Assembly: GCA_963741955.1 (NCBI GenBank)
Contig: CAVUKB010000010.1
Span: 64,001 to 128,000, forward strand
From: an uncultured Acidobacteriota bacterium
GTDB taxonomy: Bacteria; Acidobacteriota; Thermoanaerobaculia; Gp7-AA8
Direction of reading: 5' to 3'
Length of the DNA: 64,000 nucleotides
Position numbers and translations under genes: made by a program. Shown here piece after piece: positions 1 to 64,000 of the stretch; position 1 is the first letter of the stretch, and every line of letters begins with the position of its first letter. Below the pieces are notes generated by a model. It saw nothing but the letters and a program-made list of their open reading frames with translations. It ran no database searches and was not told the origin of the DNA.

Positions 1-1491
1 AGGAACCTCCCCCGGTTCGCGGATGTAGGTGCGATACACGTCGAGAGATGCGGTGATCTCGACCAGCGCGTCTTCGATCTCTTCCTGCGGGAAATCGCGG
101 GCGGTCCGGTCCGCAGCGGCGAGTCCGGCGAGTCTCGCCGCGAGCGCGCGAGTCTCGCTGACGAAGAGACTTTCGATGACCAGCTTTTTTCGTTCGTACG
201 CGATATCGTCGAACGGCTCACGAATCCCGCCCAGATCGGTGTAGAGAGCAGAGAGCCGGCCCAAACCATCAGGGCTGACGAACAGGTCATTCACCCGATT
301 CAGGAAATCGTATCCGGTGGTTCCGCTCACCGCGAAATCGTTCGGCAACTGCTCATCGCGAGCGAGGATCTTTTCCACCACCACCCAGTAAGGGCGGTGA
401 TTTTCAGCAGACGCTTCGACTCCGGCCAGCCGGATCTGCAGCTTACGCAGGTGCGCCACCGGATCGTAGAGGCCGTCGATGTGATCGATGCGCAACCCGG
501 TCACCCGCCCCTCGTCCACGAGTTGCAGGATGAGCTTCTGGCGGGCCTCGAACACTTCGGGGTCTTCGATGCGCAGTCCCACCAGGTCGGTGATGTCGAA
601 GAATCGTCGGTAGTTGATCTGTTCGGACGCGCGGCGCCAGTACGCCAGGCGATACCACTGGCGATCGAGAAGCGAATCGAGCTGTTCGAAACTCGTCGGG
701 TCGTCCGGCGTGCCGTTCCACGAGTCGACCACCCGTTGCAGCGTCTCACCGAAATTTTGGTCGACCTGTTGGAGCCGCTCGAGAGTCTCCTTGAGGAAGC
801 GGGTGTTCGTCATCCGTTCCGGATCCTGATTCTCCGTCCCGGCCACCGGCTCGAATCCCCGCAGGATCTCCTCCAGCTCGATTGCGGAAGGATTCGATCC
901 GTGCCCCTCGGAGTGCATCCGGTCGAGAACGGCGCGCAGGAGCTCGAGATAGGAGTAGCCCGCGATCGGCATTTTGCGATCGTAGTAGGTGACGAACAGC
1001 CCTCGTTCACCCACCGCCAGACGGAGCTCGCCCTTCTCCAGAGCCTCGCCGTACGGGCGTCCGAGAATCGGGAGAAGAATTTTCCGTTCGAGTCCGCGGG
1101 GGAAATGAAAAGGGTGCCATTCGATATCGAAGTATTGAGCACGTCGCGAGTACGGGCCGTTCTCGAGGACGTCCATCCACCAGGAGTTCTCGGATGTCGC
1201 CGCCATGTGGTTCGGAACGATGTCGAGAATCAATCCCAACCCGTTCTCGCCGAGCCGGTCGCTGAGAGAAATGAACTCCTCCTCCCCGCCTGCCTCCGGG
1301 TTGACGTGATGCGGATCGACGACGTCGTAGCCGTGCTGACTGCCGGGGGTGGCCGTCAGGATCGGAGAACTGTAGAGGTCCGTGATCCCGAGTGATGCGA
1401 GATAAGGGACGATGGCCGTGGCATCGCCGAACCGGAACGAGCCGTTGAACTGGATACGATACGTCGCGGTCGGGACTCGGAATTGCGTCAT
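1..1491 (-). CDS. treY: Malto-oligosyltrehalose synthase (3' end beyond window start)
   Basis: Manual translation from ATG at 1491: MTQFRVPTATYRIQFNGSFRFGDA..., YSSPILTATPGSQHGYDVVD, LDIVPNHM, LRIDHIDGLYDP (GH13 TreY motifs). Absent from the ORF track because no stop lies in the window. Confidence 0.93.
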   Translation of the reverse strand, partial: MTQFRVPTATYRIQFNGSFRFGDATAIVPYLASLGITDLYSSPILTATPGSQHGYDVVDPHHVNPEAGGEEEFISLSDRLGENGLGLILDIVPNHMAATSENSWWMDVLENGPYSRRAQYFDIEWHPFHFPRGLERKILLPILGRPYGEALEKGELRLAVGERGLFVTYYDRKMPIAGYSYLELLRAVLDRMHSEGHGSNPSAIELEEILRGFEPVAGTENQDPERMTNTRFLKETLERLQQVDQNFGETLQRVVDSWNGTPDDPTSFEQLDSLLDRQWYRLAYWRRASEQINYRRFFDITDLVGLRIEDPEVFEARQKLILQLVDEGRVTGLRIDHIDGLYDPVAHLRKLQIRLAGVEASAENHRPYWVVVEKILARDEQLPNDFAVSGTTGYDFLNRVNDLFVSPDGLGRLSALYTDLGGIREPFDDIAYERKKLVIESLFVSETRALAARLAGLAAADRTARDFPQEEIEDALVEITASLDVYRTYIREPGEVP

Positions 1492-1498
1492 CGTGTTC

Positions 1499-3379
1499 TC
1501 ATTCCTTCCCGTCGATTCGCGTCGAATGCGCATCCGGAGCCTTCCAGTAGACCACGACGCTCTCCGGAGCAAGAGTCAGGGTTCGGTTCGCGTCCCGGGC
1601 GACGTTCTCCTCTGCGGTCGCTCCGTCGCCGTTCCACCGTGGCTCCGAAGAATCGAGCAGCTTCGTCCAGTGGCCGCGCGACATGATCGCGTCGACGGTC
1701 TGCGGGGACTCGCTGAAGTTGAAGAGGAGGAGCGATTCGTCATAACGCACCGAGCGACGGACCTGAAGCACTCGCTTCTCCTCGAAGGGGACGGGATCGA
1801 TCGTTCCTTCGTCTCCCGCGCCGAGCGAAGGATACTTCGACCGGAGCGCCAGCAGCTCGCGGTAGAACTCGAGAAGAGTGCGATGCGGCTCCCCCGTCGC
1901 CTGGCCGGGGTCGAGCGTCGAGCGGTTGAATGTTCTTTCGTCCTGGGGATCGGGAGCCTCTCCTTTCCAGGCGAAGGATGCGAACTCCGCGCGCCGCCCG
2001 CTGCGGACGGCCTCGATCAGATCGGGATCCGAGTGGCTGGTGAAGTAGAGGAACGGCGCTGTTTCCCCGTATTCCTCCCCCATGAAGAGAAGCGGCAGGA
2101 AGGGCGAAAGAATCACGGCGGCGGCAGCGAGTTTCAATCGCACGAACGGCACCAGACTCGAGAGTCGCTCGCCGAGCATCCTGTTGCCGACCTGATCGTG
2201 ATTCTGCGAACAGACCACGAACCGTGACGGCGGCAGGCCTGCTGGTGATGCGCCGTAGCGCCGGCCCCGGTGAATCGCGTACTGGCCGGTGTAAACGAAT
2301 CCTTCGCGATAGACCCGAGCCAGATCGGAGAGGCGGCCGAAGCCGGCGTAGTACCCCTCTCCTTCGCGGGTGAGAATGGTGTGGAGCGAGTGGTGGAAGT
2401 CGTCACTCCATTGCGCATCGAGACCATATCCACCGACCGCCTTCGGCCGGATCAGACGAGGATCGTTCAGGTCACTCTCGGCGATGGCGAATACGTGCCG
2501 GTGCAGAGTACGCGAGAGGATGTGAACCTCGTCGGCGAGCTCTTCGAGGAACTTGCGCGCCGATTCGTCGACGATCGCATGAACCGCGTCGAGGCGGAGT
2601 GCGTCGATGTGGAACTCGTCGATCCACATCCGTGCGTTTTCGATGAAGTAGCGGCGTACCTCGTCGCTTTCCGGGCCGTCGAAGTTCAGCGCATCTCCCC
2701 ACGGTGTGTGATATCGATCAGTGAAGTAGGGAGCGAATTCGCCGAGGTAGTTTCCTTCCGGACCGAGGTGGTTGTAGACCACGTCGAGACAGACGGCGAG
2801 GCCACGCGCGTGCGCGCTGTCGACGAGGCGTTTGAGGCCGGTCACTCCCCCGTACGAGCTCTGCACCGCCCAGGGAAAGGCGCCGTCGTATCCCCAGTTC
2901 CGCGTACCGGGGAAGTGGGCGACGGGCATCAGTTCGACGAACGTGATTCCCATGCGCGCCAGGCGATCGAGGTGCGGAATCACAGCTTCGAATGTTCCTT
3001 CGGGCGTGAATGTACCGACGTGCAGCTCGTAGAAGACGGCGAGAGGGAGCGGAATGCCGCTCCAGGAGGAGTCGCTCCACTCGAAATCGCGGGCCACGAC
3101 GGAGGAGGCATGGTGAACGCCATCGGGTTGGGCTCGCGAAGCGGGGTCCGGCCGGTCGGACCGGCCGTCGAGGCGAAAGAGGTAGCGCGCTCCGGGTCCT
3201 GCTTCCGCGACTCTCTTCCAGTACCCGTCTGCTTCGCGGTCCATCGGCAGGAGCTGCTCGCGCGGCGAAAGGAGGTGAAGCTCGACCGAGGATGCCCTCG
3301 GTGCCCAGACGTGAAACAGCGTCAACCGCTCGTCGAGCGGAGTGGCGCCGAGCGGCGGTCTCTCTTCCAGGCGTGCCAT
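1499..3379 (-). CDS. treZ: Malto-oligosyltrehalose trehalohydrolase
   Basis: YELHVGTFTPEGTF, NWGYDG, DVVYNHLGPEGNYL, LRLDAVHAI, QNHDQVGNR; adjacent to treY. Confidence 0.95.
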   Translation of the reverse strand: MARLEERPPLGATPLDERLTLFHVWAPRASSVELHLLSPREQLLPMDREADGYWKRVAEAGPGARYLFRLDGRSDRPDPASRAQPDGVHHASSVVARDFEWSDSSWSGIPLPLAVFYELHVGTFTPEGTFEAVIPHLDRLARMGITFVELMPVAHFPGTRNWGYDGAFPWAVQSSYGGVTGLKRLVDSAHARGLAVCLDVVYNHLGPEGNYLGEFAPYFTDRYHTPWGDALNFDGPESDEVRRYFIENARMWIDEFHIDALRLDAVHAIVDESARKFLEELADEVHILSRTLHRHVFAIAESDLNDPRLIRPKAVGGYGLDAQWSDDFHHSLHTILTREGEGYYAGFGRLSDLARVYREGFVYTGQYAIHRGRRYGASPAGLPPSRFVVCSQNHDQVGNRMLGERLSSLVPFVRLKLAAAAVILSPFLPLLFMGEEYGETAPFLYFTSHSDPDLIEAVRSGRRAEFASFAWKGEAPDPQDERTFNRSTLDPGQATGEPHRTLLEFYRELLALRSKYPSLGAGDEGTIDPVPFEEKRVLQVRRSVRYDESLLLFNFSESPQTVDAIMSRGHWTKLLDSSEPRWNGDGATAEENVARDANRTLTLAPESVVVYWKAPDAHSTRIDGKE

Positions 3380-3576
3380 TCGTCGTTCGTTCAGCTTCAG
3401 GGTCAGGTATTCGAAGTCGTGTCGTTCAGCCTGCGCGGATTTTCCGCCGCCCTCTTTCCCGGCGATGCACGGAAGAAGAACGGGATGGCGGCGCGTACGA
3501 GCGCGAGCTGCGAACCGGCGTCCGTGGAGCCGGTCCTTCGCTCGGATGACTCACGAAATGCCGTCGCGTACGTCTC

Positions 3577-5805
3577 CTATTCTCTCCCGAAGAAGACGGC
3601 GCCCAGGGGAGGAAGAGTAAGCGTCAGGGAATGGCTCTGGCCATGGAGTGAGAAAGGTGCCGCTTCGGCACCGCCGAGATTCCCCTGCCCGCTCCCCCCG
3701 TAGAGAGGCGCATCGCTGTTCAGGGCCTCTTTCCACCATCCTCTGCCCGGGGCCCCGACCATGTAATTGTGCCGAGGTACCGGAGTGAAATTGAACACGC
3801 AGAGGATCGCGTCGTCCTCGGATCGACCTCTCCGGATGAAGCTGATCACGCTGTTGTCCGTGTCGCAGCAGTCGACCCAGGAGAATCCGCGCGGGTCATA
3901 ATCGAGCTGGTGGAGTGCGGTCCTCTCGCGGTACGTGCGGTTCATGTCCGCGACCCATCGCTGGACTCCGGCATGTCCGGGGTCGTCGAGGAGGTGCCAG
4001 TCCAGACTCGATTCGTGATTCCACTCGTGCCACTGCCCGAGCTCTCCTCCCATGAAGAGAAGCTTCTTGCCGGGCTGGGCCCACATGTAGGCATAGAGGA
4101 GACGGAGGTTCGCCATCTTCTGCCACGCGTCCCCGGGCATCTTTCCGGCGAGCGATCCTTTTCCGTGCACCACTTCGTCATGCGAGAGCGGAAGCACGAA
4201 ATTTTCGGAGAAGGCGTAGATCATCCGGAAGGTCAGATCGTTGTGGTGATACTTCCGGTGAATCGGCTCATTCGACATGTAGCGGAGCGTGTCGTGCATC
4301 CACCCCATGTCCCACTTCATTCCGAATCCCAGGCCGCCGACATAAAGAGGGCGCGAGACCATCGGCCAGGCGGTCGACTCTTCCGCGATCGTCTGCACGT
4401 CGGGAGTGGTCTGGAAGACGTCCTGGTTCATCCGGCGAAGAAAGTCGATCGCCTCGAGATTCTCGCGGCCACCGTACTTGTTCGGGATCCACTCTCCCTC
4501 CTTTCTGGAGTAGTCGAGATAGAGCATCGAGGCGACGGCGTCGACGCGCAGGCCGTCCGCATGGAACTTCTCGAGCCAGAACATCGCGCTGGAGAGGAGA
4601 AACGCCCGAACCTCGTTTCGACCGTAATTGAAGATGTAGCTTCCCCAGTCGGGATGAAACCCCTGGCGCGGGTCTGCGTGTTCGAACAGGTGCGTCCCGT
4701 CGAAATACGCGAGCCCGTGCTCGTCAGTCGGGAAGTGCGACGGCACCCAGTCGAGGATCACACCGATGCCGCGCTGGTGCAGGTGGTCGATCATGTACAT
4801 CAGATCCTGGGGCGTTCCGTACCGGCTGGTCGGGGCGAAGAAGCCGGTGACCTGGTATCCCCACGACCCGAAAAAGGGATGTTCCATGATCGGGAGGAGC
4901 TCCACGTGCGTGAACCCGAGCTGATTGCAGTAGTCCGCCAGCAGAGGGGCCATCTCACGGTACGTGAGCGGACGGTTGTCCTCTTCGGGGACACGTCTCC
5001 ACGATCCGACATGCAGCTCGTAGATCGACATCGGTGAATCGAGTGAGTTCCGGCCACGCCGGGTCTGCATCCATTCGGCATCGCCCCACTGGTACTCGAC
5101 GTCCCACACGATGGACGCGGTCTTCGGGGGCGTCTCGTGCATGAAGGCGAACGGATCCGCCTTGTCCACGCGGAATCCGTCGTGCTTCGATTCGATGTGG
5201 TACTTGTACGCGTCGCCTCTCTTCAGGCCTGGGATATGGCCTTCCCAGATTCCGGAATGGCCGCGCGGCTGTAGCGGATTCTGCCCCTTTTGCCATCCAT
5301 TGAAGTCGCCGATGACCGATACCCGCTCCGCCGAAGGCGCCCAGACGGCGAAACTCACACCATTTGCGACCACGTGTGCGCCGAGCTTTTCGTACAGCTT
5401 GTGGTGAGTTCCCTCGTTGAACAGATAGATGTCGTCGTCGGAGAGGAGCGAGTGACCGCCGCCGGGATGCGGAGGAGCCGCGGGAGAGCCGCCACCGGAC
5501 ACTTTCGTGACGCTGGGCGCGGGCGCCGATTCGGAGTCGGATGTCACGGGAGCGGGATTTTTTCCGGCACGCGAGCGCGTGGCGCGAGGAGTGCCCGCTC
5601 GGGGGGTCCCTTCCTTCTTTGCGGAGCTCCGCTTCGGCCGCGGAGCAGATTCACCCTGCTGCGGCGAGTCGCCGGCGTCTTTTCCGACGTCGGCTCGCTT
5701 CGCGGGCGGACGTCCGGATCCGGACGGTTCAGCGTTCCGTTTCGTCTCCGGTCGTACTGCCTTCTCGCGGCTGTTCTCTGCTGAATCGTGTCGCTCGTCT
5801 GTCAT
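3577..5805 (-). CDS. glgB: 1,4-alpha-glucan branching enzyme with low-complexity N-terminal extension
   Basis: [62 protein letters not shown]. Start uncertain (5805 or 5814). Confidence 0.95.
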
Positions 5806-7948
5806 TGTCGGCACCTTGTCGTCGGATTCGGTTGATCTCCGTGAGCTCTGAACCGGTGAGCTCGTCGCGCTGGATCTGCTCGAGCGTCAGACGAGTCCGA
5901 AAACGCCAGTTCGGGCGTTCGGAGGTCGTCGTCGGGATGTTCTGTGACTCCGTCTCGAGCCACAGATCCTCCAGATTGAGCAGTACGACTCCCGCACGGC
6001 TTCCGGCGAGGAAGCGGTGTGCAGCACGTGTGACCTCGAGGACATCCGTTGCCCCCGGGCGGAGTACCTGACGTTCATGCAAGATGCGGGTCAGAGTGGT
6101 CTGGATCGCTTCTCGCCGCTGGCGTAGCGACTCGGCTTTCGCTGACGTGATCATCCGAAGCTCGAGCCGCTCGTCGATGTCGTTTCCGTTCCAGAAGGCG
6201 GTGAACGGCGGCATGTCGTGATTGTTGAGGCTGGCGACCATGTTCGGCGTGATCTCCCCCGGAGGATCGTCGAGGACGTGAGTCATCTGACGCTGGAGGA
6301 CGAACAATCTCCGGAAGCCGCGGCGGTCCATCTTCGTCCGAACGTACGAGGGGACGGTGCCGAGGTCCTCGCCGATGACTTGCGCACGGGAGCGGTGCGA
6401 TTCGATGTTGAAGATCGCGTAAAGCTCCCGCGCGCGGTAGCGGACGTACGCGCCGGCCGATGGCGGCATCCCCTCCGGGATCCAGTACAGCCGGTGCAGA
6501 CCCATCACGTGATCGATCCTGAGCATTCCCGCGTGACGCATCTGATGTCGAACGCAATCGATGAGGTGAGAATAGCCGTCCTCCCGAATCGCGTCCGGGT
6601 CGAGAGGAGGAAATCCCCAGTTCTGGCCGGACGCATACGAGATGTCGGGGGGAGCTCCGACCGACGCGGTATCGGCGAAGAGCGACGGAAACCGCCACAC
6701 GTCGAACGCATCGGGGTGCGTTCCGAGTGGAAAATCGAGATAGAGACGGACCCCGTGCTCCGCCGCGGCTGACGCGGTGGCGGCCAGCTGCTCTGCGGCG
6801 ATCCATTGCACGAACAGATGCAGCCTTTCGACGGCCGGATCGAAGTCCGTCTCGCGCAAGTCGCCTCTCCGGAGCCGCTCCGGCCAGGCCCGCCACCCTT
6901 CGCCACGCCGCTCGACGACGGCGCGGAATCGGGCATAGTCGCGGAGGTAGGGCCGTGATGCGATGAAGCTTTCGTACGCCTCGCGTTCTGCGACGTCGTT
7001 CCCGAAAAACCAGGTTGCGAGCGCCTCGAGAACTTCGCGCTTTCGCTCGTACGTCGTCCGATAGTCGATCTCTCTCTCCTCATCGGACACCCGGGAAGTG
7101 CGACCTCCCGGTTGGAGCAGCCGGCGGGCGGGATCGCATGCTTCGATGAACGGGATCCGGTCGAGATCGATGTAGATCTCGTTCCAGAAGAGACGCGAAA
7201 CGGGCGAGTAAGGGCTCGGATCGAACGGCTCCTGAAGATATGCGGGGAGCAGCGGCAACGTTCCGACGAACGAAGCGCCGTGTCTGCCGGCGTATGCGGC
7301 CAATGTCTCTGCATCACCGAAGTCGCCGATTCCGAAGCCGTCCCGATGGTGGAGAGCGTAGATCGGAACGAAAACGCCCCACGCGCCACGATCGGAGCCG
7401 GGGTCAGGTGTCCACGCGCGGCGAGGAGCCGATAAGATCGCGGCACGAAATTCGTTTCCGCCGAGCTCGAGTCGGACCCGATGATAACCGGGAGGAAGAT
7501 CGCCCACCGGAACCGCTTTGATGACCTGCCTCGACGTCGGATCACGGTGCCGGCGGAGAGGCGCGAGCCGGCCGAGATCGAGATCCAGCGTCTGTCGCCC
7601 CCCATCTTCGAGTTGAATCTCGAGCGAAGCCTTCTTCCGTGACGTGCGCGGGTCCAGACGGAGGTTGAGCGAGCACTCGCGTCCCGTCCACGCCACGTTG
7701 ACCGGTTCGATCACGCGGCCCGAAGCGGCGGACCGGCGCAACGCGATGGCTTCCATCACATCGGTCTCGCTGCGAAGGGCGACGCCCCGCGCTCTGAGAA
7801 TGCCGAAGATCGTCTCGGCTCCCGCCTCGATCCGGTTCCCGAACACGTTCGTGTACACGGTCTGGATCGAATAGAGCGAAGCGAGCTCGCGGAGAGCCGG
7901 CGAGGGACGTCTCTCCGGAGTCCATGATCTCGTGCTCATGAGTCCCAT
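5729..7948 (-). CDS. malQ: 4-alpha-glucanotransferase (amylomaltase, GH77)
   Basis: [22 protein letters not shown]...[35 protein letters not shown]. Confidence 0.93.
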
Positions 7949-8071
7949 GCAATCACACCGGAGGCGATCACGTCGAGGAGCGGAAGCAAACGCAACGCGG
8001 CAGAGAGGCCATCATCCGCCGACCCGGCAGCGACGGTGTGAGGAATCCGGGCTTGCGCCGTCCCTCATCGC

Positions 8072-11000
8072 TCATGGTTCCGTCCCGAGGAGCTGGAGAA
8101 TGCCCCGAAGCGGGATCTCCACCCATTCCGGCCGGTTGTTCAGCTCGTAGCCGAGCTCGTACATCGCCTTTTCGAGGAGGTACGAGTCGAGCAGAATTTC
8201 CAACTGCTCGGGCGCGCTCGGAATGATTCCGCTATCCGCCGTCGCTTCGATGTAGGACCGCAGGTAGATGGCGCTGACCCAGCGGTGCCAGAAGCGGGCG
8301 GAGGGTTCGACGATGGAAACGTCTTCGACGCGAAGGCTGACGCCCGGCGCGCGACCGAGGAGGACTGCATACGGCGCGTAGTGGAACGAGCGCAGCATCC
8401 CCGAGACGTCGCGAAGAGGACTCCGCTTGATGCGACGCTCGCCGATCGGCCGGCTCGGCTCTCCTTCGAAGTCGATGATGATGAAGTCCTTTCCGGTGTG
8501 GAGGACCTGACCGAGGTGGTAGTCGCCGTGGACGCGCGTTCGGAGGGCCTTGATCTTCTGGTCGGCGATCCTGCGGAAGCGGGCGAGAAGGTCCGATTCG
8601 TTCTCGAGCAGTGTCTCGGCGAGGATGCGGGCGGTCTCGGGGAGTGTACGAACGCACTTCCTGAGCATCTGAACGGCGCTGATGGCCTGTCCGCGCATGT
8701 GCTGGTAGATGGAGCGCTGGTAGAAGGGCGTGAACGGTTCAGGAGCGAAATCGGGATCATCATTGCGTGAGGCGAGCGCCGAATGCATCTCGCCGGTCCG
8801 CCGGCCGAGGAGCTCCGCATCGCTGGCGAATTGCGCCAGGGCCGAGACCACGTGCTCGGGCAGCGGCATCTCGGCGAGTTGCAGGAGCGGCTCGGTGGGT
8901 ATTCGCGTCGTGGGGATCCCGATCTCCTCCCGTTCGCTGAGGACGCGGTCGAAGAATCGTCCGAGCTCGTCGAGGGTGTACCGCCACGCATCGCCGCCGT
9001 TGGGGACGAACTGTTGCAGCATCGCCAGGGTTGCCGGTTCACCCTTCTTCTTCGGTACGTACTCCAGACCGCCGGCGAGAGGAGCGATGTGCCGGAAATT
9101 CGTCTTGTCCATCAGGAAGCGGGTCACTTCGAAATCGACGTTGATCCCTCGCTCGACCCGGCGGAAGAGTTTGAGGAAGAGACTGTCGCCGTAAATCAAG
9201 GCGGTGTTGCTCTGCTCGGCCCGCAGAAGCGTCGGCTCGAGGTTCTCGCCGGCGGCGTCGACGATCTTCTTCAGATTCGGCCGGCGGACGGCGCGTACTT
9301 CGCCGTGCAGTCCCTTGAGCTGGCGGCGGGATCGGATTGCGTTGAGGAGGGCGTGCTCGAAATCCTTCTCGGCGATCGGCTCGTAGAGAATTCCTTCCCG
9401 CCCACGTCCCTGCAGCCGTGCCACGATCAGATCCGGCATCTCGACCGAAATGCGATGCGACTCTTCGCCGGTGGCGATCGCGAGCGGAAGCACGTAGAAG
9501 TCGCTCGTCCCTTCCACGTAGTCGACGCGGACGATGGTGAGATCCGCCGCGGTTCCCGGAACGTCGATCGCTTCCACGATCTCGGCGCCCTTGAGCCCTC
9601 GTGCCTTTCCTCCGAACCAGCGACGTGACTGGAAATAGCCGATCAGCCCTTCGCGTAGTTCAGCCGCGTGAGGCACGAGAATCTCCTCCCAATTCTCGGC
9701 GGAGATGATCGGGATGGCTCTGGCCGCGCCGGGCATCAGTTCGGGCCGGGCTTCCAGGTTCCGCAGAGCGAACCAGTAGAAGCCGTGCGGGCCCAGGGTG
9801 AGGAAGTAGGGGAGGGTACCGATCTCCGGGAAGTGAGTCTGTCCGAAGAGCTCCACCGGAGTCATGCCCCGGTACCGGGACATGTCGAGCTCGATGTACT
9901 GAACGAAGCGGGAGAGGTTCGCAACCACGAGGATCGTCTCGTCTTCCCACGTGCGGACGAAGGTGAGGACCTTCCGGTTCTCGGGATGGAGAAACTCGAG
10001 CGCTCCGCGTCCGAATGCCTTGTACCGCTTTCTCAGGTCGATCAGCCGTTTCATCCACCAGAGAAGTGATTGCGGGTTGTTCTGCTGTGATTCGACGTTC
10101 ACTGCCTCGTAGTGGTACTCCGGATCGATGATCACCGGAAGAAAGAGTCGCTGCGGATTGGCTCTGGAGAATCCCGCATTGCGATCGGGGCTCCACTGCA
10201 TCGGAGTCCTGACCCCGTGCCGGTCGCCGAGATAGATGTTGTCCCCCATCCCGATCTCGTCGCCGTAGTAAATGATCGGTGTTCCGGGAAACGAGAAGAG
10301 GAGCGCGTTCATCAGCTCGATTCTCTTTCTCTGGTTTCCGAGGAGGGGTGCGAGGCGACGGCGGATGCCGAGATTGATCCGTGCCTGACGGTCCTCCGCA
10401 TACGCACGGTACATGTAGTCGCGATCTTCGTCGGTCACCATCTCGAGTGTGAGCTCGTCGTGATTGCGGAGAAAGACTGCCCACTGAGAGTTCTCCGGGA
10501 TGTCCGGTGTCTGCTGCATGATGTCGACGATGGGATAGCGGTCCTCCATCGCCACGCTCATGAAGAGGCGCGGCATCAACGGGAAGTGGAATGCGACGTG
10601 GCATTCGTCTCCTTCGCCGAAGTACTGCCTCGCATCGTCGGGCCACTGGTTCGCTTCGGCCAGAAGCATCCGGTTTTTGAATCTGTCGTCGACGTGTCGC
10701 CGGAGTCGTTTGAGGAATTCGTGGGTCTCAGGAAGATTTTCGCAGCTGGTTCCCTCGCGCTCATAGAGATACGGGATTGCATCCAGACGGAGCCCGTCGA
10801 CTCCCATCCCCATCCAGAGATCGAGCGTCTGCAGGACCGCCTTTGTCACTGCAGGGTTGTCGAAGTTGAGGTCCGGTTGATGGCCGTAGAAGCGGTGCCA
10901 GTAGTAGGCCTGTGCAACCGGATCCCAGGCCCAGTTCGACGTCTCGAAATCCTTGAAGATGATCCGTGCTTCGTTGTAGCGCTCGGGAGTGTCGCTCCAG

Positions 11001-11416
11001 ACGTAGAAGTTCCGCCATGCAGAGCCGGGTGCGGAACGGCGGGAACGCTGGAACCACGGATGCTGGTCCGAGGTGTGGTTGATGACGAGCTCGGTGACCA
11101 CGCGGAGACCGCGGCGATGCGCTTCGTTCAGGAACGTGCGGAAATCGCGCATCGAACCGTAGTTGGGGTGGATGCCACTGTAGGAAGCAATGTCGTACCC
11201 ATCGTCCTTCATCGGAGAGGGATAGAAGGGGAGGAGCCAGAGCGTGGTAACCCCGAGGTTTTCGAGGTAGTCGAGCTTTTCGGTCAGACCGACGAAGTCA
11301 CCGATGCCGTCTCCGTCGCTGTCGTAGAACGCCTTGATGTGGAGCTGATAGATGACCGCGTCTTTGTACCAGAGCGGATCGTCGGAGATTTGAGAGATCT
11401 TCTTCTTTGCGGCCAT
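8072..11416 (-). CDS. treS: Trehalose synthase fused to maltokinase (TreS-Mak/Pep2)
   Basis: N-terminal WYKDAVIYQLH, FLRNHDELTLEMVTDEDRDYM, RINLGIRRRLAPLL; C-terminal kinase motifs EQSNT, RVHGDYHLGQVL, DFEGEP. Confidence 0.95.
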   Translation of the reverse strand: MAAKKKISQISDDPLWYKDAVIYQLHIKAFYDSDGDGIGDFVGLTEKLDYLENLGVTTLWLLPFYPSPMKDDGYDIASYSGIHPNYGSMRDFRTFLNEAHRRGLRVVTELVINHTSDQHPWFQRSRRSAPGSAWRNFYVWSDTPERYNEARIIFKDFETSNWAWDPVAQAYYWHRFYGHQPDLNFDNPAVTKAVLQTLDLWMGMGVDGLRLDAIPYLYEREGTSCENLPETHEFLKRLRRHVDDRFKNRMLLAEANQWPDDARQYFGEGDECHVAFHFPLMPRLFMSVAMEDRYPIVDIMQQTPDIPENSQWAVFLRNHDELTLEMVTDEDRDYMYRAYAEDRQARINLGIRRRLAPLLGNQRKRIELMNALLFSFPGTPIIYYGDEIGMGDNIYLGDRHGVRTPMQWSPDRNAGFSRANPQRLFLPVIIDPEYHYEAVNVESQQNNPQSLLWWMKRLIDLRKRYKAFGRGALEFLHPENRKVLTFVRTWEDETILVVANLSRFVQYIELDMSRYRGMTPVELFGQTHFPEIGTLPYFLTLGPHGFYWFALRNLEARPELMPGAARAIPIISAENWEEILVPHAAELREGLIGYFQSRRWFGGKARGLKGAEIVEAIDVPGTAADLTIVRVDYVEGTSDFYVLPLAIATGEESHRISVEMPDLIVARLQGRGREGILYEPIAEKDFEHALLNAIRSRRQLKGLHGEVRAVRRPNLKKIVDAAGENLEPTLLRAEQSNTALIYGDSLFLKLFRRVERGINVDFEVTRFLMDKTNFRHIAPLAGGLEYVPKKKGEPATLAMLQQFVPNGGDAWRYTLDELGRFFDRVLSEREEIGIPTTRIPTEPLLQLAEMPLPEHVVSALAQFASDAELLGRRTGEMHSALASRNDDPDFAPEPFTPFYQRSIYQHMRGQAISAVQMLRKCVRTLPETARILAETLLENESDLLARFRRIADQKIKALRTRVHGDYHLGQVLHTGKDFIIIDFEGEPSRPIGERRIKRSPLRDVSGMLRSFHYAPYAVLLGRAPGVSLRVEDVSIVEPSARFWHRWVSAIYLRSYIEATADSGIIPSAPEQLEILLDSYLLEKAMYELGYELNNRPEWVEIPLRGILQLLGTEP

Positions 11417-11440
11417 CGACTTGTGAGTGCTCCTTGGTGA

Positions 11441-13444
11441 TCACATGTAATAGTCGAAATCGCGCTCGCTGCGGACGCGGCGCCGGATGCGGAAGATCCT
11501 TCCGGGGACCACCTGCGGATCGATGTTCAGGTGATGCCAGCCGGCAGGCCAGGTGAATCGCGCGTTGGTGAGGAGATCGTGGACCTGGATCGGCTCGGCC
11601 GAGCCCTCCTTCAGTTCTTCGAAGGAAAAGTCGATGTCACCCCCCTGAGTGTTCCACGGATCGAGATTGACCACGACGTAGATGACATTCGACCCGTCGT
11701 GGGACGACTTGCTGTAGCAGATGATGTGATCGTTCGACGTCTCGTGGAACCGCAGCGTCGCGTTCGAGTGAAGGGCCGGGTTTTCGCGCCTGATCCGGTT
11801 CACCAGCGCGATCAACTCCCGGAGCGACTGCGGCTGATCGAGATCCCAGTTCCGGATCTCGTACTTCTCTGAATCGAGGTACTCCTCGCTTCCCTGTTCG
11901 CGAGGCTGCGAGACGAGCAGCTCGAAGAGTGGTCCGTAGATGCCGTAGTTCGACGAAAGCGTCGCGGCGAGAATCAGCCGGCTCATGAACATCGGGCGAC
12001 CGCCCCACTGCAGCGGTTCCGGAAGAATGTCCGGCGTGTTGGGCCACGCGTTCGGCCGGAAGAACTCTCCCACTTCGGTGCGGGTCAGCTCGGTGAAATA
12101 GCGGGTGAGCTCCCACTTCGTGTTTCTCCACGTGAAGTAGGTGTAGGACTGAGAGAATCCTGCTTTGGCGAGGTGATACATCACGCGCGGCCGGGTGAAC
12201 GCCTCCGCCAGGAAGATCACCTCCGGATCACGCTTCCGGACCTCCGCGATCACCCATTCCCAGAAAGGGAGCGGCTTGGTGTGGGGATTGTCGACCCGGA
12301 AGATCCGCACCCCTTCTCCCAGCCAGTAGAGAAAGACGTCCCGAAGCTCTCCCCACAGTGTCTCCCACTGTTCGGATTCGAAGTCGAACGGGTAGATGTC
12401 CTGGTATTTCTTCGGCGGATTCTCGGCGTACTGCACGGTCTCGTCGGGGCGCCACCGGAACCATTCCGGGTGCTGCTCGACCCACGGATGATCGGGAGAG
12501 GCCTGGAAGGCGATGTCGAGCGCGATCTCGATCCCTTTCTCACCGGCGCTCCGGACCAGTGACCGGAAGTCCTCCAGAGTGCCGAGCTCCGGATGAATCG
12601 CGGTGTGACCCCCGCTCTCCGATCCGATCGCCCACGGACTCCCGGGATCGGCCGGCGCGGGGTCGAGGGAATTGTTTCTCCCTTTTCTCCACGATCTGCC
12701 GATCGGATGAATGGGAGGAAGGTAGAGGACGTCGAACCCCATTCCCGCAATGTAGGGAAGCCGGGCCTCCATGTCGCGGAACGTTCCATGCCGTCCCGTC
12801 TCGGGTGACGCCGAACGGGGGAACATCTCGTACCAGCTGCTGAACCCCGCCCTCGGGCGCTCGACGAGAACGTCGAGGCATCGCGCGTAGCGCGTTGCGA
12901 GGCGGCGATCGGGAACCTTCTTCATCAACGAGACGAGTTGCTCGTCGAACACCGCGGCGATCTTCCGTTCGCGTCCCGCATCGCTGCGGAGGAGCTCGAC
13001 GTATTCGCGCATCCGGTGCTGGTCGAACTCCTTCGAGCGGCGGGCCGCCGCGTCGATCATCCGTGCACCGATCTCGAAGTGGACCGTGAGGTCGGGCTCG
13101 TCCGCCTCGGACCGCTTCTGCAGATCGCGGTACCAGCCGAGGAAATGGTCGATCCAGGCCTCGAGGGTGTACTCCCAGATTCCGACTCGCGAAACGACGA
13201 AATCGGCTACCCAGCGATCCGGGACGGCAGGAGAACGCCGGGAGAGCGAAACCTCCTGCCAGGAAGACTCTCCCTTCGGCCGGTAGAGGAGGACACCTGA
13301 AACGATGTCGTGGCCGTCCGTGAAGACGTCCGCTTCCACCGTGACGCGCTCGCCGGTGACTCTTTTGACCGGAAAGCGGCCGCAGTCGATCTCCGGGGTC
13401 ACCGCTTCGATGATGACGCGCCTCCTGCCGTCGAAATCGACCAT
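11441..13444 (-). CDS. glgE: Alpha-1,4-glucan:maltose-1-phosphate maltosyltransferase
   Basis: SWYEMFPRS, YLPPIHPIG, YAENPPKKYQDIYP, FRVDNPHTKP, EEYLDSEKYE; AGGAGGAG RBS upstream. Confidence 0.95.
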   Translation of the reverse strand: MVDFDGRRRVIIEAVTPEIDCGRFPVKRVTGERVTVEADVFTDGHDIVSGVLLYRPKGESSWQEVSLSRRSPAVPDRWVADFVVSRVGIWEYTLEAWIDHFLGWYRDLQKRSEADEPDLTVHFEIGARMIDAAARRSKEFDQHRMREYVELLRSDAGRERKIAAVFDEQLVSLMKKVPDRRLATRYARCLDVLVERPRAGFSSWYEMFPRSASPETGRHGTFRDMEARLPYIAGMGFDVLYLPPIHPIGRSWRKGRNNSLDPAPADPGSPWAIGSESGGHTAIHPELGTLEDFRSLVRSAGEKGIEIALDIAFQASPDHPWVEQHPEWFRWRPDETVQYAENPPKKYQDIYPFDFESEQWETLWGELRDVFLYWLGEGVRIFRVDNPHTKPLPFWEWVIAEVRKRDPEVIFLAEAFTRPRVMYHLAKAGFSQSYTYFTWRNTKWELTRYFTELTRTEVGEFFRPNAWPNTPDILPEPLQWGGRPMFMSRLILAATLSSNYGIYGPLFELLVSQPREQGSEEYLDSEKYEIRNWDLDQPQSLRELIALVNRIRRENPALHSNATLRFHETSNDHIICYSKSSHDGSNVIYVVVNLDPWNTQGGDIDFSFEELKEGSAEPIQVHDLLTNARFTWPAGWHHLNIDPQVVPGRIFRIRRRVRSERDFDYYM

Positions 13445-13639
13445 CAGATACGGCTCCTCCTGACTGTTCGAGCTGAGATTGCGGGCCAGACGAGGTTACG
13501 ACGAGCCCGGCGGAATGCCAAAAGTGACGTGCGAGTCTCGTGCCGCCGAATTCGGCCGGATCGCTGTATTTCCGGAGCCATTGAATGGACAACCTCTCTG
13601 AAGGAGGCCGGTAGGCGGACCCGATACCGGCGCGTGACG

Positions 13640-14614
13640 ATGTTCGGAATCGAATCGAAACTTCTGCTCCATCCCCATCACCCGCGGTCCGTTGCGGCCG
13701 GAGAGGAGTCGCGAGAAATTCGCGACGTGCAACCTCCGGCGGACCCCGCGGCCGGCAGCCGCGATGCGAAGGATCGTCGTCGCGTTGCCGTCGGCCTTTT
13801 CATGCGCCGGGTCAGGCTATGGCGCCTGCTCGCAAGCGTTCTGTTCGCGAGCTCGACCATTTTTCTTGCGAACACGATCTTTCCGTGGCTCGCAGCCCGC
13901 CTGACCTGGTCTGTGGCCGTGGCGATCGAGGCGGGCCTGGTCGCACTCCTTCTGCACATTTCGTCTTTTCCCATCGTGCGCGCGGTGCGGCATCAGATCA
14001 TCGCCACGCATCAGCTGACCGAGAAGTTCCGCGACGAGGCGACCCGTGATGCGCTGACGGATCTGCACAACCGGAGGTTCTTCGACGACCACTTCGCGGG
14101 GGAGTTCCTTCGAGCGCGCAGATACAATCTCCGCCTCTCCATGATCCTGTTCGATCTCGATCACTTCAAGGAGCTCAACGACCGGTACGGACACCCGGTG
14201 GGAGACGCTGTCCTGCAGAGGTTTGCACGCCGGCTGGTCTTCGGGATCCGGAGGACCGACATCGTCGTGCGGCTCGGGGGAGAAGAGTTCGCGGTGATTC
14301 TGCCGGAGACGGGCATCCGCGGAGCGGCGGCGGTCGCCGAGGCATGTCGCCAGGCGTGTGCGATCACGCCGGTTCGGGTCGGGAGAATCCGTGCGCTCGA
14401 GATCCCGCTCACGGTGAGTGCGGGAGTCGCGGAGATCCGGAACGAGGATGCGAACGAGCAGCAGATCTACGCACGTGCGGACGAGTCGCTCTACATGGCG
14501 AAGAGAATCCGGAACAGGGTCTGCGCCATCGGCATACCCGGATACGACGACGACATACCGATGACCGGCGGCCAGTTCGCACCGTTGGACGACCTCGTCG
14601 CGCGGGCGGGGTGA
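13640..14614 (+). CDS. Membrane-anchored diguanylate cyclase (GGDEF domain)
   Basis: Two hydrophobic segments, then RDALTDLHNRR, DLDHFKELNDRYGHPVGD, RRTD (I-site) and GGEEF. Start uncertain. Confidence 0.88.
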   Translation: MFGIESKLLLHPHHPRSVAAGEESREIRDVQPPADPAAGSRDAKDRRRVAVGLFMRRVRLWRLLASVLFASSTIFLANTIFPWLAARLTWSVAVAIEAGLVALLLHISSFPIVRAVRHQIIATHQLTEKFRDEATRDALTDLHNRRFFDDHFAGEFLRARRYNLRLSMILFDLDHFKELNDRYGHPVGDAVLQRFARRLVFGIRRTDIVVRLGGEEFAVILPETGIRGAAAVAEACRQACAITPVRVGRIRALEIPLTVSAGVAEIRNEDANEQQIYARADESLYMAKRIRNRVCAIGIPGYDDDIPMTGGQFAPLDDLVARAG

Positions 14615-14724
14615 CGCGAGCGGCGGGATGTTTCTGCCGTGCAAACGGGTCCGGATCCTCGGTGCGGGAGCCTCCGTTCCGATCTCTGGTAGGATGTTCC
14701 ACTCATTCTATGCGGAGGTGGTCG

Positions 14725-14931
14725 ATGTCGGAGAAGGTCTACAAGATGGTCGAGATCGTCGGTACATCGAGCGATTCGTTCGAGGCCGCGATCGAAGCGG
14801 CAGTGGGACGCTCTTCGGAGTCGCTTCACAACCTCGATTGGTTCGAAGTCGCTGAGATGCGCGGCCGGATCGAGAACAGCAAGGTCGTGCAATACCAGGT
14901 GAAAGTGAAAGTCGGGTTCCGTCTCGACTGA
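14725..14931 (+). CDS. Dodecin family flavin-binding protein
   Basis: MSEKVYKMVEIVGTS...LDWFEVAEMRG...YQVKVKVGFRLD, 68 aa; GGAGGTGG RBS. Confidence 0.92.
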   Translation: MSEKVYKMVEIVGTSSDSFEAAIEAAVGRSSESLHNLDWFEVAEMRGRIENSKVVQYQVKVKVGFRLD

Positions 14932-14934
14932 CGG

Positions 14935-15576
14935 TCAGAACAGCTCGAGATTGCGTGCCTGGGCCGTCGAGAGACGGTCCAGGAATTCCGCGCGCGAGAT
15001 CAGACGGGCGCCGAGGCTCTGCATGTGGGGAGTCATGACCTGAATATCGATCCAGTCGAGTCCTTTGGAGGCGAGGCGATCGACGAGGAAGAGGAGCGCG
15101 AGCTTCGACGCATTCGGGAGGCGGTGGAACATGCTTTCGCCCGCGAACGTGCCGTCGACCGACACGCCGTACATCCCACCCACCAGATCCTCTCCATTCC
15201 AGACTTCCACGCTGTGGGCCCAGCCCCGCTGGTGAAAGTCGCAGTAAGCGTCGATGACGTCGGGGAAAATCCACGTCCCGTCCTGGCCGGGGCGAGGTGC
15301 CTTGGCGCAGGCGCGGATCACGGCGGGAAAATCGCGGTCGACCGTGAAGCGGAACGTATTCCGCCGCCGCGCCTTTTCGAGGCTTCGTGGAATGTGGAGA
15401 CGGTCGAATTCGAGAATGGCCCGCTTCCACGGCGAGAACCAGGTGAGCGGCAGACCCTCGATCGGCCAGGGAAAGATCCCCTTCCGGTAGGCACCGATCA
15501 GATTGCGCCAGTCGAGATCACCGCCTATCGCGACGATGTCGTTGGGCGCCTTTCGGGGATTCGGAAAGTGGATCAT
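14935..15576 (-). CDS. aat: Leucyl/phenylalanyl-tRNA--protein transferase
   Basis: GGDL...AYRKGIFPW, AHSVEVW...LVGGMYGV, FAGESMF, NASKLA, DIQ..TPHMQSLGA. Confidence 0.94.
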   Translation of the reverse strand: MIHFPNPRKAPNDIVAIGGDLDWRNLIGAYRKGIFPWPIEGLPLTWFSPWKRAILEFDRLHIPRSLEKARRRNTFRFTVDRDFPAVIRACAKAPRPGQDGTWIFPDVIDAYCDFHQRGWAHSVEVWNGEDLVGGMYGVSVDGTFAGESMFHRLPNASKLALLFLVDRLASKGLDWIDIQVMTPHMQSLGARLISRAEFLDRLSTAQARNLELF

Positions 15577-15683
15577 CTCGATGAACGGGCGCCGGCAGCG
15601 ATCAGCCGCCGGCGACTCACATGTTTCGATTGTGAGCCCCGGACGCGCCGGTCGCAACGCTCAGCATCACAACGGACTGTGTC

Positions 15684-17903
<2,220 letters not shown>

Positions 17904-18051
17904 GTCTTTTCGGGTCCGGGGAAGTCGCCGATCGGGCGCGTACCGGGCATCGTCTCCACGATGAACAATCTACAGCAAAGCGGTTGCCGGCGCGTTCTGA
18001 GCGCGGGCTGCAAGCGATCTGTGGTTTCCATTATCAACAATCCCGCCCAGG

Positions 18052-18366
18052 CTACTCTTCCTCCAGCGTGCAGAGCAGCGGGAACTCGTGGGCCTGGGCG
18101 AGTGCCGTCACCTGGGCGACTTTCATCTCGGCGATCTCGTACGTGAAGACACCGGCGATTCCCACCCCGCGTCGATGGACGCTGAGCATCACCTGGATCG
18201 CCTCCGGCGTCGACCGGTGAAAGATCGATTCGAGGATCTGCACGACGAAGTCCATGGTCGTGTAGTCGTCGTTGTGAAGCAGCACTTTGTAAAGGGGGGG
18301 CTTTCGGACCTTCGTCCGCTCTTCCGTCGCGACGGATTCGTCCAGCTCGTAGTCGGGAGGGAGCAT
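18052..18366 (-). CDS. clpS: ATP-dependent Clp protease adaptor ClpS
   Basis: PPLYKVLLHNDDYTTMDFVV...MLSVHRRG...EIAEMKV...FPLLCTLE. Confidence 0.96.
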   Translation of the reverse strand: MLPPDYELDESVATEERTKVRKPPLYKVLLHNDDYTTMDFVVQILESIFHRSTPEAIQVMLSVHRRGVGIAGVFTYEIAEMKVAQVTALAQAHEFPLLCTLEEE

Positions 18367-18502
18367 CGCAGCCAGTCTACCTGTGCGCTTCTACCAGCGA
18401 GAACAAATCGATATTCCCTTCTGAATCGGGAGGGGCCGGCCCTGCTCGGCTTTCTTTCGGGGTCGTTGGCGCGCCCCATCGTAATTCTGTAATCTTTCGC
18501 GA

Positions 18503-19831
18503 ATGCCGAACGACCAGATCGCCCGAGTGGTCCTCGGAATGGCGGTGACCATCGCGCTGGCTGTTCTCGCCGCGCATCCGAAGGTGCGCCAATTCGAGCG
18601 GCGGCTGGGGCTGACGGTACTGGTGGCGTCCGGCCTTCCCTTTCTCATCCTCGGAGCGGTTTTCCGGCTCGAGTCCGTCGGTATTCTCACCGACCGCGTT
18701 CTGCACGACCTGAAGCCTGCGTTCGATTTCGGACTCGGATGGGTCGGTTTCGTGGTGGGAGCACAGCTCGACATCCGACGACTGGAGAGGCTTCCTTCGC
18801 GGCTCGGTCCGGTGATCGCGCTTCTCGCCTTCACCCCGACGCTCCTGACCGTGATCGCCTGTTCCCTGATCCTTCTGTCCCTCGGCGTATTTCCCGGCGA
18901 CGGACTGGTGCGGGACACGATCGTCCTTGCGGCGTGTGCCGCCGCGAGCGCGCCGGGAAATCTGAAACTGCTGCTGCGTCATGCGCGTCCCGCCGCCGTG
19001 CAGCTGGTGATCGAGATCACCCGGATCGACCAGGTCGCCGCGCTCGGGATCTTCGCCTTCGTCGCGATCACTTTCCGCCCCGCTGCGGGTATCGCAACGT
19101 GGGTGCTTCCGCGAAGTGCATGGCTGCTGGTGACACTCGGTGTCGGTACGTTGCTCGGAGCGCTGACCTACATCCTGATATGGAGAGTCCGGGACGAGAT
19201 CGAACGGACCACGATTCTCATCGGCGGGGTGGCTCTCGCCGCGGGTACCGCGGGCTATCTGGCGGTCTCCGTTCCGGTGGTCTGCGCAATTGCCGGCGCG
19301 TTGATGATGAACCTCCCGCTGCCGGATGCCGAGCCGATGAGGAAGACGCTCGCTACGGTGGAGCGGCCACTCTATCTCCTGTTCCTCTTCATCCTCGGCG
19401 CCTCATGGCAACCAGGCCAGTGGGAGGGTTGGGTTCTTGCGCTCGGATTCGTCCTGGCCAGAAACTACGGGAAACTCGTCGCGTCGCGCTGGGCGGTGCG
19501 AGTCGGTCCGGAGGGACTTCCGTCGGCCCCGGCCATGGCCGTCGCGCTGATGCCGGAGAGCCCCATCGCGATCGTGGTGATCTTCAGTGCCGCGACTCTC
19601 TACTCCGGATATCCGTCGTCTGACGTTCTCTGGGTCATCCACGCCGTGATCATCGGAAGCATTCTCACCGACGTCACCGTACAGATCGTTCAGCGCCGTC
19701 AGGCGGCGAGGATCGGGATCGACGAGACCTATCCTGGCGCGAAGCGGAATGAGGAGACTCATCCGCGCCCACCTCGAGCGAGGCGAGGAGGAGGGGAGAA
19801 GGAACCGAAGTCGAAAGGAGTCGAAACGTGA
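18503..19831 (+). CDS. Cation:proton antiporter-like (CPA/Na_H_Exchanger fold) membrane protein 1
   Basis: About 12-13 hydrophobic segments; GLGWVGFVVGAQLD resembles the CPA2 F.xG.E.D motif; overlaps the next gene by 4 nt. Confidence 0.65.
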   Translation: MPNDQIARVVLGMAVTIALAVLAAHPKVRQFERRLGLTVLVASGLPFLILGAVFRLESVGILTDRVLHDLKPAFDFGLGWVGFVVGAQLDIRRLERLPSRLGPVIALLAFTPTLLTVIACSLILLSLGVFPGDGLVRDTIVLAACAAASAPGNLKLLLRHARPAAVQLVIEITRIDQVAALGIFAFVAITFRPAAGIATWVLPRSAWLLVTLGVGTLLGALTYILIWRVRDEIERTTILIGGVALAAGTAGYLAVSVPVVCAIAGALMMNLPLPDAEPMRKTLATVERPLYLLFLFILGASWQPGQWEGWVLALGFVLARNYGKLVASRWAVRVGPEGLPSAPAMAVALMPESPIAIVVIFSAATLYSGYPSSDVLWVIHAVIIGSILTDVTVQIVQRRQAARIGIDETYPGAKRNEETHPRPPRARRGGGEKEPKSKGVET

Positions 19832-21180
19832 CGCGATCGACGATCACCCTCCTTCTGGTAGCCGGGATCACATATGCGGCGCGCTCGTTCATTCCCGCCG
19901 GCGAAGCGGGAACGAGCTCCGGAACCACTCTCGCCTTCGGGTTTCTCCTCGTCGCGGCGATCCAGGCGGGTCACGTCTTTCACGGCCTGAAGCTTCCGCA
20001 CCTGACCGGATTCATTCTCTGCGGACTCGTGTTCGGTCCGGAGATCACGGGCCTCGTCTCCCACACCATGGTAGCGGATCTGACGCTGATCAAAGGGGTG
20101 GCCATCGGCTACATCGCACTTCTCGCCGGCTGTGAGCTGAACCTTCGAAAACAGAAGATGAGGCTGCGAAACATCCTCTCCTACTGGTTCTTCGGACTGA
20201 CCGCGGCGGCAGTGCTTCTCTTCATCGCCTTCTTCTTCATGACCGGCTGGCTGCCGCTGACTTCTTCGATGACATTGCTGGAGCGGGCCGCGGTTTCGCT
20301 GGTTTGTGCCAACGTACTCTGTGCCTTCTCCTCACCGGTGGTGATCGGAATCATCAACGAGGCGAAAGCGAGTGGTCCGTTCAGCGAGATCGCGATCTCG
20401 GTCGCGGTTCTCGCCGATCTCACGGTCGTGGTGACGTTCTCGCTGAGCAGCTTTCTCGCAAGGGCGGTCTTTCCGCAGCAGAACGCACCGGGCGGTCTTC
20501 GCGTGCTGATCCTCCACATCTTCGGATCGATGGTGGTGGGGTTCGTCGTGGGAACGGTTCTGTCGCTCTACATGCGGCTGATCGGAACCCGCACCGGCCT
20601 GTTCATCTTCGCGGTCCTTTTCGTGGTCGCCGAGGCTGGACGGGTGCTGTATCTCAATCCACTCCTGGTCGGTCTGAGCGCAGGCTTCTTCCTGGAGAAC
20701 TTCTCGTCCGTGCGAGGTCACGAAGTGGCGGAGCAGTCGAGACCTGCGATTCTTCCGACCTACGCAATCTTCTTCACCGTGATCGGCGCGGAACTTCACG
20801 TGAGAGCATTTCTCGCCGTCGCGCCGTTCGCACTCCTGGCCGCAACGACCCGGGCCGCGGGCATTTTTACCGGGTCGTGGCTGGGGACGAAGTTCGCTCG
20901 CCTCGAGCACGACGTCTCGCGTTACATGCCGTACGGCATGTTTCCGCAGGCTGGAATCGCGATCGCACTCGCCACGCTGGTCCTGAACGAGTTCGGAGAA
21001 TGGGGAGCGGTGGTCGGCACGGTGCTGTTCGGCAGCATCGTGGTGAACGAGATGATCGGCCCGATCCTTTTCCGCGGAGCGATCGGTCGGGCCGGCGAGG
21101 CAGGACGCACCGAAAGCCCCGAACCCGCAGGGGAGGCCAGACACGAGGCTCGAGGCTTGAGGCTAGAGGCTCGGGACTAG
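19828..21180 (+). CDS. Cation:proton antiporter (CPA2-like) membrane protein 2
   Basis: LPHLTGFILCGLVFGP, ALLAGCEL, SSP...SGP...VAVLAD, FFTVIGAEL, PQAGIAIALA, NEMIGPILF. Confidence 0.8.
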   Translation: MTRSTITLLLVAGITYAARSFIPAGEAGTSSGTTLAFGFLLVAAIQAGHVFHGLKLPHLTGFILCGLVFGPEITGLVSHTMVADLTLIKGVAIGYIALLAGCELNLRKQKMRLRNILSYWFFGLTAAAVLLFIAFFFMTGWLPLTSSMTLLERAAVSLVCANVLCAFSSPVVIGIINEAKASGPFSEIAISVAVLADLTVVVTFSLSSFLARAVFPQQNAPGGLRVLILHIFGSMVVGFVVGTVLSLYMRLIGTRTGLFIFAVLFVVAEAGRVLYLNPLLVGLSAGFFLENFSSVRGHEVAEQSRPAILPTYAIFFTVIGAELHVRAFLAVAPFALLAATTRAAGIFTGSWLGTKFARLEHDVSRYMPYGMFPQAGIAIALATLVLNEFGEWGAVVGTVLFGSIVVNEMIGPILFRGAIGRAGEAGRTESPEPAGEARHEARGLRLEARD

Positions 21181-21192
21181 AGGCTCGAGGCT
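21144..21192 (+). repeat. Tandem heptamer array (C/A)GAGGCT x7
   Basis: cgaggct cgaggct tgaggct agaggct cgggact agaggct cgaggct; spans the stop codon of 19828..21180. Confidence 0.9.
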
Positions 21193-21289
21193 AGCGGACC
21201 GCGGCGGGAGAATAGAATTCGTATTTTCGGTCCTCGAACTGAATTTCTTTCTGAAAAGTGATGAATATGAAGAATAAAACCTTCACTCT

Positions 21290-22426
21290 TCACTTTCGAG
21301 GCTCGAGCCTCGGACCTCGAGCCTCGAGCCTCGAGCCTCGAGCCTCGGATCCCGCGTCTCCCGGTTCTCCCGGGGCCAGCTCCTCCCCCGGGCGTCGCGG
21401 TTTTCCGAGATCCGCGAAGTCGCGCATGTGTACGGCGAGGCCGTAGTCGGGAAGGTTGCGCGTGAAGCCCGCGACGAGCTGATTGTTGTAGTGCGCCAGG
21501 AAGAAGTCGAACGGATCACTCGGATCGGTGTCGATGACCTCCATTTCGGCCCGCACCATGAAGAGCTTCCCCATCCTGAGAGTGCCGTTCTTGAAGAACA
21601 TGTAGTTTTTTGCTTCGACCGGGAGGGAGAGTTTCGCCATCTTTTCCGGTGAGCCGAAGATCTGGACCATCTCGTCGGGAGTGATCTCGATTCCGGTCAG
21701 CGTTCCCTCCATCGCCGGTGGAGGGAGGAGCTTCAGCGGATCGAGAAGGAGGTCGTTCTTTTCGGCACGAACGCCTTTCGCTTTGCTCAGATCCAGAAAC
21801 TTTTCCAGAGAGATCCCGACCGCCTTCATCAGACCTTTTCCGTTCAGGCCGCAGATCCGGATGCTGGTCGGATGAAGACGGATCTCTCCTCCGGGGGTGA
21901 CGCTCACGTCGGCGAGGAGGGAGAAGGGGATGTCGATGACCTTGTGGATGATCCCTTCCTGTTTCAGCTGTCCGTTCTGCATGGAGACGGTCAGGTCACG
22001 CAGCGGTGCCCCAGGGTAGTTGAACACGTAATGGTTCATCAGGTCGGTCAGGCTTCGTCCATCCACGCCCACTCTCGCGTACGCGATCTCGATCACGAAG
22101 GAGCTCGGGTCGTCGAAGTTGAGAGGCGTTCCGATCTCCTTGTCGTGCATCTCGGCGAGGAGCTCGTGCACGTGGAGGATGATCGTAGGGTCGATGCGGA
22201 AGAGGACGTTCCGCATCTCCGTCGCCGTCTTCTTCGCCGGGATCGCTTCCTTCGGAACGTCGAACGTGGCATAGCCGACAGACGATACCGGTGCGGGTCG
22301 CGGAATGCCGTCGTTCGCGGGGGGGCGCGGGACGCAGCAGCAGGCGGGAAACAGCAGGAGCGAGAGGATGACGAGAGCGGCGACCGTAAAGAGGATCGCA
22401 ACGGTCCCGCGTCTTTTCCATCTCAT
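21290..22426 (-). CDS. Hypothetical exported or membrane-anchored protein
   Basis: 378-aa ORF with coding-like composition; N-terminal basic plus hydrophobic segment followed by ACCC. Confidence 0.75.
   Translation of the reverse strand: MRWKRRGTVAILFTVAALVILSLLLFPACCCVPRPPANDGIPRPAPVSSVGYATFDVPKEAIPAKKTATEMRNVLFRIDPTIILHVHELLAEMHDKEIGTPLNFDDPSSFVIEIAYARVGVDGRSLTDLMNHYVFNYPGAPLRDLTVSMQNGQLKQEGIIHKVIDIPFSLLADVSVTPGGEIRLHPTSIRICGLNGKGLMKAVGISLEKFLDLSKAKGVRAEKNDLLLDPLKLLPPPAMEGTLTGIEITPDEMVQIFGSPEKMAKLSLPVEAKNYMFFKNGTLRMGKLFMVRAEMEVIDTDPSDPFDFFLAHYNNQLVAGFTRNLPDYGLAVHMRDFADLGKPRRPGEELAPGEPGDAGSEARGSRLEARGPRLEPRK
21299..21347 (-). repeat. Tandem heptamer array AGCCTCG x7 (inverse of 21144-21192)
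   Basis: aggctcg agcctcg gacctcg agcctcg agcctcg agcctcg agcctcg; encodes the EARGSRLEARG tail of 21290..22426. Confidence 0.9.
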
Positions 22427-22513
22427 GCGGCGGGGTCATTCACGACGCTTGCCACCGCTGAAATCGCTACCCGGTCGAGGCCAGCCGTCCTCCGATCCGT
22501 CGCGTCGTGACGG

Positions 22514-23242
22514 TCAACTTTCGCCCTCCATGCTGGCCTCGGCGCATTTCCGAATCAGCTCGCGGCCGGCGACGTCGGATTTGACGTACGTCTTGCAGAG
22601 CAGATCGATCTGTTCGATCGGCTCGGTCGCCAGAACCGTGAACCCTTCGTCCGGTTGTTCCGGATTGAATGTCCATTTCCGGTCCCACCGGTTCTTCACC
22701 AGCCGGCATCGGATGAATCCGCGATGATGCGCGAGGCGTTTGTCGGGTATCAGATGCTTGTTTTTCGAAGCTTCGGCGGATTCGGGCTGGTCGAGCGCGA
22801 CCACTCCCGAGCGGAACGTCGGCATGTCCCGTTCGGTGACAGGACCCACGCCCCGCGCGTTCGCAACCTGCTCTGCGAGCCCTCGGGTCACCAGAACCCC
22901 GACCACTTTCTTGAGGACCGTCGCCGATTCACTTTCAAAATCGGTGAAGAGGAGACCGGACTGGTAGACGGTCAGCCCATCGTCACCGGGAGCGAACCGA
23001 TGGACCTTGCAGGAGACGACGATGCAGGTGGCGTGAATGGTTCCGTGCTCTGATTCCAGACGGAAGCGGGAGCTCTGGCCGGTCTTCAGACGGGTGTAGT
23101 GCTCGACCCGCGCTCCCGATTCGCTCACGTCGACCACGAGCACACCGAGGGTTCCAACGCGTCCCACCAGCGGTCGAGCAAGCTGTACGCGCTGTCGTTT
23201 CCGGCGCTCGCGCCGGGATTGAGCCATCGGTCCGCTCATCAT
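22514..23242 (-). CDS. PilZ domain protein
   Basis: RRKRQR (RxxxR) followed by DVSESGARV (DxSxxG). Start 23227-23242. Confidence 0.8.
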   Translation of the reverse strand: MMSGPMAQSRRERRKRQRVQLARPLVGRVGTLGVLVVDVSESGARVEHYTRLKTGQSSRFRLESEHGTIHATCIVVSCKVHRFAPGDDGLTVYQSGLLFTDFESESATVLKKVVGVLVTRGLAEQVANARGVGPVTERDMPTFRSGVVALDQPESAEASKNKHLIPDKRLAHHRGFIRCRLVKNRWDRKWTFNPEQPDEGFTVLATEPIEQIDLLCKTYVKSDVAGRELIRKCAEASMEGES

Positions 23243-23636
23243 TATTGATGGACCCTTGCCATCCTCGGTTTGATGGATCGATTCATCGTAGCCCCGCTCT
23301 GAAACGTCGTCAACGGAATCCCCCGGCCGCCTCGTTCCGCCCGTGGCGAGACCACATGAATCCACGTGGTGTGGTCGAACACTCGACTGGTGTGAAGAAG
23401 ACGCGCCGAAGCCGAATTTCGACCCGGCCCGTTCGGTCGGCCATATTGGCAGTTTCGTGACAGATGAAACCGAACGATTGTTCGGTTCACGATGACGGAG
23501 AGTCCGATCCGTCTCCTGGTGCCCTTGTTCATTCCTTCACCTGCCCGGCCGTTTCAGCAGGCCAGTCCGGTCTCCACGCGAGACTTCATTCCGCCCGGAT
23601 CAGGATACCACCCCACGCTGCGGGAAGAAGATGGAT

Positions 23637-24707
23637 TCAGGAGGGAACCGCCCGCCCTTCGCCGAAGCCGAGAACCCAGAATCGGGGGCGGGAGATCCAC
23701 TTGCGCTGGAGGAGAGCCTGCAGTCGTTCCGCGGGCTCGAGCTGGCCGTCGTCACCGAGGTGGAACGTGCCGAAGTGAATCGCAACCGAGGTGGAGGCTC
23801 GGAGGGTGTCGTGCGCGCGGAGCGCATCATCCGGAGAGAGATGGACCTGCGACATGAACCACTCCGGCCGGAAAGCGCCGATCGGGAGGAGTGCGAGGCG
23901 GGGGCTTCCGAACCGCCGGCGGATCTCTTCGAAATGAGGACCGAATCCGGTATCGCCGGCGAAGTAGACCAATCCACTCCCGGTTTCGAGGACGAACCCG
24001 CACCATAACGTCGCGTCACGGTCACCGAATCCGCGTGAGGAGAAGTGCTGTGCCGGAACGGCGTGAATTCTCACCCCCGACCCGCGGTCCGTCGTCTCCC
24101 ACCAGTCGAGCTCCTCCACCGGTGAGATTCCGTTCCGTTCGAGAAGTTCCCGGTTTCCGAGACCGGTGACGAAGAGCGGAGCATGTTTCGTGGCCAGCCG
24201 TTCGAGAGTAGGGAGGTCGAGGTGATCGTAGTGGTTGTGGCTTATCAGAACGATGTCGATTGGAGGGAGCTGCTCGAACGGAACGCCCGGGGCGACGCGC
24301 CGCACCGGCCCTGCCCATGAGACGGGGCTGCACCGCTCGGACCAGACCGGATCCGTGAGGACGTTCAGGCCTCCGGTCTGAATCAGAACCGTCGCGTGGT
24401 TGACGAACGTCACCCGGAGGTCCGTGCCGCCGACACGCTCGGGGGGAGCCGGTTCCGGAGGAGTCTCGAGCCATTCGGACCACTCACCCGGATCTCGGGA
24501 GAGCATCCAGCGGATCATGTCGAACCCCCCGGCGTGGTGGAAATCGCCCGGATTGTAGAATCGCTCTCCGTCGAAGTGTGCGCTCCGCGGTCCGCGGTAG
24601 CGTGGCGCGGCAAAGCGCCGTCCCACGACGAAGAGAGCGCCCGCGCCGACCGCCGCGGCGCCGATGCCCCAGCCGAGAAAGCGTCGGAATGTCCTGGAAC
24701 GGCTCAT
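23637..24707 (-). CDS. MBL-fold metallo-hydrolase (NAPE-PLD/RomA-like), possible Tat substrate
   Basis: NHATVLI, TDPVWS, SHNHYDHLD, AQHFSSR, FAGDTG, LPIGAF, IHFGTF; N-terminal RRFL plus hydrophobic stretch. Confidence 0.88.
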   Translation of the reverse strand: MSRSRTFRRFLGWGIGAAAVGAGALFVVGRRFAAPRYRGPRSAHFDGERFYNPGDFHHAGGFDMIRWMLSRDPGEWSEWLETPPEPAPPERVGGTDLRVTFVNHATVLIQTGGLNVLTDPVWSERCSPVSWAGPVRRVAPGVPFEQLPPIDIVLISHNHYDHLDLPTLERLATKHAPLFVTGLGNRELLERNGISPVEELDWWETTDRGSGVRIHAVPAQHFSSRGFGDRDATLWCGFVLETGSGLVYFAGDTGFGPHFEEIRRRFGSPRLALLPIGAFRPEWFMSQVHLSPDDALRAHDTLRASTSVAIHFGTFHLGDDGQLEPAERLQALLQRKWISRPRFWVLGFGEGRAVPS

Positions 24708-24822
24708 CCGGCGAGGATAGTGCTCCATCGATGCCAGGGGCAATCCGGCGCGCTCAGATCGGGTCAGAATCCTTCGCGGTCTCCCTTTCCCGGGAAGAGA
24801 GGGTGAGTTCAGGCGAGCCGGA

Positions 24823-26667
24823 TCACCTCCCGAGAAGCTCCCGGAGATGCTGTTGCTGTGCGTCGGTTGTATCGGGCCGTACCTCGAGCTTCCAGTTCTT
24901 CCCGGGCTCCTGTCCGAAAGTCACATCGATGCGCGAGAGTCTCTCCCTCCGGGCGACGAGCAGCGAGACCCGTTCTCCGGGGCGGTATTGCGCGAGCCGC
25001 GTCTCCAGGGCGTCCGGAGGAATCCGGAAGTCGTCGAACGCGAGCAACTCGTCTCCGACGGAGATGCCGGCATTCCAGGCGGGACTTCCGCGACGAATTG
25101 AAGAGACGACGAGCCGTCCGCCCGCCGAGGTGACTTCGGCGCCGAGCCATGCGGATGGGGCGCAGCGGCCGGGAGGTTCGGTGTCCGGTGCCTTCGCAGG
25201 TTCCGTGCATTCGGGCCGAGGCTTCTCCGCGGAGAACCGCAGCCCGTACCAGGAGAGCGCCGGGAGGTAATCGAGCTCCTCCGGCCGGTCCACTGCGTGG
25301 TGGAACCATTGCGAGAGATCCGACCCGGCGACTTCTGATGCGGTCTGCCGGAACTCCTGCGGCTGGTATCCTCGAGCTCCGGCATACCGCCGGAATGCGA
25401 GCCGCATCACGTCGTCGAGGGAACGGCGGCCGGCGGTCGTCTCCCGGATCTTCGCGTCGAGAAGCAGAGCGATCGCTTCTCCCTTCGGGTAGTAGCTCAC
25501 CGTGACGTTGGCGGTGTTCTCGTTCCGGCGGTAAAGTCCGATCCAGGCGTCGAAGGAAGCTTCTCCGACCGGTTCGACCAGACGTCCGGGAGTGTTCTGT
25601 ACCTGCTGCACCGCGCGTGAGAAGAGATCGAGGAGCTCCTCCCGGGTGATCAGCCCGGCCCGGGCGAGGGTCAGGTCTCCATAATAGCTGGTGAACCCTT
25701 CAGCGACCCAGAGATCCGGAGTGTAGACTTCGTGCTCGTAATCGAACGGCCCGAGAGCGACGGGGCGGAGGCGCTTCACATTCCAGGCGTGGAAGTATTC
25801 GTGGCTGACCAGGCCGAGCCACCGGATGTAGCCCTCGCGGGTCCGCATCTGGAACGGATGGGTCATCAGCAGGGTCGAAGATTTGTGCTCGAGACCTCCT
25901 CCCGCATCGACGATCATGTTGAAGAAGACGTAATGGTCGTAGGGGAGAAAGCCCCACATCCGGCGATTCTCGCGTACGATCGCTTCGACGTCGCGCGTCG
26001 CGCGCTCTCCGTCCCACAAACCTCCCTCGCCTTCGTTCACCAGGAGGTGCCGCTTGCCGTCGACCTCGAAGGGGTAGACCGCGGCGTTGCCGGCGTAGAT
26101 CGGTGAATCGACGAGCGTATCGTAGTCCGGCGCGGTGTAACGGTCCGGTGCGTCGCCGGCCGGATCGAGCGCGGTGATCGACTCCCTCCACTCCGGCGGA
26201 CGAACCACCGTCACCTCGTACGGCTGATGGAGATGGTCGACCGGAGTGATGAAGGTCGGAGCGCCGTTCAGCATTGCGAACGTACTCCCGACCCAGTTTC
26301 CCTGCACGCTCATCTGCCGGGCGTAAACGCGGTACGTGAGCGTGATCTCGCGTTTTCCCCTGGAGTCGATTCTCCAGCGGTTTTTCGATGTTTTCACGAT
26401 CGGGAGATCCTCACCATCTGCAGAGCGGGCTGCGATCCGTTCGACGTACTGCGAATATTCGCGGACGAGATACGAGCCCGGCGTCCAGATCGGCATCATC
26501 AGTTCGACCGCTCGCCCGGCAGCAGGCTGGATGGTCTCCTCGACGTCCACGTAGTGCGTGGCCCGGTCGGGAAACGTGAGGCGGTAGCGAACGGGAGAGG
26601 ACGCGCCGAACAACGAGGGAGCGACGATCGACGCGGCGAGGGTGATGAGGATTGCAAATCTGCGCAC
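24823..26667 (-). CDS. M61 family glycyl aminopeptidase with PDZ domain
   Basis: MPIWTPGSYLVRE, DTLVDSP, GGGLEH, HEYFHAWNVKRLRP, LWVAEGFTSYY, SYYPKG, C-terminal PDZ; GTG start with GGAGG RBS. Confidence 0.92.
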   Translation of the reverse strand: MRRFAILITLAASIVAPSLFGASSPVRYRLTFPDRATHYVDVEETIQPAAGRAVELMMPIWTPGSYLVREYSQYVERIAARSADGEDLPIVKTSKNRWRIDSRGKREITLTYRVYARQMSVQGNWVGSTFAMLNGAPTFITPVDHLHQPYEVTVVRPPEWRESITALDPAGDAPDRYTAPDYDTLVDSPIYAGNAAVYPFEVDGKRHLLVNEGEGGLWDGERATRDVEAIVRENRRMWGFLPYDHYVFFNMIVDAGGGLEHKSSTLLMTHPFQMRTREGYIRWLGLVSHEYFHAWNVKRLRPVALGPFDYEHEVYTPDLWVAEGFTSYYGDLTLARAGLITREELLDLFSRAVQQVQNTPGRLVEPVGEASFDAWIGLYRRNENTANVTVSYYPKGEAIALLLDAKIRETTAGRRSLDDVMRLAFRRYAGARGYQPQEFRQTASEVAGSDLSQWFHHAVDRPEELDYLPALSWYGLRFSAEKPRPECTEPAKAPDTEPPGRCAPSAWLGAEVTSAGGRLVVSSIRRGSPAWNAGISVGDELLAFDDFRIPPDALETRLAQYRPGERVSLLVARRERLSRIDVTFGQEPGKNWKLEVRPDTTDAQQQHLRELLGR

Positions 26668-26853
26668 GAGACCTCCGAAAGTGGGAATGGGCGATCCATG
26701 GTAGCGCAACGGCCCCTTGCAGAGCGTGATCCGCGCTTCCATCTCGACAACGTTGCTTCGCGAGAATTCCGTGAACCTCGTCCGGGTTCTGCTTCTCCGG
26801 CGCGGGCGGAGCCTGTCTCTCCCCGCCGACTCTATTGCAGCGGTGATACATCG

Positions 26854-27945
26854 ATGAGTTTACGGTCCTTCTTCGCGGCATCATTCGCTCTTCTCTCCAT
26901 CCTGCTGATCGTTTCGTGCGATCGAATCGAAGAGAGCGACACGGCTCTCGCCAGCAGCAGTCGTTCCGTCTTCGGTACGATTCCCCAGGCGGAGCCTGGT
27001 GCGGAGCACGATTCGGCGGCGCTGGTGGCCCTCGGCCGCAAGCTCTATTTCGATTCGCGGCTCTCGATCAACGGCACCCAGTCCTGCAACAGTTGCCATC
27101 GGCTGGACGAAGGTCTCGCCGGCGTGGATCATCTCCGCACCTCCCTCGGCGCGGAAGGGAAGCCGGGAGCGCGGAACGCTCCGACCGTTCTCAATGCCGG
27201 CTTCAATTTCGTGCAGTTCTGGGACGGCCGGGCCGCGAATCTCGAAGAGCAGGCGAAGGGTCCGATGCTCAACCCGGTGGAGATGGCCATGCCGGATGAA
27301 GCAACCCTCGTCGCGCGGGTCCGCCAGGCCCCGGAGTATGCCCGGTCGTTCCGTGAGGCCTACGGACCGCGGAACGCGACGATCACGTTCGATCGGATCG
27401 TCGGTGCGATCGCCGCGTTCGAGCGTACGCTTCGGACTCACGATCGCTTCGACGACTTTCAGAATGGACAGCTGAATGCTCTCACCGCGAAGGAAAAGGC
27501 GGGACTACGGCTGTTCATGAAAGAAGGATGCGCGAGTTGTCATCGCGGTCCGCTGGTAGGGGGCAACATCTACCAGAAGATCGGTATGGTCCACCCGTAT
27601 CCGACCAGCGATCAGGGTCGTTACGAGGTGACTCACAGGAACCTGGACCGATTCGTCTTCAAGGTTCCTTCTCTACGCAACGTTGCGCTGACGGCGCCGT
27701 ACTTTCACGATGGAGCGATCCCGAATCTCGACACGGCCGTGGAGAAGATGGCCTGGCACCAGCTGGGAAAGAAGCTGACCGCAGCGCAGCGGGAGGAGAT
27801 CGTGGCGTTTCTCGGATCGCTTTCCGATGAGAGCCGCGATACTGCGAAATCGAAGAGGGGAAGCCTGAAAAGCAGAAACGCGCACGCATCCGACGCGTCG
27901 GCCCGCCGCGGACGTGACCGTTCGCCGGGCGATCACGCGTCGTGA
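26854..27945 (+). CDS. Di-haem cytochrome c peroxidase (bCcP/MauG family), lipoprotein
   Basis: CNSCH and CASCH haem motifs, RNAPTVLNA, QFWDGRA, FKVPSLRNV, TAPYFHDG; lipobox-like LIVSC. Confidence 0.92.
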   Translation: MSLRSFFAASFALLSILLIVSCDRIEESDTALASSSRSVFGTIPQAEPGAEHDSAALVALGRKLYFDSRLSINGTQSCNSCHRLDEGLAGVDHLRTSLGAEGKPGARNAPTVLNAGFNFVQFWDGRAANLEEQAKGPMLNPVEMAMPDEATLVARVRQAPEYARSFREAYGPRNATITFDRIVGAIAAFERTLRTHDRFDDFQNGQLNALTAKEKAGLRLFMKEGCASCHRGPLVGGNIYQKIGMVHPYPTSDQGRYEVTHRNLDRFVFKVPSLRNVALTAPYFHDGAIPNLDTAVEKMAWHQLGKKLTAAQREEIVAFLGSLSDESRDTAKSKRGSLKSRNAHASDASARRGRDRSPGDHAS

Positions 27946-28063
27946 GACACGATCCTCGAGAGCGTCTGCAACCCGCGATCGCCGCCTCTTGACTCCGCGG
28001 TCGTGACCCTCTCTAATGGCCGCGCACGCGCGGTGCGGGACAAGCACCTCTCCGCGTCTTCCG

Positions 28064-29404
28064 ATGAAAGCCCGCCGCAAGCCAACTCATCCGAATACCG
28101 GCAAAACGCCTCTGCGCGAGCGGCCTTCCTGGATCCACCAGGGGCTCTGGATCACCGTCTTTCTGACTGCGCTTCTGGTCCCGCTCTGGGTGTCTCCGGC
28201 CGGAAAGGAGACGTTCCGGGTTCCGAAGGAGATCCTGTTCCGCTCATTCGGCATCGTTCTGATCACCCTCGCCTTGATCGGTGTGGCCCTCGGAAAGCTC
28301 GGTTCGAAGCGCATCAAACGGATCGGTCTACCGATCTCGGTGGCGGGGGCGATTCTTCTCTGGGCGATCGTCACGACGGTGACGTCGACCGTCGTCGCCG
28401 TCAGTGCGGAGTCGCTCATCACCACGGTTGCCGCGGTGGCGTTCTTCGTCGCTGCCTTCGTTCTGGTACGAGAGCGATCCGGCGCGGCTTTGCTGCCGAT
28501 CGCCGGAGTTGCAGTGATCAATGCTGCAGTCTATTACGCGCAGAAGTTCGGAATATGGCAGCCGTTCCGGATCGTCCGACTCTCCGACTCGTTTACTGCG
28601 CTGCTCGGAAACAGCAACGACATCGGGAGTGTGCTGATGCCGATCGCGTTGGCGGCGCTGGCCCTCTTCTTCGCTTCGCACAGGTCAGTTCGCACGGGAG
28701 CGGCCCTGCTGTTTCTGGTTTCGATCTCGATGTTGTTCGTCAGTCTGTCGGCGACCGCAGTGCTGGCATTCGTCGCCGGGTTCGCGGTCATGGTGTTTTT
28801 CGTTTCATGGCGCCGCACGGCGGTCGCCATCGCGATGCTGGCGATCGTCGCAGGGACCACGTTCTATGCATCCGCGCCGATTCATGACTGGGTGATGCGG
28901 GGATGGAGCAACGTTCACAGTCCCGCGAGTCTCGATCGAGCTGCCGGAGGAAGATTCTTCACCGACGTCGCGGGGCTCCGGATGGTGGCGAATCACCCGC
29001 TGTTCGGGGTCGGTCCGGGAACGTTCGGATACCACTTCTTCGATCTCTACCCGGCGCTGGCGGATGAATACCCTGCCTTGTACCGCAACCCTGCGCCATG
29101 GATCGATGCGCACGACGACCACGTCCAGGTGCTCGCGCAGGAGGGCGTTCCCGGCTATCTTCTGATGCTCGCTGCGATCGGATTGGTGGGGTCGGTTTCC
29201 TTTCGCCGGCGGACGGAGATCGCTCTTCGAAGGGAGAGTTTCGACCGCGGGCGATTCGCGGTTCTGCTGGGTCTTCCGCTCGCGCTTTCATTCTCGATCC
29301 TCGCACTCGCCCAATATCCGCTTCAACTCGCATCCTCTACGGTCGTCTTGCTCTATCTCGCCGCGCTCACGCTAGGATGGGGGATGAATGAACAGGCTGA
29401 TTAG
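28064..29404 (+). CDS. O-antigen ligase / O-oligosaccharyltransferase (Wzy_C) family protein
   Basis: Multi-TM; LLGNSN, HPLFGVGPGTF, AHDDHVQVLAQEG (AHNxxLQ-like). Confidence 0.8.
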   Translation: MKARRKPTHPNTGKTPLRERPSWIHQGLWITVFLTALLVPLWVSPAGKETFRVPKEILFRSFGIVLITLALIGVALGKLGSKRIKRIGLPISVAGAILLWAIVTTVTSTVVAVSAESLITTVAAVAFFVAAFVLVRERSGAALLPIAGVAVINAAVYYAQKFGIWQPFRIVRLSDSFTALLGNSNDIGSVLMPIALAALALFFASHRSVRTGAALLFLVSISMLFVSLSATAVLAFVAGFAVMVFFVSWRRTAVAIAMLAIVAGTTFYASAPIHDWVMRGWSNVHSPASLDRAAGGRFFTDVAGLRMVANHPLFGVGPGTFGYHFFDLYPALADEYPALYRNPAPWIDAHDDHVQVLAQEGVPGYLLMLAAIGLVGSVSFRRRTEIALRRESFDRGRFAVLLGLPLALSFSILALAQYPLQLASSTVVLLYLAALTLGWGMNEQAD

Positions 29405-29873
29405 ACTCACTGCGGCGCTTCTGATCGCTGCGGCGGGTGTGATGGCCGTTTACCGGGTCGGCTATCTCCCTTACGAGTGCAACATCCTGAAGAAGGAGGT
29501 CGACGTCGAGACGCGGCGCGGCCTCGGATACGGCATGGCCGCAATTCTTCTCTCCCGGCAGAACCTTCCGCGGATCGAGGCGTGTCTCCGTTGCTCGCGA
29601 ACAGACGCAGGGCTGTGGGTCCTGAAGGGAGCGAACGAAGTGATGTCGGGCAATCGTGACGCCGCCATCGCCAGCTTCGAATCTGCGTTCCGCTACCGGC
29701 ATCAGCCGGAGATCCTGGTGAATCTAGGCAACCTGCATCTCCAGGAAGGGAAGCGGGAGCTCGCGATGGAGGAGTTCGTCCGAGCGGTCCGCTTCCAGCC
29801 ATCGTTATTGAATGACGTCCACCCTTCGGAGCGCGCCGAGGTCCGGAAGCGGGTCGAAGAACCCAGAGGCTAG
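29388..29873 (+). CDS. TPR-containing membrane-anchored protein
   Basis: N-terminal TM helix; TPR-like GNRDAAIASFESA and ILVNLGNLHLQEGKRELAMEEF; overlaps the upstream gene. Confidence 0.7.
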   Translation: MNRLIRLTAALLIAAAGVMAVYRVGYLPYECNILKKEVDVETRRGLGYGMAAILLSRQNLPRIEACLRCSRTDAGLWVLKGANEVMSGNRDAAIASFESAFRYRHQPEILVNLGNLHLQEGKRELAMEEFVRAVRFQPSLLNDVHPSERAEVRKRVEEPRG

Positions 29874-29899
29874 AGGCTGGAGACTCGAGGCTCGAGGCT
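29865..29899 (+). repeat. Tandem heptamer array (A/C)GAGGCT x5
   Basis: agaggct agaggct ggagact cgaggct cgaggct over the TAG of the TPR gene, followed by an AT-rich spacer. Confidence 0.85.
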
Positions 29900-30046
29900 G
29901 GAGCGGCCGGAGATTATTCGTTCTGTTTCACCGGCCTTAATGCGAATATTATTCGGTAGACTTGCATCTTTACAGACAATAATTCTGTATTGATGGCTGG
30001 TCTCGGAATTTTCTTCAGCGATTCTCCTGCGGTCGGTACGGTCATT

Positions 30047-30074
30047 CGCTCGCCGCTCGCCGCCTGCCGCTCGC
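30047..30074 (+). repeat. Tandem heptamer array CGCTCGC x4
   Basis: cgctcgc cgctcgc cgcctgc cgctcgc. Confidence 0.75.
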
Positions 30075-30168
30075 CTCTCCGTCCGGCCTGTATTTTCTTA
30101 TCCCCTTCGAGACACTTCCTGACATGCAGTTCGACGAGGGATCACTCGAGGAGAAAAGGAAGAGACCA

Positions 30169-30817
30169 ATGCCGGATCGCTACGTCGTGACCTGTCCCCA
30201 CTGCCACAATCCCTTCGATGCCGTAGCCGCCGACTGGTGCGACTGTCTCGCCAGCGAGCGGACACTTCGCTGTTCTTTCTGCAGTCATTGCCTCTGCACG
30301 GCCTCTCATGCATGGAGACAGCAGTTCTGGGTCGCCGCGCCTCCCGAGCTTTGGCCGCCGTCGCCGGGACGAACAGCAGACCGGGTTCAACGGTCTTCAG
30401 GTCTCGAATCCCGCGCTTCTCCGGAGGCCGCTGATCATGCTGGTCGATCCGAACCGGAACGTTCTCTGGACTGCGAATCGGGTGATCGGCTCGATGGGAA
30501 TCTCGTTGATTCTTTCCGACGATCCGAACACGGCGCTGGTTCTGGCGAGACTGTTCCGTCCGGAGCTGGTGATCACGGAAGCGGTACTGTCGAAGATCGA
30601 TGGGCGGGAGCTCTGTCGTGCGATGAAGGGCGATCCCCTCCTCACCGGAACGAAAGTGATCGTGATGAGCGACGTCTACCGGGGCGACCGTTACGCGAAG
30701 GAAGCGATCGAGGAGTTCGGAGCGGACGAGTTCCTGGAGAAGCCCGTTTCTTCGTTCTCGCTTCGCCGGAGTATCGACCACTTTGCGACGCTTCCCCGTC
30801 TTGCCGGAGTGATGTAG
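30169..30817 (+). pseudogene. Cys-rich (zinc-binding) N-domain plus receiver-domain protein, frameshifted near 30355
   Basis: Frame A: MPDRYVVTCPHC...WCDC...CSFCSHCLC...APPELW. Frame B: RRRRDEQ...LIMLVD...PELVITE...DGRELC...ADEFLEKP. Removing 1 nt joins them. Confidence 0.7.
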
Positions 30818-30984
30818 ATCGGCAGGTCGTGCGTTCCAGGTTCCGCGACGTCTTTCCTTCAGCGCACATCTGAAGGACTGCACACCTCGATCGGGGAGAG
30901 TGCCGGCCGGACGGCGCCCCATCGCTGTGACGGCCGTCGCTTTTCGAGCTCCGGGAGTCGTGTATCGTTCCTCCGGAGGAATGG

Positions 30985-31797
30985 ATGCTCAGGCGCCTTC
31001 GCGAAGCTCTCCCCGACGCCTTCTGGGATGTCGATCTCAGCGATCTGGAGACTCACTGGATCCGTGAGCGGCTGGTCCGGCCGAGATTCGCCGTACCGCA
31101 GCAACTGCTCGACGCCGTGTCGGATCCGGGAAAGGCCGGGTCGGATCCCGCGCTCCCCCTGGTGTCGGGTCTTTCAGTTCAAGAGTCGAACCGCGGTGGT
31201 GGTCTCGAGATCGACCGTCTCGGCTTCTACCTTCCTTATCATGCCGCGCCGTCTCGGGAAGCCGGTATTCACCTCTCACTCTCCGGGCTCGGGCGGCTGG
31301 CAGGCTTTCTCTCGGAAGTGGAGCCGGAGCTGGGTCGCGACGAGTCGGCGATGGCCGCACAGTTGTTCGCGTTTCACCATTTCGAATACCACTACCGGCT
31401 CGAAGCATTCGCCATCCGGCTCGAGGTGCTTCTGAGGAAACCCGCGTACCGGACCATTCTCGAAGCGACGCGTTCCGAGCTTCGCCGCGATCTCGAGGCG
31501 CAGGCGACGGCATCCGCCGTCCGCGCCACCACCCGGCCTCTGCACGACCAGCCGGAAAAGGAAGGGCACGTCGAGCGCGCGATGCTCGCGTATCTCGAGC
31601 GTCACGACGCATCGGGAGCGGCCGATCTTCTCTCGCCGATGGATTGCCGCGACGCCCAGTACCGCCTCATGGAAGCCCTCCGGTCCCGGGTGATGGGAGA
31701 GCCCGCTGTCGATGACGCGTGGATCTGGCACCCGGTGTTCAACCTGTTCGCCCCGGTCCCCGGCGTCCACGCCTTCCTGATCTCTCCAGCGCGCTAG
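30985..31797 (+). CDS. Hypothetical protein, possibly degenerate zincin-like
   Basis: 270-aa ORF with GGAGGAA RBS; GFYLPYH...GIHL...FHHFEYHYRLE. Confidence 0.65.
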   Translation: MLRRLREALPDAFWDVDLSDLETHWIRERLVRPRFAVPQQLLDAVSDPGKAGSDPALPLVSGLSVQESNRGGGLEIDRLGFYLPYHAAPSREAGIHLSLSGLGRLAGFLSEVEPELGRDESAMAAQLFAFHHFEYHYRLEAFAIRLEVLLRKPAYRTILEATRSELRRDLEAQATASAVRATTRPLHDQPEKEGHVERAMLAYLERHDASGAADLLSPMDCRDAQYRLMEALRSRVMGEPAVDDAWIWHPVFNLFAPVPGVHAFLISPAR

Positions 31798-31837
31798 AGG
31801 CCAGAGACTCTAGGCTCGAACCTCTCGCCTCGAACCT
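31796..31837. repeat. Degenerate heptamer array between convergent genes
   Basis: agaggcc agagact ctaggct cgaacct ctcgcct cgaacct. Confidence 0.6.
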
Positions 31838-32759
31838 ACCGATGTGCCGTCGCGTAGAGCCGCCGTGCCGCGTTCTCGAGCCAGTCGCGGTGGGCGAGGA
31901 CGCCGCGCCAGCGCACCGGAATTCCCTCGATCCCGTAGAACGCACCCGCGAGCTGTCCGTAAATCGCAGCGACCGTGTCGGCATCTCCGCCGAGGTTGGC
32001 CGCGAGACGGCAGCCTTCCTCGAACGACGTCGACCATTGAAACGCCCAGAGCGCTGCTTCCAGCGAGTCGACCACGTATCCGGTGGAGCGGATCTCCTCC
32101 CGGTTCTTGTTCTTGAAGGAGCCTGAGGCGACTCGTTGAATGGAAGAGGAGAGAGGGTCGGTCCAGCGAAACGTGGAGGGAGCGTACCGGTCGGAGAGGA
32201 TCTCTTCTTTACTCGTGCCGCTCACCGCACCAATCAGGAGCGCCGCGAAGTAGCGGCAGGCGTCGATCGCTTCGGTCGCGGCGTGCGTCACCCGAGAGCT
32301 CTCCGCCGCGTAATGGATGGCGAGCTCCGGGCGACGGGCATAGAACAGTGGGACCGGTGCGAGCCGCATCAGAGAGCCGTTGCCCGCATCGTTCGGACCG
32401 GACGGCGCGTCGAACGGCTGCCGCGTCTTTTCGTATCTCTCCAGCGCCGTACGTACGGTGTTGCCGATGTCGAAGCATCGGCCGGTGCTGGAGCGATATC
32501 CCTCCCGATACCACCGGACGTACCGGTCGAGCTGATCGACCGGATCGAATCCGCGGCATTCGGTCAGACTCTCGGCGAGACAGAGGGCCATCGAAGTATC
32601 GTCGGTCCACTGGCCCGGGGAGAGATCGAACGGGCCGCCACCGACGATCTCGTTCACCGCATCGATGCTGTCGCGCGTCCGGGACTCCAGAGTCGTGCCG
32701 AACGCGTCGCCCGCGGCCAGACCCAGAATCGCCCCCAGATACCGGCCGAGTCTTTCCAT
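31836..32759 (-). CDS. ADP-ribosylglycohydrolase (DraG/ARH family)
   Basis: GLAAGDAFG, GQWTDDTSM, FDIGNT, AGNGSLMR, TH, NLGGDADT. Confidence 0.93.
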   Translation of the reverse strand: MERLGRYLGAILGLAAGDAFGTTLESRTRDSIDAVNEIVGGGPFDLSPGQWTDDTSMALCLAESLTECRGFDPVDQLDRYVRWYREGYRSSTGRCFDIGNTVRTALERYEKTRQPFDAPSGPNDAGNGSLMRLAPVPLFYARRPELAIHYAAESSRVTHAATEAIDACRYFAALLIGAVSGTSKEEILSDRYAPSTFRWTDPLSSSIQRVASGSFKNKNREEIRSTGYVVDSLEAALWAFQWSTSFEEGCRLAANLGGDADTVAAIYGQLAGAFYGIEGIPVRWRGVLAHRDWLENAARRLYATAHR

Positions 32760-33069
32760 GGCGTCATCATATCGGGAGTTCCGGCCGGGAGCCTGCTCGT
32801 GCCGGAAAGCGGACGGGCAGAGAGGCGGGAAACACCCTTCCCGACCCCTGCGAATAAAGTGAAACACCCTCCTGTTTTCGCGTTCACCGTTTCATCTCTG
32901 TGTGCTGTCGCTCCCGTATCGAGTGCCCCGTGCTTCAGAGTGAAGCAGGACCCCAGGATGGATTGAACTGCCCGCCGCGTCGATACTGGCGCGTTTCGAG
33001 CAGCGGAAGAAGAAGTGCGATGAGGCCGGGTCGAACCGGGATAATGCAGCAACCGATACAGGAGAGTGA

Positions 33070-33537
33070 ATGGCTTCGAAAGTTTTTGTTGGGAATTTGA
33101 ATTTCAGCACCACGCGCGACGAGCTCGAGCGAATCTTCGGTGAGATCGGTCAGGTTACGGAGGTTTTCCTCCCGATGGACCGTGAAACCGGTCGTCCCCG
33201 CGGATTTGCCTTCGTGCAGTTCTCTTCGGACGAAGACGCGAAGAAGGCGATCGAGCAGCTCAACGGGCGTGAGGTCGGCGGCCGCGCGCTCCGAGTCAAC
33301 GCGGCGGAAGATCGCCCGCGGAGAAGCGGACCCTCTCCACGCCCCGGTGGATTCGGCGCGCGTCCCTTCGGCGGCGGCGGTGGCGGTGGTGGATTCGACC
33401 GCTCCCCGGATGAAGGATTCGGCGGCGGATTCGGTGGCGGATTCGGCGGCGGCGGCGGCGGCCGAGGTGGTGACGCTGGCGGCGGCCGTACCAAAGGAAG
33501 CCGTAGGAACATCCGGAAGAAGAAGCGCAGCCTCTGA
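33070..33537 (+). CDS. RRM RNA-binding protein with Gly-rich tail
   Basis: RNP2 VFVGNL and RNP1 RGFAFVQF; GGF repeats; basic C-terminus; AGGAG RBS. Confidence 0.93.
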   Translation: MASKVFVGNLNFSTTRDELERIFGEIGQVTEVFLPMDRETGRPRGFAFVQFSSDEDAKKAIEQLNGREVGGRALRVNAAEDRPRRSGPSPRPGGFGARPFGGGGGGGGFDRSPDEGFGGGFGGGFGGGGGGRGGDAGGGRTKGSRRNIRKKKRSL

Positions 33538-33818
33538 TTCGCGCGCGCCTCCCCACGGCGTTCGCGCCGCGAGACCGGCACACCACGTTTCCTGCAGCAT
33601 CCGATTCTGGAGTGGATGTTCGCTGAACAGTAGCATCGGCTCCTCCGTCGTGAGGAGCCGATTGCGTTTTGTCCCGGAGACGGATTCGACGCTCTGCAAG
33701 CCGGGTGGATCTCAGACGCTCAGCGATATCTCCGCCGCAGATTCCCTCGAGATCTCCTCGACTCCCGTCGACTCTCGAGCACGAGGATGAGGCGACGACG
33801 GACAGATCGGTCCGCCCG

Positions 33819-35585
33819 TCATTCGGAGTCTCCGCTCTCTCCGCTCGAATCGGGCCTCGGTCGCGCTGCGGCGACGGGAGGAAGGTGCGGAGTGGGGTGA
33901 AGCCGGGGAGCGGGCTTTCCGACGCGCGTCTCCGCGGGAATCGCAGGTCGGGTTCCGTCGCGGTACGCGGTGTACGCAGGAGACATGATCTCGACCCCCG
34001 CTTCGCTGAACGCATCCTGAATCCGCGCGTGCAGCTCCGAATACGTCACGGCCATCCGTCCCGGCTGGTCGGTGTACGCGTTGATCTCGTAGTGGACGAA
34101 GAAATCGTCGAGCGCCGTCTGCAGCACGAACGGTTCGGGGCTCACCAGGATGTTCGGCGTCTGCTTCGCGGCCGCGATCAGGAGCTCGTGCACCCTGGGC
34201 CAGGGTGCGTCGTATCCGATCGTGACGCTGGTGTTCAGAATCAGTCCGCTCGCCTGCGCGGAGGCGGAGAAGTTCACGATGTGGCTGCTGAGTACCAGCG
34301 AGTTCGGGACGGTGATGTCGACGTTCTTGATGGTGCGGACTCTCGTCACGAGGAGAGACTTCGCGACCACGTCGCCCACGGTGTCCGCGATTCTCACCCG
34401 GTCGCCGAGGCGGAACGCACGGGTGTAGGTCAGGACCACCCCGGCTACGACGTTCGACACGGCGGATGTCGAGCCGAGTGAAAAGAGGACGCCGAGAAAG
34501 ATCGAGATTCCTTTGAAGGCGGGAGAGCTCGATCCAGGGAGATACGGGAACGCCACGACCACCGCGCCGGTCAGGATCAGAAAGCGGGCGATCTTGAAGG
34601 TCGGTTCGGCCCATTCCGGATCGAAGTCGGAGAAGACGATGGTTCCTTTCCCCATCTCACGGAAGATCACGTGCACGAGCTTGATCGAGTAGTACGTGAT
34701 GACCGCGATCACCAGAACGAAGAAGAGATTCGGGACGTAGTCGACCGCGGTCTGCCAGACGCTGCGGATCGGGAGGAGGAGATATCCGACGAGCACGCGG
34801 GTGTAGCCGCGGGTCCATGGATAGAGGCTCAGGAGAATCGCCGCCCACGCCCCGATCAGAACGACGATGCTCACCCCGCGGATCAGAGCGATCAGACCCA
34901 CCAGGAAATCGGTGAACCTCTCGGCGCTGAGGAGCTCGAGCCGCTGAATGCGGATGGAGCGGATTTTCGTTCCCCGCCACGATTCGATCTGCGCGATTCC
35001 GATCGGAGCGAGAAAGCGGATCAGTTTCAGCAGAAAGAAGAGAAGAAGAGAGATCAGCAGCGCCAGCAGGGTGTCGATCACCACGGCGCGCAGACCGTAT
35101 CTCGCTCGCACGTTCGCGACGCTGACTTCGATCCGCTCGGCCAGGCGATTCGCCAGCTCCTGCCGCGTCAGTTTCGTCCCTTCGACATCGGCATCGCTGA
35201 TCGTCATCACGATGCGGTTTCCCGCCACGATCTCGCTGGACGTCCCGTTCTCCACCACCTTGAACTTCGGGGCGCGGCCGAAGGGGCGCGTCGCGATGTC
35301 GCTGATGCGCTTTTCGATCGCGGCTGCGCGCTCGTCCGCCTCGAACGAGCCGCTCCGATGCGAGACGTTGAAGAGCACCTCTCCCTCCAGCTGCACCGGG
35401 AAAGGGCGGGGTGGAGCGACACGCATCTCCGGGGCGGTTCCGGTCACCGCCGGCTGGGTCGCCGTGGCAGGCGCCGGCTGCGACTCACCCGGCGCCGGCG
35501 TCGCGCCGAGCGGGAATGCGAACGCCAGCAGAAATGCCGTGGCCACGAGCGTCGTGGTTTTCCGAATGAGAGATGCCCGGCTCAT
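33819..35585 (-). CDS. Small-conductance mechanosensitive channel (MscS family) with periplasmic N-domain
   Basis: SLGSTSAVSNVVAG, FRLGDRVRIA, ITVPNS, VTIGYD, IQDAFSEAGVEIMSP. Confidence 0.92.
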   Translation of the reverse strand: MSRASLIRKTTTLVATAFLLAFAFPLGATPAPGESQPAPATATQPAVTGTAPEMRVAPPRPFPVQLEGEVLFNVSHRSGSFEADERAAAIEKRISDIATRPFGRAPKFKVVENGTSSEIVAGNRIVMTISDADVEGTKLTRQELANRLAERIEVSVANVRARYGLRAVVIDTLLALLISLLLFFLLKLIRFLAPIGIAQIESWRGTKIRSIRIQRLELLSAERFTDFLVGLIALIRGVSIVVLIGAWAAILLSLYPWTRGYTRVLVGYLLLPIRSVWQTAVDYVPNLFFVLVIAVITYYSIKLVHVIFREMGKGTIVFSDFDPEWAEPTFKIARFLILTGAVVVAFPYLPGSSSPAFKGISIFLGVLFSLGSTSAVSNVVAGVVLTYTRAFRLGDRVRIADTVGDVVAKSLLVTRVRTIKNVDITVPNSLVLSSHIVNFSASAQASGLILNTSVTIGYDAPWPRVHELLIAAAKQTPNILVSPEPFVLQTALDDFFVHYEINAYTDQPGRMAVTYSELHARIQDAFSEAGVEIMSPAYTAYRDGTRPAIPAETRVGKPAPRLHPTPHLPPVAAARPRPDSSGESGDSE

Positions 35586-35712
35586 CGTTTCGAGACGAGT
35601 TTAACCCGGTTTGTGCGGCGGGCGCTTCCACTGCAGACAGCCGAACCGGGCGGCGGTCTCACCATCGCGGGAACCCTGACGAGCTGGCAGAGATCGGTTA
35701 TCCTCTGCCCTC

Positions 35713-36459
35713 ATGACCGAACCTGCGGAAAATCCGTTGCCGCCCCACCCGACTCTCGACGGTTACTACGGCGAAGCTTCGCGACGTGAACGCTTCGTGC
35801 GCGACATCTTCGACGAGACCGCGGAGTGGTACGACTGGATCATCGGCTTTCTCTCGTTCGGGTCGGGAAACTGGTATCGGACGGAAGCGCTGCGTCGTGC
35901 CGGGTTCGGTCCCGGCAAGACGCTGCTCGACGTGGCGACGGGGACCGGGGTCGTCGCACGTGCCGCGGCGGGTATCAGCGACCAGCCGAAGAAGATCATC
36001 GGGCTCGATCCGAGCATCGGGATGCTGCGCGAGGCACGACGGAAGTCGGACTCGCATCTGGTGAAAGGTCGTGGCGAGACCCTTCCGTTCCCCGACGCCA
36101 GTTTCGATCTGATCACGATGGGGTTTGCGCTGCGGCACGTCGCCGATCTCCGAGCTCTCTTTGCGGAGTTTCGCCGCGTGCTGAAACCGGGCGGGAAGGT
36201 CCTGATCATGGAGATCACCGCGCCGCGCTCGCGCGTCGGTTCCGCATTCCTCGGGTTGTATCTCGGGCGGATCGTCCCATCGATCGCGAGAGTTCGAAGC
36301 GGGAGCGCGGCGGCCGGGAAGCTGATGCACTACTACTGGGACACGATCCGCTCGTGCGTCCCGCCGGAGACGATCGTCGAAGCGTTGCAGGCCGCGGGTT
36401 TCGCGAAGGTGGAGAGAAAGGTCGAGCTCCGGTTGTTCAGCGAGTACGTCGCGGAGTAG
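35713..36459 (+). CDS. UbiE/MenG-like class I SAM-dependent methyltransferase
   Basis: FDETAEWYD...LSFG, LLDVATGTG, LPFPDASFD, GFALRHV, RVLKPGG. Confidence 0.85.
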   Translation: MTEPAENPLPPHPTLDGYYGEASRRERFVRDIFDETAEWYDWIIGFLSFGSGNWYRTEALRRAGFGPGKTLLDVATGTGVVARAAAGISDQPKKIIGLDPSIGMLREARRKSDSHLVKGRGETLPFPDASFDLITMGFALRHVADLRALFAEFRRVLKPGGKVLIMEITAPRSRVGSAFLGLYLGRIVPSIARVRSGSAAAGKLMHYYWDTIRSCVPPETIVEALQAAGFAKVERKVELRLFSEYVAE

Positions 36460-36664
36460 CGAAGGGCGGGCTCTTCGTATTCGATTTCGGCCCGACCAGG
36501 TCTGTGGCCCGGCGCAGAAACGGCCGAGGCGCTTCGTTCCTGCGGTCCGGCCAGCCGCTGCGGCACGTTTCTTTCAGCGTCCCGGGGGAGCCGGTCGCGG
36601 ACTGGACAGCATCCGTTCGCACGAATAGCATCATCCAAACTCGATTCGCAGGAGAGAGGCATCC

Positions 36665-37753
36665 GTGCACGAGAATCCACTGAAGCTCAAGAAGATCCAT
36701 CACATCGAATTCTGGGCGGGGAACGCCCGCCAATCGTCCTTTTATTACCGGAAGGCCTTCGGCTTCTCGCAGCTGGCGTACGGCGGTCTGGAGACCGGGA
36801 ACCGGGAGATGGCTTCCTACGTTCTCGGCCAGGGGAAGGCGCGATTCGTCGTCTCGACGCCGCTCCGTTCCGATCACCCGGCAAGTGAGCACATCCGGAA
36901 GCACGGAGACGGTGTGAGAGACATCGCTCTGCAGGTCGAGGACGCCGATTTCGCGTTCGAGGAAGCAGTCCGCCGCGGAGCAGTCGCGGTGACCGAACCG
37001 CGCGATCTCACCGATGACCACGGGACGGTCCGTCACGCTGCCATTCAGACGTACGGCGACACCATTCACTCGTTCATCTCGTACAAGGACTACGACGGTC
37101 CTTTTCTACCCGGCTACGGCGCCGCCGCGATCGAGGGCCACGACGTCGGCATCGTGACGATCGATCACATCGTGGGTAACGTCGAGCTCGGCAAGATGAA
37201 CGAGTGGGCGGAGTTCTACTCCAGGGTGATGGGTTTTTCGCGTTACATCACGTTCGACGACAAGGACATCTCCACCGAGTACAGTGCACTGATGAGCATC
37301 GTGATGTCCGACGACTCGAAGGTGGTGAAGTTTCCGATCAACGAGCCTGCTCCCGGGAAGAAGAAGAGTCAGATCGACGAGTACCTCGATGCGTACGGTG
37401 GGCCGGGCGTCCAACACATCGCTCTCCTCTGCCGCGACGTGATCGAGACGGTCAGCGCACTCGGCGAGAACGGCGTCGAATTCCTGCGCGTACCCGATGC
37501 CTATTACGAAGAGCTGCCCGAAAGGATCGGCGGAATCAGCGAGCCGCTCGACCGGATCCGGGCGCTCGGCGTTCTGGTCGACCGCGACGAAGAAGGATAT
37601 CTGCTCCAGATCTTCTCCCGGGCGGTCGAGGATCGTCCGACGGTTTTCTTCGAGATCATCCAGCGCAAGGGGAGTCGCGGGTTCGGTAAGGGCAACTTCA
37701 AGGCGCTCTTCCAGGCGATCGAGCTGGAGCAGGAGAAACGAGGGAATCTCTAG
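36665..37753 (+). CDS. hppD: 4-hydroxyphenylpyruvate dioxygenase
   Basis: [52 protein letters not shown]. Confidence 0.96.
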
Positions 37754-37932
37754 CCCGCATTTCTCACACCGTCTTGTCGTGAGGAGGCGCAGAGTGGCTT
37801 GGATGCAAGGCGCACCCCGCTTCGGCGACAAAGGCATAGTGGTGACTATGTCGAGGAGCCGAAGCCGGGCGCAACGCAGCAAACAGGCCGCTATCCGGCT
37901 CCGTAGCAGAGATGGTGTGAGAAAATGCGGGC
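37753..37932. mobile_element. About 180-bp palindromic MITE-like element
   Basis: Terminal inverted repeats GCCCGCATTTCTCACACCGTCT (37753-37774) and AGATGGTGTGAGAAAATGCGGGC (37910-37932); nested internal stems GCTTCGGC/GCCGAAGC and CATAGT/ACTATG. Confidence 0.75.
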
Positions 37933-38069
37933 CAGGAGTCTGCGCGATGGAAACGAGGAGCAAAATCGTCGTCTGACGCCGCAGACCGGCCCGGATCGCG
38001 CTCCGCAGCAGAAGTCCCGTGAATCGTCCGGGCCGACTCTGCATCAGGAGCGGGAAGGAAAGTGGAGAC

Positions 38070-39359
38070 ATGACCCTGCAGTACCAGTCCGGCTTCGGGA
38101 ACGAGCTTTCGACCACTGCGGTCGACGGAGCACTCCCGCTGGATCAGAATTCACCCCAGCGGGCGCCGCTCGGCCTCTATGCGGAACAGCTGAGCGGCAC
38201 GCCGTTCACCGCCCCGCGCCACCTGAACCGTCGCTCGTGGCTCTACCGCATCCGCCCTTCGGCCGTGCACCCTCCCTATACCCCCGTTCCGGAGGGCGCC
38301 TTTCCGGCTCGTTTCGACGAGATCGACGCTCCGCCGAATCAGCTTCGGTGGGATCCGCTTCCGCTTCCGGATGGGCCGGCCGACTTCCTCGACGGCCTCT
38401 TCACCATCTGCGGGAACGGCGATCCGGCGATGACGAGCGGGAGCGCGGTTCACGTGTACGCGGCGAACCGCTCCATGCAGGACCGCTGTTTCTACGATGC
38501 CGACGGCGAGCTGCTGATCGTGCCGCAGCTCGGAGCGGTCCGTCTCTTCACCGAGCTCGGTATTCTGGAGATCGCACCGGGAGAGATCGCTCTCGTTCCT
38601 CGGGGGATCAAGTTCCGCGTCGAGCTGCTCGAGCAGGCCGCACGCGGCTACGTCTGCGAGAATTTCGGACAGCTCTTCCGCCTCCCGGATCTCGGACCGA
38701 TCGGCGCGAACGGCCTGGCCGATCCGCGTCACTTCCAGGCGCCGGTCGCGGCATTCGAGGACCGCGACGGACCGTTCGAGGTCGTGGCGAAGTTTCTCGG
38801 GAAGCTCTGGAGATCGGAGTACGATCACTCGCCTCTCGATGTCGTCTCGTGGCACGGGAGCTACGTTCCGTACAAGTACGATCTCGCGCGATTCAACGCG
38901 ATCAACACTGCTTCGTTCGACCATCCCGATCCGTCCATTTTCACGGTCCTCACGTCCCCCTCGGAGATCCCCGGCACCGCGAACGTCGACTTCGTGATCT
39001 TCCCCCCGCGGTGGCTCGTGGCGGAGCACACTTTCCGCCCTCCCTACTTCCATCGGAACTTCATGAACGAGTACATGGGGCTGGTTTTTGGCGAGTACGA
39101 CGCGAAGTCGGAGGGGTTCGTTCCGGGAGGGGCCAGTCTTCACAATTGCATGTCGGGTCACGGCCCCGATGCGGCCACATTCGACGCGGCTTCCACGGCG
39201 AAGCTGCAGCCGAGCCTCCTCAGTGGTACGCTTGCATTCATGTTCGAGTCGCGCTTCGTCTTTCGTCCGACGAAGTTCGCGATGGAAACGCCGCTCCTGC
39301 AGCGCGACTACTACCGCTGTTGGGAGGGGCTCGGGAAACACTTCGGAACGCGAGAATAG
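38070..39359 (+). CDS. hmgA: Homogentisate 1,2-dioxygenase
   Basis: [69 protein letters not shown]. Confidence 0.96.
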
Positions 39360-39497
39360 AACCGCGACCGGCCGCGCAGACGGCCGCCAACCGGACGAAA
39401 TCGCGAATCAATTCGAACCGGACCGGCACCGGTCAACAGGATCGGTCATCCCGCCGCTCCCGCCTTCGGGCGGTGCGGAGGGTCGAAAGAAGAGCAG

Positions 39498-40388
39498 ATG
39501 AAACAGATACTGGATACGCTCATCGACCGCCTCATCGATTACGCGGGAATCTTCCCTCCGGCGAAGCTCCCGATGGACCAGGCGGTCCGCAACTACGCGA
39601 ACTACGCTCGCGGCGGGTGTGCTCCCGCCCTGGGACGATTCGTCGTTCCCGTCGCACGCCTGGGGGAGTTCGAGAGCGCAGCCCGCGGTCTGCACAAACC
39701 GGAGGAAGCGGCGTGGCCGATTGCGGTTCTCACCGGTCCGAAGCTCGATGACGACGTCTCGGCCATTGCGGAGTGGAACGTCCGATTCGCCGGCCGAGCG
39801 GTGATCGATACCATCGAAGCGAAGGTGACCGACGGACGCGAGATCGAGCTCATCGCGCGTCTGGTCTCTCCTGCACAGACCGCATACCTCGAAGTCCTGC
39901 TGCAGAACGATCTGGAGAAGACCATCGACGCACTCGCGAAGGCCGGCGTCCGCGCAAAGGTGCGTACGGGCGGTGTCACCGAAGAGGTGTTCCCTTCTGC
40001 CCTGCAGCTGGCCGAGTTCGTCACCCTCTGTGCGGCGAAGAACGTCCCCTTCAAAGCGACCGCGGGACTCCACCATCCGCTCCGCTGCACGAAGCCTCTG
40101 ACGTATGAACCGGGGAGCCGAAGCGCGACGATGCACGGGTTCGTGAACCTGTTCGTCGCGGCGGCACTGGCTCGGAAAGGAATGACCGTCGACGAAGCGG
40201 AGGCGCTTCTGGAGGAACGGGATCCTGGCGCCTTCCGGATCGAGGAGAGCTCGCTCTCGTGGCGTGACCACACCTTGCAGAACGATGAGCTCGCGGCCAG
40301 TCGAAACGAATTCGCGATCTCGTTCGGCTCCTGTTCTTTCGACGAGCCGATGAACGAGATTCGCCAGCTCTGGGACGGCGAGGCGTGA
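39498..40388 (+). CDS. Conserved-looking hypothetical enzyme between hmgA and fahA
   Basis: 296 aa; LIDYAGIFPPA, AKVRTGG, FKATAGLHHPLR, HGFVN, SFGSCSFDEP; co-oriented within the cluster. Confidence 0.85.
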   Translation: MKQILDTLIDRLIDYAGIFPPAKLPMDQAVRNYANYARGGCAPALGRFVVPVARLGEFESAARGLHKPEEAAWPIAVLTGPKLDDDVSAIAEWNVRFAGRAVIDTIEAKVTDGREIELIARLVSPAQTAYLEVLLQNDLEKTIDALAKAGVRAKVRTGGVTEEVFPSALQLAEFVTLCAAKNVPFKATAGLHHPLRCTKPLTYEPGSRSATMHGFVNLFVAAALARKGMTVDEAEALLEERDPGAFRIEESSLSWRDHTLQNDELAASRNEFAISFGSCSFDEPMNEIRQLWDGEA

Positions 40389-40427
40389 GCTGACGGGAGC
40401 GATCGCCAAGGAGAAGAACAGGGAACG

Positions 40428-41726
40428 ATGACCGATGAAACTCATGACCTGGCCCTTCGGAGTTGGGTCGAGTCCGCCAACGATCCGGCCACCGATTTTC
40501 CGCTCCAGAATCTCCCTTTCGGGGTGTTCCGGCGTGAAGGCGAAGAGCCGCGCGTCGGCATGGCAATCGGCGACCGCATTCTCGACCTCGGCGCGTCCGT
40601 CGATGCGGGCCTGCTGAGAACATCCCTCGCTGCAGAGACGTTCGGTCAGCCTCGACTCAACGGGATCATGGCAGCAGGTCGGACCGTCGCACGCGAGCTC
40701 CGGGCCGCGGCCCGCAACATCCTGCTCGAAAGTTTCGATCGGAGAGCGGAGGTGGAGCGCTGTCTCGTGCCCCAGGCGGAGGCATCTCTGCTGCTGCCGG
40801 CGGTGATCGGTGACTACACCGATTTCTACGCCTCCATCCACCACGCCACCAATGTCGGGAGCATGTTTCGTCCCGACAATCCGCTGCTGCCGAATTACAA
40901 ATGGGTTCCGATCGGCTACCACGGACGTGCTTCGTCGATCGTGGTCAGCGGAACGCCGTTCCGACGTCCTGCAGGACAGCTGAAGGATCCAGAGGGAGCG
41001 CCGAGGTTCGAAGCCTGCCGGAGACTCGACTACGAGACCGAGGTCGGCCTCTTCGTCGCGGGGGGGAACGAGCTCGGAGTGCCGGTGCGGATCGGCGACG
41101 CAGAAGAGCACATCTTCGGACTCTGTCTGGTGAACGACTGGTCTGCGCGCGACATTCAGACGTGGGAGTACCAGCCGCTCGGACCATTTCTGGGCAAGAG
41201 CTTCACCACATCCATCTCTCCGTGGGTGGTGACGCTCGATGCCCTCGAGCCCTTCCGCGTGCCGGCGTTCGAGCGCTCCGCTGCAGACCCGGCCCCGCTG
41301 CCGTATCTCACCTCGGACCGGGATCGCCGCCTGGGCGGCATCGACCTGACGCTCGAGGTGTGGATCGAATCGCAGAAGATGCGCGACGCCGGGATCGCTC
41401 CACTCCGGCTCAGTCGAGGGTCCTTCCGCGACATGTACTGGACCGTCGCTCAGCTCCTCGCACACCACACCAGCAACGGCTGCAACCTGCAGCCGGGAGA
41501 TCTTCTCGCGAGCGGAACGGTTTCCGGAACGACGAAAGATTCGAGGGGAAGTCTGCTCGAGCTGGCGTGGAAGGGGACCGAGCCCATCGAGCTCCCGACG
41601 GGAGAACAGCGGCGCTTTCTGGAAGATGGAGACGAAGTGATCATGCGCGGCTGGTGCGAGCGCGAAGGCTTCCGCCGGATCGGATTCGGTGAATGCCGCG
41701 GTCGCGTGCTTCCCGCCGTCGGGTGA
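40428..41726 (+). CDS. fahA: Fumarylacetoacetase
   Basis: DFPLQNLPFG, GDYTDFYASIHHATNVG, YHGRASS, LDYETE, NDWSARDIQ.WEYQPLGPFLGKSF, GDLLASGT. Confidence 0.96.
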   Translation: MTDETHDLALRSWVESANDPATDFPLQNLPFGVFRREGEEPRVGMAIGDRILDLGASVDAGLLRTSLAAETFGQPRLNGIMAAGRTVARELRAAARNILLESFDRRAEVERCLVPQAEASLLLPAVIGDYTDFYASIHHATNVGSMFRPDNPLLPNYKWVPIGYHGRASSIVVSGTPFRRPAGQLKDPEGAPRFEACRRLDYETEVGLFVAGGNELGVPVRIGDAEEHIFGLCLVNDWSARDIQTWEYQPLGPFLGKSFTTSISPWVVTLDALEPFRVPAFERSAADPAPLPYLTSDRDRRLGGIDLTLEVWIESQKMRDAGIAPLRLSRGSFRDMYWTVAQLLAHHTSNGCNLQPGDLLASGTVSGTTKDSRGSLLELAWKGTEPIELPTGEQRRFLEDGDEVIMRGWCEREGFRRIGFGECRGRVLPAVG

Positions 41727-41765
41727 GGAACGCGCACGTTTCGCCAACTCGCGCTGTCCGGGATG

Positions 41766-41799
41766 AAAAAGGCTCGAGGGGAACCCCTCGAGCCTTTTC
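41766..41799. terminator. Bidirectional intrinsic terminator
   Basis: AAAAGGCTCGAGGGG-AA-CCCCTCGAGCCTTTT between convergent fahA and 41802..42443. Confidence 0.85.
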
Positions 41800-41801
41800 G
41801 T

Positions 41802-42443
41802 TCACCTCAGCCGCTCTTCTCGTTCGTCTTCGATGCGTCTTTCGCGCGCACGCTCGCGGTCGATCTCGCGCTCGCTCAGGCCCGCGACCGGCCGCTCGAC
41901 GTCCGCCGGACGGCTGACCAGCCGGTCGAAGAGCTCGCGGTAATGAATCATCGACTGGCGAAGATCTTCGGTCGTGACCTGACCTTGCGCATGTGCCTCG
42001 ATCGCCCGATGAGCATCGCGATAATGCTCGACGAGCTCCGGTTCCTTGACCGAGAGATCCGAGGCGCGCTTTTCGAAGCTTCCGACCGGGTACCCGCGGA
42101 CGCTGAGGATCTCTCCGATCAGTTCGTCCGCCTGTGCCACTGCCGTGGTCGGGCGGTCGACGAATTCGCGCTCGATCCGCTCCCAGTCGCTCGAGAAGCG
42201 ACTGCGCTCTTCCGCTCTGAGAGGCCGGATTCGGAGTGAGCCTTCGCGGGCTTCACGCGCTGCGAGCTCACTTTCCGCACGGCTGCGGCTGCGAGTCGAT
42301 GAGACTGCGTGGTCGTACTCCGAACCGAAGCGTTCGCGCAGGTGCGAGCTGCGGCGGGACCGCGACGCGCCGACGAAAATGCCGACCACGATGAGTAATG
42401 CCACTGCTCCGAGTGCTACCCAGATCCAATACGGAGCCATCAT
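41802..42443 (-). CDS. Hypothetical membrane-anchored helical protein
   Basis: N-terminal TM helix; LRERFGSEYD, FVDRP..AV..AD, RGYP, TEDLRQSMIHYRELF; AAAGGAGA RBS. Confidence 0.8.
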   Translation of the reverse strand: MMAPYWIWVALGAVALLIVVGIFVGASRSRRSSHLRERFGSEYDHAVSSTRSRSRAESELAAREAREGSLRIRPLRAEERSRFSSDWERIEREFVDRPTTAVAQADELIGEILSVRGYPVGSFEKRASDLSVKEPELVEHYRDAHRAIEAHAQGQVTTEDLRQSMIHYRELFDRLVSRPADVERPVAGLSEREIDRERARERRIEDEREERLR

Positions 42444-42713
42444 TTCGTTCTCCTTTCATGACCGCAGGACGCGGTCCGTGGGGTGGCGCGGCGACGGCCG
42501 CACCAGGCCGCCGCAGAAACGGCGACCCCCCTTCATGGAAGAAGAACAGGCGCAAGGTACGTGCCCGGCGAGCCGCGAGCCCGGATTATTCACGGGATTT
42601 CGTCGCGAGGGTTTCCAGAGCGGTCGGACGAGCCTGAAGAGGCGAACAGCTCGGACGCCAGGCCCGATTTTTAAAGAAAAAATCGGGAACCGAAGCGGGT
42701 TGAAGAGTTCCAC

Positions 42714-42752
42714 TGCTCGTCGCTCGTCGCTCGTCGCTCGTCGCTCGTCGCT
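42714..42752. repeat. Tandem heptamer array CGCTCGT x5
   Basis: tgctcgt (cgctcgt)x4 cgct, abutting the msrA TAG; hairpin CCCGATTTTT/AAAAATCGGG at 42663-42687. Confidence 0.88.
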
Positions 42753-43248
42753 AATCCCTCACATAGTGGCACGTATACCCGTTCGGGTATTTCTGCAGGT
42801 AGTCCTGGTGGTACTCCTCGGCGGGCCAGAATGTCGTGGTCGGCACGATCTCCGTCACGACCGGGCGCCGCCATTTGCCGGACTGATCCACTTCGGACCG
42901 GACGCGCTCCGCCGTCTCCCGCTGAGCTTCGTCATGGTAGAAGATGATCGAGCGGTACTGCGTCCCGATGTCATTTCCCTGGCGGTTCGGGGTGGTCGGG
43001 TCGTGAAGACGGAAGAAGAAGCGGAGGATCTCCTCGTAGCTGATCCTGGACGGATCGAAGACGATCTCGACCGATTCGGCATGGCCGGTGCGGCCGCTCT
43101 TCACGTCCTCGTATCGCGGTTTCTCGAGCGTTCCGCCGGTGTAGCCGACGCTCGTCCGGACCACTCCACCGAGTTTTCGAATCAACTCCTCGACGCCCCA
43201 GAAGCAGCCTCCGGCGAGGGTCGCCGTCTCGAATCCGTTCTCAGGCAT
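42751..43248 (-). CDS. msrA: Peptide-methionine (S)-S-oxide reductase
   Basis: LAGGCFWG, GYTGG, TGHAE, DPT..NRQGNDIGTQYRS, AEEYHQDYL, GYTCH. Confidence 0.96.
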   Translation of the reverse strand: MPENGFETATLAGGCFWGVEELIRKLGGVVRTSVGYTGGTLEKPRYEDVKSGRTGHAESVEIVFDPSRISYEEILRFFFRLHDPTTPNRQGNDIGTQYRSIIFYHDEAQRETAERVRSEVDQSGKWRRPVVTEIVPTTTFWPAEEYHQDYLQKYPNGYTCHYVRD

Positions 43249-43866
43249 TCACTTCGTCTCCTTCTGCGCGTTCTTCCGGAACAGCGGGAGAAACTCGCCG
43301 TAGCCTTCCGCCTGGAGCTTTTCGACCGGGATGAAGCGCAGCGCCGCGGAGTTCATGCAGTAGCGCATGCCGGTCGGCGCGGGTCCGTCGTTGAAGACAT
43401 GGCCGAGGTGTGAACCGGCGTGCTTCGAGCGAACCTCGGTGCGCACCATGAAGAACTGCCGATCGGTCTTCTCCACGATATTGTCCGGCACCAGAGGCCT
43501 GGTGAAGCTCGGCCAGCCCGTTCCCGACTCGAACTTGTCGAGGGAGCTGAAGAGCGGCTCACCGGAGACGACGTCGACGTAGATGCCGGCTTTGTGGTTG
43601 TCCCAGTACTGGTTGCGGAACGCGGGCTCGGTTCCTCCGTTCTGGGTGACGTCGTACTGAAGCGGCGTCAGCTCTTTCTTCAGCTCGGTTTCGGACGGTT
43701 TGGTGTACTGCGACATGGATGCTCCCTTCGTGCTGGCGGTGTGTACGGCGGCGCTCGACGGATGGGCGCTCTGCGGGCCGCGCTGCCGCGCGGCGGCGAC
43801 GAGCGCCAGAGACACGACAGCCAGGATGGCCACGATCGCCGTGGCCCACGTTCTGCTCTGATTCAC
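43249..43866 (-). CDS. msrB: Peptide-methionine (R)-S-oxide reductase, Zn-free type, with signal peptide
   Basis: [51 protein letters not shown]; N-terminal hydrophobic signal; GGAGGAGG RBS. Confidence 0.95.
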
Positions 43867-44051
43867 GGCCTCCTCCTATGTTTCCGAAACGGACTGGCGT
43901 CGCGGAAAGTTCCGCGACGCGTCCGCTACGATCCACGGGTTGGATGCTGTCGCAGGGGGACAGGTTTCGGGAGCATCGCTCGATTCGAGTATCCTTGACC
44001 GTCTCGCGTACCGGAACGTGGTAGGGAGGCGCATCAACCGGAGGAGGAAAG

Positions 44052-45920
44052 ATGCAGGCATTCCGTCGATTCGTCGTTTCGTTCGTGATCGTCCTGACCG
44101 CAGGTGCGGTGATGGCGGCGCAGACCGCGCCGATCGATCTCACCGTCGACATGAGCGACATCGGCCAGAAGATCACTCATACGCACATGGTCATCCCGGT
44201 GTCTCCCGGACCGCTCGATCTCTATTATCCGAAGTGGATCCCGGGTGAGCACGGACCGACGGGGCCGATCGTGCAGATGGCGGGACTTCACATCACCGCG
44301 GCCGGAAAAGAACTGGCGTGGAAGCGCGATCTCCTCGAGATGTACGAGATCCACACCGTGGTCCCCGCAGGCGTCGACTCGATCAACGTCGATTTCGATT
44401 TTCTCGCTCCCGCGGGCGGATCGTTCACCGCGGGCGCATCGTCCACGCCGAATCTGGCGATCCTGAGCTGGAACAGCGTGGTCCTCTATCCGGCCGGCCA
44501 CGCCTCGGACGAGATCCTCTTCCACCCTTCACTGATCCTTCCCAGGGGATGGGACTACGCAACCGGGATGGAGACGCGCTCGACGAGCGGTGGAACGATC
44601 CACTTCGAGCCGGTCTCCCTCACCACCCTCATCGACTCGCCGGTTCAGAGCGGGACGATGTTGCGGAAGATCGAGATTCCGGACGGCGCGATCCATCACG
44701 AGATCGACCTGGTTTCCGACAGCCGCTGGGCCGAAGAGACGCCGAAGGATTTCGCGCAGCAGTACGGCAGGTTGGTCGCCGAAGCGAAGGCGCTGTTCGG
44801 AGCGCAGCACTACCGGCATTACAACTGGCTGCTGACGCTCAGCCATCATGTTCAGCACTTCGGTCTCGAACATCACGAATCGAGCGATGACCGGGTCGAC
44901 GAGAATCTGCTGGAGAACGAATCGGGCCGGAACCGGATCGCCGGACTTCTCGCTCACGAGTACGTCCATTCGTGGAACGGTAAGTATCGCCCGCCGGCCG
45001 GACTCGCGGTCTCGAACTACGACAAGCCGATGACGGACGAGCTCCTGTGGGTCTATGAGGGATTGACTACGTATCTCGGCAATCTTCTTCCGGCGCGCGC
45101 CGGACTCTGGACTCAGGAGTATTACCGCGAATCAGTGGCCGAGATCGCATCGAGCCTGAGCACGGCAACGGGACGTCAGTGGCGACCTCTGGCCGATACC
45201 GCGGTGGAAGCGCAGATCCTCTACGAATCGCCGCGCTCGTGGGGAACGTACCGCCGCGGCGTCGACTTCTATGACGAAGGTCTCATGGTCTGGCTCGACG
45301 CAGACATGACCATCCGGCGCCTGACCAATGGCCGGAAGTCTCTGGACGACTACCTCCATCTCTTCTACGGCGGCGAGAGCGGACATCCGGCGTTGAAGCC
45401 GTACACGTTCGACGACGTGGTGAATGCGATGAATCAGGTTGTGCCGTACGACTGGAAGAACTTTTTCCTCACGCGGCTGCAGTCGAAGGAGCCGCTGGCG
45501 CCGATGGGGGGCATCACCGGCGGAGGGTGGAAGCTCGTCTACAACGAAGAGCCGAACGCAGCGATCAAGGCGCGCGAGCATGACGGGAACCGGGATCTGA
45601 CCACCTCGATCGGCCTGTACCTCGGGAAGGACGGCCGCATCAGCGACGTGATCCGTTCGAGCGCGGCGTGGAAGGCGGGACTCGCTCCGGGAATGGACGT
45701 GGTGGCGGTGAACGGCCGGAAGTACAAGCCCGAAGTGATCGAGCACGTCGTCCGGGATTCGAAGAGCAGCAGCGCGCCGGTCACGCTTCTGATCGACGAC
45801 GACGGAGTCTTCAGGACGTACACAGTCGACTATCACGGCGGCCTGAGGTATCCGCATCTGGTGCGGGAGGAAGGAAAACCCGACCTCCTCAGCAAGCTTC
45901 TCCAGCCGCTGGCGAAGTAG
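44052..45920 (+). CDS. M61 family metallopeptidase with PDZ domain (second paralog)
   Basis: Signal peptide; YPKWIPGEHGP, LIDSPV, GLEHHESSD, HEYVHSWNGKYR, LWVYEGLTTY, DFYDEG. Confidence 0.9.
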   Translation: MQAFRRFVVSFVIVLTAGAVMAAQTAPIDLTVDMSDIGQKITHTHMVIPVSPGPLDLYYPKWIPGEHGPTGPIVQMAGLHITAAGKELAWKRDLLEMYEIHTVVPAGVDSINVDFDFLAPAGGSFTAGASSTPNLAILSWNSVVLYPAGHASDEILFHPSLILPRGWDYATGMETRSTSGGTIHFEPVSLTTLIDSPVQSGTMLRKIEIPDGAIHHEIDLVSDSRWAEETPKDFAQQYGRLVAEAKALFGAQHYRHYNWLLTLSHHVQHFGLEHHESSDDRVDENLLENESGRNRIAGLLAHEYVHSWNGKYRPPAGLAVSNYDKPMTDELLWVYEGLTTYLGNLLPARAGLWTQEYYRESVAEIASSLSTATGRQWRPLADTAVEAQILYESPRSWGTYRRGVDFYDEGLMVWLDADMTIRRLTNGRKSLDDYLHLFYGGESGHPALKPYTFDDVVNAMNQVVPYDWKNFFLTRLQSKEPLAPMGGITGGGWKLVYNEEPNAAIKAREHDGNRDLTTSIGLYLGKDGRISDVIRSSAAWKAGLAPGMDVVAVNGRKYKPEVIEHVVRDSKSSSAPVTLLIDDDGVFRTYTVDYHGGLRYPHLVREEGKPDLLSKLLQPLAK

Positions 45921-46134
45921 GCGACACGCCGGCTGCAAGAGTCTGCCCGGCAGAAACTGGGAGGCTCACGGGGTGCGATTCGAGTCGAGTTTGCGAGTGA
46001 GGGGACGGCTTCCGTCGTGCCGGGCCGCGGCCGAAGCCGCGGTGGCCGGTCGGTATCAGACAGAAGAAGTGCGGGAAGGCAGCCCAGGGGTTCGGGCTCG
46101 GATCACGCTGGCGTGACCCGAGCCCGTCGGATCA

Positions 46135-47484
46135 TCAGGAGCCGGAGGTTCCCGCGGTCGTCTTCAGATCTTCGAGCCTTTTCTTCAGCGCCGCGATCGT
46201 CCGCTTCGATCGTTGCTCCTCCGGGAGTGCTTCCGCTTCGGCGATCGCCGTTTCGAGCGCGGTACGTGCGCCAGCATCATCGCCGTTGCCGATCAGTGCC
46301 TCGATCTTCGTACGCCAGATGCCGAGGCGTCGAGGCCCGTAGGCGAGAGAGAGCGCACGGCCGGCAGCGGCGATTGCATCGTCATACTTCTTCATCTCGA
46401 GGTAAGTCAGGGCGAGACGCGCCGGCGGGTTGTAGTCGCCCGGGAAATCGCGCTGCGACTCTTCGAGCATCGGGATCGCTCGCTCTGGCTGACCGAGCTC
46501 GAAATACGCGCTGAGCCGGTGCGAGTCGAACACCGTGCGGGCCTCGGGGCTCTTTGCCGTCGCCGCTTCGTGATCCAGGAACGCGGACCACTCCTCGGTG
46601 AGCTCGTGCTTCCCTTCCTCGTCTCCGGCCGCCTCGCGTGCGGCGATCAGCTCCTGATAGAGCCCGGACCGGTCGTCCGCTTCGGGATGAAGCTGCTTGT
46701 CGGCCATTACCGCACGGGCGTCGATCTCGAGTTGCGCGCGCAGCTCGGAGCGGAAGTGATTCGAGTCGGGGAGGTTGATCGCACAATCGAGCCCCGTCGC
46801 GGCGACATTCAGCGCAGAGGATGAGTGGCGCAGACGGCGGAACGCATCACGTGCCGTCGTCGCACACTGGTCGTACTCGCCCGTCCCCTGCAGCGCGAAC
46901 AGAAGCGACTCGGTGACCCGTCCGCGCGGCCTCCACGCTGCCGGAGCGTCCTCGAGCAGCGCGGCATACGCCTTCGCGGCGCCGGCGTTGTCGCCGGATC
47001 CATAGAGGGTGTCGGCCACGGAGAGTTTCTTTGCGAGAAGATCCTGCTTCGGATTCACGGCGCGCAATCCGTCGTCGAGGATCTTCGCCAGCTGCGGCGC
47101 CGTCGCGCCTCCCAGCCAGCGGAGGACGACCTTTTCACTTCGCGGGTCGACCACGTAGAACGTCGGGTAGCCTTCGAGCGCGAACTTCTTCCTCAGCGCC
47201 GCGTTGGACTCTTTTTCACCATCGATCGCGAGCCAGACGAACCGTCCGGCATACCGCTCGAGAGACGCGTCGGTGAAGACGAACGCCTCCATGGAGCGGC
47301 ACGTGTGTCACCAGGGGGCCCAGGCTTCGACGAAGAGTGGAGCGTTCTTCGCCTTCGCCTGGGCCAGTGCCCGTGCGTAGTCATCGTGGATGAAAGGAAG
47401 CAAGTGGCTCTTCGTGGTCGCGCCGAGAGCGGCGGTCGAGAGAAGAGCGCCCACGATTCCCGCGAGGATCAGAGACCGTTTCAT
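46135..47484 (-). CDS. Secreted thioredoxin-domain/TPR protein with in-frame UGA (probable selenocysteine, UxxC)
   Basis: MKRSLILAG signal...FVEAWAPW-TGA(47308-47310)-HTCRSM, continuing in frame into 46135..47292 (EGYPTF cis-Pro loop, TPR helices). Confidence 0.85.
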
Positions 47485-47631
47485 CGAATGAGGTCCTCCA
47501 GCCGTTGGATGCGGCATCCGATGATATCGGAACATCGAGCTCGAGAATTTCCGCGGCTGGTCAGGATGGCGAACTTCAACCCGGAGCGGGCTTGGTGGTG
47601 ATCGGGCGGTATCGGCAGGCCTCGTCGGATC

Positions 47632-48321
47632 CTAATTCGGGTAAGGATCACGAAAGGCGCGGACGGTGCGACCCCAGAAAAAGCTGAGAGCGCCGCCCAG
47701 GAGAAGGATTCCACCGCCGATGGTCGAGAGGGAGATCGCGATGGTCGGAGGGTTATCGAGAAATACCCCATACAGCACGCGGGCGGCTCCGACCAGGAGG
47801 GAAGCACCTGCGAGGACGATTGGAGCCGGATCAAAACGCCGCAGGATCAAAGTCGCGAACGTCTGCGCCGTCGCCAAGGCAGCTGCCAGAACCAGGTCGA
47901 CACCCGCCAACAGAAGCACCTCGCCACCGAAGTAATCGGGGCGGGCGATGATGCGTGATCCGGCAAAGAGGATACTCGTCGCCAAAACCGCCACGACGCA
48001 GGAACCTCCAAAGGACATCCCGACGATCGAGCCGATGTACTCCGCCGCAGAGACCGGGAGGACCGTGGCGCGGGGACGGTCATCGAGCCAGCCGTCGCGA
48101 TTGAGAGACGCTCGTGCCGAAATCGCGGCATAAACCGGAACCAGAACCAGAAATGCCGCTGCCAAAGCAAAGAAGCTTTCGAAGGATCGCGGAGAATACG
48201 GGGTGGGAAAGATGAAAATGCCGAGCAGAATCGTTCCTGTGAATCCGAACAGAAGTCTCTTCGTAAGGAGAAATGTTCGCAAGAGACAAGCAACGAGCGC
48301 GTGGACTCTGACTTCAAACAT
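47632..48321 (-). CDS. Putative ABC transporter permease (about 6 TM)
   Basis: Hydrophobic 229-aa ORF overlapping the ABC ATPase stop. Confidence 0.65.
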   Translation of the reverse strand: MFEVRVHALVACLLRTFLLTKRLLFGFTGTILLGIFIFPTPYSPRSFESFFALAAAFLVLVPVYAAISARASLNRDGWLDDRPRATVLPVSAAEYIGSIVGMSFGGSCVVAVLATSILFAGSRIIARPDYFGGEVLLLAGVDLVLAAALATAQTFATLILRRFDPAPIVLAGASLLVGAARVLYGVFLDNPPTIAISLSTIGGGILLLGGALSFFWGRTVRAFRDPYPN

Positions 48322-48943
48322 GATGAAGAACCTTGGCGGTCGATCCGGTTCGCACCATCGTGTATCGATCCGAATCAGCGGGCCACGTCGTCTGACCGGT
48401 GTCCTGCGTCGCGATGAGGATCAGCGATCGTGTCGATGCCTCGAGAGCGATCCGGGAGAGGGTTTCTGCGCGTGACGAATCGAGGAACGCGAGCGTCTCG
48501 TCCAGGACGACGACCTCGGAACCGGAAGAACATGCGATGACGTGCTCGATCATCCGCTGCTCGCCCGCCGAGCACGTACCAATTCTGCGTTGCCTCGTCA
48601 GCCCGAATCCGTCGATGCTGCTCTCGGCAAATTCAAGGTCGAACGCGGGATAAAGGAGTCTGGCTATTGCAAGAATGTCGCGCACCGTGAGCTCGTCCAG
48701 CCATGGGCGTTCCTGGGACACGTATGCGACTCGACGCCGCATCGCGTCCCGAGGCATTTCGATCGAATCGAGGTATACGTGACCGTCTGCAACTGGTCTC
48801 CGTCCGGTGAGTGCGTCGAGCAGGGTGGTCTTTCCACTTCCGTTCTCTCCGACCAGCAGAGAGATTCGGCCGAGTCGAACGAACATTTCGTCGGCGTAGA
48901 TGGAAAACCCGGTTCTATGGACGATCAGTCCACAAATGGACAA
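48314..48943 (-). CDS. ABC transporter ATP-binding protein (divergent)
   Basis: Walker A GENGSGKTT, Q-loop YVSQE, signature CSAGE, Walker B VVVLDE, H-loop replaced by ATQD; probable TTG start at 48943. Confidence 0.85.
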   Translation of the reverse strand: MSICGLIVHRTGFSIYADEMFVRLGRISLLVGENGSGKTTLLDALTGRRPVADGHVYLDSIEMPRDAMRRRVAYVSQERPWLDELTVRDILAIARLLYPAFDLEFAESSIDGFGLTRQRRIGTCSAGEQRMIEHVIACSSGSEVVVLDETLAFLDSSRAETLSRIALEASTRSLILIATQDTGQTTWPADSDRYTMVRTGSTAKVLHHV

Positions 48944-48966
48944 AGCGCCTCGCGGCTGAGTGTGAT

Positions 48967-48988
48967 GGGCGGGGCCACAGCCCCTCCC
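48967..48988 (-). terminator. GC hairpin after the precursor gene (mRNA-stabilising or attenuating)
   Basis: GGGAGGGGC-TGTG-GCCCCGCCC about 10 nt after the TAA; no U-tract. Confidence 0.5.
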
Positions 48989-48998
48989 AGGACTAGGA

Positions 48999-49574
48999 TT
49001 ACGCACAAGCATACAGGCTGGCCGAGGCGACTTCGAAGCTGGCAACTGCGACGAAAATACTGGCGCCGCCCGTTGCGGGCGTGAGCATGACCAGGCCGGC
49101 GAAAGAGAGCCCCCAGCCGGTCACAGCGAGCGCACAGCCCCAGCTCTCGGCATTGACCGTATCGGCCGAGGTTATCAGCGTATTGCCATCCACGAACTCA
49201 CGAAACGAGCGTGCAAGCGCAACCAGCGACGGATCGGGCGTGGTCGCACGTAGTTCATGTTCCGCAGCAATATGTTCATTCCGGTAACGCCCTTCGAGCC
49301 AAATTCGATCGGACGTTTCTCCTCGAAGGTTCAGTTCGAATGATTCTCCATCCTCTCTCACGAAAGTGATGGATCTTCCCACGCCGCGAAACAGCTGAAG
49401 AGTCTTGCCGGCGACAGTGATCGAACCAAGATATGAAGTCGCGACACCACGCGAACTCTGGCTGGTGATCTCGACTTGATCGGTGGGCACTGGTGTTGCC
49501 GCGATCGCCGGTAGAGCGAGGAGTATGGAGAGTGAGAGTGCGATTGTTCTGTACAACGAGAGGCCCCTTTCCAT
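48999..49574 (-). CDS. Secreted protein with C-terminal hydrophobic bacteriocin-like peptide
   Basis: Sec signal ending ...PAIA; hydrophilic middle; C-terminal SWGCALAVTGWGLSFAGLVMLTPATGGASIFVAVASFEVASASLYACA. Confidence 0.7.
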   Translation of the reverse strand: MERGLSLYRTIALSLSILLALPAIAATPVPTDQVEITSQSSRGVATSYLGSITVAGKTLQLFRGVGRSITFVREDGESFELNLRGETSDRIWLEGRYRNEHIAAEHELRATTPDPSLVALARSFREFVDGNTLITSADTVNAESWGCALAVTGWGLSFAGLVMLTPATGGASIFVAVASFEVASASLYACA

Positions 49575-49715
49575 TTCGGTGATTTCGCGCGCGATGCTAG
49601 TAGCTGCTCCCTGGACTTGTCAACCGAGCATTCTCGGCTCGCTTCGCCAGGCCGTTGCCCTCCTGTCGAGTCACGGGAGGTTCAATCGCTTGCCTCGATG
49701 ATTGCTCGAACTCCA

Positions 49716-50411
49716 TCAATGGCGCTGCGGTGACCCGACATACACGTCGACTCCGGGAGAATCGTGTGCGAGCTCGGGAGGAGCGTCGAGGCGAATGCCT
49801 GCCGCGCGGGTGACGGTCTCTTCGAGCCTGGTGATCGTGAGCGGCCGATAGCGGTAGGGGTGGTGCCGCACGTGCGCCGCGAAGATGTGTCCCCGATGAT
49901 GTGCGAAGAGAGCATAGCGTTCGAGAAGAAAGTGGTCGAGAGTGGTCGCCGAAGCAGTGGTGAGCTCTCCTTCTGCGAATGACGACATCCGGAACGAGGC
50001 TTCCGTCTCCCGTCGCCGCGACTCGTATTCGACCCGTCCGTCAGCCGTCTCCATCGACATCTGCGCGAAGAAGTAGGGGAGATGGTACGTCGCGCGTGCG
50101 GCGGCGACCGCGAGACGGCTCGCCGCGTCGAGACTGAAAAAGAAGACTCCGGAGAGATCCCGATGCCGGACGTACGTTCTCAGGTTCAGCTCGAGAAACG
50201 AGGCGACCAGCGGAAACGGGAGAAATGGCGGGACGAATCGCGGCCGCGAATCGCGGATCTCGAAAGGCACGAGAGTGATCCATGCGGCGCCGTCGAACGT
50301 CTCGATCTCGAGCATCGGCGGCACCAGCGGGCGGAGATCCTCCGGAGCGATCCGCCAGTGAAGAAACCCGAGCCGGCTCCACTTCTGACGCCCGATGAAG
50401 AATGTCGCCAT
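49716..50411 (-). CDS. DUF2071 (YqjF-like) protein
   Basis: Q.W..L.FLHW, DGAAWITLVPF, FLELNLRTYV, GVFFFSLDA, LPYF, FLLERY. Confidence 0.85.
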   Translation of the reverse strand: MATFFIGRQKWSRLGFLHWRIAPEDLRPLVPPMLEIETFDGAAWITLVPFEIRDSRPRFVPPFLPFPLVASFLELNLRTYVRHRDLSGVFFFSLDAASRLAVAAARATYHLPYFFAQMSMETADGRVEYESRRRETEASFRMSSFAEGELTTASATTLDHFLLERYALFAHHRGHIFAAHVRHHPYRYRPLTITRLEETVTRAAGIRLDAPPELAHDSPGVDVYVGSPQRH

Positions 50412-50457
50412 TCCGGTACGATACGCCAGATCAGAGAGCGGCCGTTCGGCCGCCTCG

Positions 50458-50595
50458 TCATTCGTCGAGATCGATCTCGTCGAGGATCTCTTCGAGCTCG
50501 AAGATCACATCCTCCCATCCGGTATATTCACCGGCCTCGGATTCGGGTGAGGCGACGCACGGCGAGTCGACGACGAACGGTGTTTCGCGTTCCAT
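50458..50595 (-). CDS. Small acidic protein (45 aa), not in the ORF track
   Basis: GAAAGGAG RBS, then MERETPFVVDSPCVASPESEAGEYTGWEDVIFELEEILDEIDLDE*; GC hairpin immediately after the stop. Confidence 0.6.
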   Translation of the reverse strand: MERETPFVVDSPCVASPESEAGEYTGWEDVIFELEEILDEIDLDE

Positions 50596-50760
50596 GAGCA
50601 CTCCTTTCGAGCGCCCTCTTCTTCCTGATCAGTGCCGTGCGGGCGAGAAGGCTCAATTGCCGTCGATCCAGCCGGTTAGCGGAGTTTCGCGCTGTCGCCG
50701 GTCGTCAAAAATCCTTGCGGAGATCTCCGCGTTGCCAGACTTTCTGCGTTCGCCGTCGAT

Positions 50761-51474
50761 TCAGACGCCGAAGAGCCGGATCGCTGCGCCGCAGAAGAAG
50801 ATCGTCGCCCCTGCTGCGGCGTGGCTCCAGCGATCGAGAGTCGCCGTGCTGATCCGCTCCACTCCGAGCTGCAGGAGAAGCACCGCAGCGATCATCGTGC
50901 CGATCGTCAGCGTGGAAAAGACGATCGTCACTGCGACCAGGAGATGCCGCTCCCCGCGGGCGGCCGGAAACATGAGGAGAGGAATCATCGGTTCGCACGG
51001 CCCGAGGAGGAAGATGGTGAAGAGGACCCACGACGAGGTGCCGATCTTTCCCTCCCGCGGGTGCGGATGGAGATGTTCCGACTGGTGCTGATGCTCGTGC
51101 AGGTGGACCTCGCCGTCGCCATGCCTGTGGACGTGCGTGTGCGTCCGGCCGCGCCGCGCTCTTCGCACACCCCAGACGAAGTAGACCAGCCCGAACGCGA
51201 TCAGACCCCATGAGGCGAGATCTCCGCGCAGCGTTTCGATCTCGCCGAGGCGCCCGATGCCGACACCGAGTGCGACGCCGATCAGTCCGAGCACGACCGA
51301 GCTGAGAACGTGACCCAACCCGCAGAAGAGCGTCACGGCGATCAGCCGCGATCGCGACCAGTGCCCCGCTCGAGACATCCCGACGAATGGAAGGTAGTGG
51401 TCGGGCCCGAGAGCCGAGTGTGCCACGGCGATTCCCGCCGCCGTGGTCAGAAGGATCGTATTCGCCGCATCCAT
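50761..51474 (-). CDS. Nickel/cobalt transporter-like membrane protein (UreH/NiCoT-related, His-rich loop)
   Basis: HSALGPDHYLPF, GHVLSS, HTHVHRH...HLHEHQH..EHLHPH, GPCEP; divergent from the NiFe hydrogenase operon. Confidence 0.8.
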   Translation of the reverse strand: MDAANTILLTTAAGIAVAHSALGPDHYLPFVGMSRAGHWSRSRLIAVTLFCGLGHVLSSVVLGLIGVALGVGIGRLGEIETLRGDLASWGLIAFGLVYFVWGVRRARRGRTHTHVHRHGDGEVHLHEHQHQSEHLHPHPREGKIGTSSWVLFTIFLLGPCEPMIPLLMFPAARGERHLLVAVTIVFSTLTIGTMIAAVLLLQLGVERISTATLDRWSHAAAGATIFFCGAAIRLFGV

Positions 51475-51537
51475 CGAGAGATCCTCATCGCTTCGCTGAT
51501 GAATTTTTCCGCAGCAGTCGTCTGTCGCCGGAGAGGG

Positions 51538-51615
51538 GCCCGGAATTTTCCGGGCGGACTATTGAAAAAATTGCTTAACCAGATTAATAATGTCTCACAT
51601 TCACATTTGCAATAC
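51538..51615. promoter_or_regulatory. AT-rich divergent promoter region with palindrome
   Basis: GCCCGGAA-TT-TTCCGGGC palindrome, then TTGAAAAAATTGCTTAACCAGATTAATAATGTCTCACATTCACATTTGCAAT (sigma70-like -35/-10 boxes) in a high-GC background. Confidence 0.55.
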
Positions 51616-51668
51616 CGGTTCGTGCCTCCGGCATACCGCCGTGAGCCACTTCAGACAGGAGATGGGGC

Positions 51669-52223
51669 GTGGCCTCGAAGCTTCCGTCTTTCCCCGGTTC
51701 CAGGGATCTGGCGCACCTCGACAAGGTGGCGGCCGATGCGTGTTTCCAGTGCAACCGCTGCACGGCCGGATGCCCTCTTTTCGCCGCGATGGATCTCTCC
51801 CCCGCGCAGATGGTCCATCATCTCCTTCTCGGCGAGTGGGAGCCGGTGGTCGAGTCGGATGCGATCTGGGCCTGCGTCCATTGTGAAACGTGCACGGCGC
51901 GTTGCCCGCAGCAGGTCGACGTCTCCGGGCTCCTCCACGCGGCCCGCGTCGCGGCATGGCAGGCCGGAAGGCTTCCCCGCGACAAGACCATCGCCACGTA
52001 CTTCGCCTCTTTCGTGGAGAACCTCTACCTGTACGGTCGCTCGGCCGAGCTCCCGCTGACCCTGATCTGGAAGCTCAAGTCCGAGGACTATCTGCGGGAC
52101 ATGCTGCTCGGGATCCGGCTCCTTTCCCGAGGAAAGCTCGCTCTGTTCGGTCTGCCGAAGGGAGGCGCGACCTACCGCCGTCTCTACGATCGGGTGAAGC
52201 AGAAGGAGGCAGCCGGATCATGA
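51669..52223 (+). CDS. hdrC: Heterodisulfide reductase subunit C-like
   Basis: CFQCNRCTAGCP and CVHCETCTARCP (2x 4Fe-4S). Confidence 0.9.
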   Translation: MASKLPSFPGSRDLAHLDKVAADACFQCNRCTAGCPLFAAMDLSPAQMVHHLLLGEWEPVVESDAIWACVHCETCTARCPQQVDVSGLLHAARVAAWQAGRLPRDKTIATYFASFVENLYLYGRSAELPLTLIWKLKSEDYLRDMLLGIRLLSRGKLALFGLPKGGATYRRLYDRVKQKEAAGS

Positions 52224-53098
52224 AACGCTACGCCTACTATCCCGGCTGCTCACTCGAGAAGATGACCAGCGAGTACGACGTTTCGTTCCGGAACGTCTGC
52301 GACGTTCTCGGCATCGAGCTGGAAGAGCCGCGCGACTGGTTCTGCTGCGGCGCGGGCATGGTCGGCAACGTCTCGCCGCTCCTCGGGCTCGCGGTCCCGT
52401 TGAAGAATCTCGTCCTGGCCCGCGAGACGGGACTGGGGGAGTTCGTTTCCCCCTGCTCGGCCTGTTACAACCAGTTCAAGCGCGCTCAGCACGAGATTTC
52501 TGAAGACCTGACCCTTCGCGCCGATCTCGAGGAGATCGTGGAGGCGCCCCTCGAGCATCAGCCCGAAGTTCTCCATCCCCTGGAGATGCTGCTGCGCGAG
52601 GTGAACGGCTCGAAGCCCCGAATCGAGCGATCCGCACCGGAGCTTCGTGTCGCCTGCTACTACGGATGTCTCCTCACCCGGCCGCCGAAGATCGTGACGT
52701 TCGACGATTGCGAGGATCCGCGGTCGATGGACCGGCTGCTGCAGCGGTTCGGCATCCAGACCATCGACTGGTCACAGAAGACGCGCTGCTGCGGCGCGTT
52801 CTACGCCATGGTGAATCCCGATCGCGTCCTCGAGCTCACCCGCGAGATTCTGCAGGGGGCTCTGGAGGCGGGGGCGAACGCCATCGCCGTCGCCTGCCCG
52901 GTCTGTCATCTGAATCTCGATTCGCGACAGCCGGAGGTGAACGACCGGTTCGGCACGACTTACGGCATCCCGGTTTTCTACTTTTCTCAGCTTCTCGGCT
53001 TCGCCCTCGGTGTCCCGACCGAAGGACTCGGCCTCTGGAGACATGTCGTCGATCCACAACCCCTCCTGAGCCCGAAAGCGGCCGTCGTCGCTGGTTGA
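52220..53098 (+). CDS. hdrB: Heterodisulfide reductase subunit B-like
   Basis: MKRYAYYPGCS, WFCCG, PCSAC, YYGCLLTRP, RCCG, ACPVCHLNLD (two CCG domains). Confidence 0.93.
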   Translation: MKRYAYYPGCSLEKMTSEYDVSFRNVCDVLGIELEEPRDWFCCGAGMVGNVSPLLGLAVPLKNLVLARETGLGEFVSPCSACYNQFKRAQHEISEDLTLRADLEEIVEAPLEHQPEVLHPLEMLLREVNGSKPRIERSAPELRVACYYGCLLTRPPKIVTFDDCEDPRSMDRLLQRFGIQTIDWSQKTRCCGAFYAMVNPDRVLELTREILQGALEAGANAIAVACPVCHLNLDSRQPEVNDRFGTTYGIPVFYFSQLLGFALGVPTEGLGLWRHVVDPQPLLSPKAAVVAG

Positions 53099-53105
53099 GG
53101 CGCGT

Positions 53106-56100
53106 ATGAGTCAGACGAAGACAATCGGATCCGTTCTCGTGGTTGGAGGAGGCGTCGCAGGGATGCAGGCGGCTCTCGATCTGGCCGACTCGGGGTACAA
53201 GGTCTATCTGGCCGATCGCGAGAGCAGTATCGGCGGAACGATGGCGCAGCTCGACAAGACGTTCCCGTCGAACGACTGCGCGATGTGCATCCTCGCTCCG
53301 CGCCTGGTCTCGGCGGGACGTCACCTCAACATCGAGATTCTCCCGAGCACCGAGGTGCTGGGGGTGGAGGGAGAGGCGGGGAGATTCCGAGCGACGCTGC
53401 ACCGGCGCGGGATCTACATCGACGCATCGAAGTGCACCGGATGCGGCGAGTGCAGCCAGGTCTGCCCGGTCGATCTTCCGAACGAATTCAACTTCGGTCT
53501 CGGAACCCGCAAAGCGATCTCGCGCCGGTATCCGCAGGCGGTTCCGGCGAATTACACCATCACCAAACGTGAGCGGCCACCCTGCCAGACCGCGTGCGCC
53601 GCGGGAACGAACGTCCAGGGATACATCGCTCTCACTGCTCAGGGAAAATTCAAGGAAGCGCTCGACGTCGTACGCGAGCGGATGCCGTTCGCGTCGGTCT
53701 GCGGGCGCATCTGCCTTCACCGCTGCGAGAACGAATGCAACCGGAATCTGGTCGACGAGCCCGTCGCCATCATGCAGGTCAAGCGGTTTCTCGCCGACTG
53801 GGATTACGAGCAGGGGAATCCTCTTCCGCCTCCGGTTCCGAAGACCAGGACGGCGCGGATCGCGGTGATCGGCGGCGGACCTGCGGGGCTGGCGTGTGCG
53901 CACGACCTCGCGAAGGACGGATATCCGGTGACCCTGTTCGAATCGAGCGACGAGCTCGGCGGAATGCTCCGCTCGTGCATTCCGGAGTTCCGGCTTCCCG
54001 AAGCTCACCTCGAGCGCGACATCGAATTCCTTCTCTCGCCCGGCGTGGACGTGGTGCTGCGGAAATCCCTCGGGAGAGACTTCACCATCGAAGATCTCGA
54101 GAAGGAAGGATACCGAGCGGTCTTTCTCGCCACCGGGGCGTACAAGCCGAAGAAGCTTCCGATTCCCGGACACGATCTCGAGGGGATCAGCCTGAACATC
54201 GAGTTCCTCGAAGCGGTCCGCGCCGGTGAGCACGTCGATCCTGGCCGGCGGGTCCTGGTGATCGGCGGCGGTAACGTGGCGATCGACGTCGCACGTTCAG
54301 TACGACGACTCGGCGTCTCCAGCGTGACCATGGCCTGTCTCGAGAGCCGCGAGGCCATGCCCGCGCATTCGTGGGAAGTTCAGCAGGCGCTCGACGAAGG
54401 GATCGAGATTCTCAACGACGTCACCCTCAAGCGTTTCGTGGGCGAGAGAGGACACGTTCGTGGCGTCGAAGCGCGGCGTATCCGCGATCTGTCGTTCGAC
54501 GCGGAGGGGCGGATTCACCTCACCGAGGTTTCGGAGAGCGATTTCGCGATCGACGCGGACCGGATCATCGTGGCGATCGGGCAGACTCCTGAGCTGAGCT
54601 ATCTCGACTCGAGGAGCGGGGCGGTGCAGGTGAGCCGTCGCGGGCTGATCGAAGTCGATCCGGACACGCTCGCCACCAGACGTCCGGGAGTCTTCGCGGG
54701 TGGTGACGTGGTCGCCGAGCAGCCGGGGATCCGGATCTTCGCGGGTGGCGACGTGGTGACCGGAACGGCGTTCGTGGTCGACGCGGTCGCAGCCGGGCAT
54801 CGCGCCGCCGAGTCGATCGACCGCTACGTGGAAGGTCTTCCGTTCGCGGGGCCGAGACCGAAACCGAAGCCGTACAAGCTCACCCCCGAGGCCGTGGAAA
54901 AGAAGCTCCATGACGGCGAGATCCGGAAGAGCGTCCGGGCGATCGCGCCCGAAGCCGCTCCGGCAGCACGGGTCGCGAGCTTCGACGAGATTCAGGAAGG
55001 GTTCACCGAGGCGATGGCGGTCGCGGAAGCGAAACGCTGCCTTTCGTGCGGCCTCTGTTCGGAATGCCTCCAGTGCGTCGAGGTCTGTCAGGCGCATGCG
55101 ATCCGGCACGACTTTCCCCGCGACGAATACCGGACCATCGACGTCGGCGCGGTCATCCTCGCTCCGGGTCTCTCGGCGTTCGACCCGACCGAGAAGGGAG
55201 AGTACGGCTACAACCGCTATCCCAACGTCGTCACCAGCGTCGAATTCGAGCGCATCCTCAGCCCTTCCGGTCCTTTCGGCGGAAAGGTGCAACGTCCCTC
55301 GGATGGAAAGGCACCGAAGAAGATCGCATTCATCCAGTGCGTCGGATCACGCGAAGTCGGCCGCGACTACTGCTCGTCGGTCTGCTGCATGTACACCGCG
55401 AAACAGGCGGTGATCGCGAAGGAACATCAGCCGGGACTGGAGACCACGGTCTTTTACATCGATCTCCGTGCGGTGGCGAAGGGGTTCGAAGCGTACATCG
55501 ACCGGGCGAAGAGCGAAGGAGTGAGGTACGTCCGGTGCCGTCCGTCTGCGGTGACACACCTCCCGCAGAGTGGAGATCTGGTCGTCGAGTATGCAGACGA
55601 AGAAGGGCAGCATCGCGAGATGTTCGACATGGTCGTTCTCGCAGTCGCGCTCACTTCGTCGCCCGATCGGAGACAGCTCGCGCAGGCCGCGGGTATCCCG
55701 GTCAATGAGTATGGATTCGCGAGATCGATCGCCTTCGACCCGGAATCGACCAGCCGTTCCGGCGTCTTCGTCTGCGGGCCGTTCGTCGATCCGATGGACA
55801 TCCCGGAAACGGTGGCTGGCGCGAGCGCGGCGGCGGCGAAGGCGATGGCGCTCCTCGCCGACAGCCGGGGAACGCTGGTCCGGCCGAAGACCTATCCGCC
55901 GGAGAAGGATGTGACAGGGGAAGAGCCGCGCGCCGGTGTCTTCGTGTGCCACTGCGGGACGAACATCGCCGGCGTCGTCGACGTCGAAAAAGTGGTCGAC
56001 TATGCGAAGACTCTCCCGGGAGTGGTCCATGCGGAGCGTAACCTCTACACCTGTTCGGACGACACGCAGAAGCGGATCCGGGAAAAGATCGACGAGCTGA

Positions 56101-57608
56101 ATCTGAATCGGATCGTGGTCGCCTCCTGCACGCCGCGAACGCACGAAGCACTTTTCCGCGACACCATCCGCGAAGCGGGTCTGAACGAGTACTACTTCGA
56201 ATTGGCGAACATTCGCGACCAATGCTCCTGGGTCCACAAGAACCGGAAGGAGCAGGCGACGGAAAAGGCGAAGGATCTGGTGCGGATGGCTCTGGCCAAG
56301 GTGCGTCTCGACGAGCCGCTCCACAAGCGGCCTCTCGCCGTCACCCAGGCCGCGCTGGTCCTCGGCGGCGGAGTGAGCGGCCTCTCCGCCGCGCTCTCGC
56401 TCGCTGATCAGGGCTTTCAGGTTTTTCTGGTCGAGAAGGAACGGGACCTCGGCGGATATGCGAAAGAGCGTCGTTACCCGCTGACCGGCGAGGACACCCG
56501 GATGCGCCTGTGGGAGATGATGGCCCGGGCGCGCACGCATCCGAACATCCAGCTCATGCTGGGATCGACTCTCCAGAAGGTGGATGGCTCGCTCGGCAAC
56601 TTCAAGTCGACCATCGCTACGGATGGCTTCGAGCGCGAGATCGCACATGGCGTGGTGATCGTCGCGACCGGCGCAGAACGGTACGTGCCGAATCAGTACC
56701 TGTTCGGCGAAGATCCACGAGTGGTCCGCCTCTTCGAATTCGAAGAGATGATGGCCGACCACAAGGTCGACACCGATTCGGTGGTGTTCATCCAGTGTGT
56801 CGGTTCGCGGAACGAAGAGCATCCATGGTGCAGCCGCACCTGCTGCATGGAGTCGGTGAAGAACGCTCTGCGCGTGAAGCAGCAGAACCCCGGTGCCGAA
56901 GTCTCAGTGCTCTATCGCGACATCCGCACGTACGGGTACCGCGAGCTCTACTACCGGCAGGCGCGCGAGCGCGGAGTGCGATTCATTCGATTCGACGAAG
57001 CGCATCCGCCGCGGGTGGTCGCGGAGAACGGATCGCTTCGAGTGACGGTGCTGGATCAGATGACACGCCGTGAAGTGGACCTCGATGCGAAGGCGGTCGT
57101 TCTCGCGGCGGCGACGCTTCCGAATCGCGGTAACAAGGACATCGGTCAGATTCTGAAGGTCCCGCTGAGTGAGGACGGATTCTTTCTCGAGGCGCACCGG
57201 AAACTCCGCCCGGTCGATTTCGCGACGGACGGCATCTTTCTCTGCGGCGCCGCGCATTCGCCGGTGGGTTTGCGTGAGGCGGTCTCGCAGGCCGCCGCAA
57301 CCGCGTCGCGAGCGGCGACGATCCTCTCGAAGAGCGTGATCGACCTCGAGCCGACGATCTCTCAGGTGGTGAAAGAACGATGCGACGGTTGTGCGTACTG
57401 CGTCGATCCCTGCCCCTTCCACGCCATCACGCTGGTCGAGTACAGCGAGAACGGCGATACGAAGAAGCGCGTGGAAGTGGACGAAGCGGTCTGCAAGGGG
57501 TGTGGAACATGCGAGGCGACCTGTCCGAAGGGAGCGATCTTCGTGTGGCATTTCCGCCCCGAGCAATTGATGGCACAGGTCCACGCCGCACTCGATATCG
57601 CGGGGTGA
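53106..57608 (+). CDS. hdrA: HdrA-like flavoprotein with inserted GltD/NfnB-like NAD(P)H module (HdrL type)
   Basis: GGGVAG, LDKTFPSNDCAMC, FIQCVGSR..CSSVCC; inserted GRICLHRCE, GGGPAG and GGGNVAID; second HdrA module (GVFVCHCGTNIAG, GGGVSG, CSRTCC); C-terminal 2x 4Fe-4S. Confidence 0.92.
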   Translation: MSQTKTIGSVLVVGGGVAGMQAALDLADSGYKVYLADRESSIGGTMAQLDKTFPSNDCAMCILAPRLVSAGRHLNIEILPSTEVLGVEGEAGRFRATLHRRGIYIDASKCTGCGECSQVCPVDLPNEFNFGLGTRKAISRRYPQAVPANYTITKRERPPCQTACAAGTNVQGYIALTAQGKFKEALDVVRERMPFASVCGRICLHRCENECNRNLVDEPVAIMQVKRFLADWDYEQGNPLPPPVPKTRTARIAVIGGGPAGLACAHDLAKDGYPVTLFESSDELGGMLRSCIPEFRLPEAHLERDIEFLLSPGVDVVLRKSLGRDFTIEDLEKEGYRAVFLATGAYKPKKLPIPGHDLEGISLNIEFLEAVRAGEHVDPGRRVLVIGGGNVAIDVARSVRRLGVSSVTMACLESREAMPAHSWEVQQALDEGIEILNDVTLKRFVGERGHVRGVEARRIRDLSFDAEGRIHLTEVSESDFAIDADRIIVAIGQTPELSYLDSRSGAVQVSRRGLIEVDPDTLATRRPGVFAGGDVVAEQPGIRIFAGGDVVTGTAFVVDAVAAGHRAAESIDRYVEGLPFAGPRPKPKPYKLTPEAVEKKLHDGEIRKSVRAIAPEAAPAARVASFDEIQEGFTEAMAVAEAKRCLSCGLCSECLQCVEVCQAHAIRHDFPRDEYRTIDVGAVILAPGLSAFDPTEKGEYGYNRYPNVVTSVEFERILSPSGPFGGKVQRPSDGKAPKKIAFIQCVGSREVGRDYCSSVCCMYTAKQAVIAKEHQPGLETTVFYIDLRAVAKGFEAYIDRAKSEGVRYVRCRPSAVTHLPQSGDLVVEYADEEGQHREMFDMVVLAVALTSSPDRRQLAQAAGIPVNEYGFARSIAFDPESTSRSGVFVCGPFVDPMDIPETVAGASAAAAKAMALLADSRGTLVRPKTYPPEKDVTGEEPRAGVFVCHCGTNIAGVVDVEKVVDYAKTLPGVVHAERNLYTCSDDTQKRIREKIDELNLNRIVVASCTPRTHEALFRDTIREAGLNEYYFELANIRDQCSWVHKNRKEQATEKAKDLVRMALAKVRLDEPLHKRPLAVTQAALVLGGGVSGLSAALSLADQGFQVFLVEKERDLGGYAKERRYPLTGEDTRMRLWEMMARARTHPNIQLMLGSTLQKVDGSLGNFKSTIATDGFEREIAHGVVIVATGAERYVPNQYLFGEDPRVVRLFEFEEMMADHKVDTDSVVFIQCVGSRNEEHPWCSRTCCMESVKNALRVKQQNPGAEVSVLYRDIRTYGYRELYYRQARERGVRFIRFDEAHPPRVVAENGSLRVTVLDQMTRREVDLDAKAVVLAAATLPNRGNKDIGQILKVPLSEDGFFLEAHRKLRPVDFATDGIFLCGAAHSPVGLREAVSQAAATASRAATILSKSVIDLEPTISQVVKERCDGCAYCVDPCPFHAITLVEYSENGDTKKRVEVDEAVCKGCGTCEATCPKGAIFVWHFRPEQLMAQVHAALDIAG

Positions 57609-57611
57609 GCG

Positions 57612-58076
57612 ATGAGTGAAATGGTGAACGAGATGACAGGCAGCGAACCGGCGAGTGCGTCGACAGTGGAGGCATTCGAGCCGTTGATCATCACCTTCTG
57701 CTGTTACTGGTGCGCCTACGCAGGTGCTGATCTTGCCGGCACGTCGCGGTTCCAGTATCCGCCCAACATCCGGATCATCCGCGTGCAGTGCAGCGGGATG
57801 GTGCACCCGAATCTGGTGATCGAAGCGCTGACCAAAGGCGCGGATGGAGTGCTGATGCTCGGATGTCATCCGGGCGACTGCCATTACCTCGAAGGTAACT
57901 TCCGAGCCCGTTCGCGGGCGGAGGCGATCGACCTGATGCTCGAAGACTTCGGTCTGGAGCCGGAGCGATTCCGCCTCGAATGGGTCTCGGCTTCGGAAGG
58001 GTCGCGATTCGCACAAGTGGTGACCGATATGGTCGAGCAGATCAGGCAGCTCGGCCCCAGTCCGTATCGCACATAG
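57612..58076 (+). CDS. mvhD: Methyl-viologen-reducing hydrogenase delta subunit [2Fe-2S]
   Basis: FCCYWCAYAGADLAG, RVQCSG, GADGV..GCHPGDCHY..GN, WVSASEG. Confidence 0.95.
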   Translation: MSEMVNEMTGSEPASASTVEAFEPLIITFCCYWCAYAGADLAGTSRFQYPPNIRIIRVQCSGMVHPNLVIEALTKGADGVLMLGCHPGDCHYLEGNFRARSRAEAIDLMLEDFGLEPERFRLEWVSASEGSRFAQVVTDMVEQIRQLGPSPYRT

Positions 58077-58127
58077 CGAGACGTCCCATGGAAACCAGTA
58101 GGGAAAGGCGAACGAAGGAGGTGCAGC

Positions 58128-59057
58128 ATGACGGCTAAGCTGGCCGAGGAATGGTTCGCCATCTGCGGCGGGTGCGAGGTGACGGTGCTCGACATCGGGG
58201 AGCCACTCATCGACGTGCTCAAGCAGGTGGAGATCGTCCACATGCCGGTCCTGATGGACCACAAGCTTTATGGTCAGACCGGGGAAAAGGAACGGATGGA
58301 GATTCCGGAAGCGGACATCGGGATCCTGACCGGAGGAATTCGCAACGAGGAGCACAAGAAGATCGCGCAGGAGATGCGTGCGAAGTCGAAGATCCTGATC
58401 GCACTCGGCTCCTGCGCGGCATTCGGCGGCATTCCGGCGCTCGCCAATGCGTCGACCACCGAAGAGTTGCTGGAGAAGGTCTATCGCGGGAGCGTCACCA
58501 CGGACACCAACGGGATTCCGCACGAAGAGATCCCGCCGCTGACGGACAGAGTCTACGCGGTGAGTGAAGTGGTCCCGGTCGATGCGGTCCTTCCGGGATG
58601 TCCGACGACCCCGGAGATGGTCGCATCGGCACTGATCGCGTTGCTGGAAGGGAAGCCGCTTCCGGCGCTCGCGTCGAAGAGCGTCTGCGACGAATGTCCG
58701 ACCAAGCGCGAGAAGAAGGCCGTCTCGACCCTGAAGCGCCGCTTCGAAGCGCCGGAGTTCGAGGCGGGGGCGCCGCTCTCGGACATGCGCTGCATGATGG
58801 AGCAGGGCTTCCTCTGTCTCGGCCCCGCCACCCGTGGAGGTTGCGGTGGAAGCGATGGAGTTCCTCGCTGCATCCGCGCGTACGTTCCTTGTGAAGGCTG
58901 CTTCGGACCACTCTCGGAGAAGGCCAATCCGATGGTCGACATGATGGGCGCGCTCTCCACCATCGGACTCGATCCGAAGCAGATTCCGGATCGCGCCGCG
59001 ACATTCAACCGATTTGCCGGAGCGGGACGACTCCGTCCGGCCCCGCGGAGGTCATGA
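58128..59057 (+). CDS. mvhG: Group 3c NiFe hydrogenase small subunit
   Basis: CGGCEV, GSCAAFGGIPAL, PGCP, SVCDECP, CMMEQGFLCLGPATRGGC, PCEGCFGP. Confidence 0.92.
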   Translation: MTAKLAEEWFAICGGCEVTVLDIGEPLIDVLKQVEIVHMPVLMDHKLYGQTGEKERMEIPEADIGILTGGIRNEEHKKIAQEMRAKSKILIALGSCAAFGGIPALANASTTEELLEKVYRGSVTTDTNGIPHEEIPPLTDRVYAVSEVVPVDAVLPGCPTTPEMVASALIALLEGKPLPALASKSVCDECPTKREKKAVSTLKRRFEAPEFEAGAPLSDMRCMMEQGFLCLGPATRGGCGGSDGVPRCIRAYVPCEGCFGPLSEKANPMVDMMGALSTIGLDPKQIPDRAATFNRFAGAGRLRPAPRRS

Positions 59058-60499
59058 TGGCCAGCACGATCGTCATTCAGCCAGTCACCCGTATCGAAGG
59101 ACACGCGAAGGTCACCATCCGGCTCGACGACGCGGGCGAAGTCGACACCGCCCGAGTCAACGTGATCGAGTTGCGTGGCTTCGAGAAGTTCTGTCTCGGC
59201 AAGCCGGTCGAGGACATGCCGAGAATCACGCCGCGCATCTGCGGCGTCTGTCCCTGGTCACATCATCTCGCTGCGGCGAAAGCGACCGACGCGGTGTTCG
59301 GCGTGGAGCCGCCTCCCGCCGGGAAGAAATTGCGTGAGCTCTGCAACAGCGTGGCGTTCATGGAGGAGCACATCCTCCACTTCTACTTCCTCGCCGGCGC
59401 CGATTTTCTCCTCGGTCCGGATGCGGACTACTCGGTGCGCAACGTGATCGGAATTCTGAATGCCGCACCGGAGATCGCGCAGCGGGTGGTGAAGGTGCGC
59501 CACATGTGCGCGAAGATGCTGGAGATCCTCGCCGGGAAACCGATCCATCCGCAGGCGGCCGTCCCGGGCGGATTCAGCAAGCCACTGGCGAAGGGAGAAC
59601 GGGACGAGCTCCGGAAGATGGCCGACGAGGCTCTCGAGCTCGCGAAATTCTCCATCGCATTCGCGAAAGAAAACATCTTCCCCAAGTACATCGAAACGGT
59701 GAAGACGCTCGGTGTCATCAACACCGGATTCATCGGCACGGTTCGCAAGGACGGCGCTCTCGACCTGTACGACGGGCAGCTACGTCTGATGAACAACGAA
59801 GGCGCTTACGAAGACTTCGAAGCGGAGCGGTACGGTGATTTCATCGCCGAGCACATCGAGCCGTGGAGCTACCTGAAGTTCCCCTATGCGAAGAAGTGGG
59901 GCGCTTTCTCCATGGACGCCGAGAATCCTGGCGGCATCTACCGGGCGAACACGCTCGCCCGAATCAACGTCTGTGACTTCATCGACACGCCACTCGCGCA
60001 GGCCGAGCTCGAAGAGTTCCGGGCGAAGTTCGGCCGGCCGGCTCAGTTCACTCTCCTCTATCACTGGGCCCGGCTGATCGAGCTTCTCTACAACGCGGAG
60101 AATGCGATCCGTCTGCTCGACGACCCGGAGATCACCAGTACCAATACGCGGGTGAAGGTCACCCCGCGTGCGGCGAGAGGAGTCGGTTCGGTCGAGGCGC
60201 CACGCGGAACGCTGATCCACGAGTACGAGACCGACGCGGACGGGATGATCACGAACATGAATCTCATCGTCGGTACGACGCACAACAACGCTCCGATCAA
60301 CATGTCCGTGACCCAGGCCGCGAAGAGCCTGATTCACGAAGGAAAGTACGACCAGGGGATTCTGAACACGGTGGAGATGTCGATCCGTGCTTACGACCCC
60401 TGCCTCTCCTGTGCGACGCACCGGCTCGACGGGAAGCTCTCCGTCAAGGTCGAGATCGTCGACTCGAAGGGGAAGAGCATCGAGACACTCGCGAACTGA
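59054..60499 (+). CDS. mvhA: Group 3c NiFe hydrogenase large subunit
   Basis: PVTRIEGH, L1 [19 protein letters not shown]2 [12 protein letters not shown] plus C-terminal cleavable extension. Confidence 0.94.
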
Positions 60500-60505
60500 A
60501 GGCAT

Positions 60506-60570
60506 GACCCCGGGCGCGAAGCCCGGGGTCTGCCATCGCGACCGGATCGCCACGGTCGGGCGATCCGGTC
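60506..60570. repeat. Twin GC-rich hairpins between mvhA and the protease gene
   Basis: GACCCCGGGC-GCGAA-GCCCGGGGTC and GACCGGATCGCC...GGCGATCCGGTC. Confidence 0.7.
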
Positions 60571-60614
60571 ACGACGGCACAGACATGATGACTTCTTTGC
60601 GTTTCGGGGGAGCG

Positions 60615-61136
60615 ATGGAGCTCGATCGAGAGATGGTCCCCGACTTCTGTTCGAAGCCGGTGGTGGTACTGGGATGCGGAAATCTCCTCTGGGGAGACGA
60701 CGGATTCGGGTGTGAGCTGATCGCCTGGGTCGAGCAGCACTGCGAGATTCCGGAGCACGTCTGCATCCTCGATGCGGGGACCGGCGTACGGAAGCTTCTC
60801 TTCACCATGTGTGTCAGTCCGATCCGTCCGAAGCGCCTGGTGATCGTCGACGCGATCGACGTGAACCGGACTCCGGGAGAGGTGTTCGAGATCGACCCGG
60901 CCTCGATTCCCGCAGCGAAGCTCGACGATTTTTCTCTCCATCAGATCCCGACGTCGAATCTCCTTCGCGAGCTTCAGGAGGAATGCGGAGTGGAAGTGCG
61001 GATCCTCGCCTGTCAGACCGGAGCTCTCCCCGACGAGATCTCCCCCGGTCTCTCGGCTTCCGTGGCTGCCGCCCTCGGTCCGGCCGCCGAGCTGCTCGTC
61101 GACGAATATTTCCTTCCTCTCGCCCCGGCATCGTGA
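60615..61136 (+). CDS. Hydrogenase maturation endopeptidase (HycI/FrhD family)
   Basis: VLGCGNLLWGDDGFG, DAGTG, IVDAID, FSLHQ; alternative start at 60585. Confidence 0.92.
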   Translation: MELDREMVPDFCSKPVVVLGCGNLLWGDDGFGCELIAWVEQHCEIPEHVCILDAGTGVRKLLFTMCVSPIRPKRLVIVDAIDVNRTPGEVFEIDPASIPAAKLDDFSLHQIPTSNLLRELQEECGVEVRILACQTGALPDEISPGLSASVAAALGPAAELLVDEYFLPLAPAS

Positions 61137-61144
61137 GGTGATCC

Positions 61145-64000
61145 ATGCAAGAGAGCCGCGTCATTCATGCAGCGCACCTTCTCGCCTCGGTTTTCGTCCT
61201 CCTCCTGCTCGTCGGAGCCAGAGGGTTTCTGGCGACGCAGCCTTTTGTTTCGGCAATTCTGCTTCTGTTGTTCGTCCCCGTTTACTACACCGCAGCACGG
61301 GTGCGGAGCTTCGGACGTTTTCTCTATCCCGCCGCATTTCTGCTCGTACTCGCCTGGGCTCTCGTACTTCACGGTGCCGGGGTGCCTCTCGCGCTGCAAC
61401 CGGTCGGCGCCATCCTTCCGATCATCGGCTTTTACTGGGCGGGTGAGACCGGCGTCCCTCGCCGGGTGGAGAATTCGGCGGCCGTTCTCGGACGAGTGAA
61501 CGACATCATCATCGCGGTCTTCTCGCTCTGGATCGTGGTGCGGTTTTCGTGGTTTCTGAAGGAAGCGCCATGGGGTGCGGGCGCCGCGCTCGCGGTCTAC
61601 TCGGTCTTCCTGTGGCTCCGCTTCACCGACAATCGCCGGATCGCCTGGTCCGCAGCATCGGTACTTCTCGCGAGCGGCGCGTTCTACTTCGTGGTTCTCT
61701 GGCAGCCGCGCATCGCCCTTCTGGTCACCAGCCTCGCGCTGGTCGGTCTGGTGGTGGGACTCGCGATCAGCGAACGGCTGGAGGCTGTCGAAACGATCGG
61801 ATTCTCCGCGCCGGTCGCGTTCTTCGGACTCACCGGGATGCTCGCGGACGTGCCGATGGTGGTGCCGTCGGCCTGGCTGGGCTTCGGACTGGCGTGGCTT
61901 CTCCTGTCGATCTGGCTGTACGAGCCCGAGCGGACGCCGCTGATGTCGGAGAACGAAGGTTCGGCGGGAGCCGTCTCGCCGCACCTGATCGCGGGGATTC
62001 TTTCGATCATCGTCCCGATCTTCGTCTTCGACGTCTGGCGTAATGACGTCCTGTTCGGGGCCTGGCTCGCTTCGCTGTTTCTCGGGACGCTCGTTGCGGG
62101 GCGGGTATTCGGAGAGAACGCGGTCAGTCTCATCGAGGTCCTCTTCGCGCGAGTGCTCGGAGTACTCTCGCGGGTTGCTGCGCCGGTCTTTTTCGTCTTC
62201 GTTCTCCTCCACGGCGTCACCGGAAGTTTCCGGCTGGCGATCATCGCGTTCTTCTTCGCCGCGATCTCTCTCTCCGCAGGCTGGCAGACGGAGCCGCGGG
62301 TATTCACGCGACGGAATGCCCGGGTGTGGGAGGGGGGAGCGCTGCTCGCTCTCGGATGGTTTCTCGCCGTGCATCGGCTGTCGAGCAGCTCGTGGATCGA
62401 GCTTCTGCTGGCGTCGGGTGCGCCGCTGGTCTTTCTGCTGCTCCTGGAATCCCGACTCAGTGAGCGCCGGGAGAGGGGCGTCTACGGCGAGTCGCTCGCC
62501 GATTCTGCGGTCGTCGCGTCCATCCTCGCGTCGGTGCTCGCAGTGGTCGCGTCCCCGGACGATCTGATTCGGGCCGGCGTGATCGGCGGAATCCTCCTCC
62601 TCGCGACCGCCGCTGCGTTCTACTTCAGAAGAGAGCCGTCGACCCTCTACTCGGTTCCCGTGGTACTCGGCTACTGGATGTACATGGTCGCTCGGGCGGC
62701 GGGTGGAACCGGGGAACTGCTCGGCGTCCCGTACCTCGTGGTCGGGCTTCTCTCCGCATGGGTCGGATACGGGCTGCTGGCGCGCGATCGGCGATGGCAC
62801 CGGGTACTGCAGTTCATGTGGTTCCTCTGCACCGCAGTGGCGCTGTTCCTCTTTGCACCGTTCAGCGCGATCGGCGCGTGGCTTGCGCCGCTGTGGGCCG
62901 TCTCGTTCGTCCTGGTCGCCCGGGGGCGGGCAGCTCGGCGCGACGCGGCCTTTGCCAACGGGCTCGAGATCGCGGGAGGAATTCTGGCTGCAGCCAGTCT
63001 CGCGGTGCTGATCTGGAGAAGGATCGATCTCGCAGCCGCGACCGCGCTCTGTATCTACGCGCTGACGTGGGGCCTGACCGGGATCCTGAAGCGCGTCTAC
63101 GCTTATCTCTATCCTGCCACTCTCGCTGCGGTGGCCGCTCTCTTCTTCGTCGCGCGTCCGACCACCGGGGAGGAGTATTACCTGACCTGGGTCTTCCCGC
63201 TCGGCGCTGCGTTCCTGGCCGTTGCGATGCGATACCGGCGAAGAGATCGGAAGCCGCTCGCGATTCCGTGGGAGATCTCGACGCTGATTGCCACAGTCGC
63301 CGGAGCGGCACTCTTTCTTCTCCTTCCGTTCGGCGAGGCGCTCGCGCTCGGCGTGCTGACCGGAGCGGCCTGGCTGGTGATCTTCGGAATGGTCACCCTG
63401 CGCGCAGAGGAGTATCTCGCTGCCGCAGGTCTGGCGGCCGCATTCGTGCTGTACGAGCTTCTCCCGCTCTTCCAGGGGGTCAGCTCGTCGAATCGCCTCG
63501 CGGTTTTCGCTCCCGTCGCAATCGTTCTCGCAGTCGCGGGGAGGCTGCTCCAGCAGCGAGGGCGGGAGATCAAGGGATGGGCGGCGTGGGGCGCCGCGAC
63601 GACGGTCGCAGTCCTCGCCTCCGTTTTCGCGGTCTGGCCGGGAGGGACGGCAGTGGTGGCTGCCCGGATCGTGCTGGTGATCGCCGCGCTTCTCTGGGCG
63701 CTCCTTCTCGCCTGGAGTCAGAAGGAAGGTTTCGTGTATCTCGCGACGCTGACCCTCGCGATTCTCACCTGGAGCTTCGTCGCGAGCTCGTCCGATCTCT
63801 TCGGAAGGCACCTCTTCGCGTTCTTCGTCGTCGGGGTCGCGCTGCTCGGGGCGATCTTTCTCGCCTCCGCACTGCGGACGCGCTTCAGATTCCGCGAGCC
63901 GACGCTCTACGCACCGTCGTGGCGCTGGAGCCACCGATTTCTCTATCTCGTCCCCGTCGCGATTCTCGGTGTGGCCGTCTTCGGGAGCTGGGGAGTGACC
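61145..64000 (+). CDS. Very large polytopic membrane protein (more than 952 aa, runs off the window)
   Basis: GAGGTG RBS; ATG 8 nt after the protease stop; MQESRVIHAAHLLASVFVLLLLVG...FLYLVPVAILGVAVFGSWGVT. Hydrophobic in the segments translated by hand, and no ORF-track entry terminates in this frame. Confidence 0.85.
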   Translation, partial: MQESRVIHAAHLLASVFVLLLLVGARGFLATQPFVSAILLLLFVPVYYTAARVRSFGRFLYPAAFLLVLAWALVLHGAGVPLALQPVGAILPIIGFYWAGETGVPRRVENSAAVLGRVNDIIIAVFSLWIVVRFSWFLKEAPWGAGAALAVYSVFLWLRFTDNRRIAWSAASVLLASGAFYFVVLWQPRIALLVTSLALVGLVVGLAISERLEAVETIGFSAPVAFFGLTGMLADVPMVVPSAWLGFGLAWLLLSIWLYEPERTPLMSENEGSAGAVSPHLIAGILSIIVPIFVFDVWRNDVLFGAWLASLFLGTLVAGRVFGENAVSLIEVLFARVLGVLSRVAAPVFFVFVLLHGVTGSFRLAIIAFFFAAISLSAGWQTEPRVFTRRNARVWEGGALLALGWFLAVHRLSSSSWIELLLASGAPLVFLLLLESRLSERRERGVYGESLADSAVVASILASVLAVVASPDDLIRAGVIGGILLLATAAAFYFRREPSTLYSVPVVLGYWMYMVARAAGGTGELLGVPYLVVGLLSAWVGYGLLARDRRWHRVLQFMWFLCTAVALFLFAPFSAIGAWLAPLWAVSFVLVARGRAARRDAAFANGLEIAGGILAAASLAVLIWRRIDLAAATALCIYALTWGLTGILKRVYAYLYPATLAAVAALFFVARPTTGEEYYLTWVFPLGAAFLAVAMRYRRRDRKPLAIPWEISTLIATVAGAALFLLLPFGEALALGVLTGAAWLVIFGMVTLRAEEYLAAAGLAAAFVLYELLPLFQGVSSSNRLAVFAPVAIVLAVAGRLLQQRGREIKGWAAWGAATTVAVLASVFAVWPGGTAVVAARIVLVIAALLWALLLAWSQKEGFVYLATLTLAILTWSFVASSSDLFGRHLFAFFVVGVALLGAIFLASALRTRFRFREPTLYAPSWRWSHRFLYLVPVAILGVAVFGSWGVT

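Follow-up and report, generated by a model that had tools for sequence, protein, structure and literature searches.

The protein of 296 residues encoded between the homogentisate dioxygenase and fumarylacetoacetase genes of an uncultured Acidobacteriota bacterium is best explained as a maleylacetoacetate cis-trans isomerase that does not belong to the glutathione transferases, a reading that we regard as probable. The protein is a member of a very large family without a name, is predicted to adopt a TIM-barrel fold, and is encoded directly in front of fahA in many phyla. The homogentisate pathway itself is textbook knowledge; to our knowledge, its isomerase has been described only as a glutathione transferase. 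The activity that we assign to the protein is probable on the grounds of gene context, and from this context we also infer its substrate, its reaction and every step of the mechanism outlined below.

A homogentisate operon in a genome lacking the known isomerases

The window analysed here is a 64,000-nucleotide stretch of this genome. Within it hppD, hmgA, the 296-residue ORF and fahA follow each other in the order of the reactions, and both their common orientation and their boundaries, as proposed in an earlier sequence-only reading, were confirmed by ORF calls and TIGR matches. The start of fahA is located 39 bp past the stop codon of the ORF. The strong terminator that the same reading had placed at the end of the cluster was recovered by folding: its GC-rich stem (about 41771-41794) reaches -31 kcal/mol with z = -5.98, and none of 200 shuffled sequences was as stable, while a simple consensus scan did not list this hairpin. 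Upstream of hppD, a 205-bp gap following an unrelated UbiE-type methyltransferase gene contains a promoter candidate, which was the only site in the scan and is no better than chance given a shuffle mean of 0.9 sites.

Table 1 Features of the homogentisate cluster, in coordinates of the window
Feature	Position	Strand	Evidence
Weak sigma-70-like promoter candidate 5' of hppD	36603..36631	+	TGGACA, 17-nt spacer, TAGCAT; 9/12 matches
hppD, 4-hydroxyphenylpyruvate dioxygenase, 362 aa	36665..37753	+	TIGR01263 3e-136, 454.5 bits, cut-off 277; glyoxalase and HPPD_N domains
hmgA, homogentisate 1,2-dioxygenase, 446 aa	38019..39359	+	TIGR01015 6.1e-203, 674 bits, cut-off 510.75; HgmA_N 1e-123, HgmA_C 6.8e-77
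296-aa protein, unnamed TIM-barrel family, candidate maleylacetoacetate isomerase	39498..40388	+	Family linkage, fold, conserved residues
fahA, fumarylacetoacetase, 432 aa	40428..41726	+	TIGR01266 1.7e-166, 554 bits, cut-off 375.3; FAA_hydrolase_N and FAA_hydrolase
Intrinsic terminator hairpin, A-run / GC stem / T-run	41766..41802	.	Sequence and fold; common to convergent gene 41802-42443

The sequence-only reading had noted that neither maiA nor a mycothiol-dependent isomerase gene is found in the window, and this holds for the whole genome (5.44 Mb in 16 contigs, 99.1% complete). At E<=0.001 no match to TIGR01262, the maiA profile, was found anywhere in it, and no match to PF11716 (MDMPI_N) was found in the genome or in the 296-residue protein. 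Likewise, gshA and gshB were both missing from the genome. The zeta-class glutathione transferases (MaiA, HmgC and GSTZ1, all TIGR01262) catalyze the same reaction as proposed here and occupy the same slot between hmgA and fahA. However, they have a thioredoxin-like fold and share no sequence or fold relation with the TIM barrel of the 296-residue protein. They also require glutathione, as an excerpt of PMC10950700 states, whereas the genome carrying the ORF has neither of the two genes gshA and gshB. A second comparison can be drawn with the mycothiol-dependent maleylpyruvate isomerase MDMPI, a DinB-like protein with which glutathione-free bacteria solve the same chemical task by other means than a GST, but which differs from the 296-residue protein in fold, thiol and substrate.

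An undescribed family with a predicted TIM-barrel fold

Pfam and NCBIfam scans of the 296-residue protein at E<=0.1 returned no match except a chance 13.6-bit hit to T2SSK, and thus none to any GST family, nor was there a sequence match in the PDB. Judged by these searches the family, which comprises 4824 cluster representatives, is undescribed, just as the sequence-only reading had supposed. Its guess that the alternating pattern of secondary structure belongs to a barrel is also borne out by modelling: in the AlphaFold2 model (mean pLDDT 96.6, pTM 0.93) strands and helices alternate, the fold is confidently predicted to be a TIM barrel, and Foldseek returns TIM-barrel matches.

The top matches, and with them the nearest solved fold, are structures of the deoxyribose-phosphate aldolase DeoC (7p76, 1ktn, 1jcj, 3ng3, 1ub3 and 5c5y) with E-values from 2e-4 to 1e-3, at TM-scores of only 0.40-0.51; the best of them reach E about 2e-4 with TM 0.43-0.51. 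The resemblance might extend to a pair of lysines. K154 and K186 lie in the consecutive strands 152-156 and 185-188 of the model, and a profile alignment, albeit not a significant one, places them on K167 and K201 of DeoC with similar local motifs. Both DeoC lysines are invariant in a DeoC alignment (A2), and we take their roles to be Schiff-base formation and pKa shift. The alignment with E. coli DeoC by hhalign gave E = 0.29 and that with 22 DeoC sequences E = 0.064 at a probability of 0.9%, compared to E = 0.25 for an unrelated control. D104 falls on DeoC D102 in this non-significant alignment, but just 30 of 58 sequences conserve it, and the 296-residue protein matches neither of the class I aldolase profiles of the DeoC/LacD type, PF01791 and TIGR00126. 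DeoC further lacks the extra hairpins and the His-His and Cys set of the 296-residue protein, and it acts in nucleoside rather than aromatic catabolism.

All five motifs that had been picked out by eye as conserved-looking (DYAGIFPPA, KVRTGG, FKATAGLHHP, HGFVN and SFGSCSFDEP) are present in the translation. In a 60-sequence alignment they overlap invariant or near-invariant columns, namely D14, K154, R156, G158, G159, K186, T188-H193, G214, G277 and C279. Across the family E107, K154, K186 and R269 are invariant, the two lysines being found in 58 of 58 sequences, and little or no variation is seen at D14, E107, E132, K154, R156, K186, H192, H193 and C279. A subset of these residues follows the genomic context: every fused or fahA-linked member retains C279, H192, H193 and R156, whereas a divergent, unlinked flavobacterial clade has lost them but keeps K154 and K186. 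The conserved residues are located in or just after the barrel strands, with the exception of R269 in a helix. In the model, the conserved charged residues and C279 next to the strands form an active-site pattern.

Linkage, fusions and co-occurrence

Neighbourhoods were compared in the 80 best-matching of at least 596 loci in species-representative genomes, covering about seven phyla. In 64 of these 80, a fahA gene in the same orientation lies no more than 300 bp downstream of the family gene, with a median gap of 27 bp; ten others have it at a distance of up to 3.1 kb, four have no fahA, and two loci are truncated. A lack of linkage to hmgA and fahA, which the sequence-only reading had named as counting against its proposal, did not occur, the family ORF preceding fahA in 74 of the 80 best loci. 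The same set contains hmgA (at least 50% identity) in 25 loci and a divergent HmgA-like cupin in six more. Clustering its 702 flanking ORFs revealed no other neighbour in more than eight loci. Across phyla the family gene is closely tied to fahA, and in many loci to hmgA as well. The 28 longer homologues that were surveyed include three fusions to FahA, two to HmgA-like dioxygenases and 16 to acetoacetyl-CoA synthetase, and we count these, too, in favour of the isomerase.

The association holds beyond gene neighbourhoods. We sampled 563 genomes from three phyla, namely the organism's own phylum (251), Bacteroidota (201) and Planctomycetota (111). In the own phylum 40 genomes encode both the family and FahA, three the family only, seven FahA only and 201 neither; the corresponding numbers are 36, 1, 39 and 125 for Bacteroidota and 5, 0, 0 and 106 for Planctomycetota. 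As the sequence-only reading had anticipated, the family co-occurs with the pathway: FahA is present in 81 of the 85 carriers, and an HgmA_N match in 39 of the 43 carriers of the own phylum. No FAH-family protein was matched in one carrier (G060), and of five carrier genomes to which the loci had led, two (G254 and G255) lack an HgmA_N match. A maiA gene over the cut-off was found in just one of the 563 genomes, so that in all three phyla the gene is very rare, whether the family is present or not. In this genome (G078) it lies in the hmgA cluster, and the 296-residue family is missing. It is not among the 127 sampled genomes that encode FahA. None of these 127 has maiA, and hence most of them have a hole in the pathway. 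In 46 of them both the family and maiA are lacking, and in some of these hmgA and fahA adjoin with no gene in between (L083-L085); isomerisation there is therefore dispensable or done otherwise.

These 46 genomes would also suit a different role, in which the protein is another catalytic partner of FahA, for example a keto-enol tautomerase or Schiff-base enzyme with the diketo acid as its substrate, or an enzyme that takes up one of the FahA products, acetoacetate or fumarate, ahead of acetoacetyl-CoA synthetase. We consider this rather unlikely. The resemblance of fold and lysine pair to class I aldolases, whose chemistry is suited to beta-keto acids, points in its direction, and so does the survey of 28 longer homologues, in which the commonest fusion partner (16 of 28) is acetoacetyl-CoA synthetase, two steps downstream, as would fit a role after FahA. 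However, the order of genes is the order of reactions, with the ORF in front of fahA. A metagenome contig (L208) displays the full series of hppD, an hmgA-like gene, the ORF, fahA and then the synthetase. Where one of the synthetase-ORF fusions was found in its genomic setting (L171), fahA comes directly after the ORF domain, so the fusion mirrors a gene order synthetase-ORF-fahA. Fusions moreover exist with the upstream HmgA-like dioxygenase (two of 28). An enzyme acting after FahA would be expected in organisms with maiA as well, and we know of no such extra step in the homogentisate pathway.

Returning to the isomerase, one may ask which thiol it would use. The sequence-only reading had proposed independence from thiol cofactors. 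This would be contradicted by a sub-case of our preferred explanation, in which bacillithiol, N-methyl-bacillithiol, free cysteine or CoA serves as the adding thiol, comparable to glutathione for MaiA. The genome encodes bshA (520.5 bits, over the cut-off) and about 1 kb from it a bshC-like gene (257.6 bits, under the cut-off of 265.8), so a bacillithiol-using enzyme is conceivable. In an excerpt of PMC6282198, bacillithiol or its N-methyl form is predicted for Acidobacteria, Bacteroidetes and Gemmatimonadetes, and glutathione genes are placed only in Cyanobacteria, Proteobacteria, Eukarya and one actinobacterium. The 296-residue family is common in the same three phyla predicted to use bacillithiol (phyla as given in record titles), but it occurs in Planctomycetota, Chloroflexota and one cyanobacterium, too. 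Furthermore, the thiol could be Cys279 itself, an invariant residue peculiar to the clade linked to fahA, and the known bacillithiol-using enzymes have other folds. We consider such a cofactor rather unlikely.

Much less probable still is a role without catalysis, in which the protein would serve FahA as a partner or scaffold or regulate it. In line with this view are the close pairing with fahA and the occasional fusion of the two (three of 28 longer homologues, among them P0278 with 771 residues on a 248,154-base contig; in G166, on a contig of equal length, the family and FahA matches share one open frame of 792 residues), but the invariant or near-invariant charged residues and C279 in their active-site pattern argue for catalysis, and the pairs are unlinked in two of five Planctomycetota and eight of 36 Bacteroidota. 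The alternative offered by the sequence-only reading, a hydrolase that would cleave maleylacetoacetate without prior isomerisation, suits the place in the cluster but is highly improbable: the window, like most of the loci, has a canonical fahA over its equivalog cut-off next to the ORF, which would make a second hydrolase redundant, and the protein matches neither the FAH family (PF01557), as the neighbouring fahA does, nor any other hydrolase family.

A possible mechanism and its implications

How could a TIM barrel perform this isomerisation? In the proposed pathway HmgA opens the homogentisate ring to yield maleylacetoacetate, the 296-residue enzyme would turn its cis C2=C3 bond to trans in place of the zeta-class GST of proteobacteria and eukaryotes, and FahA splits the resulting fumarylacetoacetate into fumarate and acetoacetate. 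Lys154 on the sixth strand may form an iminium with the C4 ketone, supported by Lys186 and Glu107 in a manner reminiscent of the aldolase-like lysine pair. The iminium would activate C2 for the reversible addition of a thiolate, provided by Cys279 of the enzyme itself or by a small thiol such as bacillithiol, whereupon the C2-C3 bond could rotate and the thiolate depart. Arg156, Arg269 and His192/His193 would hold the carboxylates and the diketone. A precedent for such a role of Cys279 is maleate cis-trans isomerase of the Asp/Glu racemase superfamily, a cofactor-free enzyme in which a cysteine of the protein adds to the substrate as nucleophile. It differs in fold and substrate, and the 296-residue protein has no Pfam match to that superfamily. 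We know of no cis-trans isomerase that combines an iminium with a cysteine.

A more far-reaching version can be put forward only tentatively. The protein might be a cofactor-free isomerase relying on a lysine iminium and an enzyme cysteine in a DeoC-like barrel, it might serve the principal way in which glutathione-lacking bacteria of many phyla degrade tyrosine and phenylalanine, and it might be a general maleyl-to-fumaryl partner of FAH-type hydrolases. The last part is suggested by a paralogue of 30% identity that is translationally coupled to a FAH-family hydrolase of the short type, different from FahA (L091); hydrolases of this type likewise need a trans substrate, and we count this pairing in favour of the isomerase assignment as well.

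If the isomerase assignment is true, a family of several thousand clusters would fill the pathway hole in about two thirds of the FahA-positive genomes, and automated pathway reconstructions would be corrected for soil and aquatic phyla. A large unnamed family would gain a name and a function, and its study might reveal a new way of isomerising a conjugated double bond.

The operon and its unnamed member

The homogentisate pathway needs an isomerase between HmgA, which makes maleylacetoacetate, and FahA, which cleaves fumarylacetoacetate. In the window, hppD, hmgA and fahA far exceed their curated cut-offs in an NCBIfam/Pfam scan, and a 296-aa ORF occupies the place in between. The four co-oriented ORFs reported by the sequence-only reading are confirmed, and the five motifs it had picked out are all present in the 296-aa translation, on columns that are invariant in the family. 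The operon is flanked by unrelated genes: a UbiE-type methyltransferase upstream and, downstream, a convergent gene that matches no family, with msrA and msrB after it. About 45 bp past the fahA stop lies a GC-rich hairpin with an A-run on one side and a T-run on the other. Although a simple consensus terminator scan missed it, it was confirmed by folding (-31 kcal/mol, z = -5.98, with none of 200 shuffles equally stable). Elsewhere in the window, positions 33070-33537 encode a 155-aa RNA-binding protein that combines an RRM domain (PF00076, 4.2e-26) with a long tail rich in glycine; this gene lies just upstream of the gene, on the opposite strand, for a 588-aa MscS-type channel.

Coordinates of the operon genes (window positions) and of related features in the window's own genome (G000) and in other loci (L)
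Feature	Location	Arrangement	Family match
hppD	36665-37753	co-oriented with the other three operon genes	TIGR01263, 3e-136
hmgA	38019-39359	co-oriented with the other three operon genes	TIGR01015, 6.1e-203
296-aa ORF	39498-40388	co-oriented with the other three operon genes	no family name
fahA	40428-41726	co-oriented with the other three operon genes	TIGR01266, 1.7e-166
bshA and bshC-like gene	G000:C7:421971-425484	outside the window	
Divergent flavobacterial copies of the family	L145:4661-5635, L146:5035-6048, L150:4792-5766, L151:4678-5694, L147:4971-5966, L148:4778-5767		
hmgA and fahA abutting, without family or maiA	L083:5997-8602, L084:4606-7208, L085:4832-7522		
Flavin-reductase-like gene	L103:6221-7132, L101:4120-5019, L104:6351-7274, L106:6804-7700, L113:4135-5046	after fahA	

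Against Pfam and NCBIfam at E<=0.1 the 296-aa protein yields nothing but a chance match of 13.6 bits, and sequence searches of the PDB, with the single sequence and with a profile, returned chance matches only (E >= 0.18). Relatives are found by an exhaustive search over 1.84 billion cluster representatives, with 4824 family members at E<=0.001 and 1506 at E<=1e-30. Of 8000 candidates from a word-indexed search, 7941 scored as relatives, and the names among the 120 relatives listed are all 'hypothetical protein' save one 'nitroreductase'. The Protein Atlas gave no usable match when restricted to named clusters; unrestricted, it returned unnamed relatives and one cluster auto-named 'Transaldolase family protein'.

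In an AlphaFold2 model built from a 60-sequence alignment (mean pLDDT 96.6, pTM 0.93) strands and helices alternate. In a Foldseek search of the PDB the top places go to deoxyribose-phosphate aldolases (7p76, 1ktn, 1jcj, 3ng3, 1ub3 and others; E about 2e-4 to 1e-3) at TM-scores of only 0.40-0.51, followed by other TIM barrels such as IMP dehydrogenase, hydroxy-acid oxidases and transaldolase. Because of this ranking and the low TM-scores, the modelled protein is assigned to a TIM-barrel family of its own, with the class I aldolases as the nearest solved relatives. A chance ORF was rejected, as family conservation, the fold and the number of relatives speak against it.

Pairing and fusion with pathway genes

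The neighbourhood of the family was scanned in one genome per prokaryotic species, keeping the best 80 of at least 596 loci. These span Acidobacteriota, Gemmatimonadota, Bacteroidota (including Ignavibacteria), Planctomycetota, Chloroflexota, Cyanobacteriota and Latescibacteria, phyla being taken from record titles and our own family-to-phylum assignment. A tblastn search using the proteins of the window places fahA no more than 300 bp downstream of the family gene, on its strand, in 64 of the 80 loci (median gap 27 bp), and on the same strand within 3.1 kb in 10 more; it is absent from four, and two loci end before any neighbour is visible. The same search found hmgA at >=50% identity in 25 loci. 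Six further loci hold a divergent HmgA-like cupin; four of the 80 have a phenylalanine hydroxylase near the family gene. When the 702 flanking ORFs were clustered, no other neighbour appeared in more than 8 of the 80 loci, and the recurrent non-pathway neighbours were lineage-specific housekeeping genes (RNase III, RuvC, PurF-like, TPR). The conserved unit is therefore a pair: the unnamed family gene, then fahA.

The HmgA-like cupin, of ~390 aa, replaces canonical hmgA in many clusters (L103:3745-4941; L032, L043, L046, L058, L062, L079), and in the last six of these loci it stands upstream of the family gene. It shows a partial HgmA_N match and 23-27% identity to the window's HmgA. In several genomes of the window's own phylum, Acidobacteriota, a similar cupin adjoins a short FAH-like gene instead.

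Pathway partners also occur within single proteins. Among 28 longer homologues surveyed, 16 have an N-terminal acetoacetyl-CoA synthetase followed by the family domain, three the family domain followed by FahA (including homologue P0278), two an HmgA-like cupin and then the family domain, and six a CAAX-type protease domain and then the family domain; in the remaining one, P0275, the N-terminal part is without a Pfam domain. Genome G166 has family and FahA matches within one 792-aa open frame. A metagenome scan with the fused proteins caught synthetase motifs, so that 78 of its 80 loci were stand-alone synthetases and two contigs were informative. L171 reads hppD, hmgA-like gene, synthetase fused to the family domain, fahA; L208 keeps to the full reaction order, with hppD, hmgA-like gene, family gene, fahA and then synthetase. 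From these gene orders, the synthetase fusion mirrors the operon, and fahA still comes after the family domain. A predicted complex of FahA and the 296-aa protein scored 0.23 against a mark of 0.32 and decides neither way.

The six fusions to the CAAX-type (Rce1-like) membrane protease family are 545-617 aa long, with P0271-P0274 and P0174 among them. None of the 80 genome loci has a CAAX-type protease neighbour.

Distribution, maiA and thiol cofactors

Profiles of the family, of FahA (TIGR01266) and of maiA (TIGR01262), the zeta-class glutathione transferase isomerase, were searched over evenly drawn genome samples. Co-occurrence is given as counts without P-values, because the sampled genomes are related. 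The tallies for the 251 genomes count the unpublished G145 and G023 among the negatives, and no positive claim rests on these two.

Genomes holding the family and FahA in three phyla
Phylum	Genomes	Both	Family only	FahA only	Neither
Acidobacteriota	251	40	3	7	201
Bacteroidota	201	36	1	39	125
Planctomycetota	111	5	0	0	106

One of the three 'family only' genomes in Acidobacteriota has its FahA split over two contigs. By our reading of the place tables, the pair is adjacent in 33 of the 40 Acidobacteriota and 22 of the 36 Bacteroidota genomes with both genes, and another six Bacteroidota genomes have a gene for a secreted protein separating the two. The five Planctomycetota genomes with the family are also the five with FahA, and two of these pairs are unlinked. 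Family carriers have an HgmA_N match in 39 of 43 cases in Acidobacteriota and 4 of 5 in Planctomycetota.

The window's own genome (5.44 Mb, 16 contigs, 99.1% complete) contains no maiA (TIGR01262) and no MDMPI_N, the domain of the mycothiol-dependent maleylpyruvate isomerase, at E<=0.001. The sequencing runs listed for it are soil-metagenome DNA runs from a single study, with no RNA among them. Over its cut-off, maiA was found in 1 of 251 Acidobacteriota genomes and in none of the 201 Bacteroidota and 111 Planctomycetota genomes. That the family is never found beside maiA is true in the three phyla, yet empty: it carries no weight, because maiA is missing with or without the family. The single genome with maiA, G078, is without the family and clusters maiA with hmgA and a short-type FAH, a pattern consistent, as one case, with replacement. 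Its cluster (L089:101-5927) holds, in a row, hmgA, short-type FAH, a metallo-beta-lactamase-fold protein, an FAD monooxygenase and maiA; long-type FahA is absent from this genome.

Neither the family nor maiA is present in 46 of the 127 FahA-positive genomes. In three of the seven such genomes in Acidobacteriota, hmgA and fahA abut, 51-208 bp apart, and these clusters contain no isomerase candidate. In 5 of 20 Bacteroidota loci without the family, a ~300-aa flavin-reductase-like protein is encoded directly after fahA, and on one metagenome contig (L159:9387-9881) such a gene follows an hmgA-like gene. The three scanned carry a Flavin_Reduct domain (PF01613, E 1e-16 to 1e-18), and the protein may likewise fill this slot in the pathway. 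From the FahA-positive genomes without either candidate it follows that the isomerisation step either is dispensable in some lineages or has further solutions.

Synteny in flavobacteria (L143:2959-9834, L095:3386-8155) has the family member preceded by a gene for an HU-like DNA-binding protein and followed by a Por_Secre_tail gene and then fahA; in relatives without the family, fahA itself lies between the HU-like and Por_Secre_tail genes. This comparison suggests that the family gene was lost in some lineages.

Thiol cofactors add a further aspect. The window's own genome has neither gshB (TIGR01380) nor a gshA of the E. coli type (PF04262). It encodes bshA, over cut-off at 520.5 bits, and, ~1 kb away, a bshC-like gene just below its cut-off (257.6 against 265.8 bits); judging from these genes, the organism probably makes bacillithiol or a derivative. 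One survey (PMC6282198) predicts that Acidobacteria, Bacteroidetes and Gemmatimonadetes contain bacillithiol or its N-methyl form, and it limits glutathione genes to Cyanobacteria, Proteobacteria, Eukarya and one actinobacterium. Given this distribution and the missing gshB and gshA, a glutathione-dependent isomerase would be without its cofactor here.

Conserved residues and the proposed function

Residue conservation was read from an alignment of 58 sequences, in which core members are joined by every type of fusion, by a 30%-identical paralogue and by divergent copies from flavobacteria. P21, E107, K154, K186, G214 and R269 are invariant, and 57 of the 58 sequences keep D14, E132, N217 and W255. 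C279, H192, H193 and R156 are retained in all fahA-linked or fused members. The divergent flavobacterial copies L145, L146, L150 and L151 have C279, H192 and R156 replaced, with H193 lost in three of the four, and all four residues are also replaced in both copies of genome G442. The flavobacterial clade, at ~22-24% identity, keeps K154, K186, E107 and R269 and no longer lies beside fahA; FahA is still encoded in seven of eight genomes with such copies. This clade may have changed function.

In the AlphaFold2 model the conserved residues other than R269, which is on a helix, sit within or just after barrel strands, as the active sites of TIM barrels do, and K154 and K186 are on consecutive strands. 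A non-significant hhalign alignment places K154 on DeoC K167, K186 on DeoC K201 and E132 on DeoC E141. In DeoC, K167 is the Schiff-base lysine and K201 tunes it; both are invariant in a 22-sequence DeoC alignment. The hhalign E-values of 0.29 and 0.064 resemble that of an unrelated control protein (0.25), and D104, placed on DeoC D102, is conserved in just 30 of the 58 sequences. For these reasons a putative aldolase-like lysine pair, K154/K186, is treated as a lead only.

Along this line, a lysine would form an iminium at the C4 ketone of maleylacetoacetate, a thiolate, from Cys279 or a small thiol, would add reversibly at C2, and rotation about the C2-C3 bond would be followed by thiolate elimination. 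The top Foldseek match is an engineered DeoC that performs Michael additions via such an iminium, which shows that such chemistry is feasible in this fold.

The gene of the 30%-identical paralogue (L091:3421-5393) shares 4 bases with the start of the gene for a 327-aa FAH-family hydrolase of the short type (FAA_hydro_N_2 and FAA_hydrolase), with a methyltransferase gene upstream and an ApbE gene downstream. This coupling hints at a possible wider role of the family as a partner of FAH-type hydrolases.

How does the 296-aa protein compare with known systems? It shows none of the testable membership features of zeta-class glutathione transferases, of MDMPI or of the FAH family, and shares with the DeoC aldolases the fold alone. 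Readings as a glutathione transferase in disguise and as a second hydrolase were both rejected. The zeta-class glutathione transferase is the only described maleylacetoacetate isomerase (PMC10950700). Our full-text literature search, whose coverage excludes most subscription journals, brought up no paper that treats the family or describes a non-GST enzyme catalysing this step. A 1985 note in J. Bacteriol. reportedly describes a glutathione-independent maleylacetoacetate isomerase in Gram-positive bacteria.

The sequence-only reading had proposed a thiol-cofactor-independent maleylacetoacetate isomerase (or hydrolase). The linkage to fahA and the barrel support this in part; the expected exclusion of maiA adds nothing, maiA being missing regardless, and with bacillithiol genes in the genome the enzyme may after all use a thiol cofactor. 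On balance we lean towards the 296-aa protein being a non-GST maleylacetoacetate isomerase, which would mean that one step of a known pathway is carried out here by a non-homologous enzyme.

Follow-up and report, generated by a model that had tools for sequence, protein, structure and literature searches.

The window, by which we mean the whole 64,000-nucleotide stretch of DNA analysed here, carries on its minus strand a gene at 47484-46135 that the list of open reading frames divides in two (47308..47535 and 46135..47292). Both pieces lie in one frame and are separated solely by the TGA at 47310-47308. An earlier note on this DNA had joined them into a single gene on the strength of the codons translated as EAWAPW*HTCRSM, and it was correct both in the join and in every codon quoted. 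Read through from the ATG at 47484, the TGA becomes residue U59, the first position of a CxxC-type motif, W-U-H-T-C, and homologues of 430-470 aa span 90-98% of the resulting protein. A search for sigma-70 promoters at the gene gave no match, terminator matches there did not rise above shuffled sequence, and Rfam returned no match up to E=1. Public contigs of run X1 span the UGA codon without any difference; they probably derive from the source sample and hence are not independent. The features of the gene are collected in Table 1.

Table 1. Features of the 47484-46135 gene and of its transcript, with the further probable selenoprotein genes of the genome (window positions unless a contig is named; RNA positions count the U of the UGA as +1).
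Feature	Position	Strand	Remarks
Full coding sequence	46135..47484	-	449 aa with TGA read as Sec; terminal TGA 46137-46135
Shine-Dalgarno-like GGAGG	47495..47499	-	10 nt before ATG 47484; from sequence
In-frame UGA, predicted Sec59	47308..47310	-	opens the U-H-T-C motif (47310-47299)
Predicted cleavable signal peptide, about aa 1-20	47425..47484	-	hydropathy heuristic; low pLDDT
Thioredoxin-fold domain, aa 28-145	47050..47403	-	nearest Thioredoxin_7 / DsbD-gamma / 2kuc / 2lst type
Pro107, expected cis-proline of YPTF	47164..47166	-	invariant in 78/78 aligned; aromatic or aliphatic residue before it
TPR-like superhelix, 15 helices, aa 149-446	46147..47040	-	aa 263-400 strongly conserved
Hairpin A	47252..47301	-	+10..+59; long irregular stem, loop without G; proposed spacer; contains stem-loop 47289-47262
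Hairpin B	47232..47250	-	+61..+79; GGUUC loop (47243-47239) on a stem of 7 bp; proposed SelB-binding SECIS, 64 nt after UGA
Alternative near hairpin	47274..47291	-	loop GUUC, spacing 23, -6.4 kcal/mol; competes with A; not conserved
Other probable selenoprotein genes, ten in number: PDO, two rhodaneses, FdhA, OsmC-like, NHL-Trx, ArsC/Spx-like, Prx, SelD, PrdB/GrdB-like	C5:578319+, C5:101589+, C5:527280+, C7:49082+, C5:950815-, C4:233696+, C1:496292+, C5:561704-, C7:622998+, C7:147896+		codon-model scan

As the earlier note expected, automated annotation has missed this gene. A database record holds a 385-aa fragment of it, and 24 of the best 120 database matches (43 of the best 150 representatives) likewise begin at the Met behind the UGA, an AUG six codons on that gene callers use as the start. 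The databases systematically mis-annotate and truncate the family by placing the start after the UGA.

The same strand carries, upstream (47632-49574), an ORF of 191 aa that matches nothing in Pfam and has a leader and a C-terminal tail that is hydrophobic and bounded by Cys, together with genes for an ABC ATPase and a membrane protein. We take these to resemble a small-peptide or bacteriocin-type export unit, which was not seen as a conserved neighbour of the homologues. Downstream, an M61 aminopeptidase gene (44052-45920, plus strand) is convergent with the gene, and 2.3 kb away stand adjacent genes for an MsrB-like protein with a leader and an MsrA-like protein (42751-43866, minus strand), presumably a redox-repair unit; this pair was not conserved beside homologues. 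Further off (51669-57608, plus strand) are what we take to be HdrC/HdrB-like genes followed by one for a 1500-aa HdrA-like flavoprotein. Neighbourhood clustering over 91 homologous loci found no universal partner and none that names a client; the commonest same-strand upstream gene, directly upstream at about 15 of those loci and not in the window, is presumably an S9-type peptidase. Among the homologues themselves, the match is split in two, between profile positions 151 and 192, in G508 and G622, which belong to one genus, and G015 carries a tandem pair of copies, both with a TGA within the matched region.

The architecture that the earlier note read from the joined product, a signal peptide, a thioredoxin domain with its YPTF loop and a long TPR region, is borne out by Pfam, by a hydropathy heuristic and by an alignment of 78 proteins. 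By this simple heuristic the N-terminus consists of MKR and a run of hydrophobic residues, whose best Kyte-Doolittle mean over 9 residues is 2.6, and no membrane helix follows; a hydrophobic leader recurs in 94 of 96 full-length homologues, with one lipobox and no Tat motif among them. Over about aa 33-136 the domain scores above cut-off for PF13899 (51.5 against 27), PF00085 (33.8 against 23.5) and PF13098 (30.3 against 27), TPR_19 and TPR_14 also exceed their Pfam cut-offs, and the active-site motif W-U/C-H-T/S-C is present in all 78 aligned proteins. An AF2 model built on the 78-row alignment (pLDDT 93.8, pTM 0.89) gives a thioredoxin fold at aa 28-145 and then 15 helices. The thioredoxin domain is best matched by 2kuc (E 1e-17) and DsbD (8e-11) and superimposes on thioredoxin 2lst (Z 16.1, rmsd 2.9 over 127), while the helical part fits LGN (Z 17.9, rmsd 5.0 over 291); an LGN-like, peptide-binding TPR superhelix is a common fold, and the fold alone shows no function. 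Among solved structures none stood out for the whole chain, and an ESM Atlas query with the Cys homologue P0003 brought up only unnamed Trx/TPR clusters. The profile for DsbH disulfide reductase (NF043050) was rejected, with a score of 16.6 against a cut-off of 190.

Positions conserved at 90% or more number 41 of 138 in aa 263-400, compared with 33 of 118 in the thioredoxin domain, and those of aa 263-400 are largely polar. Conservation so rich in D, R, S, H, N and Y suggests a specific partner, and the TPR region may be a client-binding arm. A second Cys pair in the helical part (aa 207 and 234, window about 46866 and 46785) occurs in 42 and 66 of the 78 aligned proteins respectively and is possibly a structural disulfide. 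One homologue, P0228, is fused behind a DsbA-like domain, which is a single hint at disulfide handling; among nine long or odd homologues it was the only one with a fusion that pointed to a client. The genome encodes DsbD, and profile queries of it for DsbB (PF02600) and TPR_20 (PF14561) found neither.

The genome (5.4 Mb, 99.1% complete) contains selA, selB, selD, the last with its own in-frame TGA, and the tRNA-Sec gene selC, all above cut-off. In 61 genomes of relatives there were 32 with a strong match (E < 1e-50), and the best 30 loci, read at codon 59, have TGA in 28 cases and TGC in 2, a count that includes the unpublished genome G042, on which no conclusion rests. Named genomes, scanned with an active-site seed that is biased to Cys, yielded 46 loci, 42 of them with Cys and 4 with TGA; the records were mostly of Acidobacteriota, among them many Thermoanaerobaculia, and included some Eisenbacteria and Myxococcota. 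Searching metagenomes with a pattern that requires TGA yielded at least 120 loci, 118 of which align to the protein, a figure that speaks for breadth and not for frequency. Wherever the aligned codon could be read it is TGA, TGC or TGT, so that the loci without TGA always encode Cys. The selA gene is present in 28 of 28 tested genomes of relatives and in all 4 scanned genomes with a TGA copy (one match being partial), and it is kept by 35 of the 42 genomes with a Cys copy; the switch between Sec and Cys is consequently gene-specific, and Sec is dispensable for this family.

Of 157 representatives, 48 were too short and were omitted; on the tree of the remaining 109 full-length rows, 76 with Sec and 33 with Cys, the Sec/Cys label changes 15 times, at least 12 of them on well-supported branches. 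Most Cys groups nest within Sec groups when the tree is rooted at its midpoint, the only root applied. Subject to that root, the nesting tentatively suggests repeated loss of Sec to Cys, but a Myxococcota draw gave 26 Cys to 1 Sec. The UGA at 47310-47308 almost certainly encodes selenocysteine at the active site of a predicted exported redox protein, as the earlier note had proposed for the nucleophilic Cys of the thioredoxin motif. The grounds it gave on which that proposal might fall have all turned out in its favour: the Sec machinery is there, TGA is widespread, with Cys elsewhere, and is not peculiar to one strain, and the contigs of run X1, with the reservation made above, show no conflict at the codon.

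A codon-model scan of the same genome for read-through genes, which is crude and gives a lower bound, returned 11 plausible genes. Besides the present one there are ten further probable selenoprotein genes whose flanks match redox families, namely FdhA, SelD, PDO, two rhodaneses, an OsmC-like protein, NHL-Trx, an ArsC/Spx-like protein, Prx and a PrdB/GrdB-like protein; an extra list of motifs for further read-through genes yielded nothing more that could be supported. The genome probably encodes at least 11 selenoproteins. All ten of the others have a G-loop hairpin at a spacing of 17-29 nt after the UGA. As a selenoprotein PDO occurs in only 2 of the 61 relatives and is too rare for a SECIS comparison.

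To compare TGA and Cys genes at the RNA level we used 194 loci with an aligned site, 189 of them with 120 clean bases, which dereplication at 93% reduced to 119 TGA and 38 Cys genes. Their strongest sequence differences fall at +63..+75, within hairpin B. All seven pairs of this hairpin are intact in 118 of the 119 TGA genes and in 3 of the 38 Cys genes; the lone TGA gene that fails is shifted by a 1-nt insertion, and a further parse, which catches it, gives 119 of 119. Random synonymous recoding of the same proteins leaves the hairpin in 8%. Across 12 independent Sec/Cys pairs on the tree, hairpin B tracks Sec in 10, runs opposite in none and does not differ in 2 (p=0.002), and in a later draw, used as a held-out test, it was intact in 8 of 8 new TGA genes and in 0 of 26 Cys genes (one of the 26 had been seen before, and three loci had no readable site). 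The loop has the consensus G/A-G-U-U-C/U, and the hairpin as a whole combines a loop of 3-5 nt with G in the first two places, a stem of 7-8 bp and an energy of -10.6 to -11.8 kcal/mol. Its loop is identical to the conserved peroxiredoxin SECIS loop of the same lineage at +20 (20 of 20 parsed loci, 25 fetched) and resembles that of SelD (25 of 25). The distance from the UGA to the loop is 64 nt here and 63-66 in all 119 TGA genes. A 2005 paper reportedly found a SECIS in the 3'-UTR to be functional in E. coli. Covariation in the stem is slight because the hairpin is so invariant: two-sided changes occur only at 66-74 (6/117) and 68-72 (21/117), and 68-72 is mismatched in 22/117. Two Cys alleles, L024 and L043, retain an intact hairpin B beside Sec sisters on the tree and are probable recent switches from Sec to Cys with a SECIS remnant.

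Between the UGA and hairpin B lies hairpin A, which is irregular, with 78% of cells paired and shifts of register. Over +10..+60 the TGA genes fold 9.8 kcal/mol better than synonymous controls and the Cys genes 0.1 kcal/mol worse, and a control stretch at +82..+120 shows no folding excess. Six or more of the expected pairs are found in 92% of TGA genes against 11% of Cys genes, and closure of the hairpin tracks Sec in about 8 of the 12 tree pairs, with 0.2 against. The innermost three pairs are alike in TGA and Cys genes (about 92-95% of cells paired), and being equally kept in the latter they are imposed by the protein sequence, whereas the remainder is specific to TGA genes (78% of cells paired, against 42-57% in Cys genes). 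Pairs 24-48 (GC 60, CG 30) and 27-45 (CG 53, GC 15, UG 15, UA 4) covary and rank first and third of 960 variable pairs. Two-sided changes in A total 92 against 35.9 in shuffles (0/500), compared with 25 against 23 in the Cys control (152/500). The count of pairs that covary does not exceed that in shuffles (106/500); tested along the tree, pair 27-45 is weakly supported (p about 0.03) and pair 24-48 falls short of significance (3/0/4, p 0.25).

It was within this structure that the earlier note had sought the SECIS, in a stem-loop at 47289-47262. Part of that description stands, since the stem-loop belongs to the minimum-energy fold, starts 18 nt after the UGA, has a loop without G (the family consensus loop likewise) and is associated with TGA; it is, however, only the upper half of hairpin A and not the whole element. 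Its identification as a SECIS is not supported, given the missing G, the innermost pairs kept equally in Cys genes and the position of the TGA-specific G-loop hairpin at 47250-47232. This stem-loop is probably not the SelB site.

In proposing how the UGA is recoded we need to account for a conserved hairpin that lies at an unusual distance. Hairpin B is very likely the SelB site. The accessible part of PMC4605307 describes a structural model in which the SECIS loop is about 57 Å, or 13 nt, from the A site; 64 extended nucleotides would reach much further, so that B, if it is the site, must be folded back to some extent. With A closed at 13-56 or 10-59, 42-48 nt are removed and the effective distance from the UGA to the B loop is 16-22 nt, matching the SECIS spacing of FdhA, Prx and SelD in the same organism, and the closure of A reaches exactly to the foot of B. 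The lower stem of A needs +13 onward to be free, and in the 47484-46135 gene it does not form if the ribosome keeps 15 nt or more unpaired. We consider it fairly likely that hairpin A acts as a spacer. The comparison of genes shows the UGA in place of the attacking Cys of a CxxC thioredoxin site. In the mechanism we propose, with the UGA in the A site, hairpin A would pair about +13..+27 with +45..+59, and its closure, by removing those 42-48 nt, would place the B loop at the effective 16-22 nt, where SelB would bind GGUUC. Taken as a whole, a genuine selenoprotein gene with a two-part SECIS is the best explanation, and one in which we have good, if not complete, confidence.

As for the protein, in Dsb systems DsbD maintains in reduced form an exported CxxC or UxxC protein that serves as reductase or isomerase, and Sec at the attacking position makes that residue more nucleophilic. 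We therefore lean, by a modest margin of belief, towards a DsbD-fed, client-selective disulfide reductase or isomerase of the cell envelope. Its UHTC site would be kept reduced by the DsbD of this genome, and its conserved TPR groove would hold particular envelope proteins while their disulfides are reduced or reshuffled.

Other readings of both codon and protein can be weighed on the same evidence. The TGA might be a true stop, in a pseudogene, through an assembly error or between two genes, of which the second would start at the downstream ATG and make a TPR protein of the cytoplasm; or it might be read as Trp. Gene callers do list the 385-aa product and the downstream Met is conserved, but it is equally conserved in the Cys forms (77/78), the residue aligned with the codon is always Cys, and the TGA occupies this one codon in more than 100 distinct sequences, in which both flanks are preserved and, where the locus is complete, some 375-395 codons stay open after it. 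As for Trp, the gene itself terminates in TGA and the tRNA-Trp of the genome has the anticodon CCA. We hold either version to be extremely improbable. A more serious competitor concerns function: the product could be a periplasmic chaperedoxin, a general holdase whose TPR part binds unfolded proteins while their thiols are protected or reduced, like the cytoplasmic CnoX. The order of domains is that of CnoX, and Foldseek places the YbbN/CnoX structures 3qou and 3qdn among its top matches (E 3e-5), but CnoX fits poorly over the whole chain (rmsd about 24, TM 0.21), the TPR part has 15 helices, and its conserved residues, being largely polar, would favour a specific ligand over the hydrophobic surface that a holdase presents. 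Moreover, hand-over to GroEL or DnaK is unavailable outside the cytoplasm. A general holdase of this kind seems to us unlikely, if by no means far-fetched, and the client-selective enzyme is the reading we retain.

The RNA likewise admits other arrangements. Hairpin B could be the SelB site with A no ruler at all, B being flexibly tethered and A serving to slow the ribosome or to hide the AUG six codons past the UGA. Such a role would sit well with a structure that is associated with TGA yet loosely conserved and that overlaps the downstream ATG used by gene callers, and the WHD2/WHD3 hinge of SelB is described, in the accessible part of PMC4605307, as tolerating differences in length. It would leave aside the closure of A right up to the foot of B, with its resulting path of 16-22 nt, and the tracking of Sec by closure noted above; we consider it unlikely. 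Alternatively, SelB might bind near the UGA, at the 47289-47262 stem-loop or at the near GUUC hairpin, leaving some other role to B. The former lies in the minimum-energy fold and is enriched in TGA genes as part of A; the latter has a spacing of 23 and forms on a transcript ending at +40..+45, before +50 is transcribed. Yet the one loop has no G, the other hairpin has a pairing probability below 0.01 in the full fold, and near G-loop hairpins occur in just 11 of the 119 TGA genes, a rate close to that in Cys genes (2 of 38). Nor does a site near the UGA offer any explanation for the loss of B at each loss of Sec. This arrangement is improbable, and the reading with hairpin B as the SelB site and hairpin A as its spacer is the one we carry forward.

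The non-canonical, two-part SECIS proposed here is well supported by the comparison of aligned genes. That it represents a second class of bacterial SECIS, in which an ordinary SelB hairpin about 65 nt from the UGA is combined with a sequence-independent spacer stem that restores the distance, seems to us somewhat more probable than the contrary. If true, such a SECIS would sit where the protein sequence tolerates it, and it would account for some of those bacterial selenoprotein genes, roughly 13%, that have no canonical element; in BSepDB 87.4% of entries have a canonical SECIS and the remainder are called uncharacterised, according to the accessible part of PMC13326102. Searches for SECIS elements would be widened, and protein engineers could insert Sec without rewriting the residues beside an active site. 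With more than 100 Sec alleles and some dozen independent switches between Sec and Cys, the family provides a model, testable by mutation, for one class of non-canonical SECIS. A widespread and mis-annotated Trx-TPR subfamily is a useful addition but an expected one, and the recoding signal matters more.

Both parts of this proposal have relatives among known systems. Bacterial UxxC selenoproteins of the thioredoxin fold share the UGA at the first Cys, the Cys homologues and the Sec machinery, and Table 1 of PMC13188914 lists Trx (PF00085), a thiol:disulfide interchange protein (PF13098) and thiol-disulfide isomerase-like selenoproteins, the first two being families whose cut-offs our product passes. 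It differs from them by its signal peptide and its TPR superhelix of 300 aa, and no TPR-containing family is among the 119 selenoprotein families of that table. The NCBIfam seleno models TsoB, Trx7/PDZ and VPGUxxT score 18-31 against cut-offs of 275-805, and a term search of the accessible parts of PMC13326102 and PMC12013277 met no mention of TPR. No Trx-TPR selenoprotein or spacer-bridged bacterial SECIS was found in the literature covered, outside which lie most subscription papers, supplements and the BSepDB tables; single members may stand in BSepDB or in supplements under a generic Trx label. CnoX/YbbN (3qou, 3qdn; PMC6282202) shares an N-terminal thioredoxin fold and a C-terminal TPR domain. 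As the accessible part of that paper describes it, CnoX is a cytoplasmic holdase with a WCG/XPC (WCGPC) or SXXC motif and hand-over to GroEL/DnaK, whereas the present product has WUHTC, is predicted to be exported and has a longer TPR part; it has no TPR_20 match, and identity with CnoX was rejected on export, motif and whole-chain fit. The best matches of the thioredoxin domain in both sequence and fold are exported thioredoxin-fold reductases of the DsbD-gamma / DsbH / 2kuc / 2lst type, which are single domains or parts of DsbD and have Cys. The predicted Trx-TPR protein is a new, uncatalogued but unsurprising subfamily of the known UxxC selenoproteins.

The RNA element departs further from precedent. 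With the canonical bacterial SECIS of the E. coli fdhF type (PMC13188914, Fig. 2A) hairpin B shares the N1-G-U-N-N2 loop pattern, the stem and the energy. The bacterial SECIS model given in the accessible part of that paper has an apical loop of 3-9 nt, with G in its first two positions, a stem of 4-16 bp, an energy of -7.5 kcal/mol or lower and a spacing of 16-37 nt, the last being the rule that reviews state for bacteria. In loop, stem and energy hairpin B falls within these limits; at 64 nt it lies outside the spacing, and between it and the UGA lies a second TGA-specific stem. The novelty of this locus is the proposed two-part SECIS, in which a hairpin of ordinary form would be brought to an ordinary distance by the stem that precedes it.
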